A stretch of DNA of 40,149 bases. Source: Flavobacteriales bacterium (GTDB lineage: Bacteria > Bacteroidota > Bacteroidia > Flavobacteriales_F > PHOS-HE28). The translations under genes and the position numbers were made by a program. Numbering within the stretch: position 1 is the stretch's first letter; each line of letters begins with the position of its first letter. The stretch lies in contig JBEICT010000003.1 in assembly GCA_040383865.1 (NCBI GenBank), positions 1 to 40,149 on the forward strand, read 5' to 3'. The notes beneath the pieces were generated by a model, which ran no database searches, was not told the DNA's origin, and worked only from the letters and a program-made list of their open reading frames with translations. Below, piece after piece: positions 1 through 40,149 of the stretch.

Positions 1-130
1 GCACCACCAAGAGGGTGCCGGGGTCCTTGCCGAAATCGGGCGGCACGGGGTCCTGGTCGCGGAACACCTTCTGTGCGGAGGCGGCGGTGGTGAATACGAG
101 GAGCAGTGCGATGAGCGTGTTGCGGAGCAT
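1..130 (-). CDS. 5' part of a secreted hypothetical protein (runs off window start)
   Basis: ATG at 130 on minus strand gives MLRNTLIALLLVFTTAASAQKVFRDQDPVPPDFGKDPGTLLVV, a signal peptide ending ASA-Q typical of Bacteroidota; not in the ORF track because truncated. Confidence 0.65.
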   Translation of the reverse strand, partial: MLRNTLIALLLVFTTAASAQKVFRDQDPVPPDFGKDPGTLLVV

Positions 131-366
131 GGGTGTGGTCTGTTGTTCGCCGATGTACGCGGATGACGTTCCGTTCATGGCCGCACGAAATTAGATGAGC
201 TTTACTGCAAGCAAATGTGTTCTTACGCCAAATGCGGAGCACCTCAGCGCCATCTTGCCCACTTGGGCATGCATGGCATGGGGCAGCAATAAATGAACAT
301 TCCGGAGTTACATACCTCCTTCATTGCTTCGCCCTACCTTTTCCGCACCATATAGTGAATACCCCC

Positions 367-858
367 ATGCTCAAACGCATCCTGCTCATCCTCCTCTCCC
401 TCTTCGTGGTGTCCCAGTTCTTCCGCCCGGATCGCAGCGTACCCGCCTTTTCCGACAGCACCGACCTGCTGGCCATGACCAATGCCCCGGCCGAGATCCG
501 CACCTTGGTCACCGGTGCGTGCTACGACTGTCACAGCTACCAGAGCACCTACCCTTGGTATGCCGCCATCACTCCGGTGAACTACTGGCTGCAGGACCAC
601 ATCAACGAAGCGCGGCACGAAATGAACTTCAGCCTCTGGGACACGTACGCCACCAGCAAGCACGCCGCCGATCTGAGCGAGGAGGTGCGCGAGGGCCACA
701 TGCCTCCGGGCAATTACCGCTTCATGCACGCCCATGCGCAGCTCACCCCTGAGCAGCAACAGCAGTTGGCCACCTGGTTCGATGGTGTGGTGGCCTCGGC
801 CGGAGGTTCTACTTCAGGTGCCAGTGAGCAGCATGAAGGAGAGATACAACGACATTGA
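367..858 (+). CDS. heme-binding domain protein (Haem_bd-like monoheme c-type cytochrome)
   Basis: N-terminal hydrophobic anchor MLKRILLILLSLFVV; ACYDCHS (CxxCH), YPWYA, NFSLW and MPP (distal Met ligand); start trimmed from 217 to ATG 367. Confidence 0.85.
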   Translation: MLKRILLILLSLFVVSQFFRPDRSVPAFSDSTDLLAMTNAPAEIRTLVTGACYDCHSYQSTYPWYAAITPVNYWLQDHINEARHEMNFSLWDTYATSKHAADLSEEVREGHMPPGNYRFMHAHAQLTPEQQQQLATWFDGVVASAGGSTSGASEQHEGEIQRH

Positions 859-953
859 GGTGAGGTATCCGATCATGGTGATCGACCGCACGAGCGGAAT
901 AGGGTGAGGATGTCGTTCGCTCGTTGAATTGAACTGTTAGTGCTGAGAAACAG

Positions 954-980
954 AAGGCCCGGCAGAACGCCGGGCCTTTC
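954..980. terminator. probable bidirectional intrinsic terminator
   Basis: perfect 10-bp stem AAGGCCCGGC-agaac-GCCGGGCCTT followed by TC, between convergent genes. Confidence 0.75.
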
Positions 981-1001
981 GTCGTTATAGGTCAGTTCAG
1001 A

Positions 1002-3143
1002 TCACTCCTTCACGAAGCGGCCCAGCAGGGTGCCGTTGTCGGAGCGCAGCAGGTAGATGCCGGGGGCCAGTGCCGCCACGGAAATGGTGGCCTGTGCTGT
1101 GCCGTTCACGCCATACACGGCCACCAAGCGGCCTTGGGCGTCCAGCACCTGCAATTGTTTCAGGCCCGTGGCGGGCTGCACGGTAAGGGTGGTGGTGGAG
1201 GGTATGGGCCAGAGGTGCGTGGTGGCCACAGAGGCACTTTCCACACCCGTGGTGATGTCGGCCTCCACACAAATGGTGAAGGTGCCCGCCTGTTCGCCAC
1301 CGCCGTTCCACAGGCGCAGGTACAGGTCGGTGTTGGCGGGCGCGCCGGATACGTTCACGGGTTCGGTGACGTCCGTCCAGCAGGTGATGTACTCGCCGTT
1401 GCAGGCGTTGTACAGCGCGGCGTTGATGGTGGTGGCGCCCACGGCCTGTAGCAGGATGTCGAAGCTGGCCGCCCAGCCGGTGTTGAAGGTGTACCACACA
1501 TCGTTGATGGGGGCGAAGGGGTCGCAGGGCGGGTTGGGCAGGGCTGGAGCGTACGCGCACACGGTGGTGCCGGTGCTGGCCTCGCAACCACCAATAGGTT
1601 GGATGTCGATGACGGTGGCGGTGGCGCAATCGTCATTGGCCACCGGGGTGCAGCCGGGGGCACAGGTCATGGCCAGGCTGAACGCGCCCTGTGCATCGCC
1701 ATATCCATGCACGTACACGAAGTAGGTGGTGCCGTTGGTGCTGAGGAAGATGGCCTCGCTGCTGTTGTCGGCGCAGCCGGGGGCATCGTCGTTGCCGGCC
1801 ACGCAGGTGAAGGCCCCGCAAGTGCCGGTGAACACACTGATCTTGGTGTCGTAGGTGGCGTTGCCGCAGGTGCTCAGGGTCACCTCCTCGCCGGTGCCGG
1901 TGAAGGTGTACCACAGGCCGCGGGTGGTGATATCGGCCGAGCCGCAGGTGGGCGCATCGGCTTGCAGGCCCAGGGTGGTGTTGCCCTGCACGTTCTGGCC
2001 GCAGCCAATGGCAATAGCGCCGTTGCATCCCGCGTTGGGGGCCAATGGCTCGCTGAGGGTGATGAAACCGATGGGGCCGGTGGTGCTCTCTTCCTTGCCA
2101 CAGCTCTGGGTCACGTACACCTGGTAGGCGGTACCGAGCTCAAGGCCATCGAAGTACACGGGCGGTCCGTCGGTACCGGTGGTGCCACTGATCACGGTGC
2201 CGGTGCCGGGGGTGAAGCCGCTGGGGCCGTATTCCACGAAGAACGCGGTGCCTTCCAAGCCGCTGTCCCAGTCCACTTCGGCATTGGTGTCCAGTGCGCT
2301 CACGCTCACATTGGTGGGCGCGGGGCAGTTGCTGCATGTCATGGCCAGTTCGTAGCTCCCGGTCTGGCCATCGTAGCCCTGCACCAGCACGTAGTAGGTG
2401 TTGTTGGCGGTGGCATCGAAGATCACTTCGGAGCAGAGCACGCCGGGGGCATCATCGTTGCCTACCACGCACACCAGTTCGGCACAGCTGCCGCTATAAA
2501 CGTTGAGGCGGGTGTCGTAGCCGGAGCCGGGGCAGGTGCTGAGGGTGATCTGCCCTTCCACGCCGCTGAAGGTGTACCACTCGCCGGCGGCCTGTATCTC
2601 GGTGTCGCACTCGGGAGCGCCATCGCCCGTGGCATCGGCGGTGCTGCCGGTCACGGTCTGTCCGCAGGCAATGGGCAGCGCGCCCTGGCAGGCATCCTCG
2701 GTGATGGGCCCGCATTCCACGGCCAGTGTGAAGTCTCCAGTGAGCCCGTTGTAACCCTGCACCAGCACATAGTAGGTGACATCCTGAACGGCCACGAACG
2801 AAACGCTGCTCTGGAGCTCGCACGCATCATCGTTGCCGGTTAGGCAATCGAAGGTGCCGCAGGCCCCGGTGTACACGTTCAGTTTGGTGTCGTAGGCGGT
2901 GCCCACGCAGGTGCTGATGGTCAGCTGTTCATTGCTGCCCTGCAGCACATACCACACGCCGGGCGCGGTCACGTTCGTGCCGCAGTTGAGGACAATGTCG
3001 TCCGTGGCCTCCGTGGTGGTGCCGGTGTACGTGCCGCCGCACGCCACGGGGATGGCGTTGGCGCAGGCGTTGTTGGCGGGCTGGGCCATGGCACCCAAGG
3101 CCGAAAGGAAGAACAGCAGTGACAGGGCGTAGTGTCCGAACAT
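1002..3143 (-). CDS. T9SS type A CTD secreted protein with repeated Cys-rich beta-sandwich modules and an FN3-like domain
   Basis: signal peptide ending AMA-Q; 3 clear plus 1 degenerate ~120-aa repeats (ACG..TG.T...G.WY...STC...YDT...Y.G.C....C..GNDDA); CPAPTN...VEYGPSGFTPGTG FN3-like unit; C-terminal HLWPIPSTTTL...LAPGIYLLR...RFVKE. Confidence 0.85.
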   Translation of the reverse strand: MFGHYALSLLFFLSALGAMAQPANNACANAIPVACGGTYTGTTTEATDDIVLNCGTNVTAPGVWYVLQGSNEQLTISTCVGTAYDTKLNVYTGACGTFDCLTGNDDACELQSSVSFVAVQDVTYYVLVQGYNGLTGDFTLAVECGPITEDACQGALPIACGQTVTGSTADATGDGAPECDTEIQAAGEWYTFSGVEGQITLSTCPGSGYDTRLNVYSGSCAELVCVVGNDDAPGVLCSEVIFDATANNTYYVLVQGYDGQTGSYELAMTCSNCPAPTNVSVSALDTNAEVDWDSGLEGTAFFVEYGPSGFTPGTGTVISGTTGTDGPPVYFDGLELGTAYQVYVTQSCGKEESTTGPIGFITLSEPLAPNAGCNGAIAIGCGQNVQGNTTLGLQADAPTCGSADITTRGLWYTFTGTGEEVTLSTCGNATYDTKISVFTGTCGAFTCVAGNDDAPGCADNSSEAIFLSTNGTTYFVYVHGYGDAQGAFSLAMTCAPGCTPVANDDCATATVIDIQPIGGCEASTGTTVCAYAPALPNPPCDPFAPINDVWYTFNTGWAASFDILLQAVGATTINAALYNACNGEYITCWTDVTEPVNVSGAPANTDLYLRLWNGGGEQAGTFTICVEADITTGVESASVATTHLWPIPSTTTLTVQPATGLKQLQVLDAQGRLVAVYGVNGTAQATISVAALAPGIYLLRSDNGTLLGRFVKE

Positions 3144-3209
3144 GCGGAAAAGAGATAAGGTGTGCGACGAAGATACCCGAGCGGCGCTACCGGGCAAGGC
3201 GTTGGCGCA

Positions 3210-3956
3210 TCAGCTCTTCTTCTTTCGAAGCTTCACCTTGTCGGGGTCCTCGTGGAAGTAGTAACGGAGGTCCACCGTGAGGTAGGTGCCAATGAGGTCG
3301 GCGCGCATGTTATAGGGGAAGAAGTTGGGGCCATAGTAGGTAAGCTCGGCCACAGCATTGGGACTGAAGGTGCGGTGGTAGGTGGCCCCCAGGTAGAACA
3401 TGCCGCTCTTGCGGGTCCGGTATTCCACGCCCAGATTGGCCAGCACAGCGAACTGCGCCCAATTGTAGCGGTAGAAATAGGCACGGCCCTCTTCCACATC
3501 GCGCTGCACATCACTGGGGTAGAAATCGATGGACCCGCCCAGCGCAGTGTTCATCCACAACTGTTCGCCCAAGCGGATGTATACCAGCCCGGCCAAAGGC
3601 AGTTCGTAGCCGATAAAGCGGATGTCGTTGCCCTCACTATAACCGCTGGTATCGTTGGTAATACCGAAGTTGTAGCGCCGGGTGATCTGTCCCAGACCGG
3701 TCTCCAAGGAGAACATGTCGCTGATGCCTATGCGCACCGACATGCTGAAGGCCATGCCCCCGTTCAGCTCCACGGTTCCGCTGAGCGCGGGCCTCTCAAA
3801 GGTGGTGAGCGGGTCGAAGAACTCCAACGGCAGCACAGGCTTTACCTGAATGCCGAAGGTGGTGACCCCGCGCTGCGCCCAAGTGGAGGTACTGCATGGC
3901 AGACCCAGGGCCACCATGACGAAGGAGGTGAGGTACTGACGGGTGCGCGGGACCAT
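3210..3956 (-). CDS. putative outer-membrane beta-barrel protein
   Basis: signal peptide (..TWA-Q), alternating amphipathic strands, YELPLAGLVYIRL motif, terminal strand LTVDLRYYF. Confidence 0.6.
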   Translation of the reverse strand: MVPRTRQYLTSFVMVALGLPCSTSTWAQRGVTTFGIQVKPVLPLEFFDPLTTFERPALSGTVELNGGMAFSMSVRIGISDMFSLETGLGQITRRYNFGITNDTSGYSEGNDIRFIGYELPLAGLVYIRLGEQLWMNTALGGSIDFYPSDVQRDVEEGRAYFYRYNWAQFAVLANLGVEYRTRKSGMFYLGATYHRTFSPNAVAELTYYGPNFFPYNMRADLIGTYLTVDLRYYFHEDPDKVKLRKKKS

Positions 3957-4039
3957 GCCGGCAAAGATGCGTTACACCAGCGGGTCGTGCACGTCATGGG
4001 GCGGGCAACGGTATGGCGAGGTCAGGCAACGCGAAAACA

Positions 4040-4375
4040 CTACCGGAAGTGAGTGAGGATGAGGCCTGCGATGGCCAGCAGGACCACCAAGCCCACGAAC
4101 CCGAGCACCACCCAACGCAACAACCCATCGGCTATGAAGGGCTTGCGGTGCCGCCCAAGCACGGAGTAATTGAGGCGCACGGCCTGCTCGCGGTGCCGCT
4201 GTTTCACCCCCACGAGGAACGGCGGTCCGCCATCCCCATCGCGCTCATGCCCGATACCGGCCTGGTCCAGCGCCTGCGCGAACTCGCCCGCCATGCCCTC
4301 GGTGGGAAAGCGGAACACGATCCAGTTCGCGTCCTCAGGATGGTCGTCGTAGTTGGTGATATTGAGGATGGCCAT
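4040..4375 (-). CDS. hypothetical protein with C-terminal transmembrane helix
   Basis: 111-aa ORF with genome-like codon use; C-terminal WVVLGFVGLVVLLAIAGLIL. Confidence 0.65.
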   Translation of the reverse strand: MAILNITNYDDHPEDANWIVFRFPTEGMAGEFAQALDQAGIGHERDGDGGPPFLVGVKQRHREQAVRLNYSVLGRHRKPFIADGLLRWVVLGFVGLVVLLAIAGLILTHFR

Positions 4376-4393
4376 GGGATTGGGAAGAGAAAA

Positions 4394-4560
4394 GGTTCAA
4401 GCTACAAGGTCCAGGCTTCAAGCTTCAAGCGACAAGTGTTACGAACAGCAGGGGCAGGGCAGTGGACGTGTGAAGATGGAACCATGGGTCTTGACCCTTG
4501 AGCCTTTGAGCTTTAGCCTTAATGCTTGGGTCGTTGAGATTGGAACTTGACGCTTGCGTC
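4394..4560. repeat. inverted pair of degenerate heptamer tandem arrays
   Basis: 6 units GnnnCAA at 4394-4435 (ggttcaa gctacaa ggtccag gcttcaa gcttcaa gcgacaa) and 10 in-phase units TTGnnnC at 4491-4560 (ttgaccc ttgagcc tttgagc tttagcc ttaatgc ttgggtc gttgaga ttggaac ttgacgc ttgcgtc). Confidence 0.8.
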
Positions 4561-4569
4561 CCCGCGCCT

Positions 4570-5154
4570 TTACTGTTCCCATTTCACCACGTGCTCCAAC
4601 GGCTTGCGATATCCCTTTGGCCATTCAATGCCGGGGTAGCCGATGAAGAAGAGCCCCATGGCCTGGTCGTTGGGCCCCAGGCCGAGGTGGTCGCGCATGG
4701 CAGGTCCGGTCATGGGGCCGCCGGTGGCCCAGAACGCGCCCAGGCCGTAGGCGGTACAGGTGAGGTGCATGTTCTGCACGGCACAGGCCACGGCGAGCAG
4801 CTCGTCGCGCTCGTTGATCTTGCCGGCGGGGTCGCGGGCCATGCCGATGGCGATGACCACGCTGCTCTGGAGCGGCCGCTGCGTGATGTTCTCGAACTTC
4901 CGTTGCATGAACTTGTCGGGCGGCGTATTGGCGCGGTACACCTCGCCGAGAAAGGCGCTGAGGCGTTCGCGGGCGGCACCTGTGTACACGGTGAAGCGCC
5001 AGGGCTGCGTCATGCCGTGCGTGGGCGCCCAGGTGGCGTTGGTGAGCACACGCTCCACGATCTCGCGGTGAACCACGCGGTCGGTGTGGTCCTTGGGGTA
5101 AATGGTGCGACGGTGGCGGATGAGATCGGAGATCTCGCTGACACTGAATTTCAT
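4570..5154 (-). CDS. nitroreductase family protein (YdjA-like)
   Basis: IRHRRTI, ATWAPTHGMTQPWRF, AVACAVQNMHL...GLGAFW, FFIGYP motifs; start trimmed to ATG 5154. Confidence 0.9.
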   Translation of the reverse strand: MKFSVSEISDLIRHRRTIYPKDHTDRVVHREIVERVLTNATWAPTHGMTQPWRFTVYTGAARERLSAFLGEVYRANTPPDKFMQRKFENITQRPLQSSVVIAIGMARDPAGKINERDELLAVACAVQNMHLTCTAYGLGAFWATGGPMTGPAMRDHLGLGPNDQAMGLFFIGYPGIEWPKGYRKPLEHVVKWEQ

Positions 5155-5262
5155 GGCTGTGGTGGTGCAAAGAGAAGCGATCGGCGGGTGCGTTCGACGG
5201 GGGAGGCAGCGAACGGGTCCGCACCAGTGTCTTATCTTCAGCACCGAAACCGAACCTGCACA

Positions 5263-6276
5263 ATGCGCATATCCTCATTACTCTCCGCAACGCTTTTCAC
5301 CGCGCTGGCCGCACAGGCCCAGTCGCCCACGATCAATGCCGGCAACAATACGCCAGCGGCCGGCCAGATCATCGATGTGTTCACCCAACCCACGTGGACC
5401 TTGCCTGGCGGTACCGGTGAGGACATCGACTACGGGTTCTGGATGCTCGACTCCACCGGCCAGAAGAACTTGAAGTACCTCGCCCCCTCGGTGACCTCTT
5501 CGTCCAACGCCGTACCCGGAACGAACCTGCTGTTCACCGACGGCGGCAGCGATACCACCTTCTATGTGTACTCCAGCACCGGGGTGAAGATCTTGGGCCA
5601 GCGCAGTCCGCTGGAGGGGCTGTTCGCCTACAGCGACCCCGCACAGGAGCTGGTCTACCCCTGCACCTTCGGCACCACGTGGACCGATGCGGTGGGCGCC
5701 ACTTACAACACCCAGTTGGGCCCCGCCACCCGCGTGGGCACCATCACCGGAATTGCCGATGGCTACGGTACGCTGCAACTGCCCGAGGACCTGGTGCCCA
5801 ACGTGCTGCGCGTGAAAGTGCGCCGCAACTACACGGACCAGGCCACCATTGGCACTGTGAACCGCATCAGCACCACCTACTTCTTCTTCACGGAGAACGA
5901 GGTGCATCCCGTGCTGCGCTTGCAGGAGGATTCCGTGAGCATCAACGGTGGTGCCTACAGCGTGCAAAAAGGCGCCCAGTGGATGTTCGGTCCGGGCAAC
6001 GTGGGCATCATCGACCACGCGGCCGTGCGCTTCAACGCCTACCCCAACCCGGTGGCCGATATGCTGGTGCTCGATCTGGCCGGTGTGGAAAGCACCGTCA
6101 CCAATGTTACCATTGTGGATGCCCTCGGCGCCATGGTGCTGCAGCAGGGTGTGAACGCCGGTGCCGCGAATAGCATGCTCACGTTGGACCTGGGCGGTTT
6201 GTCCGCCGGCCTTTACACGGTGAACCTCCTCAGCGAGGGCCGTGTGCTGGGCAACCGCCGCGTGGTGGTGCGCTGA
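5263..6276 (+). CDS. T9SS type A CTD secreted protein
   Basis: signal peptide MRISSLLSATLFTALAAQA-Q; ADGYGTLQLP...VLRVK beta-rich core; CTD FNAYPNPVAD...LSAGLYTVNL...RRVVVR. Confidence 0.85.
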   Translation: MRISSLLSATLFTALAAQAQSPTINAGNNTPAAGQIIDVFTQPTWTLPGGTGEDIDYGFWMLDSTGQKNLKYLAPSVTSSSNAVPGTNLLFTDGGSDTTFYVYSSTGVKILGQRSPLEGLFAYSDPAQELVYPCTFGTTWTDAVGATYNTQLGPATRVGTITGIADGYGTLQLPEDLVPNVLRVKVRRNYTDQATIGTVNRISTTYFFFTENEVHPVLRLQEDSVSINGGAYSVQKGAQWMFGPGNVGIIDHAAVRFNAYPNPVADMLVLDLAGVESTVTNVTIVDALGAMVLQQGVNAGAANSMLTLDLGGLSAGLYTVNLLSEGRVLGNRRVVVR

Positions 6277-6295
6277 TCGGATATCGCTTGCCGAT

Positions 6296-6323
6296 AAAGC
6301 CCCGTCCTTGATGGCGGGGCTTT
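6296..6323 (+). terminator. intrinsic terminator
   Basis: AAAGCCCCGTC-cttgat-GGCGGGGCTTT hairpin ~20 nt after stop, followed by GTCATTT. Confidence 0.7.
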
Positions 6324-6383
6324 GTCATTTGGTCGATCCGACGAACAGAGGCGGGTTCGCGGTGTTACTTTCATTCCTCACCC

Positions 6384-7475
6384 ATGCTCGGCCACCGCTT
6401 CAGCAAGTTCATTCCCCCGCAGGACGATCGCACGCCTTTCGAGAAGCTGCTGCCCTTGTTCCTGGAAATGCTCACCCACACCAGTGGCGATGTGGAGGAA
6501 GCCCTCGATTGGATGGACCAGGTGGACAAGGAGCACGGCCTGTACACTCCGGATTACGGCCGCAAGGAGTTCGAGGCCGACCTGCGCAAGCATGGCATCG
6601 TGGGCGATCGGCCGCGAAAAGGAGGGAAGACACCCCTGACCGGCAAGGCCGAGAAGCTCATCCGGGAGCGTGCGCTGGAACAGGTGTTCGGCAAGTTGAA
6701 GAAAAGCGATCGGGGCAGCCACGGTCTGCGCAAGGCCGGTCCCGGCGATGAAGCCACCAGCGAACGGCGGGCATACCGCTTCGGCGACCGCATTGAGCAG
6801 GTGGCCATGAGCGACAGCATCCGTAATGCCCAGCAGCGCGGAATTGACGAGCTGCACCTGAGCGAGGAGGACCTGGAGGTGATCGAGACCGAGCATCAGA
6901 GCGCTTGCGCCACCGTGCTCATGATCGACATCAGCCACAGCATGATCCTGTACGGCGAGGACCGCATCACCCCGGCCAAGAAAGTGGCCATGGCGCTGGC
7001 CGAGCTGATCAAGCGCCGCTATCCCAAGGACACGCTGGACATCGTGGTGTTCGGCAATGATGCCTGGCAAGTGAGCCTGAAGGACCTGCCCTACCTGCAG
7101 GTGGGGCCCTTCCATACCAACACTGTGGCCGGCCTGGAACTGGCCATGGATATCCTGCGTCGCCGCAAGTTGAAGAACCGCCGTATCGTGATGATCACGG
7201 ACGGCAAGCCGAGCTGCATCAAGCGCGATGGCGAGTACTACATGAACAGTTTCGGGCTGGACGACTTCATTGTGGCCCGCTGCCTCGATGCCGCCATGCG
7301 CGCCCGCAAGGCAGGCATACCCATCACCACCTTCATGATCGCCCGGGACACGTATCTCCAGCAATTCATCGAACGCTTCACCGAGGCCAACCAAGGCCGC
7401 GCCTTCTACACCGGCCTGCAAGGCCTGGCCGACATGGTGTTCCGCGATCACGCTTCCAATCGAAAGGCATCGTAA
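6384..7475 (+). CDS. VWA domain-containing protein
   Basis: MIDAS motif DISHS, TNTVAGL, MITDGKPS; precedes a cognate AAA ATPase. Confidence 0.85.
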   Translation: MLGHRFSKFIPPQDDRTPFEKLLPLFLEMLTHTSGDVEEALDWMDQVDKEHGLYTPDYGRKEFEADLRKHGIVGDRPRKGGKTPLTGKAEKLIRERALEQVFGKLKKSDRGSHGLRKAGPGDEATSERRAYRFGDRIEQVAMSDSIRNAQQRGIDELHLSEEDLEVIETEHQSACATVLMIDISHSMILYGEDRITPAKKVAMALAELIKRRYPKDTLDIVVFGNDAWQVSLKDLPYLQVGPFHTNTVAGLELAMDILRRRKLKNRRIVMITDGKPSCIKRDGEYYMNSFGLDDFIVARCLDAAMRARKAGIPITTFMIARDTYLQQFIERFTEANQGRAFYTGLQGLADMVFRDHASNRKAS

Positions 7476-7517
7476 GATCCAGTGTTCGGGCGCATCATGA
7501 AGCGCCTTCCCTGTCCC

Positions 7518-9023
7518 ATGGAAAAGCTCCCAAGTACCCTCGGCGAACTGAAGCAAAGCGGTTTTCGCCCCCGCAGCGTGAAGGAAGAGCTCCGCTCTAA
7601 CCTCATCGCCCGTATCCGCGCAGGCCAGCCGCTCTTCGAGGGTATCCACGGCTACGAGCATACGGTGGTGCCCGCTCTCGAACGCGCCATCCTCGCCGGG
7701 CACAGCATCAACCTGCTCGGCCTTCGTGGACAGGCCAAGACGCGCATGGCCCGCTCGCTCGTGCAGTTATTGGATGAATGGGTCCCCGTGGTGGCCGGAA
7801 GCGAGATCAACGATGATCCCCTGGCACCCATTTCGCGTCATGCCAAGGACCTTATTGCGCAGCTCGGCGATGCCACGCCCATCGCCTGGCTGCACCGCGA
7901 CCAGCGCTACACCGAGAAGCTAGCCACCCCGGATGTCACCGTGGCCGACCTTATTGGCGACAGCGATCCCATCAAGGCCGCGAACCTCAAGCTCGATTAC
8001 AGCGACGAGCGCGTGATCCATTTCGGCCTGATCCCGCGCAGCCATCGCGGCATCTTCGTGATCAACGAACTGCCCGATCTACAGCCACGCATCCAGGTGG
8101 CGCTCTTCAACATCCTGCAGGAGGGCGATGTGCAGATCCGCGGCTTCAAGTTGCGATTGCCGCTGGATATCCAATTCGTCTTTACCGCCAACCCCGAGGA
8201 CTATACCAATCGCGGAGCCATTATCACCCCGCTGAAGGACCGCATCCAGAGCCAGATCCTTACGCACTATCCACCCACCATCGAGCTGGGCATGCGCATC
8301 ACCGCGCAGGAACTTCGTTCTCCCAAGGAGCAGCTCACCCGGGTGCGCGTGCCCGATCTGCTGCGGGTGCTCATCGAGCGCATTGCTCTGGAAGCACGAG
8401 AGAGCGAGTTCGTGGACCGCAAGAGCGGCGTCAGTGCGCGCCTCACCATCAGTGCCCTCGAGAGCGTGATCAGCGCGGCCGAGCTGCGTGCCCTGCGCAA
8501 TGGCGAGGACCGCACCGTTGCCCGCATTGGAGACCTGCAGGCCGTGGTGCCCGCCATTACCGGCAAGGTGGAGCTCGTTTACGAGGGTGAACAGGAGGGG
8601 CCCGAGAAGGTGGCGCACCACCTGCTGGACCTGGCCATCCGCAATGTGTTCGCGGGCCTGTTCCCCGACCCCGTGAAAGCCCGAAAAAGGGCCAAGGCCG
8701 ATGCCACGGCAGTGCAGCGTTCAGCGGACCCCTACCTCGGCATCGTGGAGCATTTCGACGTGGCACACTGCGATCTGCCTGCTTCCGCCCCCAATGCCGC
8801 CTACACCAAGACCCTGCGCGCCGTACCCGGTCTGCTCGATCTGGTGCGTGCCCGCCACAACTACCTCGATGAGGAGGAGCAGCTCCTGTGGGCGGAGTTC
8901 GTGCTGCACGGCCTGGCCGAGCATAGCCGGATCGGCCGCACAAAGACCTCCGGTGCCGCCCGGTTCGGCGACCTCATGAGCGCCATGCTCAGTGGCGATA
9001 CCGAGGAGGAGGAACTGGGGTGA
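7518..9023 (+). CDS. AAA+ ATPase, magnesium-chelatase/MoxR-like clade
   Basis: Walker A variant GLRGQAKT, Walker B variant IFVINELPDL, FTANPEDY, LKDRI arginine finger, GVSARL sensor II; start could be 7497. Confidence 0.85.
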   Translation: MEKLPSTLGELKQSGFRPRSVKEELRSNLIARIRAGQPLFEGIHGYEHTVVPALERAILAGHSINLLGLRGQAKTRMARSLVQLLDEWVPVVAGSEINDDPLAPISRHAKDLIAQLGDATPIAWLHRDQRYTEKLATPDVTVADLIGDSDPIKAANLKLDYSDERVIHFGLIPRSHRGIFVINELPDLQPRIQVALFNILQEGDVQIRGFKLRLPLDIQFVFTANPEDYTNRGAIITPLKDRIQSQILTHYPPTIELGMRITAQELRSPKEQLTRVRVPDLLRVLIERIALEARESEFVDRKSGVSARLTISALESVISAAELRALRNGEDRTVARIGDLQAVVPAITGKVELVYEGEQEGPEKVAHHLLDLAIRNVFAGLFPDPVKARKRAKADATAVQRSADPYLGIVEHFDVAHCDLPASAPNAAYTKTLRAVPGLLDLVRARHNYLDEEEQLLWAEFVLHGLAEHSRIGRTKTSGAARFGDLMSAMLSGDTEEEELG

Positions 9024-9029
9024 TCGCTC

Positions 9030-9620
9030 ATGGTGCTGCCCAAGGTGCCCCTGATCGCTTGGCTGGGCCTGGCCACAATGGTTCTATTCGGTGGTGGGGG
9101 CATCGCGCTCATCACCCTGGTGCAGCACCGCACACTAGCCGATGTGCTGCTGAAGGGTTCCGGACCGCTGGAACAGCTTTGGTACGGTCTGATCGTCGGT
9201 GTGGCCATCGGCCGGTTGGCCTGGGCCATCATCGGTGGAACGGGTTACGCACCCCTGCGGGAGCGTTATGCGCTGCTCATCGGTCCGCATGTGCAGCAGC
9301 GTTCCATGCGGATCGCAGTGTCGATCTGCGCCGGAGTCGGGGAGGAGCTGTTCTTCCGCGGTGCGCTGCAACCGTGGCTCGGCATTCCGCTCACGGCCGT
9401 GGTGTTCGTGGCCATCCATGGTTATCTGGACCCACGGGACAAACACCTCTTCGTGTATGGCACGGTGTTGACCCTGTGCATGATGCTCCTAGGCTGGATG
9501 GCCGATGTGCAGGGCCTCATCGGACCCATGCTGGCCCATGCCATCATTGATATCATCCTGCTGGAGCGGCTGCACACCACCTATTGCAAGCTCACCGTGG
9601 CGGATCATTTGCCCGCGTAG
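9030..9620 (+). CDS. CPBP (Abi/CAAX) family intramembrane glutamic endopeptidase
   Basis: GEELFFRG, FVAIH and LAHAIID motifs in a multi-TM protein. Confidence 0.85.
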   Translation: MVLPKVPLIAWLGLATMVLFGGGGIALITLVQHRTLADVLLKGSGPLEQLWYGLIVGVAIGRLAWAIIGGTGYAPLRERYALLIGPHVQQRSMRIAVSICAGVGEELFFRGALQPWLGIPLTAVVFVAIHGYLDPRDKHLFVYGTVLTLCMMLLGWMADVQGLIGPMLAHAIIDIILLERLHTTYCKLTVADHLPA

Positions 9621-10018
9621 CGGTGATAGTCGCTATTGTCCTCGTCGATCTGCCGTTTCACCTGATGCATCTTGTTCCCGATGATGGCCAGTTCCTTGTG
9701 CCCGTGCTCCATCAGCCATTGGAAGGCTTCCTCATCGCCATCACCCGTGAGCGCCACCTGTTTCAGCACATGCATGCCGTTGCGGTCAAGCCATTCCAGC
9801 GCCCGCTTGTCGCCCTCGATCCCGGTGATCACGGCCATCAGGTGCGGGTGACCGTGTTCCATCAGCCACTTGCGGGCCTCCTCCCGGTTGCGGAGGGCAT
9901 AGGTGAAAATGCCCAGTTCCGGGTAGCCGTTGGTGGTCAGCCAGTCGCGCAGTCCTGTGTGACCAGCGATCGCCTCGCCCCAGGCGAGCAGGACCTTGGC
10001 CGGGTATTCGGTGCGCAT
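9605..10018 (-). CDS. hypothetical helical-repeat protein (4 x 25-aa repeats)
   Basis: repeats W-L-x-x-[NH]-G-x-x-x-L at exact 25-aa period; -7-like box TAACTTCG upstream (10043-10050). Confidence 0.75.
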   Translation of the reverse strand: MRTEYPAKVLLAWGEAIAGHTGLRDWLTTNGYPELGIFTYALRNREEARKWLMEHGHPHLMAVITGIEGDKRALEWLDRNGMHVLKQVALTGDGDEEAFQWLMEHGHKELAIIGNKMHQVKRQIDEDNSDYHRYAGK

Positions 10019-10191
10019 GCAGGATGGATAACGATAACGCGGCGAAGTTATTCCGCAAGGCCGCAGCGAGCGGCAGGAGGGGAGTGGTGTGGTCGGTCCG
10101 AGGTCCTCATCGCTCATAGCGTTCGAAGATGAGGGCGGACCACATGTGGTTGCTTGATACGCTTATCTTGGGGGCACAGAACCTTACCATC

Positions 10192-10647
10192 ATGAACATG
10201 AAATGCATCCTGCTTGCTGCAGGCATGGCCATCGCCTCTTTTTCGGGCATGGCCCAGGAGGTGAAGCAACCCACGCCCGAACAGCTTGCCCGAACGCGCG
10301 CCGAGTGTTATGCCAAGGCCCTTGGCCTGAGCGCGGAGCAGACCGAGGTCATCTTCAAGCAATTGCTGATGGGCGAGGAGTCCGTGGCCGATATGCGCCT
10401 TCAGTTGGCTGAACTGAACGCCCAGATCGAAGCTGCCATGGCCGAGTATGACGCCACGGCCGAGGCCACCCTGAACAAGGCCGTTCTGGCCAAGCTGGAG
10501 ACCAAGCGCAAGGAGGGATGGAAGCCCTGCTCAGAGGAATGCACACCTTCGGGTGACAAGCCCGGGGCCTGCTGCGCCGGTGGTGCAAAGCCGGCCACTG
10601 GCAAGGCCGCCGCGCCCGCGCCGAAGCCGAATGCCACCATGAAGTAG
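10192..10647 (+). CDS. secreted helical protein with LTxxQ-like motif and Cys-rich tail
   Basis: signal peptide ..GMA-Q; LGLSAEQ then coiled coil; tail PCSEEC...ACCAGG plus Ala/Pro/Lys-rich end. Confidence 0.65.
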   Translation: MNMKCILLAAGMAIASFSGMAQEVKQPTPEQLARTRAECYAKALGLSAEQTEVIFKQLLMGEESVADMRLQLAELNAQIEAAMAEYDATAEATLNKAVLAKLETKRKEGWKPCSEECTPSGDKPGACCAGGAKPATGKAAAPAPKPNATMK

Positions 10648-10655
10648 TCGGTCCC

Positions 10656-10701
10656 CCGCAAAGGAAAAGGCCACCTGTGCGGGTGGCCTTTTCCTTTGCG
10701 G
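10656..10701. terminator. long perfect hairpin, probable bidirectional terminator
   Basis: 20-bp perfect stem CCGCAAAGGAAAAGGCCACC-tgtgcg-GGTGGCCTTTTCCTTTGCGG between convergent genes. Confidence 0.85.
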
Positions 10702-10711
10702 ATGATCATGT

Positions 10712-11551
10712 TCATTCCACCACCACCACCAGGTATTTGGAAATGCTCCAGAACTTGTTCGCGTCCGTGATCACCAGCTTGCCATCGGTCAGGTCCAATT
10801 TGTAGCTGCCCTCGGGGTGGGTGGTCACCAATTTGGCCTTCTTGGCGGCCAGTCCGATCTCCTGGGTGCGCATGATGTCGATCTGCGTGAAGTAGTCCTT
10901 CTTCAGGTCGGCCGTGTTCAGCTTGTTCACGCCGCCCAGACCGACCACGCCGCCCTCTTTCGTAAGCACGCCGTTCTCGCGCAGTTCCTTACTGGTGCCC
11001 ACGGCGTAGAACGCGGTGTTCAGTTCGTTGCGCTGCATGTCTGAGAGCTGGGACTTGTCACGGTACATCTCGATCAGTGTGGCCAATGAACTGTTGGTGC
11101 TGGATAATTGCTCCTTCAGCGTCGCTATCTCCGCATCCTTTTCCTTCAGGCCCTGTTCCAGGTCGGCCACGGTGCGCTCCAGTTCGGCAATGGCGTTGGT
11201 GTTGGAGCGGGCCTGCTTGCGCAGTTTGTCGATGAGCGACCTGTTGGCCGTGAGCAGCGAGTCAATGCTGGCAATGTCGCCCATGATCCGGTCCTCGGGC
11301 GATACGCCGTTCTCGATGCCCGTTTCCGGGCTCACCAACTGGCCCTGTTTGCTGCGGATGGTGCGCAGGTTCTCACTGATCTGGTTCAGCGTGCCGAACA
11401 GGTCGTTGATGGTGCTGTCCTGCGAGGATACCTTGGCGTTGAGGCGCTGGCCGTCCTCCTCCAGCTGCGTTACGCGCGGATCGGTGGTGGGCTCGGAGGT
11501 GCAGGCGGCCAGTGCGGTGGCCAGCAACAGGGTGATGATGGAGGTTTTCAT
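10712..11551 (-). CDS. coiled-coil lipoprotein, Cbp1-like adhesin family
   Basis: lipobox LAAC; long heptad region; C-terminal domain AFYAVGTSKEL...FTQIDI...LVTTHPEGSY...FWSISKYLVVVV. Confidence 0.75.
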   Translation of the reverse strand: MKTSIITLLLATALAACTSEPTTDPRVTQLEEDGQRLNAKVSSQDSTINDLFGTLNQISENLRTIRSKQGQLVSPETGIENGVSPEDRIMGDIASIDSLLTANRSLIDKLRKQARSNTNAIAELERTVADLEQGLKEKDAEIATLKEQLSSTNSSLATLIEMYRDKSQLSDMQRNELNTAFYAVGTSKELRENGVLTKEGGVVGLGGVNKLNTADLKKDYFTQIDIMRTQEIGLAAKKAKLVTTHPEGSYKLDLTDGKLVITDANKFWSISKYLVVVVE

Positions 11552-11744
11552 GGAGGTGTTCGGTTCATTCAACGCTCGCGTTCCCAGGCCTCGTATGCTC
11601 AGGAGCTGGTCGCTGAAGGACACAAAGTAAAGCGGTCGGAACGCATGGTTCCCTGACCGATGTACAACCTTGGGTGCTTCCTTTGCGTAGGAACGCGCCC
11701 GCACCGCCCATTTTCCGGTGCGGAACACCATTCCCGCCAACGCC

Positions 11745-12497
11745 ATGCGCATCCTCTTCCGCTGCTTCCTGTTGGGTGCCCTGTTGCTGGGTGCTGCAGA
11801 TTGCGGTGCACAGGAGGATACCCCCCTTACCAAGGAGTTCGCGGGCATGAGCGCAAAGGAGCGGACCCGGTTGGCCAAACAGGAAACAGAGGATGCGGCA
11901 CGCGACCCGGCGTTCCAAGCATTGATGCAGGAGGCCGAGGCCCTGTTCTCCGCCCAGCGGTACGATGAGGCCCTGGCCCGTTTCCAAGAGGCGCGGCGTA
12001 TGCGTCCGTTGAACGTGTATCCCAAGGTGAAGATCAAGGACCTCGACGCGCTCATTGCCAAACGCGACGCCGAACGCACCGTTTCACCCCCGGTGGAGCA
12101 GCCTGTTGCGGTTCCACCACCGGTATTGGTCACCGCTCCACCCGCTCCGGAGCCGACCACGATCGATGCGGCAAAGAAGGAAGCGCCGCCAAGGTCGCCG
12201 CCGCTGATGGCACCTGTTCCCATGCCAGAGGTCCGCACTGCACCGGTCGAGCGCAGCGTTCCAATGGTGACCACCACACCTGCAGTGAAGGATAGTGCAA
12301 AGGCCCCCCTCTCCGAAGGTTCTCATGAACGCATCTACAAGGAGGGCCGTGCGGTCGTGCAGGAAAGGCGTGTTGTGGTCGCCGGACAAGAGACCGTCTA
12401 CCGCAAAGTGACGCATCCTTGGGGTGACGTCGTGTATTTCCAGGACGGACTGGCCGTGCCGGCACGGGTCTGGGCCGAGGTGTTCGGCGCTCCGTAA
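11745..12497 (+). CDS. secreted hypothetical protein (TPR-like helix pair, Pro-rich linker, small C-terminal beta domain)
   Basis: signal peptide ..CGA-Q; EAEALFSAQRYDEALARFQEA; PPVEQPVAVPPP linker; YRKVTHPWGDVVYFQDG. Confidence 0.7.
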   Translation: MRILFRCFLLGALLLGAADCGAQEDTPLTKEFAGMSAKERTRLAKQETEDAARDPAFQALMQEAEALFSAQRYDEALARFQEARRMRPLNVYPKVKIKDLDALIAKRDAERTVSPPVEQPVAVPPPVLVTAPPAPEPTTIDAAKKEAPPRSPPLMAPVPMPEVRTAPVERSVPMVTTTPAVKDSAKAPLSEGSHERIYKEGRAVVQERRVVVAGQETVYRKVTHPWGDVVYFQDGLAVPARVWAEVFGAP

Positions 12498-12501
12498 GGG
12501 G

Positions 12502-12891
12502 TCAGTCCCGCTTGTTCGCCAACCTCACCGGGAATCGCAACAGTGAGCGATAGTCCTCTCCGGCCTCCTTCATGTCCAGGTCATCGGCCGCATGGTACCA
12601 TGTCAGTTCCACTTGCGTGGTGCCATTGGCGTGGGCATCCTCCAAGCGCTTGAACACATCCAGCAGGTATTTCGATGTGCTGGAGTTGAAATAGGTGAGG
12701 TCCACCTGCACGTTCGTACGTTCGACGGGATCCTCCGCGTAGCGGTCCACCGCATCATAGATCGGTCCGAAGAAGCGGTCGGCATTCTCGGGAATGGAGC
12801 AGCCGGCGATCCGCATCGAACCGGTCACGGGGTCGAGCAGCACCGAAGGGGTCTTGTCCGTGGCGGCCAGTTCCAAGCGTTGGTCGTTCAT
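12502..12891 (-). CDS. SiaC family (DUF1987) regulatory phosphoprotein
   Basis: TDKTP, GCSIPENA..FF.P, YFNSSTSKYL, WYHAADDLDMKEAGEDY; start trimmed to ATG 12891. Confidence 0.85.
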   Translation of the reverse strand: MNDQRLELAATDKTPSVLLDPVTGSMRIAGCSIPENADRFFGPIYDAVDRYAEDPVERTNVQVDLTYFNSSTSKYLLDVFKRLEDAHANGTTQVELTWYHAADDLDMKEAGEDYRSLLRFPVRLANKRD

Positions 12892-12995
12892 GCCGAGGGC
12901 GAATGTAGCCACCAGCGGAATGGCGTTCGTCATTTGGGCATCGGCGGGTGGCTGCTTACTTTCAGCCGGTCCATACGCTAACGGACCCCTGTGCC

Positions 12996-13796
12996 ATGAG
13001 CATCCAGACGATCGTTGTACCCTATGATTTTTCGGAATGTGCCGCTGATGCCCTGCGTGTGGCGGCCAAGATCGCACGATTGACAGGTGCCGTTATCGAT
13101 GTGGTGCACCTCTACGAGCAAATGACCGATTTTCACACCGAGAACCAGCGCTTGCGGGAGGAGATCGAGGCCAAGTTGGATGAAGTGCCCACGCTGCCTT
13201 TCGTGGAGGGTATTGAACTGCGCAGGTTCATGCTGCGTCAGATGTCGCTGCCGGAGATGTTCAAGAACGAGCGCATTGCTGCGGCCGACCTTATCGTCAT
13301 GGGTTCGCACGGGGCCACGGGCATGAAGGGCTTTGTGGGGAGCAACACGCAGCGCATTGTGCGATTGGCTCCCATGCCGGTGCTGGTCATCAAGCATCGG
13401 ATCGAGGATTTCCAGGTGAATGATGTCGTTTTCGCATCCAACTTCTCCAACGAGGACATCGGCAAGTTCGATGCGTTCCGTCCGCTCATCGAGATCTTCG
13501 ATCCCAAGGTGCATCTGCTGAAGGTGAACACCCCCAAGACCTTCGAGCGCAGTGCTGACAGCAGTGCTGCCATCGATCGTTTCCTGCAACGGCACGAACT
13601 GCGTCGCTATACGGCCACCATTTACAACGACCTGAGCATCGAGGAGGGCATCCTCAACTTCGCCCGCGAGATCGACGCGGACCTGATCGCCATGGCCACC
13701 CACGGCCGCACCGGCTTCTTCCACGTGGTGAACGGCAGCCTCACGGAGGACATCGTGAACCATACCACCTTCCCGGTGCTCAGCGTGAAACTGTGA
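12996..13796 (+). CDS. universal stress protein (tandem USP domains)
   Basis: IVVPYDFS, DLIVMGSHG...VGSNTQRIVR..PMPVLVIK, DLIAMATHGRTG. Confidence 0.92.
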   Translation: MSIQTIVVPYDFSECAADALRVAAKIARLTGAVIDVVHLYEQMTDFHTENQRLREEIEAKLDEVPTLPFVEGIELRRFMLRQMSLPEMFKNERIAAADLIVMGSHGATGMKGFVGSNTQRIVRLAPMPVLVIKHRIEDFQVNDVVFASNFSNEDIGKFDAFRPLIEIFDPKVHLLKVNTPKTFERSADSSAAIDRFLQRHELRRYTATIYNDLSIEEGILNFAREIDADLIAMATHGRTGFFHVVNGSLTEDIVNHTTFPVLSVKL

Positions 13797-13846
13797 ACCT
13801 TGCACGCTCCGGCATCCTATCTTCGCACAAACCAGCAACGTTCACC

Positions 13847-14242
13847 ATGAAGTTCCTGCATCAGTCGATCGAGGCCAAGAAGAAAGAGATCCTGGAAGTG
13901 GAGATCGATACCGCTACCAAGGTGAAGTTCATGACCGGGCGCGAGCTGAAGGCCTACAAGGGCGGCAAGACCTACTCGTTCTACGGCGGTCTGTTCGAGG
14001 AATCGCCCGTGCGTTTCGTGGTGCCCTATGATGCCGTTTGGACGGTGGTCGTGGAGAAGGGCACCATGCAGAACCCCATTGAAGTGAATGCTTCAGTGCG
14101 CCGCCTGTCACCGAACAATTCGGTTCGTAGCACCATCGCTTCGGATGCACCACCCCATGTGCGCGCCGCTGAAGGTCTGCTCGAAGCCGAGACCGCCCGC
14201 ATCGCCGCCGAAATGAGCCTCGCAGGAAAAAGCGAGGGCTGA
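13847..14242 (+). CDS. DUF1883-like domain protein
   Basis: MKFLH...VKFM...YSFYGG...SPVRFVVP...WTVVV pattern; -7-like box TATCTTCG at 13818-13825. Confidence 0.65.
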   Translation: MKFLHQSIEAKKKEILEVEIDTATKVKFMTGRELKAYKGGKTYSFYGGLFEESPVRFVVPYDAVWTVVVEKGTMQNPIEVNASVRRLSPNNSVRSTIASDAPPHVRAAEGLLEAETARIAAEMSLAGKSEG

Positions 14243-14276
14243 CGAACCGATCCACGTGATCCAGCGTTCCTGAAGC

Positions 14277-14990
14277 ATGGATACATCGACCGAACGCGAC
14301 CGGCTGGAGCGTTTGCTCCGCGGTCAACAGGAACTGGTGGACCAGGTGCACCAGTGGTTGCAGGAGGAACAGAAGCAGGATGATATCCTGCGAGCGGTCA
14401 TTCTCAGTTCCCGACGAGAGGCCCCGGCACGTATTCGAGGCCTCGATCCGGAACGCGTCTATTCCCTTGCCACCATCCGGGGGCTGTGCATCAAGTACCG
14501 TTTGCGCTTCCTGGACGGCGGGCTATTCAAGGGCCCTTTGCCCCCACAAGCGGTTAATGCGGTGAAACAGTTGGAGCGGAACGCATCCGCACCGTTGTCG
14601 AGCTTCAAGATCATGGCGCCTGCCGAGCGGTTCCGCCTTTGCGATAGCGAGGCCGATCCGCTGTTGTTCGTGCCGATCGGCGATGACCGGTATTACTTGG
14701 TCCACAAGTGGGGTCGCGACCTGAGCGTCCTGCGCTCAGTGGTGTACTGGTCCTTCCGCACCCCGATGAATCTGGTGGCCACGGTGCTGGTCCTCGCCTT
14801 CATGGTGGCGCTCGCCGTGCCCAGCGCCTGGCTTTCACCCGGCGTGGATGCAGCGTTCTGGAACGGCAAGCGTGTTCTGTTCATGGGCTGGAGCACCATC
14901 GTACTTTCCGCCTTCACGGCGTTCGGCTGGCTGGCGTTCTTCGGCCAGTTCAGCGACAGGGCCTGGAACAGTCGCTATTTCAACGCGTGA
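14277..14990 (+). CDS. conserved hypothetical protein with two C-terminal TM helices
   Basis: CIKYRLRFLD, FKIMAP, ADPLLFVPIG..YYLVHKWG motifs, then 2 TM segments and FSDRAWNSRYFN. Confidence 0.75.
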   Translation: MDTSTERDRLERLLRGQQELVDQVHQWLQEEQKQDDILRAVILSSRREAPARIRGLDPERVYSLATIRGLCIKYRLRFLDGGLFKGPLPPQAVNAVKQLERNASAPLSSFKIMAPAERFRLCDSEADPLLFVPIGDDRYYLVHKWGRDLSVLRSVVYWSFRTPMNLVATVLVLAFMVALAVPSAWLSPGVDAAFWNGKRVLFMGWSTIVLSAFTAFGWLAFFGQFSDRAWNSRYFNA

Positions 14991-15208
14991 GCGCGCACCG
15001 GTGCGGGACGTAGGTCGCGCACCTCGTTATCTGCTTGGTGCTGCACTTTACACACGCAACTGCTGCGGAACCACGCTTTCAACTGATCACGCTCCGTGGG
15101 CATCAGGCGTTTGAAGGCCTTGCGTAATTCCTTGCGGAACACACGACGGTCGGCCATGCTGATGGTGGCCAGTACTTGCTGATAATAGGCGAGCATGTCG
15201 GTCTTCAT
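14975..15208 (-). CDS. small conserved Bacteroidota hypothetical protein
   Basis: MLAYYQQVLATISMADRRVFRKELRKAFKRLMPTERDQLKAWF resembles a small helical Bacteroidota family; start uncertain (15217/15208/15196). Confidence 0.6.
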   Translation of the reverse strand: MKTDMLAYYQQVLATISMADRRVFRKELRKAFKRLMPTERDQLKAWFRSSCVCKVQHQADNEVRDLRPAPVRAHALK

Positions 15209-15293
15209 GGCGTTCACGGAATGGTGGTGGCGTGCGGTGGATACGCGGGTGGGTCCGTTCAGGTTCCACGAGGTCCCTGCCCGTTAACGAAGA

Positions 15294-15318
15294 AAGGGGG
15301 CACCAGTGGCGCCCCCTT
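15294..15318 (-). terminator. intrinsic terminator of hsp20
   Basis: minus strand AAGGGGGCGCC-act-GGTGCCCCCTT followed by TCTTC, ~22 nt after stop. Confidence 0.7.
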
Positions 15319-15340
15319 CCTCTTTCGCGGTCCGTTCGGA

Positions 15341-15784
15341 TCAGCCGATGGTGATCTCGCGCTGCTTGGGTTTCACGGCCTCGGCCTTGGGGATGTGCAC
15401 AGTGAGCACGCCGTTCAGGTACTCGGCGCGGATGCCCTCGGCGTTCACCGTTTCGGGCAGGCGGAAGCTGCGGCTGAAGGCGCTGTGCGTGAACTCGCGG
15501 CGGGTGTAGCGCTCGTTCTCCTTCAGTTCCTCGGTCTTCTTGTCGGCACTGATGGTGAGCACTTCGTTCTCCATGCTCAGCTTCAGGTCCTCCTTGGCGA
15601 AACCGGGGGCCAGCAGGCGCAGCTCGAAGGCCTTATCGTTCTCCACGATGTTCACTCCGGGGTTGCTGCGGCGTAGGTCGTCGCTACCGAAGAATTGGCC
15701 GATGTCGCGGCCCAGGAACTCATTCACGAGCTCGTTGAAGGGGGCTGCGAACGTGGCTTGGGGACGGTACTTCGCGATGGTCAT
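15341..15784 (-). CDS. Hsp20/alpha-crystallin small heat-shock protein
   Basis: PGVNIVE, APGFAKED, RREFTHSAFSRSFRLP, AEYLNGVLTVHIPK, C-terminal ITI. Confidence 0.95.
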   Translation of the reverse strand: MTIAKYRPQATFAAPFNELVNEFLGRDIGQFFGSDDLRRSNPGVNIVENDKAFELRLLAPGFAKEDLKLSMENEVLTISADKKTEELKENERYTRREFTHSAFSRSFRLPETVNAEGIRAEYLNGVLTVHIPKAEAVKPKQREITIG

Positions 15785-15824
15785 GGCGTTGTTGATTTGA
15801 TCAGGTTGTGTTGCCAAGACCCTT

Positions 15825-15895
15825 TCAATCCGAATGCCGACCCGGAAATACGGTCAATATGACCGCTAATGAGCAGATTGAGCGGCCAAAATGGC
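15825..15895 (-). promoter_or_regulatory. putative sigma54-like -24/-12 promoter with two upstream palindromic sites
   Basis: minus strand CGGCATtcggaTTGA (15825-15839); CGGTCA-ata-TGACCG (15851-15865); GCCA-aaa-TGGC (15885-15895). Confidence 0.5.
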
Positions 15896-15896
15896 G

Positions 15897-16628
15897 CTAT
15901 TGAGGTAGGAATAGGAAGAAGACCGTGCCCTTTTGTGGGTCGGGGCCACTGCCTGTGATATTGAACCGGGCGCGTTGTGAACTTCGCAAGGCATGTTCGA
16001 TCATGCATTCGTCGGCACCGGCACTACGGGAAGGGTCGAGCTCCGCCTTGGTCACCCGTCCACTGCGGTCCACGCTGACGCGCACGGCCACGCGGCCTTG
16101 GGTGCGGCAGAGGTAGCCCGGCACGTCATTCTCGCGCACCCGGCCCTGTAGATCGTGCCATACGGTGGTGGCTCCTTCCACCTTGACGGGTTCGGCGGCC
16201 TTGTCCATGTACAATTCCTTGTTCCACTTGCTGGGGTCCAGCTGGGGCATCTCGATTTCCTCGCCCCTGTCGCGACGTTCCTGTGCCAGCCGGTCGAACT
16301 CCTGTTGCTCGAAGTTGCGCAGGTCGTTCTCCACGCGCTCGGCGAGCTTGGCGTGTGAGAAGGTGGGCTTGGCCTCGGCGGTGATGTTGCTCGTGAGATT
16401 GGTGACCTGCTGCGGCATGCCGAGGGCTTCCTGTTGCATTTGTTCTTCCAGGATCTGCGCCTCCTCCTCCGTGATCATCTCAATACGCATGTCGCTGATC
16501 TCGTCCTCGCGCGGGGTGGTGCGGATGTTCCAGAGCGTGAATAGGAAGAGCGCAATGGTGTGCAGGGCAAGCGTGCCGATCACGCCGACCTTGTGCCGTT
16601 CGAACCAATCGAGGAAGCCGCTCACCAT
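15897..16628 (-). CDS. TonB-like energy-transducer protein
   Basis: N-terminal TM with TLALH, acidic linker, C-terminal GRVAVRVSVDRSGRVTKA...ARF...QKGTVFFLF. Confidence 0.7.
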   Translation of the reverse strand: MVSGFLDWFERHKVGVIGTLALHTIALFLFTLWNIRTTPREDEISDMRIEMITEEEAQILEEQMQQEALGMPQQVTNLTSNITAEAKPTFSHAKLAERVENDLRNFEQQEFDRLAQERRDRGEEIEMPQLDPSKWNKELYMDKAAEPVKVEGATTVWHDLQGRVRENDVPGYLCRTQGRVAVRVSVDRSGRVTKAELDPSRSAGADECMIEHALRSSQRARFNITGSGPDPQKGTVFFLFLPQ

Positions 16629-18037
16629 GTGCCTGTCCGTGGGGCGATGCCCGACCAAGATACGCGGCCCGATCGGGGTTGTTGTGTACGGATGCGCCAA
16701 GCATCAGGCCAGCCGTTGTTCCAGCGGTTGCCGGCACCATGCGCCCAGCCCAGTGGAATGCTGGCGTAGATCACCAAGGCCTCGCCCGATGCCTCCTTCG
16801 CTGGCAGGGCCTCGCCGCGCAGGTAGGCTATGGCCTGTTGTTCGTTCACCTCCAATGTCGCGAATGCCGACCGGTCCAGTAGCAGGCTGGTGGCCAATGC
16901 CGGGTGCTGCCGTTGTCGATCGCCTTTCATGTAGCTCACCGGTGTGCCGGGCGTAAGCACGTGCATGCCGCCCAAGAGTTGGTGCACTGTTGCGGCCCAC
17001 CGCGCATCCATCGCGTAGGTGGTCTCCTGGTGAACGATGGCATGCTGTTCCACTTCCGTGAGCACGCCGTGCAAGGGCGTTGCATTGCCAATGCTCCCGA
17101 TCTCGCGCGCCGACCAGGTGCCAGCCTTGCGCATGGCGGCCACGAAGAAGCCTTCGCCTTTTATGCGGTGCGGGTAGCACCGGTGACCGATGATGCCGCT
17201 CGCCTCCACGCGCACAGCGCCCCACGCGGGGTCGAATTCCGGGTCGATGGCCGTGGCACCCAAGGCCACCAGCGCCGCCAGTTGCTCCTCGTTCTCCGAA
17301 GGCTCCCAGGTGCAGGTGCTGTACACCAATGTTCCTCCGGGGGCGAGCGCCTTCCAGGCGTGTTCCAGGATGCCGCGTTGGGTGGTGGCACATTGCCGCA
17401 CCAGTTCCCTTGACCATTGCTCGCGCGCGAACGGGTCCTTGCGGAACATGCCTTCGCCGGAGCAGGGCGCGTCCAGCACGATCAGGTCGAAAAGGCCTTC
17501 CACGCGTTCGAGGTCCGACGGGTCGCTGTTGCTCACCACCACATTGGGAAGGCCCCACTTCCACAGGTTCTCCTGCAGGACCCCGGCCCTGCGGCGATCG
17601 ATCTCGTTGGCCACCAACAGGCTGCCCGGCGTGAGCAGGCTGCGAAGGTGTGTGCTCTTGCCGCCCGGTGCAGCACAGAGGTCCAGGGCGATAAGGTCGT
17701 GCTGCAGCATGCCGCTGGCCTTCAGCACGGGTTCCAGCAGCATGGAGGAGGCTTCCTGCACATAGTAGGCACCGGCGTGCAACAGCGGATCGAAGGTGAA
17801 GGCTGGGCGCTCTGGAAGGTAGTATCCCGTGGCGCACCACGGCACACGTTCGGCCGCGGGCCTCAAGGGTTTGTAAGGATTCACCCGGATGCTGACGGGC
17901 GAGGGGGCTGATAGCGACCGTTCAAGCGCATCCAGTTCATCACCCACCAGGGGAGCCAGTGTGGTGCGCAGTTCATCGGGCAGCCCGGTGGAGGGGGCGG
18001 TGTTCCGCGACGGTCGCCAGGCCTTGGACCTGTTCAT
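16622..18037 (-). CDS. RsmB/RsmF (NOL1/NOP2/Sun) rRNA cytosine-C5 methyltransferase
   Basis: YYVQEASSM, DLCAAPGGKST, DAPCSGEG, YSTCT, GEGFF and C-terminal YLRGE domain. Confidence 0.9.
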   Translation of the reverse strand: MNRSKAWRPSRNTAPSTGLPDELRTTLAPLVGDELDALERSLSAPSPVSIRVNPYKPLRPAAERVPWCATGYYLPERPAFTFDPLLHAGAYYVQEASSMLLEPVLKASGMLQHDLIALDLCAAPGGKSTHLRSLLTPGSLLVANEIDRRRAGVLQENLWKWGLPNVVVSNSDPSDLERVEGLFDLIVLDAPCSGEGMFRKDPFAREQWSRELVRQCATTQRGILEHAWKALAPGGTLVYSTCTWEPSENEEQLAALVALGATAIDPEFDPAWGAVRVEASGIIGHRCYPHRIKGEGFFVAAMRKAGTWSAREIGSIGNATPLHGVLTEVEQHAIVHQETTYAMDARWAATVHQLLGGMHVLTPGTPVSYMKGDRQRQHPALATSLLLDRSAFATLEVNEQQAIAYLRGEALPAKEASGEALVIYASIPLGWAHGAGNRWNNGWPDAWRIRTQQPRSGRVSWSGIAPRTGTW

Positions 18038-18045
18038 GCCGCCGT

Positions 18046-19320
18046 TCAGTGCACCAATGCGCCCTTGCGGAGCACGGTCTGTGCCCGATCGGGACCCAAT
18101 GATACCAGCGTGATGGGGACGCCCACGGCCTGTTCGATCCTCGCCATGTAACGCTCCAGTGCCGGTGGTAGCGGTGCCTCGTGGTGCAGTTCGCCCCAGC
18201 CTGACATGTCCTCATACACGGGTTCAACGCCTGTGGTGATGTCGTAGGGCATGCGCTCGGTGTAGGTGCCGTTCACCTTGTAGCCGGTGCAGATCCGCAC
18301 GGTGTCCAGTCCGTTCAGCACATCGGCCTTCATCATGGCCAGCTCGGTGATGCCGTTGATCATTACGGCGTAGTGCAGCGCGGGCAGGTCCAGCCAACCG
18401 CAGCGGCGTGCTCGACCGGTGGTGCTGCCGAACTCGTGCCCGGCCTTGCGGATCTGCTCGCCCATGTCGTCATCCAGTTCGGTGGGGAAGGGACCACTGC
18501 CCACGCGGGTGCAGTAGGCCTTGAAGATCCCGGTAACGACGCCAATGCGATTGGGTGCCACGCCGAGGCCGGTGGAAGCGCCTGCGCAAATGGTGTTGCT
18601 GCTGGTGACAAAGGGGTAGGTGCCGAAATCAATGTCGAGCAGGGTGCCTTGTGCACCCTCGGCCAGCACACGCTTGCCTTGGCGCAGGGCCTGGTCCAGG
18701 TAGTGCTCGCTGTCCACCAGTTGCAGTTCGCGCAGCGTGCGTGCGGCATCCAGCCATTCGGCCTCGGCCTGTGCATCGGCACCTGGCTGTCCGTGCATGG
18801 CGAGCAGACGTTCATGTTTGCGCTTCAGCTGGGTGTAGCGGTCCATCAGGTCGTGCCGTTCCAGATCGCCCACGCGAAGGCCATTTCGGCCGGTCTTGTC
18901 CATGTACGTGGGGCCGATGCCCTTGAGCGTGCTGCCGATCTTGGCCTTGCCTTTCTCGGCCTCACTGGCGGCGTCCAACGCGCGGTGCGTGGGCAGGATC
19001 AGGTGTGCGCGGCGCGAAACGAGGAGGGTGGGCCTCACATCCACACCGGCATCGTCCAGGGCCTTCAGTTCCTTGAGGAAAATGATGGGGTCGATGACCA
19101 CGCCATTGCCCACCAGGTTGATGGTGCCTTCGCGGAACACGCCGCTGGGGATGGTGTGGAGCACGTGCTTGTGCCCCTCGAAGATCAGCGTATGGCCGGC
19201 GTTGGGGCCACCTTGGAATCGCGCGATCACCTCGTACTGGGGGGCGATCACGTCCACCACCTTGCCTTTGCCCTCATCGCCCCATTGGGCGCCGAGCAAT
19301 ACGTCCATGCGGGCGGCCAT
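18046..19320 (-). CDS. purA: adenylosuccinate synthetase
   Basis: GAQWGDEGKGK, RFQGGPNAGHT, EGAQG, GTYPFVTSS, TTGRARRCGWLD. Confidence 0.98.
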   Translation of the reverse strand: MAARMDVLLGAQWGDEGKGKVVDVIAPQYEVIARFQGGPNAGHTLIFEGHKHVLHTIPSGVFREGTINLVGNGVVIDPIIFLKELKALDDAGVDVRPTLLVSRRAHLILPTHRALDAASEAEKGKAKIGSTLKGIGPTYMDKTGRNGLRVGDLERHDLMDRYTQLKRKHERLLAMHGQPGADAQAEAEWLDAARTLRELQLVDSEHYLDQALRQGKRVLAEGAQGTLLDIDFGTYPFVTSSNTICAGASTGLGVAPNRIGVVTGIFKAYCTRVGSGPFPTELDDDMGEQIRKAGHEFGSTTGRARRCGWLDLPALHYAVMINGITELAMMKADVLNGLDTVRICTGYKVNGTYTERMPYDITTGVEPVYEDMSGWGELHHEAPLPPALERYMARIEQAVGVPITLVSLGPDRAQTVLRKGALVH

Positions 19321-19325
19321 GCGGA

Positions 19326-19691
19326 TCAGGCGCCCACCTTGGCCACGGCCTCGGCGACCGTGGGGGTGATGATGAACACCGTGTCCAGCTTGGTCACGAT
19401 GAAGAGCTGACGCACGCTGTGCGAAACGGCCGCGAGCAGGGTGTCGCCGCCAGCGTTGCGGGTGCGGGTGAGCACGTTGATCAGGATGTTCAGCCCCGTG
19501 CTGTTCATGTACTGCAGGTCGCCCATGTCGAGCACCACGGTACTGGTGCCATCGGCGAGTTCGTCCTCCAGGGTGCTCATTAGGCGGTCGGCCTGTTGCT
19601 GGTCCATTAGGCGGCCGTGGAGGTGGAACACCTTGCAGTGTTGTTCCTTGGTCACGGACAGGTCAAAGGGGAGGCGTTCGGTCACGTTCAT
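19326..19691 (-). CDS. STAS domain anti-sigma-factor antagonist
   Basis: VLDMGDLQYMNSTGL (phospho-Ser site), LFIVTKLDTVF; ATGA overlap with upstream fur-family gene. Confidence 0.9.
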   Translation of the reverse strand: MNVTERLPFDLSVTKEQHCKVFHLHGRLMDQQQADRLMSTLEDELADGTSTVVLDMGDLQYMNSTGLNILINVLTRTRNAGGDTLLAAVSHSVRQLFIVTKLDTVFIITPTVAEAVAKVGA

Positions 19692-20149
19692 GGGGCGTTA
19701 CGTTCATTGCGGCAGGCGCTGCAGATGCCGTGGATCAGCAGGGCATGGTGGGTCACTTGGAAGTCCATCACCTCGGACACGGTGTTGCGTACCTGCTGAA
19801 TGCGCGGGTCGCAGAACTCCTGCACCTTGCCGCAGCGGTCGCACACGGCATGGTCGTGCTGGTGGTAGGCGTGGGCCTTTTCGAACTGGGCCTGGGTGCC
19901 GTTGAAGCGGTGGCGTCGCACCAGATCGCAGTCCAGCAGCAGTTCCATGGTGTTGTAGAGGGTGGCGCGGCTCACTCGGTAGTTCTTCGACTTCATACGA
20001 CCGTAAAGCCGCTCGATGTCGAAGTGTCCGTCCTGGGCATAGATCTCCGTGAGTATGGCGAAACGTTCGGGCGTTTTCCGGTGCCCCTTGCGTTCCAGGT
20101 ACTCGCTGAAGATCTGCCGGACGTTCTCGCGTTGTTCGGCCACGGACAT
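19688..20149 (-). CDS. Fur family transcriptional regulator
   Basis: RKTPER, VSRATLYNT, HQHDHAVCDRC and C-terminal CSAC. Confidence 0.92.
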   Translation of the reverse strand: MSVAEQRENVRQIFSEYLERKGHRKTPERFAILTEIYAQDGHFDIERLYGRMKSKNYRVSRATLYNTMELLLDCDLVRRHRFNGTQAQFEKAHAYHQHDHAVCDRCGKVQEFCDPRIQQVRNTVSEVMDFQVTHHALLIHGICSACRNERNAP

Positions 20150-20153
20150 GGTG

Positions 20154-20161
20154 CAAATGTA
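20154..20161 (-). promoter_or_regulatory. Bacteroidota -7 promoter element
   Basis: TACATTTG, exact TAnnTTTG match, 4 nt before the fur-family ATG. Confidence 0.65.
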
Positions 20162-20207
20162 CACGCCACGGGGGAGGCGAACGAAGCCCTTTTCCGTTCG
20201 TGCAGGT

Positions 20208-22475
20208 TCAGTGGTCCACGCGCTCCACGATCCTTACGCCACGCACGCGCTTAAGCTTGTCCATCAGGGCGTTCAGGTGGTCCGTGTCATGCACGTAGGC
20301 CTTCACCTTTCCTTCGAAGATGCCGTCATGGCTTTCGAAGCTGATGGCACGCATGTTCACGTTGTGCTCGTGACTGATGATGGTGGTGATCTTGTTCACC
20401 AGGCCCACATCATCGATCCCGCTGAAGCGCAACCCTGCCAGGAACTCAACGCTGTCCTTGCCCTTCCAGCGGGCCTTCACGATCCGGTAGGCGAAGTTGC
20501 TCATCAACTGCACGGCGTTGGGGCAGTTCACGCGGTGGATCTTGATGCCTTCGTTGAGGGTGATGAAGCCGAAGACATCGTCGCCGGCAATGGGATTGCA
20601 GCAGGGACTGAGGTTGTAATCGATCTTCTGCAGGTCGTCGCCGATGAGCAGTGCGCTGTTCTTGTCGCCGCGGATCTCGGCCACCACTTCCTCGAGGGTG
20701 CGTTCATCGGGGGCGTGTTTCACCTTGGGTAGGACCAGCCGTCCGTTCTTCACCTGCACCACCTGGCCGGTGCCCCCGTCGCCGATGTCCTCGAGCACGT
20801 GCTTGCCGCGGGCCACCTGGTAGTAGAGGTCCATGGCCGAGGTGGCGCGGAAGTAGGCGATGAGCAGGTTGATGTTGGCCGCATCGACCTTGGCTCCCCA
20901 TTTGCGCAATTGGCGTTGCACCGCCTCACGTCCCACCACGGCCAGCTTTTTCTTCTGGTCGCGCAGGGCCTGCTTGATCTTGTGGCGGGCCTTGGCCGTG
21001 GCCACGTAATTCAGCCAATCCTCTTTGGGCTGTTGTTTCTTGGAGGTGATGATCTCGATCTGGTCCCCACTCCGCAGGGGCTGGCTTAGCGGCACCAGCT
21101 TGTGGTTCACCTTGGCACCGATGCACTGGCGGCCCACCTGGCTGTGGATGTCGAAGGCGAAGTCGAGCGCGGTGGCCCCGGCGGGCAGGCTGCGCATGTC
21201 GCCCTGCGGGGTGAACACCACGATCTCGTCGCTGAAGAGGTTCAGCTTGAAGTCGTTGACGAAATCGAGCGCGTTGGTGCTGGGGTCGTCCAGCACTTCG
21301 CGGATGCGGTTGAGCCAGGCATCAAGGGCTGAGGCATGATCGCCCTCATCCTTGTAGCGATAGTGCGCGGCCAGGCCCATCTCGGCCACTTCGTCCATGC
21401 GTAGGCTGCGGATCTGCACTTCCACCCATCTCCCACCAGGGCTCATCACTGTTGTATGCAGGCTTTCGTACCCGTTGGCCTTCGGAATGCTGATCCAGTC
21501 GCGCAACCGGTCGGGGTTGGGCTGGTAGTAGTCGGTCACAATGCTGTACACCTTCCAGCAGTCGGCCTTTTCCAGCTCGGGCCGGCTGTTCAGGATGATG
21601 CGGATGGCGAACACGTCGTACACTTCCTCGAAGGTGACATGCTTCTTGAGCATCTTGTTGTAGATGCTGTGAACGCTCTTGGGCCGCCCTTTGATCTCGT
21701 AGGCCAGTCCCTCGCGGTCCAGCGCCTGCTTGATGGGTAGGATGAAGCGGCTGATGAAGCGCTTGCGCACGGCCTCGCCCTTCTTCAGTTTCAGGCTGAT
21801 CTCGTCATACACGGCCGGCTCCTTGAACTTCAGGGAGAGGTCCTCGAGCTCGGTCTTGATGTTGTAGAGGCCCAACCGGTGGGCGAGCGGTGCATAGAGG
21901 AAGAGCGTTTCGCTGGCGATCTTCAATTGCTTGTCGCGCGCCATACTGTCCAGCGTGCGCATGTTGTGCAGACGGTCGGCCAGCTTCACCAGGATCACGC
22001 GCACGTCCTGTGCAAGGGTCAGCAGCACCTTGCGGAAGTTCTCGGCCTGGATGCTGTCCGTGCCGAACTGGAGTCCACTGATCTTCGTGAGCCCGTCGAT
22101 GATGGTGGCCACCGTGGGACCGAACAGGTCCTTCACGTCATCCAAGGTGAGGTCGGTGTCCTCCACCGTATCGTGAAGCAGCGCGGCCACAACGCTCGTG
22201 GCGCCCAGCCCGATCTCCTCGGCACAGATGCGCGCCACGGCGATCGGGTGGTAGATGTAGGGTTCGCCGCTCTTGCGCCGCTGTTCCTTGTGGGCCTCCA
22301 CCGCGATGTTGAAGGCCTTGCGGATCATCCGGTTCTCCTCGGCGGTGCGCTCGCCCTTGATGGCGCGCAACAGGCCGCGGTATCGTCGCAGGATCTCGGC
22401 CCGCTCTTTCACCAGGTCGATCTCGGGGTGTTTGGCCAAGGGCTTTTCCGCTCCTGCGTTCTGCACGGTGCTCAT
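20208..22475 (-). CDS. relA: bifunctional (p)ppGpp synthetase/hydrolase, long RSH
   Basis: RKSGEPY, LHDTVED (intact HD), KLADRLHNMRT, GRPKS, NGYESLHT, EVQIRS, TGS, CC and ACT domains; relA/spoT family. Confidence 0.95.
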   Translation of the reverse strand: MSTVQNAGAEKPLAKHPEIDLVKERAEILRRYRGLLRAIKGERTAEENRMIRKAFNIAVEAHKEQRRKSGEPYIYHPIAVARICAEEIGLGATSVVAALLHDTVEDTDLTLDDVKDLFGPTVATIIDGLTKISGLQFGTDSIQAENFRKVLLTLAQDVRVILVKLADRLHNMRTLDSMARDKQLKIASETLFLYAPLAHRLGLYNIKTELEDLSLKFKEPAVYDEISLKLKKGEAVRKRFISRFILPIKQALDREGLAYEIKGRPKSVHSIYNKMLKKHVTFEEVYDVFAIRIILNSRPELEKADCWKVYSIVTDYYQPNPDRLRDWISIPKANGYESLHTTVMSPGGRWVEVQIRSLRMDEVAEMGLAAHYRYKDEGDHASALDAWLNRIREVLDDPSTNALDFVNDFKLNLFSDEIVVFTPQGDMRSLPAGATALDFAFDIHSQVGRQCIGAKVNHKLVPLSQPLRSGDQIEIITSKKQQPKEDWLNYVATAKARHKIKQALRDQKKKLAVVGREAVQRQLRKWGAKVDAANINLLIAYFRATSAMDLYYQVARGKHVLEDIGDGGTGQVVQVKNGRLVLPKVKHAPDERTLEEVVAEIRGDKNSALLIGDDLQKIDYNLSPCCNPIAGDDVFGFITLNEGIKIHRVNCPNAVQLMSNFAYRIVKARWKGKDSVEFLAGLRFSGIDDVGLVNKITTIISHEHNVNMRAISFESHDGIFEGKVKAYVHDTDHLNALMDKLKRVRGVRIVERVDH

Positions 22476-22503
22476 TCTCCGCGAAAGTTAGGTCGCTACA
22501 GCA

Positions 22504-23778
22504 CTAGATCGCGGGCAGCACTTTGCCGGCCACCTCGCCGAAGCCGATGCGCACGCCATCCTTCACGCAGTGACCGCGCATCACCAGGGTGTCGCCGTCC
22601 TGCAGGAATTTCCGCTCGGTGCCGTCGTGCATGGTCAGTGGCTTGGTTCCTTTCCAGGTCAGTTCCAATAGGCTGCCATAGCTGTCGGGCGTGTCGCCGC
22701 TGATGGTGCCACTGGCCATCACATCGCCACAGCGCACGTTGCAGCCGTTCACCGTGTGGTGCGCCAACTGCTGGGCCATGCTCCAGTACAGGTGCTTGAA
22801 GTTGCTGCGGCAGATGGTGGTCTCGCGGCCATCGGGTGTGGCAATGGCGGCCTCCAGCGCAATGTCGAAGTGGCGCGCGCCGTTCTGTTGCAGGTAGGGC
22901 AGCACGGGCGGGTCCTGCACAGGTGAAGCGGTGCGGAAGGGCTCGAGCGCGTCGAGGGTCACCACCCAGGGGCTCATGCTGCTGCCGAAGTTCTTGCCCA
23001 GAAAGGGGCCCAGCGGCACATATTCCCATGCCTGTATGTCGCGGGCGCTCCAGTCGTTGAAGAGCACCAGCCCGAAGATCTTGTCCTCAGCTTCCGCAGT
23101 GGTGATGTGCTGGCCCAAGGTGTTGCCTTCGAAGGTGATGAAGGCCACCTCGAGCTCCATGTCCAACTGGCGCGTGGGGCCGAACTCGGGAGCGGCATCG
23201 GGCGCAGGTTTATACTGGCCCTTGGGACGGTGGATCGCGGTGCCGCTCACAACGATGCTGCTGGCGCGGCCATGGTAGCCCACGGGCAGGTGCAGCCAGT
23301 TGGGCAGCAGGGCGTTGGCCGGGTCGCGAAACATGCAGCCCACGTTGTAGGCATGCTGGCGGCTGCTGTAGAAATCGGTGTAGTCGCCGATGCGCACGGG
23401 CAGGTGCAGGGTCACTTGGTCGGCGGGCAGCAGGGCATCCTCGCGCAGGCTATTGTTGTCGCGGAAGGTGGGGTTGTCGTGGCGCAGTAGTTCGCTCAGG
23501 CGTTGGCGCAGGGCGCGCACCGCCGTGCGTCCCCCGGCCATCAGGTCGTTCAGTTGCGGTGCCATTAAGGCTTCGCGCGCAATGCCCAGGCCATCGAGCA
23601 GACCGGCCTCGGCCAGCACGCTCAGGTCCACTACGCGGTCGCCGATGCGCGTTACGGGCACGGGCGGTTCCCCGTTCCAGCTACCCATGCCGAAGGGCAG
23701 GTTCTGGATGGGGAAGTCGCTGTCAGTGGCAACGGGGATCCAGGAGCGCAGTGCGGGGTCGTTGGCGGGCAGGTGCAT
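22504..23778 (-). CDS. fahA: fumarylacetoacetase
   Basis: DFPIQNLPFG, GDYTDFYSS, PVGYHGRASS, LDMELE, NDWSARDIQAWEYVPLGPF, SGTISG. Confidence 0.95.
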   Translation of the reverse strand: MHLPANDPALRSWIPVATDSDFPIQNLPFGMGSWNGEPPVPVTRIGDRVVDLSVLAEAGLLDGLGIAREALMAPQLNDLMAGGRTAVRALRQRLSELLRHDNPTFRDNNSLREDALLPADQVTLHLPVRIGDYTDFYSSRQHAYNVGCMFRDPANALLPNWLHLPVGYHGRASSIVVSGTAIHRPKGQYKPAPDAAPEFGPTRQLDMELEVAFITFEGNTLGQHITTAEAEDKIFGLVLFNDWSARDIQAWEYVPLGPFLGKNFGSSMSPWVVTLDALEPFRTASPVQDPPVLPYLQQNGARHFDIALEAAIATPDGRETTICRSNFKHLYWSMAQQLAHHTVNGCNVRCGDVMASGTISGDTPDSYGSLLELTWKGTKPLTMHDGTERKFLQDGDTLVMRGHCVKDGVRIGFGEVAGKVLPAI

Positions 23779-23803
23779 ACCGCAAAGGTGCGAAGACCCT
23801 CGC

Positions 23804-24313
23804 TCACGGACAGACGATCAGCAGATCGTTGGTGGGCAACAGCTCACCGCAGCGCCTGGGGTCCAGCATGTCCGGGCTTACCAAGGTGATGCCGGCGGGC
23901 AGGCAGTCGGTGCCAGGGTGGCGCACCACACGCAACGGTGCTGTTAGTCGAAGGATGTTCCCCGAGGTGGTGGTGGCCTGCACGCTTACCAGGTAAATGC
24001 CGCTGGGGGCCACGGTGCCATCGGCCAGCCGGCCATCCCACCCGCCAAAGCCCGTGTGGCTGAACACCGGCCGCAGCTGGGAATCGCGAACGCCGAACTG
24101 CACGGCGGTCACGTTGTAGGTGATCGGGATGAATTGGTCATTGATGCCATCCCAATTGCTGGTGATCACGTTGGGCACCATCAGGCAGGCGCTGTCCACC
24201 TGTGTGTGCCACGCATGGTCCGCGGCCATGGGCGACGTGTGGTCCGGCAGGCAACCCACGAGGCCGATCACCAGCACGAACAGCAGGGGCAGCGCAGTAC
24301 GGGTCCGGAACAT
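23804..24313 (-). CDS. lipoprotein with CHU_C / T9SS type B CTD-like domain
   Basis: lipobox LVGC; VPNVITSNWDGINDQF...GWDG...PSGIY; Cys-containing extension after the domain. Confidence 0.7.
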   Translation of the reverse strand: MFRTRTALPLLFVLVIGLVGCLPDHTSPMAADHAWHTQVDSACLMVPNVITSNWDGINDQFIPITYNVTAVQFGVRDSQLRPVFSHTGFGGWDGRLADGTVAPSGIYLVSVQATTTSGNILRLTAPLRVVRHPGTDCLPAGITLVSPDMLDPRRCGELLPTNDLLIVCP

Positions 24314-24339
24314 GGTCCCGAAGCTACGCGGAACGACCC

Positions 24340-25179
24340 TTACTGTGCGGGCGTTGCCTTCGCCTTTCCCCCACCGAAGCCGAACTGTCCGCCCAGCACC
24401 AGCGCGTTCTGCACGAACCAGAAGTGTTGGCTGGCCTGGTCCTCGTCCGTACCGGTGGTGAGCACATGCGGCAGGTCGATCCAGCCGCCACGCAGCGTGT
24501 TGCGAATGAAAAGGTGGCGCAGGAAGGTGAAGTGCAGGCCCAGTTGCGCGCCCACACCAATGCCGGCGATGTTGAACCGGTTGTTGATGCCTTCACCAAA
24601 GAGCCTTACATCGGTGCGGGGGATCACCGGACCGGCGTGCATGCCCTCGAACACGCGCAGCCGGAAACGGCCGTCGGACGTGGACCACAGCGCATCATAG
24701 TGGTCCACATCGATGCAGAGGAGGTTGAGGCCGTCGGTGTGCTCGTAGGTCAGGAAGTCGGTGGTCAGCTTCACGTCGTTGCTGCCTTCCTGCGTGGCGT
24801 ATTGCGGCGAACAGCTTTCGTTCACGTAGCCGTCCATGCGCACGGTCTGGTCGGCCTGCATCACGTACTTCATGTGGTCCAGGCCCAGGGAAATGCTCCA
24901 GTTATCCTTGAAGTACCAGCCCAGCCGATAGTTGTACTGGGGGATCCAGATGCTGGAGGGTGAGAAGTAGACCGATGTCGAGAAGTCGCTGGGCCGGTCA
25001 CTGGCCGCTACATGGCGCAACGTGAAGTCGTAGTCGGGGCCTTTCAGGTGTATGTCGCTCCAGCTGTACCACGCGCGGTTGTAGCCCCAGTAGGCGAAAA
25101 AGCGGCCCTTGTCGTGCTGTGCGTTCACCAGGCTGGTCAATGACGGCACGAGGAGCAGGAGGAGCAGCGTGCGGCGCAT
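24340..25179 (-). CDS. conserved outer-membrane beta-barrel-like protein
   Basis: signal peptide; YWGYNRAWYS.SDI, IPQYNYRLG, DHMKY, YEHTDGLN motifs; terminal strand LVLGGQF. Confidence 0.7.
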   Translation of the reverse strand: MRRTLLLLLLVPSLTSLVNAQHDKGRFFAYWGYNRAWYSWSDIHLKGPDYDFTLRHVAASDRPSDFSTSVYFSPSSIWIPQYNYRLGWYFKDNWSISLGLDHMKYVMQADQTVRMDGYVNESCSPQYATQEGSNDVKLTTDFLTYEHTDGLNLLCIDVDHYDALWSTSDGRFRLRVFEGMHAGPVIPRTDVRLFGEGINNRFNIAGIGVGAQLGLHFTFLRHLFIRNTLRGGWIDLPHVLTTGTDEDQASQHFWFVQNALVLGGQFGFGGGKAKATPAQ

Positions 25180-25182
25180 GGC

Positions 25183-25626
25183 TCAGGTCCAGCTGAAATC
25201 GGCGGTGCGGGGCAGGTGGTCCAGCGCGTCCACGGCCAGTTCCGGTGGCGTGGTCAATTTGCGCAGACGGGTGTCGATCCAAGCGCCCTCCACGATGAGC
25301 GAGGCGCAAAACGTGCCATCGGCCTTGGTGAAGGTGTGAGCGAAGGAGAACCGGGCATGGTCGCGGGAGAGGCCGCGAAGCGACAGGTCCACGTAGACCT
25401 CATCGTGCAGCCCGATCTCGCGACGGAAGGTGCACTCCTCCCGGAAGATCACCGGGCCGAGGTGTTGCTCTTTCATCAGCGTCATGGTGATGCCCACACT
25501 GGCCAGGGCCTCCATGCGTTGCTGGGCGCACAGGTCGTAATACACGCTGTGGCGCAGGTGGAAGTTGGCATCAATGTCCGCCCAGCGCAAATTCAGCCGG
25601 GTACGGAAAGGGGAGTGGCCGTCCAT
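25183..25626 (-). CDS. acyl-CoA thioesterase (4HBT/YbgC hot-dog fold)
   Basis: RWADIDANFHLRHSVYYD, GPVIFREECTFRREI, GAWID. Confidence 0.9.
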   Translation of the reverse strand: MDGHSPFRTRLNLRWADIDANFHLRHSVYYDLCAQQRMEALASVGITMTLMKEQHLGPVIFREECTFRREIGLHDEVYVDLSLRGLSRDHARFSFAHTFTKADGTFCASLIVEGAWIDTRLRKLTTPPELAVDALDHLPRTADFSWT

Positions 25627-25633
25627 GGATGCG

Positions 25634-25641
25634 CAAAGGTA
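25634..25641 (-). promoter_or_regulatory. Bacteroidota -7 promoter element
   Basis: TACCTTTG 7 nt before thioesterase ATG. Confidence 0.6.
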
Positions 25642-25660
25642 CCGCTCACCGCCGGTGGGG

Positions 25661-26077
25661 TCATTGCGGCAGGTGGTCCTTCACTGCTCCGTAGGCCCAA
25701 GTGCCGGCAATGGCACTGGCAATGGTGACCAGGAATACCGGATGCCCGGCGCCCACCAAGGTGAACATCGGCCCCGGGCAGGCACCGGCAAGCGCCCAGC
25801 CAAGGCCGAAAATGGTACCGCCAATGATGTACCGAGGCCACGTATGCTGCTTGTCCTGGAAGAGAATGGCATTCCCGTAGAGGTCCTTCATCCGCCAGTA
25901 CTTGATGATGGCCGTACCGATGGCACCCAGCACCACGGCGCTGCCGATCACGCCATACATGTGGAAGCTCTCGAAGCGGAACATCTCCTGGATGCGGTAC
26001 CAGCTGATGACCTCCGCCTTGGTGAACATGATGCCGAACACCACGCCGAGCCCGATGAACTTGAGGTATTTCATCAT
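25661..26077 (-). CDS. YeeE/YedE family sulfur-compound transporter subunit
   Basis: WYRIQEMFRFESFHMYG, GGTIFGLGWALAGACPGP. Confidence 0.88.
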   Translation of the reverse strand: MMKYLKFIGLGVVFGIMFTKAEVISWYRIQEMFRFESFHMYGVIGSAVVLGAIGTAIIKYWRMKDLYGNAILFQDKQHTWPRYIIGGTIFGLGWALAGACPGPMFTLVGAGHPVFLVTIASAIAGTWAYGAVKDHLPQ

Positions 26078-26650
26078 CTATAGCGCGAGTATGTGCGGCA
26101 GCAACAGCCAGGTGACCGTGAGCCCGCCGATAAAGAAACCGATCACCGCCACCAACGAGGGCAACTGCAGGTTGCTGAGCCCGCTGATGGCATGGCCGCT
26201 GGTGCAGCCGCCGGCGTAGCGCGAACCAAAGCCCACCAGGAAACCACCGACCACGATCAGGATGATGCCACGTGCGGTGAGCAACTGTTCCCACCCGAAA
26301 AGCTCCGTGGGTGCGATCCCCGAGGCCCAGCTGTGCAATCCGTTCGCTTCCGCCCAGCCGGTGAAGCTGGGTGCCAGGTCCGGCGGTGTGGATGAGGCCA
26401 GCCAGGTGCTGCCGATGGATCCGCCGATGAGCGCCCCCAGCACGAAGAGCAGGTTCCATAGTTGGGTGCGCCAGTCGAACCGGAAGAAGGGGATGCGCTT
26501 GCCGGCGCCCAGCATGCTGCACGCGGCATGCAGCGTGGCACTGATGCCGAAGCTCTTGCCGAACCACAACAGCATGAGGTACACCGCCGCGATGATCGGT
26601 CCGGCCACGTACCAGGGCCATGGTTGGCGAAGGAATTCGAGCACGCTCAT
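26078..26650 (-). CDS. YeeE/YedE family sulfur-compound transporter subunit
   Basis: PWPWYVAGP, FGISATL, GFGSRYAGGCTSGHAISGLS; start ATG 26650 overlaps USP stop (ATGA). Confidence 0.9.
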   Translation of the reverse strand: MSVLEFLRQPWPWYVAGPIIAAVYLMLLWFGKSFGISATLHAACSMLGAGKRIPFFRFDWRTQLWNLLFVLGALIGGSIGSTWLASSTPPDLAPSFTGWAEANGLHSWASGIAPTELFGWEQLLTARGIILIVVGGFLVGFGSRYAGGCTSGHAISGLSNLQLPSLVAVIGFFIGGLTVTWLLLPHILAL

Positions 26651-27480
26651 TTCACGCGGATGGTGAGGATGGGGATCTTCAGGCTCTTCACCAGATCGAG
26701 GCTTACGCAGCCCTTGATCAATCGGCTGAAGCCACTGCGTCCATGGGTCCGCATGGCCAGCAGGTCGCCGCCGTGCAGTTCGGTCCATTGCAGCACGCCT
26801 TCCTCCACACTGGGGGCTTTCACCACATGCTTGCTGTAGCGGTGCAGGTGGTTCTCGGCGGCGAAGCGGTCCATGTGGGCGCGTACCTCTTCCACGGGCA
26901 GGGTGTCCTTCGGGGTGTTCACGCGGAGCAATTCAACAGTGCTGCCGGCCAGGTCGTGGAAGTCGCGGAGGATGTCGAAGTACTGGTGGTCACGGGTAAA
27001 GGCGTTGGCGAAGATCATCCGGTGCACGCCCTGCCCGGTATGTTCCGCCTTCAGCGAGAGCACAGGGATGTCCGCTCGGCCGATGAGGTGCTCGACCAAC
27101 AGGCCCACGAGCCGGTCGCGCATGCTGTCTCCGCCCTTGGTGCCTACCACCAGCAGGTCGATGGAGAGCTCGTTCACGGTCTCCAGGATGGCATCGGCAA
27201 TGCCGCCGTAGCGCAGGCGTGTCACCACCGGCACATCCACCTGTGCGGCCCACTGCTCCAAGGCCTTGGTGTTGCGCTCTCCGGCCTTCAGGTAGGGCGT
27301 CACGTCCATGGTTCCGTCGTCCACGGGCACGCCTTCGGTGTTCACCGCCATGCCGCCCGGCACGGGCACCACGTTGAGGCCGTAGACCGTTCCGCCGGTG
27401 TGTTTGGCCAGTCTTGCCGCTGCTTTCAGGGCATAGATTGAAAGGGGACTGAGGTCCGTGGGGACAAGGATCCGCCGCAT
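26647..27480 (-). CDS. universal stress protein (tandem USP domains)
   Basis: RILVPTDLS, IDLLVVGTKG, IPVLSLK, DLLAMRTHGRSG. Confidence 0.9.
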   Translation of the reverse strand: MRRILVPTDLSPLSIYALKAAARLAKHTGGTVYGLNVVPVPGGMAVNTEGVPVDDGTMDVTPYLKAGERNTKALEQWAAQVDVPVVTRLRYGGIADAILETVNELSIDLLVVGTKGGDSMRDRLVGLLVEHLIGRADIPVLSLKAEHTGQGVHRMIFANAFTRDHQYFDILRDFHDLAGSTVELLRVNTPKDTLPVEEVRAHMDRFAAENHLHRYSKHVVKAPSVEEGVLQWTELHGGDLLAMRTHGRSGFSRLIKGCVSLDLVKSLKIPILTIRVK

Positions 27481-27547
27481 GGGTGCCAAGATGCCCCATG
27501 TCCGCAAATGGTGGACTGACCTCCGTCAGGAAGTGGATGCCGTGTCC

Positions 27548-28840
27548 TCAGGCCTTCACGCTCCAGCCGTACAGGGGCTTCAGGCGCATCATGCCGTTCA
27601 CCTGGAAGCGGATGCGGCGAAGTTCCTCGTCGTCGTTGGGGTGGCGCAGGGCGTAGTCGATCAGCTCCACGATCTGGCGGCAATCGTTCTCCTTGAGGCC
27701 GCGCGTGGTGATGGCCGCCGTGCCGATGCGGATTCCGCTCGTTACGAAGGGGCTCTTGTCATCGAAGGGCACCATGTTCTTGTTCACGGTGATGTGCGCC
27801 TCGCCCAGTACGCGCTCGGCCTCCTTGCCGGTGATGCCCTTGTTGCGCAGATCGATGAGCATGCAGTGGTTGTCGGTGCCGCCGCTCACCACGTTGTATC
27901 CCTTGTCCATCAGGGCCTTGGCCAGGGTCTGCGCGTTGGCGATCACCTGTTTGCCATAGCCCTCGAAGGCCGGGTCGAGCGCTTCGCCGAAGGCCACCGC
28001 CTTGGCCGCGATCACATGCTCCAGCGGGCCGCCCTGCGTACCGGGGAACACGGCCCCGTCCAGCACCGCGCTCATCATGCGCACCTCGCCTTTCGGGGTG
28101 GTCAGGCCCCAAGGGTTGGGGAAGTCCTGGCCCATCATCATCAGGCCGCCGCGGGGACCGCGCAATGTCTTGTGCGTGGTGGTGGTGACCACATGGCAGT
28201 GGGGCAGCGGGTCGTTCAGCAGTTTGGCGGCGATCAGTCCGGCGGGATGGCTCACATCGGCGAGCAGGATGGCGCCCACTTCATCGGCAATGGCGCGGAA
28301 GGCCGCATAGTCCCAATCGCGGCTGTAGGCGCTGGCACCGCAGATGATGAGCTTCGGTTTTTCGGCCAGGGCCTTTTCGCGGACCTTGGCCATGTCCACC
28401 AGGCCGGTGGCCTGTTCAACGCCATAGAAGGTGGCGCGGTACAGCTTGCCGCTGAAGTTCACCGGACTGCCGTGGGTGAGGTGGCCACCGTGGCTCAGAT
28501 CGAAACCAAGGATGGTGTCGCCGGGCTTCAGGCAGGCCAGCATCACGGCCGCGTTGGCCTGCGCGCCGCTGTGGGGCTGCACGTTGGCCCAGTCCGCACC
28601 GAAGAGCTTCTTCACCCGCTCAATGGCCAGGTTCTCCACGGCGTCCACATGCTCGCATCCACCGTAGTAGCGCTTGCCCGGCAGCCCTTCGGCGTATTTG
28701 TTGGTGAGCACCGAGCCCATGGCCTCCATCACCGCCTCGCTCACGTAGTTCTCGCTCGCGATCAGCTCCAGCCCGATGGTCTGGCGCCATTTCTCCTGTT
28801 CAATGACGTCGAAGACCGCGGTGTCGCGTTGGTTGCTCAT
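27548..28840 (-). CDS. glyA: serine hydroxymethyltransferase
   Basis: [47 protein letters not shown]; start trimmed to ATG 28840. Confidence 0.98.
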
Positions 28841-28877
28841 GATGGTGAAGGATCGGGGCCGCACGTTGCGGACCGTC

Positions 28878-28885
28878 CAAAGGTA
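28878..28885 (-). promoter_or_regulatory. Bacteroidota -7 promoter element of glyA
   Basis: TACCTTTG 37 nt upstream of ATG. Confidence 0.6.
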
Positions 28886-28896
28886 GCCGCGCGCAG

Positions 28897-29358
28897 CTAT
28901 TCGGACCGCCGGCCTGGCAACAGCGCGGCCGCCCAGAGCAGGAAGAGCACTACCGGGTATTGCAGCAGGTGCAGCAGCTTCACCGATACGCCATAGAGCG
29001 GTGGTAGCTGGGCGGACAAGGCCTGCAGGACCAGGGCGAGCGCTCCCACGGACGTGAACCCGATCACCAGCGCCGTGCGGTACCGATGATCGCCGAACAC
29101 CAGGCGCGCCATGCCGATGCACAGCACCAGCATGCTGGCGCTCATGGCTACGGCCAGTGCCCACTTGAGGCGCACCAAGGCGCCCAGGCCAAGCCCTTCG
29201 GTCCACCCGCGGAACAGGGAGTGGGCGTAGGACACGGTGCGGTGGTGCTCCACGAAGTCGATCTGGTAGTTCAGGTTCACCAGCAGGAAATCGCGAACGG
29301 CACCCAGCGCCACGGCAATGGCCAGGATCAACAGGATGCCGATACGCCGCCGGGTCAT
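28897..29358 (-). CDS. exosortase-associated membrane protein
   Basis: 4 predicted TM segments; [15 protein letters not shown] and LQYP motifs; ATGA overlap with exosortase stop. Confidence 0.7.
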
Positions 29359-29912
29359 GCGGGTCGGGCCTTCGGCGTGGTGGGCGCGAACCGCTTCACC
29401 CAGATGGCCCAGAGCAGGAACACCCAGCCATAGACCACTACATAGAAGGTGTAGTCGTGATTGAAGGTGAGCAGTTCATAGTCGTACCGCGCCACGATCA
29501 CCAGTACCACGATGCGTAGCACGTTGATGAGGTGGATGGAGATCAGGCCCGCGGCCCCGAACCAGAGCTTGTGGCGACAGGGACCGGGGTAGGCGGCCAG
29601 GAAGATGAGGTAAACGGCGAACAGGCTCACGCCGTTGCAGGGGTCGCCGATCCAGAGATGGCTGCCACCCTGGATGCCGATGTAGCGGTTGCTGTCGAAC
29701 TGCGGCTCGGGCAACAGGGTGTAGCCCAACGCCTCCAACGTGCCGCCGGACAGCAGCATGAGGTTGTCGATCACCGCGCGATCAAGCGTTCCTTGGGGAT
29801 GCAGTACGAGTTCGTAAAGCAGGTACCAGCCCACGTAGAGCAGGGCGGCCAAGAGAAAGAAAAGGACCACGGGGTCGCGCTTCGCCACCCGGGGGGTGGG
29901 AAGAGGGGACAT
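29355..29912 (-). CDS. exosortase/archaeosortase family transpeptidase (XrtX/XrtF-like)
   Basis: catalytic triad Cys (IGDPCNG), Arg (INVLRI), His (FNHDYTF); multi-TM; ATG 29912 in TGATG overlap with upstream small gene. Confidence 0.88.
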
Positions 29913-30121
29913 CACTTATCGGAGTTGGCGGAGCGACGCAGCTCCATGGCCTTTCGGCCACCCAGCAAAGCACCGGCGGCGATCAACCCACCAATACCAC
30001 CATCGATGGGGATACAGGGCGGGGGCCAGCAGGGGGGCGGACCTCCACCTGGCTGGGCCAAGGCGACCAAAGGGCCTACCACAAGGGCCAACGTCAGAAG
30101 GAGACGAAAGGGTCGAAGCAT
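29912..30121 (-). CDS. small PID-CTERM protein-sorting-signal protein (exosortase substrate)
   Basis: signal peptide ..ALA-Q, 15-aa Pro/Gly/Cys core, then PIDGG + TM (IGGLIAAGALLGG) + basic tail (RK..RR); own -7 box and coupling to exosortase. Confidence 0.82.
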   Translation of the reverse strand: MLRPFRLLLTLALVVGPLVALAQPGGGPPPCWPPPCIPIDGGIGGLIAAGALLGGRKAMELRRSANSDK

Positions 30122-30149
30122 GATGGGCTTACCAGAGAACAACTGCCGC

Positions 30150-30157
30150 CAAACTTA
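30150..30157 (-). promoter_or_regulatory. -7 promoter element of exosortase operon
   Basis: TAAGTTTG, exact consensus, 28 nt before ATG 30121. Confidence 0.6.
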
Positions 30158-30180
30158 ACACAATCGGCCGGACCGCGCAG

Positions 30181-30200
30181 AACTTGTTGCTCAACAAGTT
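30181..30200. promoter_or_regulatory. perfect palindrome between divergent promoters (putative operator)
   Basis: AACTTGTTG-ct-CAACAAGTT, AT-rich in a GC-rich context. Confidence 0.45.
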
Positions 30201-30249
30201 ATCCACCGCCACCAGCGCATGGTTCCGATCGCCGGACCGTTGGGCCGCC

Positions 30250-30257
30250 TATATTTG
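30250..30257 (+). promoter_or_regulatory. -7 promoter element of polysaccharide operon
   Basis: TATATTTG, exact consensus, 69 nt before wzc-like ATG. Confidence 0.6.
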
Positions 30258-30326
30258 CCCGTCCCGGCCACAAGCACCAACTGCCGGGGTAGAGGGCCCG
30301 TCCGTCCGTGGGGCCGATCCCGTTCA

Positions 30327-32750
30327 ATGGCCTCACCCAAACCCCAGCAGCGCGGCAGTATCATCGACGCAAAGGACCTGCGTCAGTACCTCCGCGTCGC
30401 CTCCAAGAACTGGTACTTCGTCGCCGTGGCGCTGGTGCTCTCCGGCGTGCTGTCCTACCTCTACAGCTATAAGCTGCCCGATATCTATGGGGCCACCACC
30501 CAGGTGCTGCTCAAGGATAACGAGGTGTACGACTACCAGACCTCGATGTACAAGAGCCTGGGCTACGTCGGCGCATATGGCGACATCGTCAACCAGAAGC
30601 GCGTGCTCACCTCGTACGATCTGGTGAACGCCACCCTCGACCGCCTCGATTTCGACGTGTCCTACTTCATCGTGGGGCGCTTCAAGACCTCGCAGGTGTA
30701 TGCCACGCAGCCCTTCACCGTGGAGATGGACGTGTTCAACGGCAAGCTGTACGAACGCCCCATCGACCTGCGCATCATCGACACCAAACGGTACGCCATC
30801 AGCTATGACCTGGGCGGGGCCATTGTCACCAAGGAGTACCCCTTCGACCAGATGGTGCAGGAGCAGGAGTATACCCTGAAGGTGGTGCGGTCGCCGTACG
30901 TGAACGAGCAGACCATCAACACGCTGGCCGCCACGGACTACCAGTTCATTCGCCACGAGCGTTCTGCGCAGGTGAAGCGCTGCATCGAGCGCATGAAGGT
31001 GCTGAACCACGACTACACCACCATCCTGGAGGTGACCATGGAGGACGAGGTGGCCATCCGGGCCAAGTTGTTCCTGGACACCCTTTCCAAGGTATATATC
31101 CAATACACCCTCCAGAGCGAGTTCGACATCAATGAGAACACACTGGGCTACATCGACAAGCAGCTGGCCGAGGTGACGGTGATCCTGGAGGAGCACGAGG
31201 GCGAGCTTCAGAACTACAAGGAGAGCAAGGACATCATCGACCTGCCGCGAGAGGAGAGCCTTTTCTTCAACGAAATGGTGCGCTTCGATAACCAGAAGCG
31301 CCGCATGGAACTGGACATTCAATCGCTGGACGCACTGGAGGATTATGTGCTGCACAGCGACGATGAGCGGCTGTTGCCCCCGGCCACCTTCATCATGGAG
31401 GACGCGTTCCTTCGGTCCACGCTCAGCGAGCTGTATGAGCGGCAGATGCAACGCAACCGCATGCTCTTCCAGGGCACACCATACAACATCAGCATCCAGC
31501 AGCTCGATTCCACGGTGCAGTACATCCGGGGGAACCTGCTGGGCTACATCAAGAACTCGCGCAACGCGCTGCGGGGCAAGATCCACGACGTGGAGATGCA
31601 GGTGGCCGATTACGAGGGAATGCTGCGCAGCCTGCCCAAGAGCCAGCGCGACATCATCAAGATCCAGCGGCGTGTGCAGGTGAACGAGAAGATGTACCTC
31701 TTCCTGTTGGAGAAGCGCGCCAGTACCGTGATCGCCAGGGCCGGTATCATTCCCCAGACCAAGGTGATCGAGAGCGCGCGATCGCTGGGCGTGGTGCGTC
31801 CGGACAAGATGCGCATCTTCTACACCTTCATGCTCGGCGGGCTCATCATCTCGCTGTTGGTGGTGTTCGTGCGTGTGATGTTCTACGACCGCATCGAGAA
31901 CATGGACCAGTTGAAGGAGCTCACCACCCTGCCCATCTACGGCGAGGTGGTCGTGAGCGATAAGGCCGAGGAGAACTACGTGGTGGTGGACAGCGATCCC
32001 AAGGCGGCCATCACGGAGAGCTTCCGTACGGTGCGCACCAACCTGGAGTACATACCCAGCCCCGAGGGCCGTGGCAAGGTGGTGATGACCACCAGCTACC
32101 GCCCCAACGAGGGCAAGACCTTCTGCTCGGTGAATCTCAGCGCCATCCTGGCCAAGGCGGGCAAGCGCGTGCTGCTGCTGGAGCTCGATCTGCACAAGCC
32201 CAAGGTGGGTGCCGGCCTGGGCATGTCCAGCACTGTGGGCCTCAGCAACGTGCTTATCGGCAAGGTCCATTGGCGTGATTGTGTGCTGCACTCGCAGTTC
32301 GAGAATTTCGATGTGCTGCTCGCCGGCCCCACGCCGCCCAACGCCTCGGAGCTTATCCTCAGCAAACACCTGGAGGCCCTGTTCCGCGAGGCCAGCCTCG
32401 AATACGATTATGTGATGGTGGACACCCCGCCCGTGGGCCTCATCACCGATGCCCTGCTGATGATGCGCCACGTGGACGCCACGCTCTTCGTGCTGAACAC
32501 GCGCTTCGCCAACAAGGACCACGTGAACAATGCCCTGGAGGCCCTGGCCGGCAACCCCACGAAGAACACCGGCTTCATCCTGAACGGGGTGCGGATGAAG
32601 AAGAGCAAGTATTACTACAACACCAACTACGGCTACGGATACCGCTATGCCTATGGCTATGGCACCGGCTATGGCTACGGTTACGGCTACGGCAGGCGCA
32701 GCAAGCGGTCCAAGGAGGATGGTGGTAAAGGCACGGATACCCGCGCATGA
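30327..32750 (+). CDS. wzc: polysaccharide co-polymerase / tyrosine autokinase (Wzc-like, PCP-2a)
   Basis: two TM flanking a coiled-coil periplasmic domain; ESFRTVRTNL, Walker A PNEGKT, A' LLELDLHKP, B VMVDTPP; C-terminal Tyr cluster. Confidence 0.92.
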   Translation: MASPKPQQRGSIIDAKDLRQYLRVASKNWYFVAVALVLSGVLSYLYSYKLPDIYGATTQVLLKDNEVYDYQTSMYKSLGYVGAYGDIVNQKRVLTSYDLVNATLDRLDFDVSYFIVGRFKTSQVYATQPFTVEMDVFNGKLYERPIDLRIIDTKRYAISYDLGGAIVTKEYPFDQMVQEQEYTLKVVRSPYVNEQTINTLAATDYQFIRHERSAQVKRCIERMKVLNHDYTTILEVTMEDEVAIRAKLFLDTLSKVYIQYTLQSEFDINENTLGYIDKQLAEVTVILEEHEGELQNYKESKDIIDLPREESLFFNEMVRFDNQKRRMELDIQSLDALEDYVLHSDDERLLPPATFIMEDAFLRSTLSELYERQMQRNRMLFQGTPYNISIQQLDSTVQYIRGNLLGYIKNSRNALRGKIHDVEMQVADYEGMLRSLPKSQRDIIKIQRRVQVNEKMYLFLLEKRASTVIARAGIIPQTKVIESARSLGVVRPDKMRIFYTFMLGGLIISLLVVFVRVMFYDRIENMDQLKELTTLPIYGEVVVSDKAEENYVVVDSDPKAAITESFRTVRTNLEYIPSPEGRGKVVMTTSYRPNEGKTFCSVNLSAILAKAGKRVLLLELDLHKPKVGAGLGMSSTVGLSNVLIGKVHWRDCVLHSQFENFDVLLAGPTPPNASELILSKHLEALFREASLEYDYVMVDTPPVGLITDALLMMRHVDATLFVLNTRFANKDHVNNALEALAGNPTKNTGFILNGVRMKKSKYYYNTNYGYGYRYAYGYGTGYGYGYGYGRRSKRSKEDGGKGTDTRA

Positions 32751-33652
32751 TCCGTGGTGATATGGACGTGCGCAGGTTGAGCGAAACGAACGGTGGTCGT
32801 GACCAGGAGCTTCCGTTGCGGGTGTATTCCCCGGAGGCCTTGATCCGTTCCCCGCGCACGTTGTTCGCCGACATGGCGCATGACCTCTGGCGGTCCCGTG
32901 AACTGGCCTGGCGGTTGGCGATCCGGGATGTGCGCTCGCAATACCGCGGATCCCTGTTGGGCTATTTCTGGGCCTTTATCACTCCGTTGTTCAGCACTGC
33001 GGTCTGGGTGTTCCTGAGCGCCACCGGCGTGGTGAAGGTGGCCAGTACCGATATCCCCTATCCTGCATACGTGTTCTCGGGGACCATGCTCTGGCAGATC
33101 TTCACCGAGGCGTTGAGCTCACCACTTGGGCAGATCAATGCAAGCAGGAGCATGTTGGCCAAGTTGAATTTCCCCCGGGAGGCGCTCATCCTCAGTGGTG
33201 CGATCAAGGTGATCTTCAACGCCGTTGTGAAGGTGATGGTCCTGGTGCCCGCGCTTTTCCTGTTCGGTGTATTTCCGGATGCGCATATGGTATACTTCCC
33301 ATTGGCCGTGGGCGTGCTCATTCTGGTCGGCCTTTCCGTAGGCCTTTTGCTCGCCCCCTTGGGTACCCTGTATACCGATATCGGCCGGTTCATTCCGTTG
33401 GTCACCCAATTGCTCATGTATCTCACCCCCGTCGTGTTCGCCATGCCGACCGCCGGCACCATGGCGCGATTGTTCGGGGCGAATCCACTGACACCGGTTG
33501 TGCTCACTGCCCGCGCCTGGCTTACAGGTGCTGAAAGCCCCATGTTCACCTATTTCCTGGCCGTCGCAGGATGTGCGTCGGTCCTGCTGTTGATCGGTTG
33601 GTTCCTGTATCGTATCACCATGCCCGTTCTGATCGAGCGGATGAGTTCCTGA
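32747..33652 (+). CDS. polysaccharide ABC transporter permease (Wzm-like)
   Basis: RDVRSQYRGSLLGYFWAFITP, KLNFPRE, MYLTPVVF, NPLTP; ATGA overlap with wzc (alternative start 32762). Confidence 0.9.
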   Translation: MIRGDMDVRRLSETNGGRDQELPLRVYSPEALIRSPRTLFADMAHDLWRSRELAWRLAIRDVRSQYRGSLLGYFWAFITPLFSTAVWVFLSATGVVKVASTDIPYPAYVFSGTMLWQIFTEALSSPLGQINASRSMLAKLNFPREALILSGAIKVIFNAVVKVMVLVPALFLFGVFPDAHMVYFPLAVGVLILVGLSVGLLLAPLGTLYTDIGRFIPLVTQLLMYLTPVVFAMPTAGTMARLFGANPLTPVVLTARAWLTGAESPMFTYFLAVAGCASVLLLIGWFLYRITMPVLIERMSS

Positions 33653-33654
33653 GC

Positions 33655-34866
33655 ATGAAAGAAGCGGCACTCATCAAGGTGGAAGGCGTCTCCAAGAAGT
33701 TCTGCCGGGACCTGAAGACCTCCCTGCGGTATGGTGTCATGGATGTCAAGGATGAGCTGCTTGGTCGGTCCCGGACGAGCGAACTTCGAAAGAAGGAGTT
33801 CTGGGCCGTGCATGATGTGTCCTTCGAACTTCATCGCGGCGAATGTTTGGGATTGATCGGGCACAACGGTGCGGGCAAGACCACCCTGCTGCGGATATTG
33901 AACGGGTTGATCAAGCCCGATTTCGGCCGTATCGAGATCCGTGGACAGGTGGGTGCGCTTATTGCCTTGGGTGCCGGGTTCAATCCCATACTCACCGGGC
34001 GGGAGAACATCTACATCAATGCCTCGGTACTGGGGCTCACCCGGAGGCAGGTCGACGAGCGGATCGAGGAGATCATCGATTTCGCCGAGATGGCCGAGTT
34101 CATCGACATGCCCGTGCAGCACTACAGTTCGGGCATGACCGTGCGGCTCGGGTTCGCCGTGGCCGCCATCCTCATCGAACCGGATATCCTCTTCCTGGAC
34201 GAGGTCCTGGCCGTTGGTGACATCGGATTCACCATCAAATGCCTGAACCGGGTGCGCCAGCTGATGCGGACCTCCGCGGTCGTCTTCGTTTCGCACAGCA
34301 TGCCGTTCATCTCCTCGTTCTGTACCAGGGTGCTGGTCATGGACCACGGACGCACTGTTCTCGACACCACGGAAACTGGGCGTGCCATCAACCACTATTA
34401 CGGGCTCGCCGCCAGCGCCGCCCAGGTGTCGGGCACGGGTGGTGCCGAGGTGCTGGGCATCCGGATGTCCGCCGATGGTGTGGAGTACGGGGGAGGGGTC
34501 CCCAGCATCGCACAAGGCGCCGAGGTGATCGTCACGCTGCAGGTCCGGGTGGCACACGGCCGCACGGCGGACCAGATCACCCTCTTCGTGGACGATGCGA
34601 CCATGAGCAACCTGCTCGCGGTGCCCGTGAAGGATGGGAACGGGGCCTACATCGCTCTTGGGGCCGGTATACATACGCTGAGGATTCCGGTGGGCCGGTT
34701 GGAATTGAACGCCGGCCGCTATTCCTTCATGGTCTATCTGCGCGATGCCAGCGACCAGACCGGTCTCTGCCGCCACCAGGGTCTGCTGCCCTTCAGCGTG
34801 CATGCCGAGCGGGTGTTCTGGTCGCGCTTTGTGCGGGAGGGCGTTTCCGAGCAGCTGCCCGGTTGA
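33655..34866 (+). CDS. polysaccharide ABC transporter ATPase with C-terminal extension (Wzt-like)
   Basis: FWAVHDVSF, GHNGAGKTT, YSSGMTVRLGFA, FLDEVLAVGD, VSHS; ~150-aa beta-rich C-domain with LNAGRYSF. Confidence 0.92.
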   Translation: MKEAALIKVEGVSKKFCRDLKTSLRYGVMDVKDELLGRSRTSELRKKEFWAVHDVSFELHRGECLGLIGHNGAGKTTLLRILNGLIKPDFGRIEIRGQVGALIALGAGFNPILTGRENIYINASVLGLTRRQVDERIEEIIDFAEMAEFIDMPVQHYSSGMTVRLGFAVAAILIEPDILFLDEVLAVGDIGFTIKCLNRVRQLMRTSAVVFVSHSMPFISSFCTRVLVMDHGRTVLDTTETGRAINHYYGLAASAAQVSGTGGAEVLGIRMSADGVEYGGGVPSIAQGAEVIVTLQVRVAHGRTADQITLFVDDATMSNLLAVPVKDGNGAYIALGAGIHTLRIPVGRLELNAGRYSFMVYLRDASDQTGLCRHQGLLPFSVHAERVFWSRFVREGVSEQLPG

Positions 34867-34938
34867 TGATGGCGTGAACGAGCCTTCTGAAGCCAAGCAC
34901 CCTTACAACCGCCCCTCCTCCTTAATATTGCCAGGACC

Positions 34939-35712
34939 ATGATCAAGCAGTTCATCCGGGCGTTGTTCCATCCCCTTGCGACCCGAATGGGGTACGTGCG
35001 CCCTGGCAAAGCGGTCTCCCCAACTCCTGCCGTTGAGGTGGGTGACAAACGAGATCTCCTGCAGACGTTCTATGGCGTGCTGGCCAGTGCGGGGTTCGAG
35101 CCAGCGCACATCATCGACGTGGGGGCCAACCACGGCTCCTGGACGCGGGAGGCTCGGGCCAGGTTCCCGCATGCACGGATCACCATGCTCGAGCCCCAGG
35201 CCTGGCTGCAACCCAGGTTCCAGGACCTCTTGGACAAGGATCCCTTGATCCGGTTCTTTCCCGTGGGCGCGGGCAGGAAGCGCGGGTCCTTCCTGTTCAC
35301 CATCGCCAAGCGGGATGACAGCAGCACCTTCCGCCTTTCCGCGGAGGAGGCGAAGGCCCGTGGATTGGAGCAGAAGGAGATACCGGTGGTGACCCTGAAC
35401 GAGCTGGTCGCGGAGAACGGGCTGCCTGTTCCGGACCTCATCAAGATCGACGCCGAAGGGCTGGACATGGAGGTGCTGGAAGGCGCGAGCGACTTCTTTG
35501 GCCGCACAGAGGTGTTCATGGTAGAGGCCGGTGTGGTGAACAAGGTGTTCGCGAACAGCCTGCGCGATATCGTGAACTACATGGACCAGAAGGGTTATCG
35601 CTTGGTCGATATCACGGACCTCAATCGCCCCTTCGACGTGCCGGTGCTGTGGTTGGTGGAACTGGCCTTTGTGAGGAAGGGAGGCGTGGTGGACAGCCGG
35701 AAGTGGTCATGA
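34939..35712 (+). CDS. FkbM family methyltransferase
   Basis: IIDVGANHG, MLEPQ, LIKIDAEGLDMEVLEGA. Confidence 0.9.
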   Translation: MIKQFIRALFHPLATRMGYVRPGKAVSPTPAVEVGDKRDLLQTFYGVLASAGFEPAHIIDVGANHGSWTREARARFPHARITMLEPQAWLQPRFQDLLDKDPLIRFFPVGAGRKRGSFLFTIAKRDDSSTFRLSAEEAKARGLEQKEIPVVTLNELVAENGLPVPDLIKIDAEGLDMEVLEGASDFFGRTEVFMVEAGVVNKVFANSLRDIVNYMDQKGYRLVDITDLNRPFDVPVLWLVELAFVRKGGVVDSRKWS

Positions 35713-36830
35713 GCCTGCACCAGGGAGCCATGGAGCAGCATCCTTCGAGCAGCGGACCGATCTTCGTCACGAAGGCCTTTTTGCCGCCTGAGGAGGAGTA
35801 TTTCGCCTACATCCGCAAGGTCTATGCGAGCGGTATCCTCACCAACAATGGTCCGATCCACAAGGAGCTCGAAGAGACCTTGAGGGTCCGTGCGGATGTG
35901 CCGTTCTACCGCTTGATGAGCAACGGTACCCTGGCCATCCAATTGGCGATCCGTGCGCTGGGCATCCGCGGTAAGGTCATCACCACGCCCTACAGCTATG
36001 TGGCCACCACCAGTGCGCTCCTCTGGGAGGGCTGCGAGCCGGTCTTCGTGGACATCGACCCGCACACCTGTTGCATCGATCCCTCCCTGATCGAAGCGGC
36101 CATCACCCCGGACACGACCGCCATCCTGGCCACGCACGTCTATGGCATCCCCTGCGATGTGGAGGCCATCGATGCCATTGCCAAGAAGCACGGCCTGAAG
36201 GTGATCTACGATGCCGCCCATGCCTTCGACGTTTCCTACAAGGGGCGCAGCATCCTGCAGTGGGGCGATGCCAGCACGCTGAGCTTCCATGCTACGAAGC
36301 TCTTCCACACCGTTGAGGGCGGCGCCGTGGTGCTGCACGAGGACGAGCATGACAAGGCCCTGCGGCTGTTGCGCAGTTTCGGACATGTCGGCGATGAGCA
36401 CTTCTCCCTGGGGATGAACGCCAAGATGAGCGAGGTGCACGCCGCCATGGGTATGGCGGTACTGCCCCATGTGCCGGCCATCATCGCGGCACGCAGGTCC
36501 ATCTTCCAGGCCTATGACGATGGACTGCAGGGGCTTGGATCTGGGCGACCGACCATTCCCGCAGGCACGGGCTACAATTACGCCTATTACCCTGTGTTCC
36601 TGCCCTCGGCCGCTGCGCGCGAGAAGGCTCTCATGGACCTTGCCGCTCGCGGCATCAATGCCCGACGTTATTTCTTCCCCTCCTTGAACACTCTGCCCTA
36701 TGTCCGGCACTGCTCCATGCCGGTCTCCGAGGACCTCGCCGCCCGGGTGCTTTGCCTCCCCCTCTATGCCGGGCTTGGGCAGGATGATATCGAGCGTGTG
36801 CTGCTGGTGTTGCGGTCAAGCCTCTCGTGA
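35709..36830 (+). CDS. DegT/DnrJ/EryC1/StrS sugar aminotransferase (VioA-like)
   Basis: LTNNGP, SNGTLA, THVYGIPCD, YDAAHAF, SFHATKLFHTVEGG (PLP Lys), RRYFFPSL; ATGA overlap with FkbM. Confidence 0.92.
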   Translation: MSLHQGAMEQHPSSSGPIFVTKAFLPPEEEYFAYIRKVYASGILTNNGPIHKELEETLRVRADVPFYRLMSNGTLAIQLAIRALGIRGKVITTPYSYVATTSALLWEGCEPVFVDIDPHTCCIDPSLIEAAITPDTTAILATHVYGIPCDVEAIDAIAKKHGLKVIYDAAHAFDVSYKGRSILQWGDASTLSFHATKLFHTVEGGAVVLHEDEHDKALRLLRSFGHVGDEHFSLGMNAKMSEVHAAMGMAVLPHVPAIIAARRSIFQAYDDGLQGLGSGRPTIPAGTGYNYAYYPVFLPSAAAREKALMDLAARGINARRYFFPSLNTLPYVRHCSMPVSEDLAARVLCLPLYAGLGQDDIERVLLVLRSSLS

Positions 36831-37771
36831 TGGATAGCATCAGCCAATGCTCGCTAGAGGGTGTGCTGGAAGCCCTTCGCCAGTTGGGCATACCGCACCG
36901 CCTTGTTGGCCCGGCACGTCCGGTCCGAAAGGTGTGCAGCCTCCTCCATAAGGAACCCCAGGGCCTTTACTACTACACGGGCAACGCACCGGGGCCGTTC
37001 AATGACCTGGTCGATTCCGTGGTGATCTGCAGGTCGGAGGTGGCCGGATCCACAGGTACGTGTTCCAGCATCGCAGTGGAGGAGGATCCCCAGTTGGTCT
37101 TTTACCGCTTGTGCGGTCTGCTGTTCAGAACGGCCTCATCTTCTGGGATACATCCCACGGCCATAGTCCATCCGGATGCGGAGATCGGCGAACGGGTATC
37201 CATCGGGCCCTATGCCGTGATCGGACGGTCCAGGATCGGTGATGATTCGGTGATCCATGCGCACGTGGTGGTGATGGATGGATGTGAGATCGGCAACCGT
37301 GTGGTGATCGAGGCTCACAGTTGCATCGGAGCTACCGGAGTTGCCTGGATCTGGGATGATAGAGGTGAGCGTGTTATTCTCCCTCAGCTAGGCGGGGTAA
37401 CTATCGGCGACGAGGTGTTTCTCGGAACGGATGTGACGGTGGTGCGTGGCATGATAAACGAGGCCACCACCATCGAGCAGGGCTGCATGATCGCCCACGG
37501 CACCAAGATCGGACACAGCGTTCGGATGGGGCCGCATTGCCATGTAGCCAACAACGTGAGCATCGCTGGCTCCGCACAGGTCGGGGCTAGGAGCTTTTTG
37601 GGCGCTGGATGCAGCCTTCGACCTCATGCCATCCTCGCTGAAGGCACGATCGTGGGTGTGGGCGCTGCTGTGATCAAGAACGTGACCAAGCCTGGACCGA
37701 TCCAAGCTGGGGTGCCCGCCAAAGAGATGCCCGCCAAGGAGAAGCCATCAGGCATGCCAAAGCCTAGATGA
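36830..37771 (+). CDS. LpxD-like hexapeptide-repeat acyltransferase
   Basis: N-terminal ..EDPQLVF then IHPTAIVHPDAEIG, PQLGGVTIGDEV, TKIGHSV, AGVPAK; TGATG overlap with DegT. Confidence 0.85.
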   Translation: MDSISQCSLEGVLEALRQLGIPHRLVGPARPVRKVCSLLHKEPQGLYYYTGNAPGPFNDLVDSVVICRSEVAGSTGTCSSIAVEEDPQLVFYRLCGLLFRTASSSGIHPTAIVHPDAEIGERVSIGPYAVIGRSRIGDDSVIHAHVVVMDGCEIGNRVVIEAHSCIGATGVAWIWDDRGERVILPQLGGVTIGDEVFLGTDVTVVRGMINEATTIEQGCMIAHGTKIGHSVRMGPHCHVANNVSIAGSAQVGARSFLGAGCSLRPHAILAEGTIVGVGAAVIKNVTKPGPIQAGVPAKEMPAKEKPSGMPKPR

Positions 37772-37782
37772 CCGCGCAGCTG

Positions 37783-38370
37783 TCATTGCTCAAAGCCGCC
37801 TTCAATGAAGTCCTTTTTCTTCCAGTACTCCTTCTGCTTCAGTGCTTTGACGGGAACGCCGACGTAGATGCCGCTCTCCGTGAGGTCCTTGTTGACGAAG
37901 CCCATCGCTCCGATCGTCACATCGTTGGAGATCTTCACACTCGCTGCGATCTTGCTCCCTGCACCGATGTAGCAACGCTCGCCGATGACCGTGCCGTGCT
38001 TCGTTTCGTGAAGGTGTGTGCTTCCAAGCGTGATCACGTTCGGGCCCAGGAAGGCCCCTTTCTTGATCAGCACGCGGCTCGTGAGGATCGTGCCATACTT
38101 CAGCGTCACATCGTCCTCGATCTCACAGCTTTCCGCCGTGCGGATACGGCCTTGCAGGTTCACATTGCGGCCAGCGACGAGATTCTTCCCGATCTCGCAA
38201 TGATTACCCACACTGCTGCCATTTCCCAGTTGCACATTGTCTCCGATGATGGTGTAGCTGCCGATGGTGACGTTATCCCCGAAGACACAGCCCTTGCCAA
38301 TAATTGAGAAGTTGCCGATCTTGAAGTTGGCCCCGGTCTTCAGGTCCTCGGCCAAGATGTTCATGCTCAT
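37783..38370 (-). CDS. hexapeptide-repeat acyltransferase (inverted within locus)
   Basis: continuous [IV]G hexapeptides, FLGPNVIT, YVGVPVK; own -7-like box TATCTTCG at 38389-38396. Confidence 0.85.
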   Translation of the reverse strand: MSMNILAEDLKTGANFKIGNFSIIGKGCVFGDNVTIGSYTIIGDNVQLGNGSSVGNHCEIGKNLVAGRNVNLQGRIRTAESCEIEDDVTLKYGTILTSRVLIKKGAFLGPNVITLGSTHLHETKHGTVIGERCYIGAGSKIAASVKISNDVTIGAMGFVNKDLTESGIYVGVPVKALKQKEYWKKKDFIEGGFEQ

Positions 38371-38464
38371 GACTTCCTGCTTTGATGCCGAAGATACCGC
38401 GGAAATCCAGCTACGCTGGGAGTCATTGGAATTTTCTTGATCTTAGGCGCACTCTGGACCATCC

Positions 38465-39334
38465 ATGCAACCCTTGGTCACCGTACTGACCGTTACCTAC
38501 CAGCATGCGCTGTACATCGAGCAATGCGTGGATTCGGTGATGGCTCAGCGCACCACCTTTCCGGTGGAGCACTTGATCGGAGAGGATGGAAGTACCGATG
38601 GGACGCGCGAGATCTGCCAACGACTGGCCGCGGAACATCCCGATCGTATCCGTCTGTTCCTGCGCGACCGCAACGATGTGCTCTACATCGACGGAAAGCC
38701 CACCGGCCGATCGAACTTCGTTAAGCTGCTAGGTGATGCCAAGGGCAGGTACATCGCGCTATGTGAGGGCGACGACTATTGGACCGATCCCTTGAAGCTG
38801 CAGAAGCAGGTGGAGTTCCTTGAGAGGAACCCATCTTACGCCATGTGCTTCCACCGGGCGGATATGTTGATGAACGGAGCGCGGAAGTTGCATGCGATAC
38901 CTGCTGACATCGACCTGGACAATGTGACATTGGATGATCTGCTTCGGACGTACAACTTCATCACCACGGCCAGCGTGGTGTACCGGAATGTCACCCGGGA
39001 AATGCCATCCTGGTTCTGGGAAGTTCCTTTTGGCGATCTGGCGCTGCACGCGATCGTCTCCCGGCATGGTCGCATCAAATGCATGGATGAGGTGATGTCC
39101 GTTTATCGCATCAACGATTCAGGTTCGTGGTCGGGGTTGGATGAACGAGCCCGGTGTTTGAGCTACCTGAGGTTCTACGATGTCATTGAGCCGCATCTGA
39201 CGCCCGCTCAGCGCTCGATCGTGGACAAGAAGCGTGGGGAATATCTTGATCGGCTGGCCGAACTTCGCTGGCCGGATAGTTGGTTTCGAAGGTTCATTTA
39301 CCGGAAGTTCCTGGTCCACAAGCAGCGCAGTTGA
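38465..39334 (+). CDS. glycosyltransferase family 2
   Basis: VTVLTVTYQH, GEDGSTDGT, IALCEGDDYWTDPLKLQKQV, MSVYR. Confidence 0.92.
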   Translation: MQPLVTVLTVTYQHALYIEQCVDSVMAQRTTFPVEHLIGEDGSTDGTREICQRLAAEHPDRIRLFLRDRNDVLYIDGKPTGRSNFVKLLGDAKGRYIALCEGDDYWTDPLKLQKQVEFLERNPSYAMCFHRADMLMNGARKLHAIPADIDLDNVTLDDLLRTYNFITTASVVYRNVTREMPSWFWEVPFGDLALHAIVSRHGRIKCMDEVMSVYRINDSGSWSGLDERARCLSYLRFYDVIEPHLTPAQRSIVDKKRGEYLDRLAELRWPDSWFRRFIYRKFLVHKQRS

Positions 39335-40143
39335 TGCCCCCCAAGGTCTCCATCGTCATCACCTGTTACAACCTGGGAGCCTACCTGCCCGAGGCGCTCT
39401 CCAGCATACCGGACCGACCCGATGTGGAGGTGATCGTGGTGGACGACGGTTCCACCGACCCCCTCACCAGACAGGTGATCGCCGGGCTTGACCGCTCGCG
39501 CTACGTTGTGATCGAACAACCGAACCTCGGTCTGGGCTGGGCCAGGAACAATGGATTCGCCCAGGCTCGTGGAGCCTACATCATTCCGCTCGACGCCGAT
39601 AATCGCATCAGGCCCGTCTTCATTGAGCGGTCCATCGAATTGTTGGATGCGCGACCGAACGCTGGTGTGGTGTACGGCGATGCCGAACAGTTCGGTGAAC
39701 GCGCCGGGCGTTGGATGATGCGGCCCTTGGACTTCAGACGTATGATCAGGCAGAACCATATCGATGCCTGCGCGTGTATCCGACGTGAAGTCTGGGAACA
39801 GGTGGGCGGCTATGACGAGCATATGCCGTGCATGGGTTATGAGGACTGGGACTTGTGGCTGCGATGCGCTGTGGCAGGGGTCGAGTTCCACTATGTGCCG
39901 GAGATCTTCTTCGATTACCGTGTACGGGCAGGCAGCATGATCAGTGTGGCTTCGGAACGAGTGGAGGAGATCGCCGCTTACATGTTCAACAAGCCGGAAC
40001 TGCGGTTCCTTGCGCCGTTACGCGAGCACTACATCAAGCTCCTGCGCCCCATAGATGACCAATTGAGCACGAGCCAACTGTTCGTCATGCTGCGCGGCAG
40101 GATATGGCGCAAGCTGGGGAGGATTCTTCAACTGAGGGGATGA
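39334..40143 (+). CDS. glycosyltransferase family 2
   Basis: VSIVITCYN, VVDDGSTD, ARNNG, PLDADN, GGYDE, EDWDLW; TGATG overlap with previous GT2. Confidence 0.92.
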   Translation: MPPKVSIVITCYNLGAYLPEALSSIPDRPDVEVIVVDDGSTDPLTRQVIAGLDRSRYVVIEQPNLGLGWARNNGFAQARGAYIIPLDADNRIRPVFIERSIELLDARPNAGVVYGDAEQFGERAGRWMMRPLDFRRMIRQNHIDACACIRREVWEQVGGYDEHMPCMGYEDWDLWLRCAVAGVEFHYVPEIFFDYRVRAGSMISVASERVEEIAAYMFNKPELRFLAPLREHYIKLLRPIDDQLSTSQLFVMLRGRIWRKLGRILQLRG

Positions 40144-40149
40144 GCATGC

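Follow-up and report, generated by a model that had tools for sequence, protein, structure and literature searches.

Organisation of the locus

The stretch of DNA analysed here (the window, 40,149 nucleotides) carries three overlapping genes on the minus strand at 28897-30121, coding for a 69-aa precursor, a 185-aa exosortase and a membrane partner with four hydrophobic segments. The precursor gene (29912..30121; 69 codons plus stop, ATG at 30121) comes first, and its TGA shares an A with the ATG of the exosortase gene (TGATG), which occupies 29355..29912. The ORF listing starts the exosortase at a GTG (29915), one codon upstream of the ATG from which the 185 residues are counted. Its TGA overlaps in turn the ATG of the third gene (ATGA), coding for the 153-aa membrane partner (28897..29358). 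Translational coupling of three genes by TGATG and ATGA overlaps had been claimed in the original prediction, and the overlaps are found exactly where it had placed them.

This type of module is already known, as curated NCBIfam models name all three of its parts: NF046080 (PID-CTERM), NF046081 (exosortase X, XrtX) and NF046082 (XrtX-associated membrane protein). The exosortase matches NF046081 with 173.5 bits (E=3.4e-51; 173.1 bits in the genome search), exceeding the cut-off of 170. The precursor ORF scores 25.9 bits in hmmscan, just under the PID-CTERM cut-off of 26, and 27.2 bits, above it, in the six-frame genome search, with the match located at 29951-30010. The membrane partner reaches 20.3 bits (E=3.6e-4), far below the NF046082 cut-off of 75; its location and length, the four hydrophobic segments and an alignment with 22 positional orthologues suggest a divergent member of that family. 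Altogether, the match of the module to the XrtX/PID-CTERM system is far beyond chance, and the locus is a member of this catalogued system, with a minimal exosortase and one very small substrate. The XrtX/PID-CTERM identity proposed initially is correct. One relative is named "PID-CTERM protein-sorting domain-containing protein" by NCBI (P0112). The precursor family bears the precomputed Pfam label PF28310; this model is absent from our local Pfam copy, where no model matched the precursor. The literature searched contained no published experiment on any XrtX and no "PID-CTERM" paper.

The glyA gene (27548..28843, minus strand; serine hydroxymethyltransferase, PF00464, 545 bits) lies immediately downstream of the module and recurs beside it in 15 of 40 fetched loci. 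On the other side, a wzc-type gene coding for a chain-length determinant/tyrosine autokinase with a Tyr-rich tail is transcribed divergently (30219..32750, plus strand). Its product scores 148.6 bits against TIGR01007 (cut-off 108.05) and contains the Pfam domains Wzz, GNVR and AAA_31. The gene starts about 100-200 bp from the precursor gene, at either 30219 or 30327; relatives align only from about residue 33-54 of the listed ORF, and the ATG at 30327 is probably the true start. It is followed by two ORFs, overlapping as listed, for an ABC-2 permease and an ABC ATPase of a Wzm/Wzt-like polysaccharide exporter (32747..34866, plus strand).

Two sites match TAnnTTTG, which we take to be the Bacteroidota -7 promoter consensus. 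One of them (30150..30157, minus strand) is located 29 nt upstream of the precursor ATG and may serve as its -7 element; the other (30250..30257, plus strand) faces wzc and may be part of a divergent promoter. The whole window has five such matches against 4.08 expected, making the motif weak evidence when taken alone. A single metatranscriptome shared a small part of the sequence words of this DNA; its reads covered only bits of wzc and the conserved portions of glyA, mostly at less than 90% likeness, and nothing over 28916-31039, the region of the precursor and exosortase operon.

The precursor and its mature peptide

The precursor begins with a signal peptide (residues 1-22, nt 30121-30056, minus strand) ending in A-L-A, after which cleavage is predicted. 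Next comes a Pro/Gly/Cys core (residues 23-37, nt 30055-30011), QPGGGPPPCWPPPCI, with 15 residues and not a single S, T, N, K, D or E. The rest of the protein (residues 38-69, nt 30010-29915) is the PID-CTERM signal: PIDGG, a Gly-rich hydrophobic stretch and a basic tail. Both the sequence and alignment A2 display the complete PID-CTERM architecture, with a signal peptide at the N-terminus and, at the very end of the protein, the motif followed by the hydrophobic stretch and the basic cluster. The layout originally read from this ORF, a signal peptide and a PIDGG-TM-basic tail around a core of about 15 residues lacking S/T/N/K/D/E, agrees with this in every part.

Thirteen residues, PPCWPPPCIPIDG, are invariant among 23 distinct precursors of the same genus despite synonymous variation at 12 of the 13 codon positions, with two to four codons used at each. 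The small ORF, whose conservation had been put forward as a check, is under strong protein-level selection and, judging by this, is translated. The window has a high GC content (0.609 for the genome) and a great many spurious ORFs, as would suit a frame of 69 codons that is open by chance and is no gene. The probability of this is negligible, as the amino acid core does not follow the turnover of its codons, other families have conserved the ORF in AT-rich genomes, its HMM match exceeds the cut-off in the six-frame search, and 445 homologues of 37-121 aa were found. We consider the chance-frame explanation refuted by these observations.

The mature part has an unusual composition: 41% Pro, 20% Gly and 0.2% Lys across 76 precursors. 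Cleavage sites placed heuristically leave Gln at position +1 in 50 of the 76, and the predicted N-terminal Gln of the mature peptide agrees with the Bacteroidota Q-rule, as given in the available text of PMC5837995 and PMC10653852. Such a Gln would be blocked if cyclised, making head-to-tail cyclisation via the N-terminal amine unlikely as a general rule. Both the hydrophobic helix and the "cargo" are strongly conserved, and the most conserved part of the mature peptide adjoins the predicted cut site.

A pair of Cys residues just before P-I-D, the nearer one 1-3 residues from the motif, is present in 64 of the 76 distinct precursors, and four residues separate the two in 58 of these 64; such a fixed spacing suggests a disulfide loop. 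The pair is missing in the other 12 precursors, 11 of which have no Cys near the motif at all. Consequently, the pair stands as a widespread feature but cannot be essential to the chemistry of the family. A Cys in this place brings to mind MYXO-CTERM, where an invariant Cys has the same relative position and, according to the available text of PMC11980579, was proposed to be lipidated before cleavage. By analogy, a separate enzyme could lipidate the Cys before the helix and XrtX merely remove the helix, giving a C-terminally lipidated peptide. We find this very doubtful, as precursors with no Cys near the motif exist, the two Cys at a fixed distance look more like a loop, and the enzyme at hand is an exosortase rather than a CPBP protease.

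The exosortase and its membrane partner

Candidate catalytic residues of XrtX are Cys92, Arg133 and His152. Comparison of 65 distinct XrtX-like sequences revealed Cys92, Asn130 and Arg133 in all of them and His152 in 63, and all four positions are invariant in alignment A1, in line with the intact Cys-Arg-His triad reported originally. The exosortase superfamily model TIGR04178 gives 49.2 bits, and the 13 NCBIfam matches include no XrtA model. The structure model of XrtX is confident (pLDDT 90.8); the sequence had no match in PDB at E up to 10, nor did the fold search of the model against solved structures return any match at E<=0.001. A search for related loci with a single protein confirmed at least nine of them, all of them in uncultured assemblies.

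Docking produced a score of 0.32 against 0.00 for the best of three controls, graded as weak support, with one of the three runs scoring only 0.02. At least 72% of contacts are shared between the runs, and the pLDDT of the docked partner is 54 or more. In the calibration, 58 of 80 solved complexes attained the mark, compared with 2 of 110 mismatched pairs, and scores up to 0.60 account for 7 of those 80 as well as for both passing mismatches.

The membrane partner has the four hydrophobic segments expected of the 4-TM protein predicted earlier, and its positional family was found in 26 of 41 loci. K65 is invariant in the family, while R22, N30, L61 and P135 are retained in at least 90% of its members. 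A role of a DsbB/VKOR-like oxidase for the Cys pair was considered for this protein and rejected: the 23 aligned sequences show one non-conserved Cys and no Cys motif.

Genomic neighbourhood and the polysaccharide link

A wzc-type gene lies within 10 kb of the module in 25 of 40 fetched loci, which amounts to 21 of 36 families when the family of the window is included, and is absent from the fetched stretch in the remaining 15. The genome (3.44 Mb) contains three wzc-like genes, so the probability of chance adjacency to the module is about 2%. The linkage to wzc anticipated from the window thus extends to relatives from many families. Clusters of the ABC permease and the ATPase are represented in 16 and 15 of 41 loci, respectively. 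Descriptively, wzc was found in 24 of 29 loci with the Cys pair, in one of six loci lacking it and in none of five loci where no precursor was found; on the XrtX tree this amounts to only two independent pairs on supported branches.

The original prediction also regarded the amino sugar made by the DegT enzyme as a possible acceptor. This link did not hold up in relatives: a DegT-like gene is present in just 7 of 41 loci, and no acceptor-making gene is conserved in these 41 XrtX neighbourhoods. Nor was any pepcterm_femAB/VimA-like gene found in the genome, which is 92% complete. We reject the aminoacyl-sugar acceptor route on account of the missing pepcterm_femAB match and the scarcity of DegT-like genes.

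The same results would fit XrtX acting as a protease only and releasing a peptide with a free C-terminus into the periplasm or medium, where it could act as a signal, regulate Wzc or have a structural role as a small peptide; no covalent acceptor would be involved. The mature part is very short, contains hardly any Lys, Ser or Thr and is most conserved beside the cut site, as expected for recognition by an enzyme or a receptor. On the other hand, the studied relatives ArtA and rhombosortase leave a lipid-type moiety on their substrates, as described in the available text of PMC7468200 and PMC11980579, and a thiol enzyme with a sortase-like Arg/His pair fits transfer as well as hydrolysis. We regard simple proteolysis as rather unlikely.

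In about half of the families, the peptide gene is directly preceded by a gene for a large LamG/lectin-like protein secreted by the type IX system (T9SS). This co-travel had been missed in the original prediction; the large gene heading the operon is missing in the genus of the window. In five loci (L062, L065, L076, L097 and L098) the peptide gene stays beside the T9SS gene though separated from xrtX.

Number and size of PID-CTERM substrates

The 92% complete genome has a single match to the PID-CTERM HMM. A loose pattern scan returned eight matches, the precursor at 29912-30121 being the only credible one. The genome-wide count of PIDGG-TM-basic ORFs suggested at the outset thus yields one gene and no large PID-CTERM cargo. 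Among 301 genomes of the class, XrtX was found in 119 and the PID-CTERM signal in 158. The XrtX cut-off is passed in 83 of these genomes and in 14 of 41 genomes of relatives. PID-CTERM is also present in 111 of the 119 XrtX-positive genomes. In each of five genomes that are PID-positive but lack XrtX, a more divergent exosortase is present, scoring 34-133 bits and in no case above the XrtY cut-off. The precursor stop codon overlaps the XrtX start in the window, and precursor genes adjoin the XrtX gene in 23 of 30 loci of relatives.

The signal resides almost always in frames of about 60-120 codons. The 150 PID-CTERM matches listed are all in open frames of 33-222 codons, with 61 weaker matches outside this list, and the 445 homologues of 37-121 aa contrast with seven of 122-239 aa, all three inspected ones among which proved to be start codon over-calls. 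One genome (G032) codes for two PID-CTERM proteins of about 200 aa with low-complexity mature parts, so the "micro" size is not absolute. No PID-CTERM protein with a folded domain was seen in the 301 genomes, which bears out the claim of a substrate without folded cargo. Being cargo-less is therefore a property of the whole family rather than a peculiarity of this locus; the original prediction had missed both this and the cataloguing of the module.

The mini-protein could also be a subunit or regulator bound to XrtX and the membrane partner, either uncleaved or as a long-lived acyl-enzyme, and the complex could tune how the T9SS lectin-like protein is displayed or how the Wzc/ABC exporter works. 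The prevalence of one substrate gene per enzyme gene (124 of the 158 PID-positive genomes have a single match), the translational coupling of the three genes, the strong conservation of helix and "cargo" alike and the loci in which the peptide gene accompanies the T9SS gene away from xrtX all speak for such a role. It is nevertheless unlikely: the tripartite signal and catalytic residues are retained just as they are in true sorting systems, and some genomes combine one XrtX with 2-5 precursor genes (five in G126), which resembles an enzyme with its substrates. The other 34 PID-positive genomes have 2-5 matches each.

Proposed function of the XrtX module

Our preferred reading, to which we assign a probability of about 0.6, is that the precursor is cut by XrtX at its PID signal and that the resulting peptide, about 15-18 residues long, is handed on to a lipid or glycan acceptor connected with polysaccharide export. 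Both steps are proposed by analogy with sortase, archaeosortase ArtA and rhombosortase. The precursor would be exported by Sec and cut after A-L-A, and the new N-terminal Gln would probably be cyclised. The short Gly-rich C-terminal helix would tether the peptide in the inner membrane until Cys92 of XrtX attacks at or beside P-I-D and the helix is discarded along with the basic tail. The remaining 15-18 residues, presumably a Pro-rich rod ending in a C-W-P-P-P-C loop, would go to a nucleophile other than water. As acceptor, the head group of a membrane lipid or a lipid-linked glycan that the adjacent export machinery handles would be likeliest. The result may be a small surface lipo- or glycopeptide that acts together with the polysaccharide and, in most other lineages, also with the co-encoded T9SS lectin-like protein.

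The steps of this scheme differ in probability. Cleavage of the precursor by XrtX is very likely, transfer of the peptide to an acceptor other than water has an even chance, and an acceptor belonging to the polysaccharide pathway is a tentative proposal, more doubtful than either. Pyroglutamate, disulfide, lipidation and transpeptidation of the peptide are all putative. We also speculate that XrtX may put a capped, disulfide-looped peptide on a glycan exported by Wzm/Wzt-Wzc, or on a lipid that reaches the surface, as a tag for docking the T9SS LamG/lectin-like protein. Improbable as this is, a polymer tagged in this way would give the exosortases their first defined product and would connect polysaccharide export with type IX secretion in a new manner.

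The attachment target of exosortases has been an open question since the description of the family. The acceptor is still termed an "unidentified compound" in the available text of PMC7468200. A single cargo, about 15-20 residues long and very poor in Lys, Ser and Thr, offers a route to the exosortase acceptor that is highly tractable by mass spectrometry, as the modified C-terminus would sit on one small, predictable peptide. New here are the selection on the small ORF, the single PID-CTERM gene in the genome, the family-wide size pattern, the conservation of the Cys pair, the linkage to wzc and the T9SS lectin-like gene preceding the peptide gene in about half of the families.

Comparison with known sorting systems

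The locus resembles the rest of the XrtX/PID-CTERM family in gene order, tripartite signal and catalytic residues, and its enzyme and signal score at or over the curated cut-offs. It differs in that the clade of the window sits right at these cut-offs, and its membrane protein falls well short.

The PEP-CTERM/XrtA (EpsH) system belongs to the same enzyme superfamily, uses a C-terminal signal of motif, helix and basic cluster and is likewise linked to a chain-length determinant/tyrosine kinase and an EPS locus. Our locus does not belong there: it has P-I-D in place of P-E-P, one match in the genome and one tiny substrate instead of many protein cargos, a minimal enzyme of 185 aa and no femAB-type gene found.

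A tripartite C-terminal signal is shared with archaeosortase A/PGF-CTERM and rhombosortase/GlyGly-CTERM, whose substrates differ in being folded proteins. Rhombosortase is an unrelated serine protease. In both systems the signal is swapped for a lipid-type anchor, according to the available text of PMC7468200, PMC7157517 and PMC6219818, and exosortases, archaeosortases and rhombosortases are thought to be transpeptidases (PMC11980579 and PMC7468200, available text). No lipid product of any bacterial exosortase was found in the literature searched.

Bacteroidota also possess the T9SS sortase PorU, which works with the Wbp/Vim linking sugar of A-LPS: the cargo C-terminus becomes amide-bonded to an aminoacyl sugar, and a similar acceptor is offered as a speculation for exosortases (PMC7468200, available text). 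XrtX operons often begin with a T9SS cargo gene. Enzyme family and membrane are different, however, and the markers of the PorU pathway lack conservation near XrtX (DegT) or a match in the genome (femAB/VimA-like).

MYXO-CTERM and myxosortase likewise show a conserved Cys directly ahead of the C-terminal helix and pair an enzyme with its dedicated substrates (PMC11980579, available text). They differ by a CPBP intramembrane protease as the enzyme, a single Cys rather than a spaced pair and folded substrates. With a Cys pair that is not invariant and an exosortase gene next to the precursor, our locus is not MYXO-CTERM-like.

XrtF (Fjoh_1448) of Flavobacterium johnsoniae is the only close relative of XrtX with genetics. 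Like XrtX, it is a small exosortase from Bacteroidota, and a small membrane partner (Fjoh_1449) follows. The enzyme of the window scores 72.5 bits against the XrtF model TIGR04128, below the cut-off of 90, and so is not XrtF. The available text of PMC10936215 gives the substrates of XrtF as still unknown and reports that deletion of XrtF or its partner abolished biofilm and zorb formation and lowered sand colonisation. Considering this role of XrtF in biofilms, the commonness of the XrtX module and its location at polysaccharide export loci, XrtX function probably matters for the surface biology of environmental and wastewater Bacteroidota.

The XrtX/PID-CTERM module and its family

Three minus-strand genes make up the module at 28897-30121: the precursor gene (30121-29912, 69 codons), xrtX (29912-29355, 185 codons) and the gene of the XrtX-associated membrane protein, or partner (29358-28897, 153 codons). 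The TGA of the precursor gene and the ATG of xrtX have one base in common, and the xrtX TGA overlaps the partner ATG. The precursor begins with a 22-residue signal peptide ending in A-L-A, which is followed by 15 residues QPGGGPPPCWPPPCI, PIDGG, a short, hydrophobic, Gly-rich segment and a basic tail. Our reading of the genes and sequences found the original prediction correct in all of this: its observation is confirmed and its interpretation is partly supported.

The proposed exosortase/PID-CTERM identity agrees with a search using curated HMMs. XrtX belongs to NCBIfam NF046081, exosortase X (173.5 bits, cut-off 170, E=3.4e-51), and the precursor to NF046080, the PID_CTERM model of a C-terminal sorting signal (hmmscan 25.9 bits, genome search 27.2 bits, cut-off 26). 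As a curated family the system is already known. The partner gave only a faint match to its model NF046082 (20.3 bits, cut-off 75). XrtF was ruled out as the identity of the enzyme (72.5 bits vs a cut-off of 90). The precursor had no match in a Pfam copy that lacks PF28310, the precomputed label carried by its relatives in a large protein collection.

All 65 distinct XrtX-like sequences have Cys92, Asn130 and Arg133, and 63 of them have His152. Four hydrophobic segments are seen in the partner. When it is aligned with 22 positional orthologues, K65 never varies, R22, N30, L61 and P135 are nearly invariant, and no Cys motif is seen.

XrtX of the CWPPPC, wzc-linked clade of the window scores right at the 170-bit cut-off, so many clade members would go unnamed by the curated model. 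In the class sample of 301 genomes, 83 score above the cut-off vs 119 at E<=1e-30; one unpublished genome (G118) is counted as positive in the XrtX and PID_CTERM tallies alike. Of the fetched loci, those of genomes G126 and G169 have the two highest XrtX scores (223-249 bits); there the precursors have no Cys pair and wzc is not nearby.

A genuine gene and a single predicted substrate

Sequence comparison identifies the 69-codon ORF as a genuine gene. Thirteen residues, PPCWPPPCIPIDG, are unchanged across 23 distinct same-genus precursors despite synonymous codon change: two to four synonymous codons are used at 12 of the 13 positions, the exception being the single-codon Trp. AT-rich genomes from other families also encode this peptide, and the protein collection holds 445 precursor relatives of 37-121 aa.

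The PID_CTERM model has a single match in the window's genome, which is 92% complete and in 454 contigs. Of eight matches in a loose pattern scan the window precursor alone is credible, so the count of PIDGG-TM-basic ORFs called for earlier comes to one. A second, unrelated exosortase, XrtK (TIGR04287, 121.3 bits, cut-off 55), is encoded on the plus strand of another contig (C164, locus L103:1291-1824). Upstream of the XrtK gene, on the opposite strand, is a gene resembling fatty-acid desaturases; on the 3' side a long ORF with many hydrophobic segments runs off the locus end.

The mini-cargo across the class

The small cargo is a family-wide property, not a peculiarity of the window locus. 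PID_CTERM matches occur in 158 of the 301 genomes (211 matches; 124 genomes with one, 34 with two to five). The 150 matches listed of the 211 all fall within open frames 33-222 codons long, six of which exceed 130 codons. Three of the six could be read as ordinary precursors of about 70-75 aa within long GC-rich frames; another two, both from genome G032, are real proteins, each about 200 aa long and with a low-complexity mature part. A search for longer precursor relatives gave seven of 122-239 aa, with start over-calls in all three inspected.

The two G032 proteins (loci L118 and L119) are the largest PID-CTERM carriers seen, with Asn/Glu/Gly/Phe-rich mature regions and the signal at the end. 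G032 has no XrtX at E<=1e-30, its only exosortase scoring 80 bits.

In 76 distinct precursors, the residues that run from the inferred signal cleavage to the motif number 7-32 (median 19); Pro makes up 41% of them, Gly 20%, Cys 9% and Lys 0.2%. By a heuristic cleavage call, Gln occupies +1 in 50 of the 76. Two Cys residues stand just upstream of the motif in 64, spaced by four residues in 58; the remaining 12 have one Cys or none and are often acidic instead. A Cys-x4-Cys loop carrying an aromatic residue is kept beside the putative cut site.

Signal and enzyme largely occur together: 111 of the 119 XrtX-positive genomes (E<=1e-30) carry the signal. It is found without XrtX at this threshold in 47 genomes, and a more divergent exosortase was present in all five checked. 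One locus (L095) has two tandem precursor genes (8296-8526 and 8695-8934, CWQPPC and CWSPPC variants) upstream of one xrtX, and up to five precursor genes are scattered in a genome (e.g., G126, G205).

Gene neighbourhood

The gene that the window module faces is of the wzc type: its product has Wzz, GNVR and kinase domains plus a Tyr-rich tail. This gene is followed by genes for an ABC-2 permease, an ABC ATPase, an FkbM methyltransferase, a DegT aminotransferase, a hexapeptide acyltransferase and two GT2 enzymes. The C-terminus of the wzc-type product (32640-32750, plus strand) is an unusually long Tyr/Gly repeat with G-Y dipeptide runs and a basic end, presumably an autophosphorylation cluster. 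A 179-aa ORF (37768-38307, plus strand) between the acyltransferase and the first GT2 gene has no match in Pfam or NCBIfam.

For comparison, up to 20 kb around XrtX was taken from 40 further genomes. Of these, 35 each represent a different family, two belong to one of the 35 families and three to the window's genus. The stretch was moved in five cases to take in a distant precursor, and contig ends cut several stretches short. The predicted wzc linkage held in 25 of the 40 stretches (21 of 36 families counting the window's own), with no wzc inside the other 15; glyA occurs in 15, the wzc and glyA locus counts being inflated by relatedness. Since the window's genome has three wzc-like genes, the probability of chance adjacency is about 2%. 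ORF clustering over all 41 loci recovered XrtX in 37, wzc and the partner in 26 each, the ABC permease in 16, the ATPase and glyA in 15 each, and DegT in 7.

glyA (serine hydroxymethyltransferase; 27548-28843, minus strand) comes next after the partner in the window. In families across the class it directly follows the XrtX module or the peptide gene (L062, L065). A promoter of its own is suggested for the window glyA by a TAnnTTTG box at 28878-28885 on the minus strand.

Unexpectedly, clustering also found an 800-1980-aa protein encoded in 21 of the 41 loci (e.g., L067:10592-13573, L077:6359-9391, L097:2035-5025 and 18 more). In 20 loci its gene shares the strand of the precursor gene and immediately precedes it; in the remaining one it lies downstream of the partner. 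Where the precursor lies 4-16 kb from xrtX (L062, L065, L076, L097, L098), the large gene stays beside the precursor. The protein has a type A T9SS C-terminal domain and weak G8, PKD or SprB matches; it is closest to LamG-like jellyroll T9SS proteins, though only as a lead (score 0.97 in the ESM Atlas). In L087 a different SprB-repeat protein takes its place. The gene is absent at the locus in the window's genus (L099-L101), and the window's genome encodes only relatives of 24-29% identity, elsewhere.

Possible mechanism and the nearest genetics

By analogy with sortase-type enzymes, the precursor would be exported, trimmed and held by its C-terminal helix. The trimmed form would probably be capped as pyroglutamate, in line with the Q-rule (PMC5837995, PMC10653852). 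XrtX would then cut at the P-I-D motif and the peptide would be passed to an acceptor. The amino sugar made by DegT, proposed earlier as such an acceptor, loses ground, as DegT is not a conserved feature (7 of 41 loci). A femAB/VimA-type gene, the marker tied to exosortase loci by Veith et al. (PMC7468200, section 20), was not found in the window's genome.

Docking of XrtX with precursor residues 23-69 lends weak, model-based support to their interaction. The median was 0.32 (runs 0.32, 0.02, 0.49) vs 0.00 for the best control; at least 72% of contacts agree between runs, and the partner-chain pLDDT is at least 54. Of 80 solved complexes 58 reach the docking mark, as do 2 of 110 mismatches; at scores <=0.60 only 7 of the 80 complexes do so, plus both passing mismatches. 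No solved structure resembling XrtX was found by sequence or by fold (model pLDDT 90.8).

Our literature search found no publication naming PID-CTERM, or XrtX in the exosortase sense. The role of the XrtX/PID-CTERM system is experimentally very approachable. The nearest genetics (PMC10936215) concerns F. johnsoniae XrtF, whose substrates are unknown according to the authors, and its partner: deleting one or the other abolished the formation of biofilm and zorbs and lowered sand colonisation.
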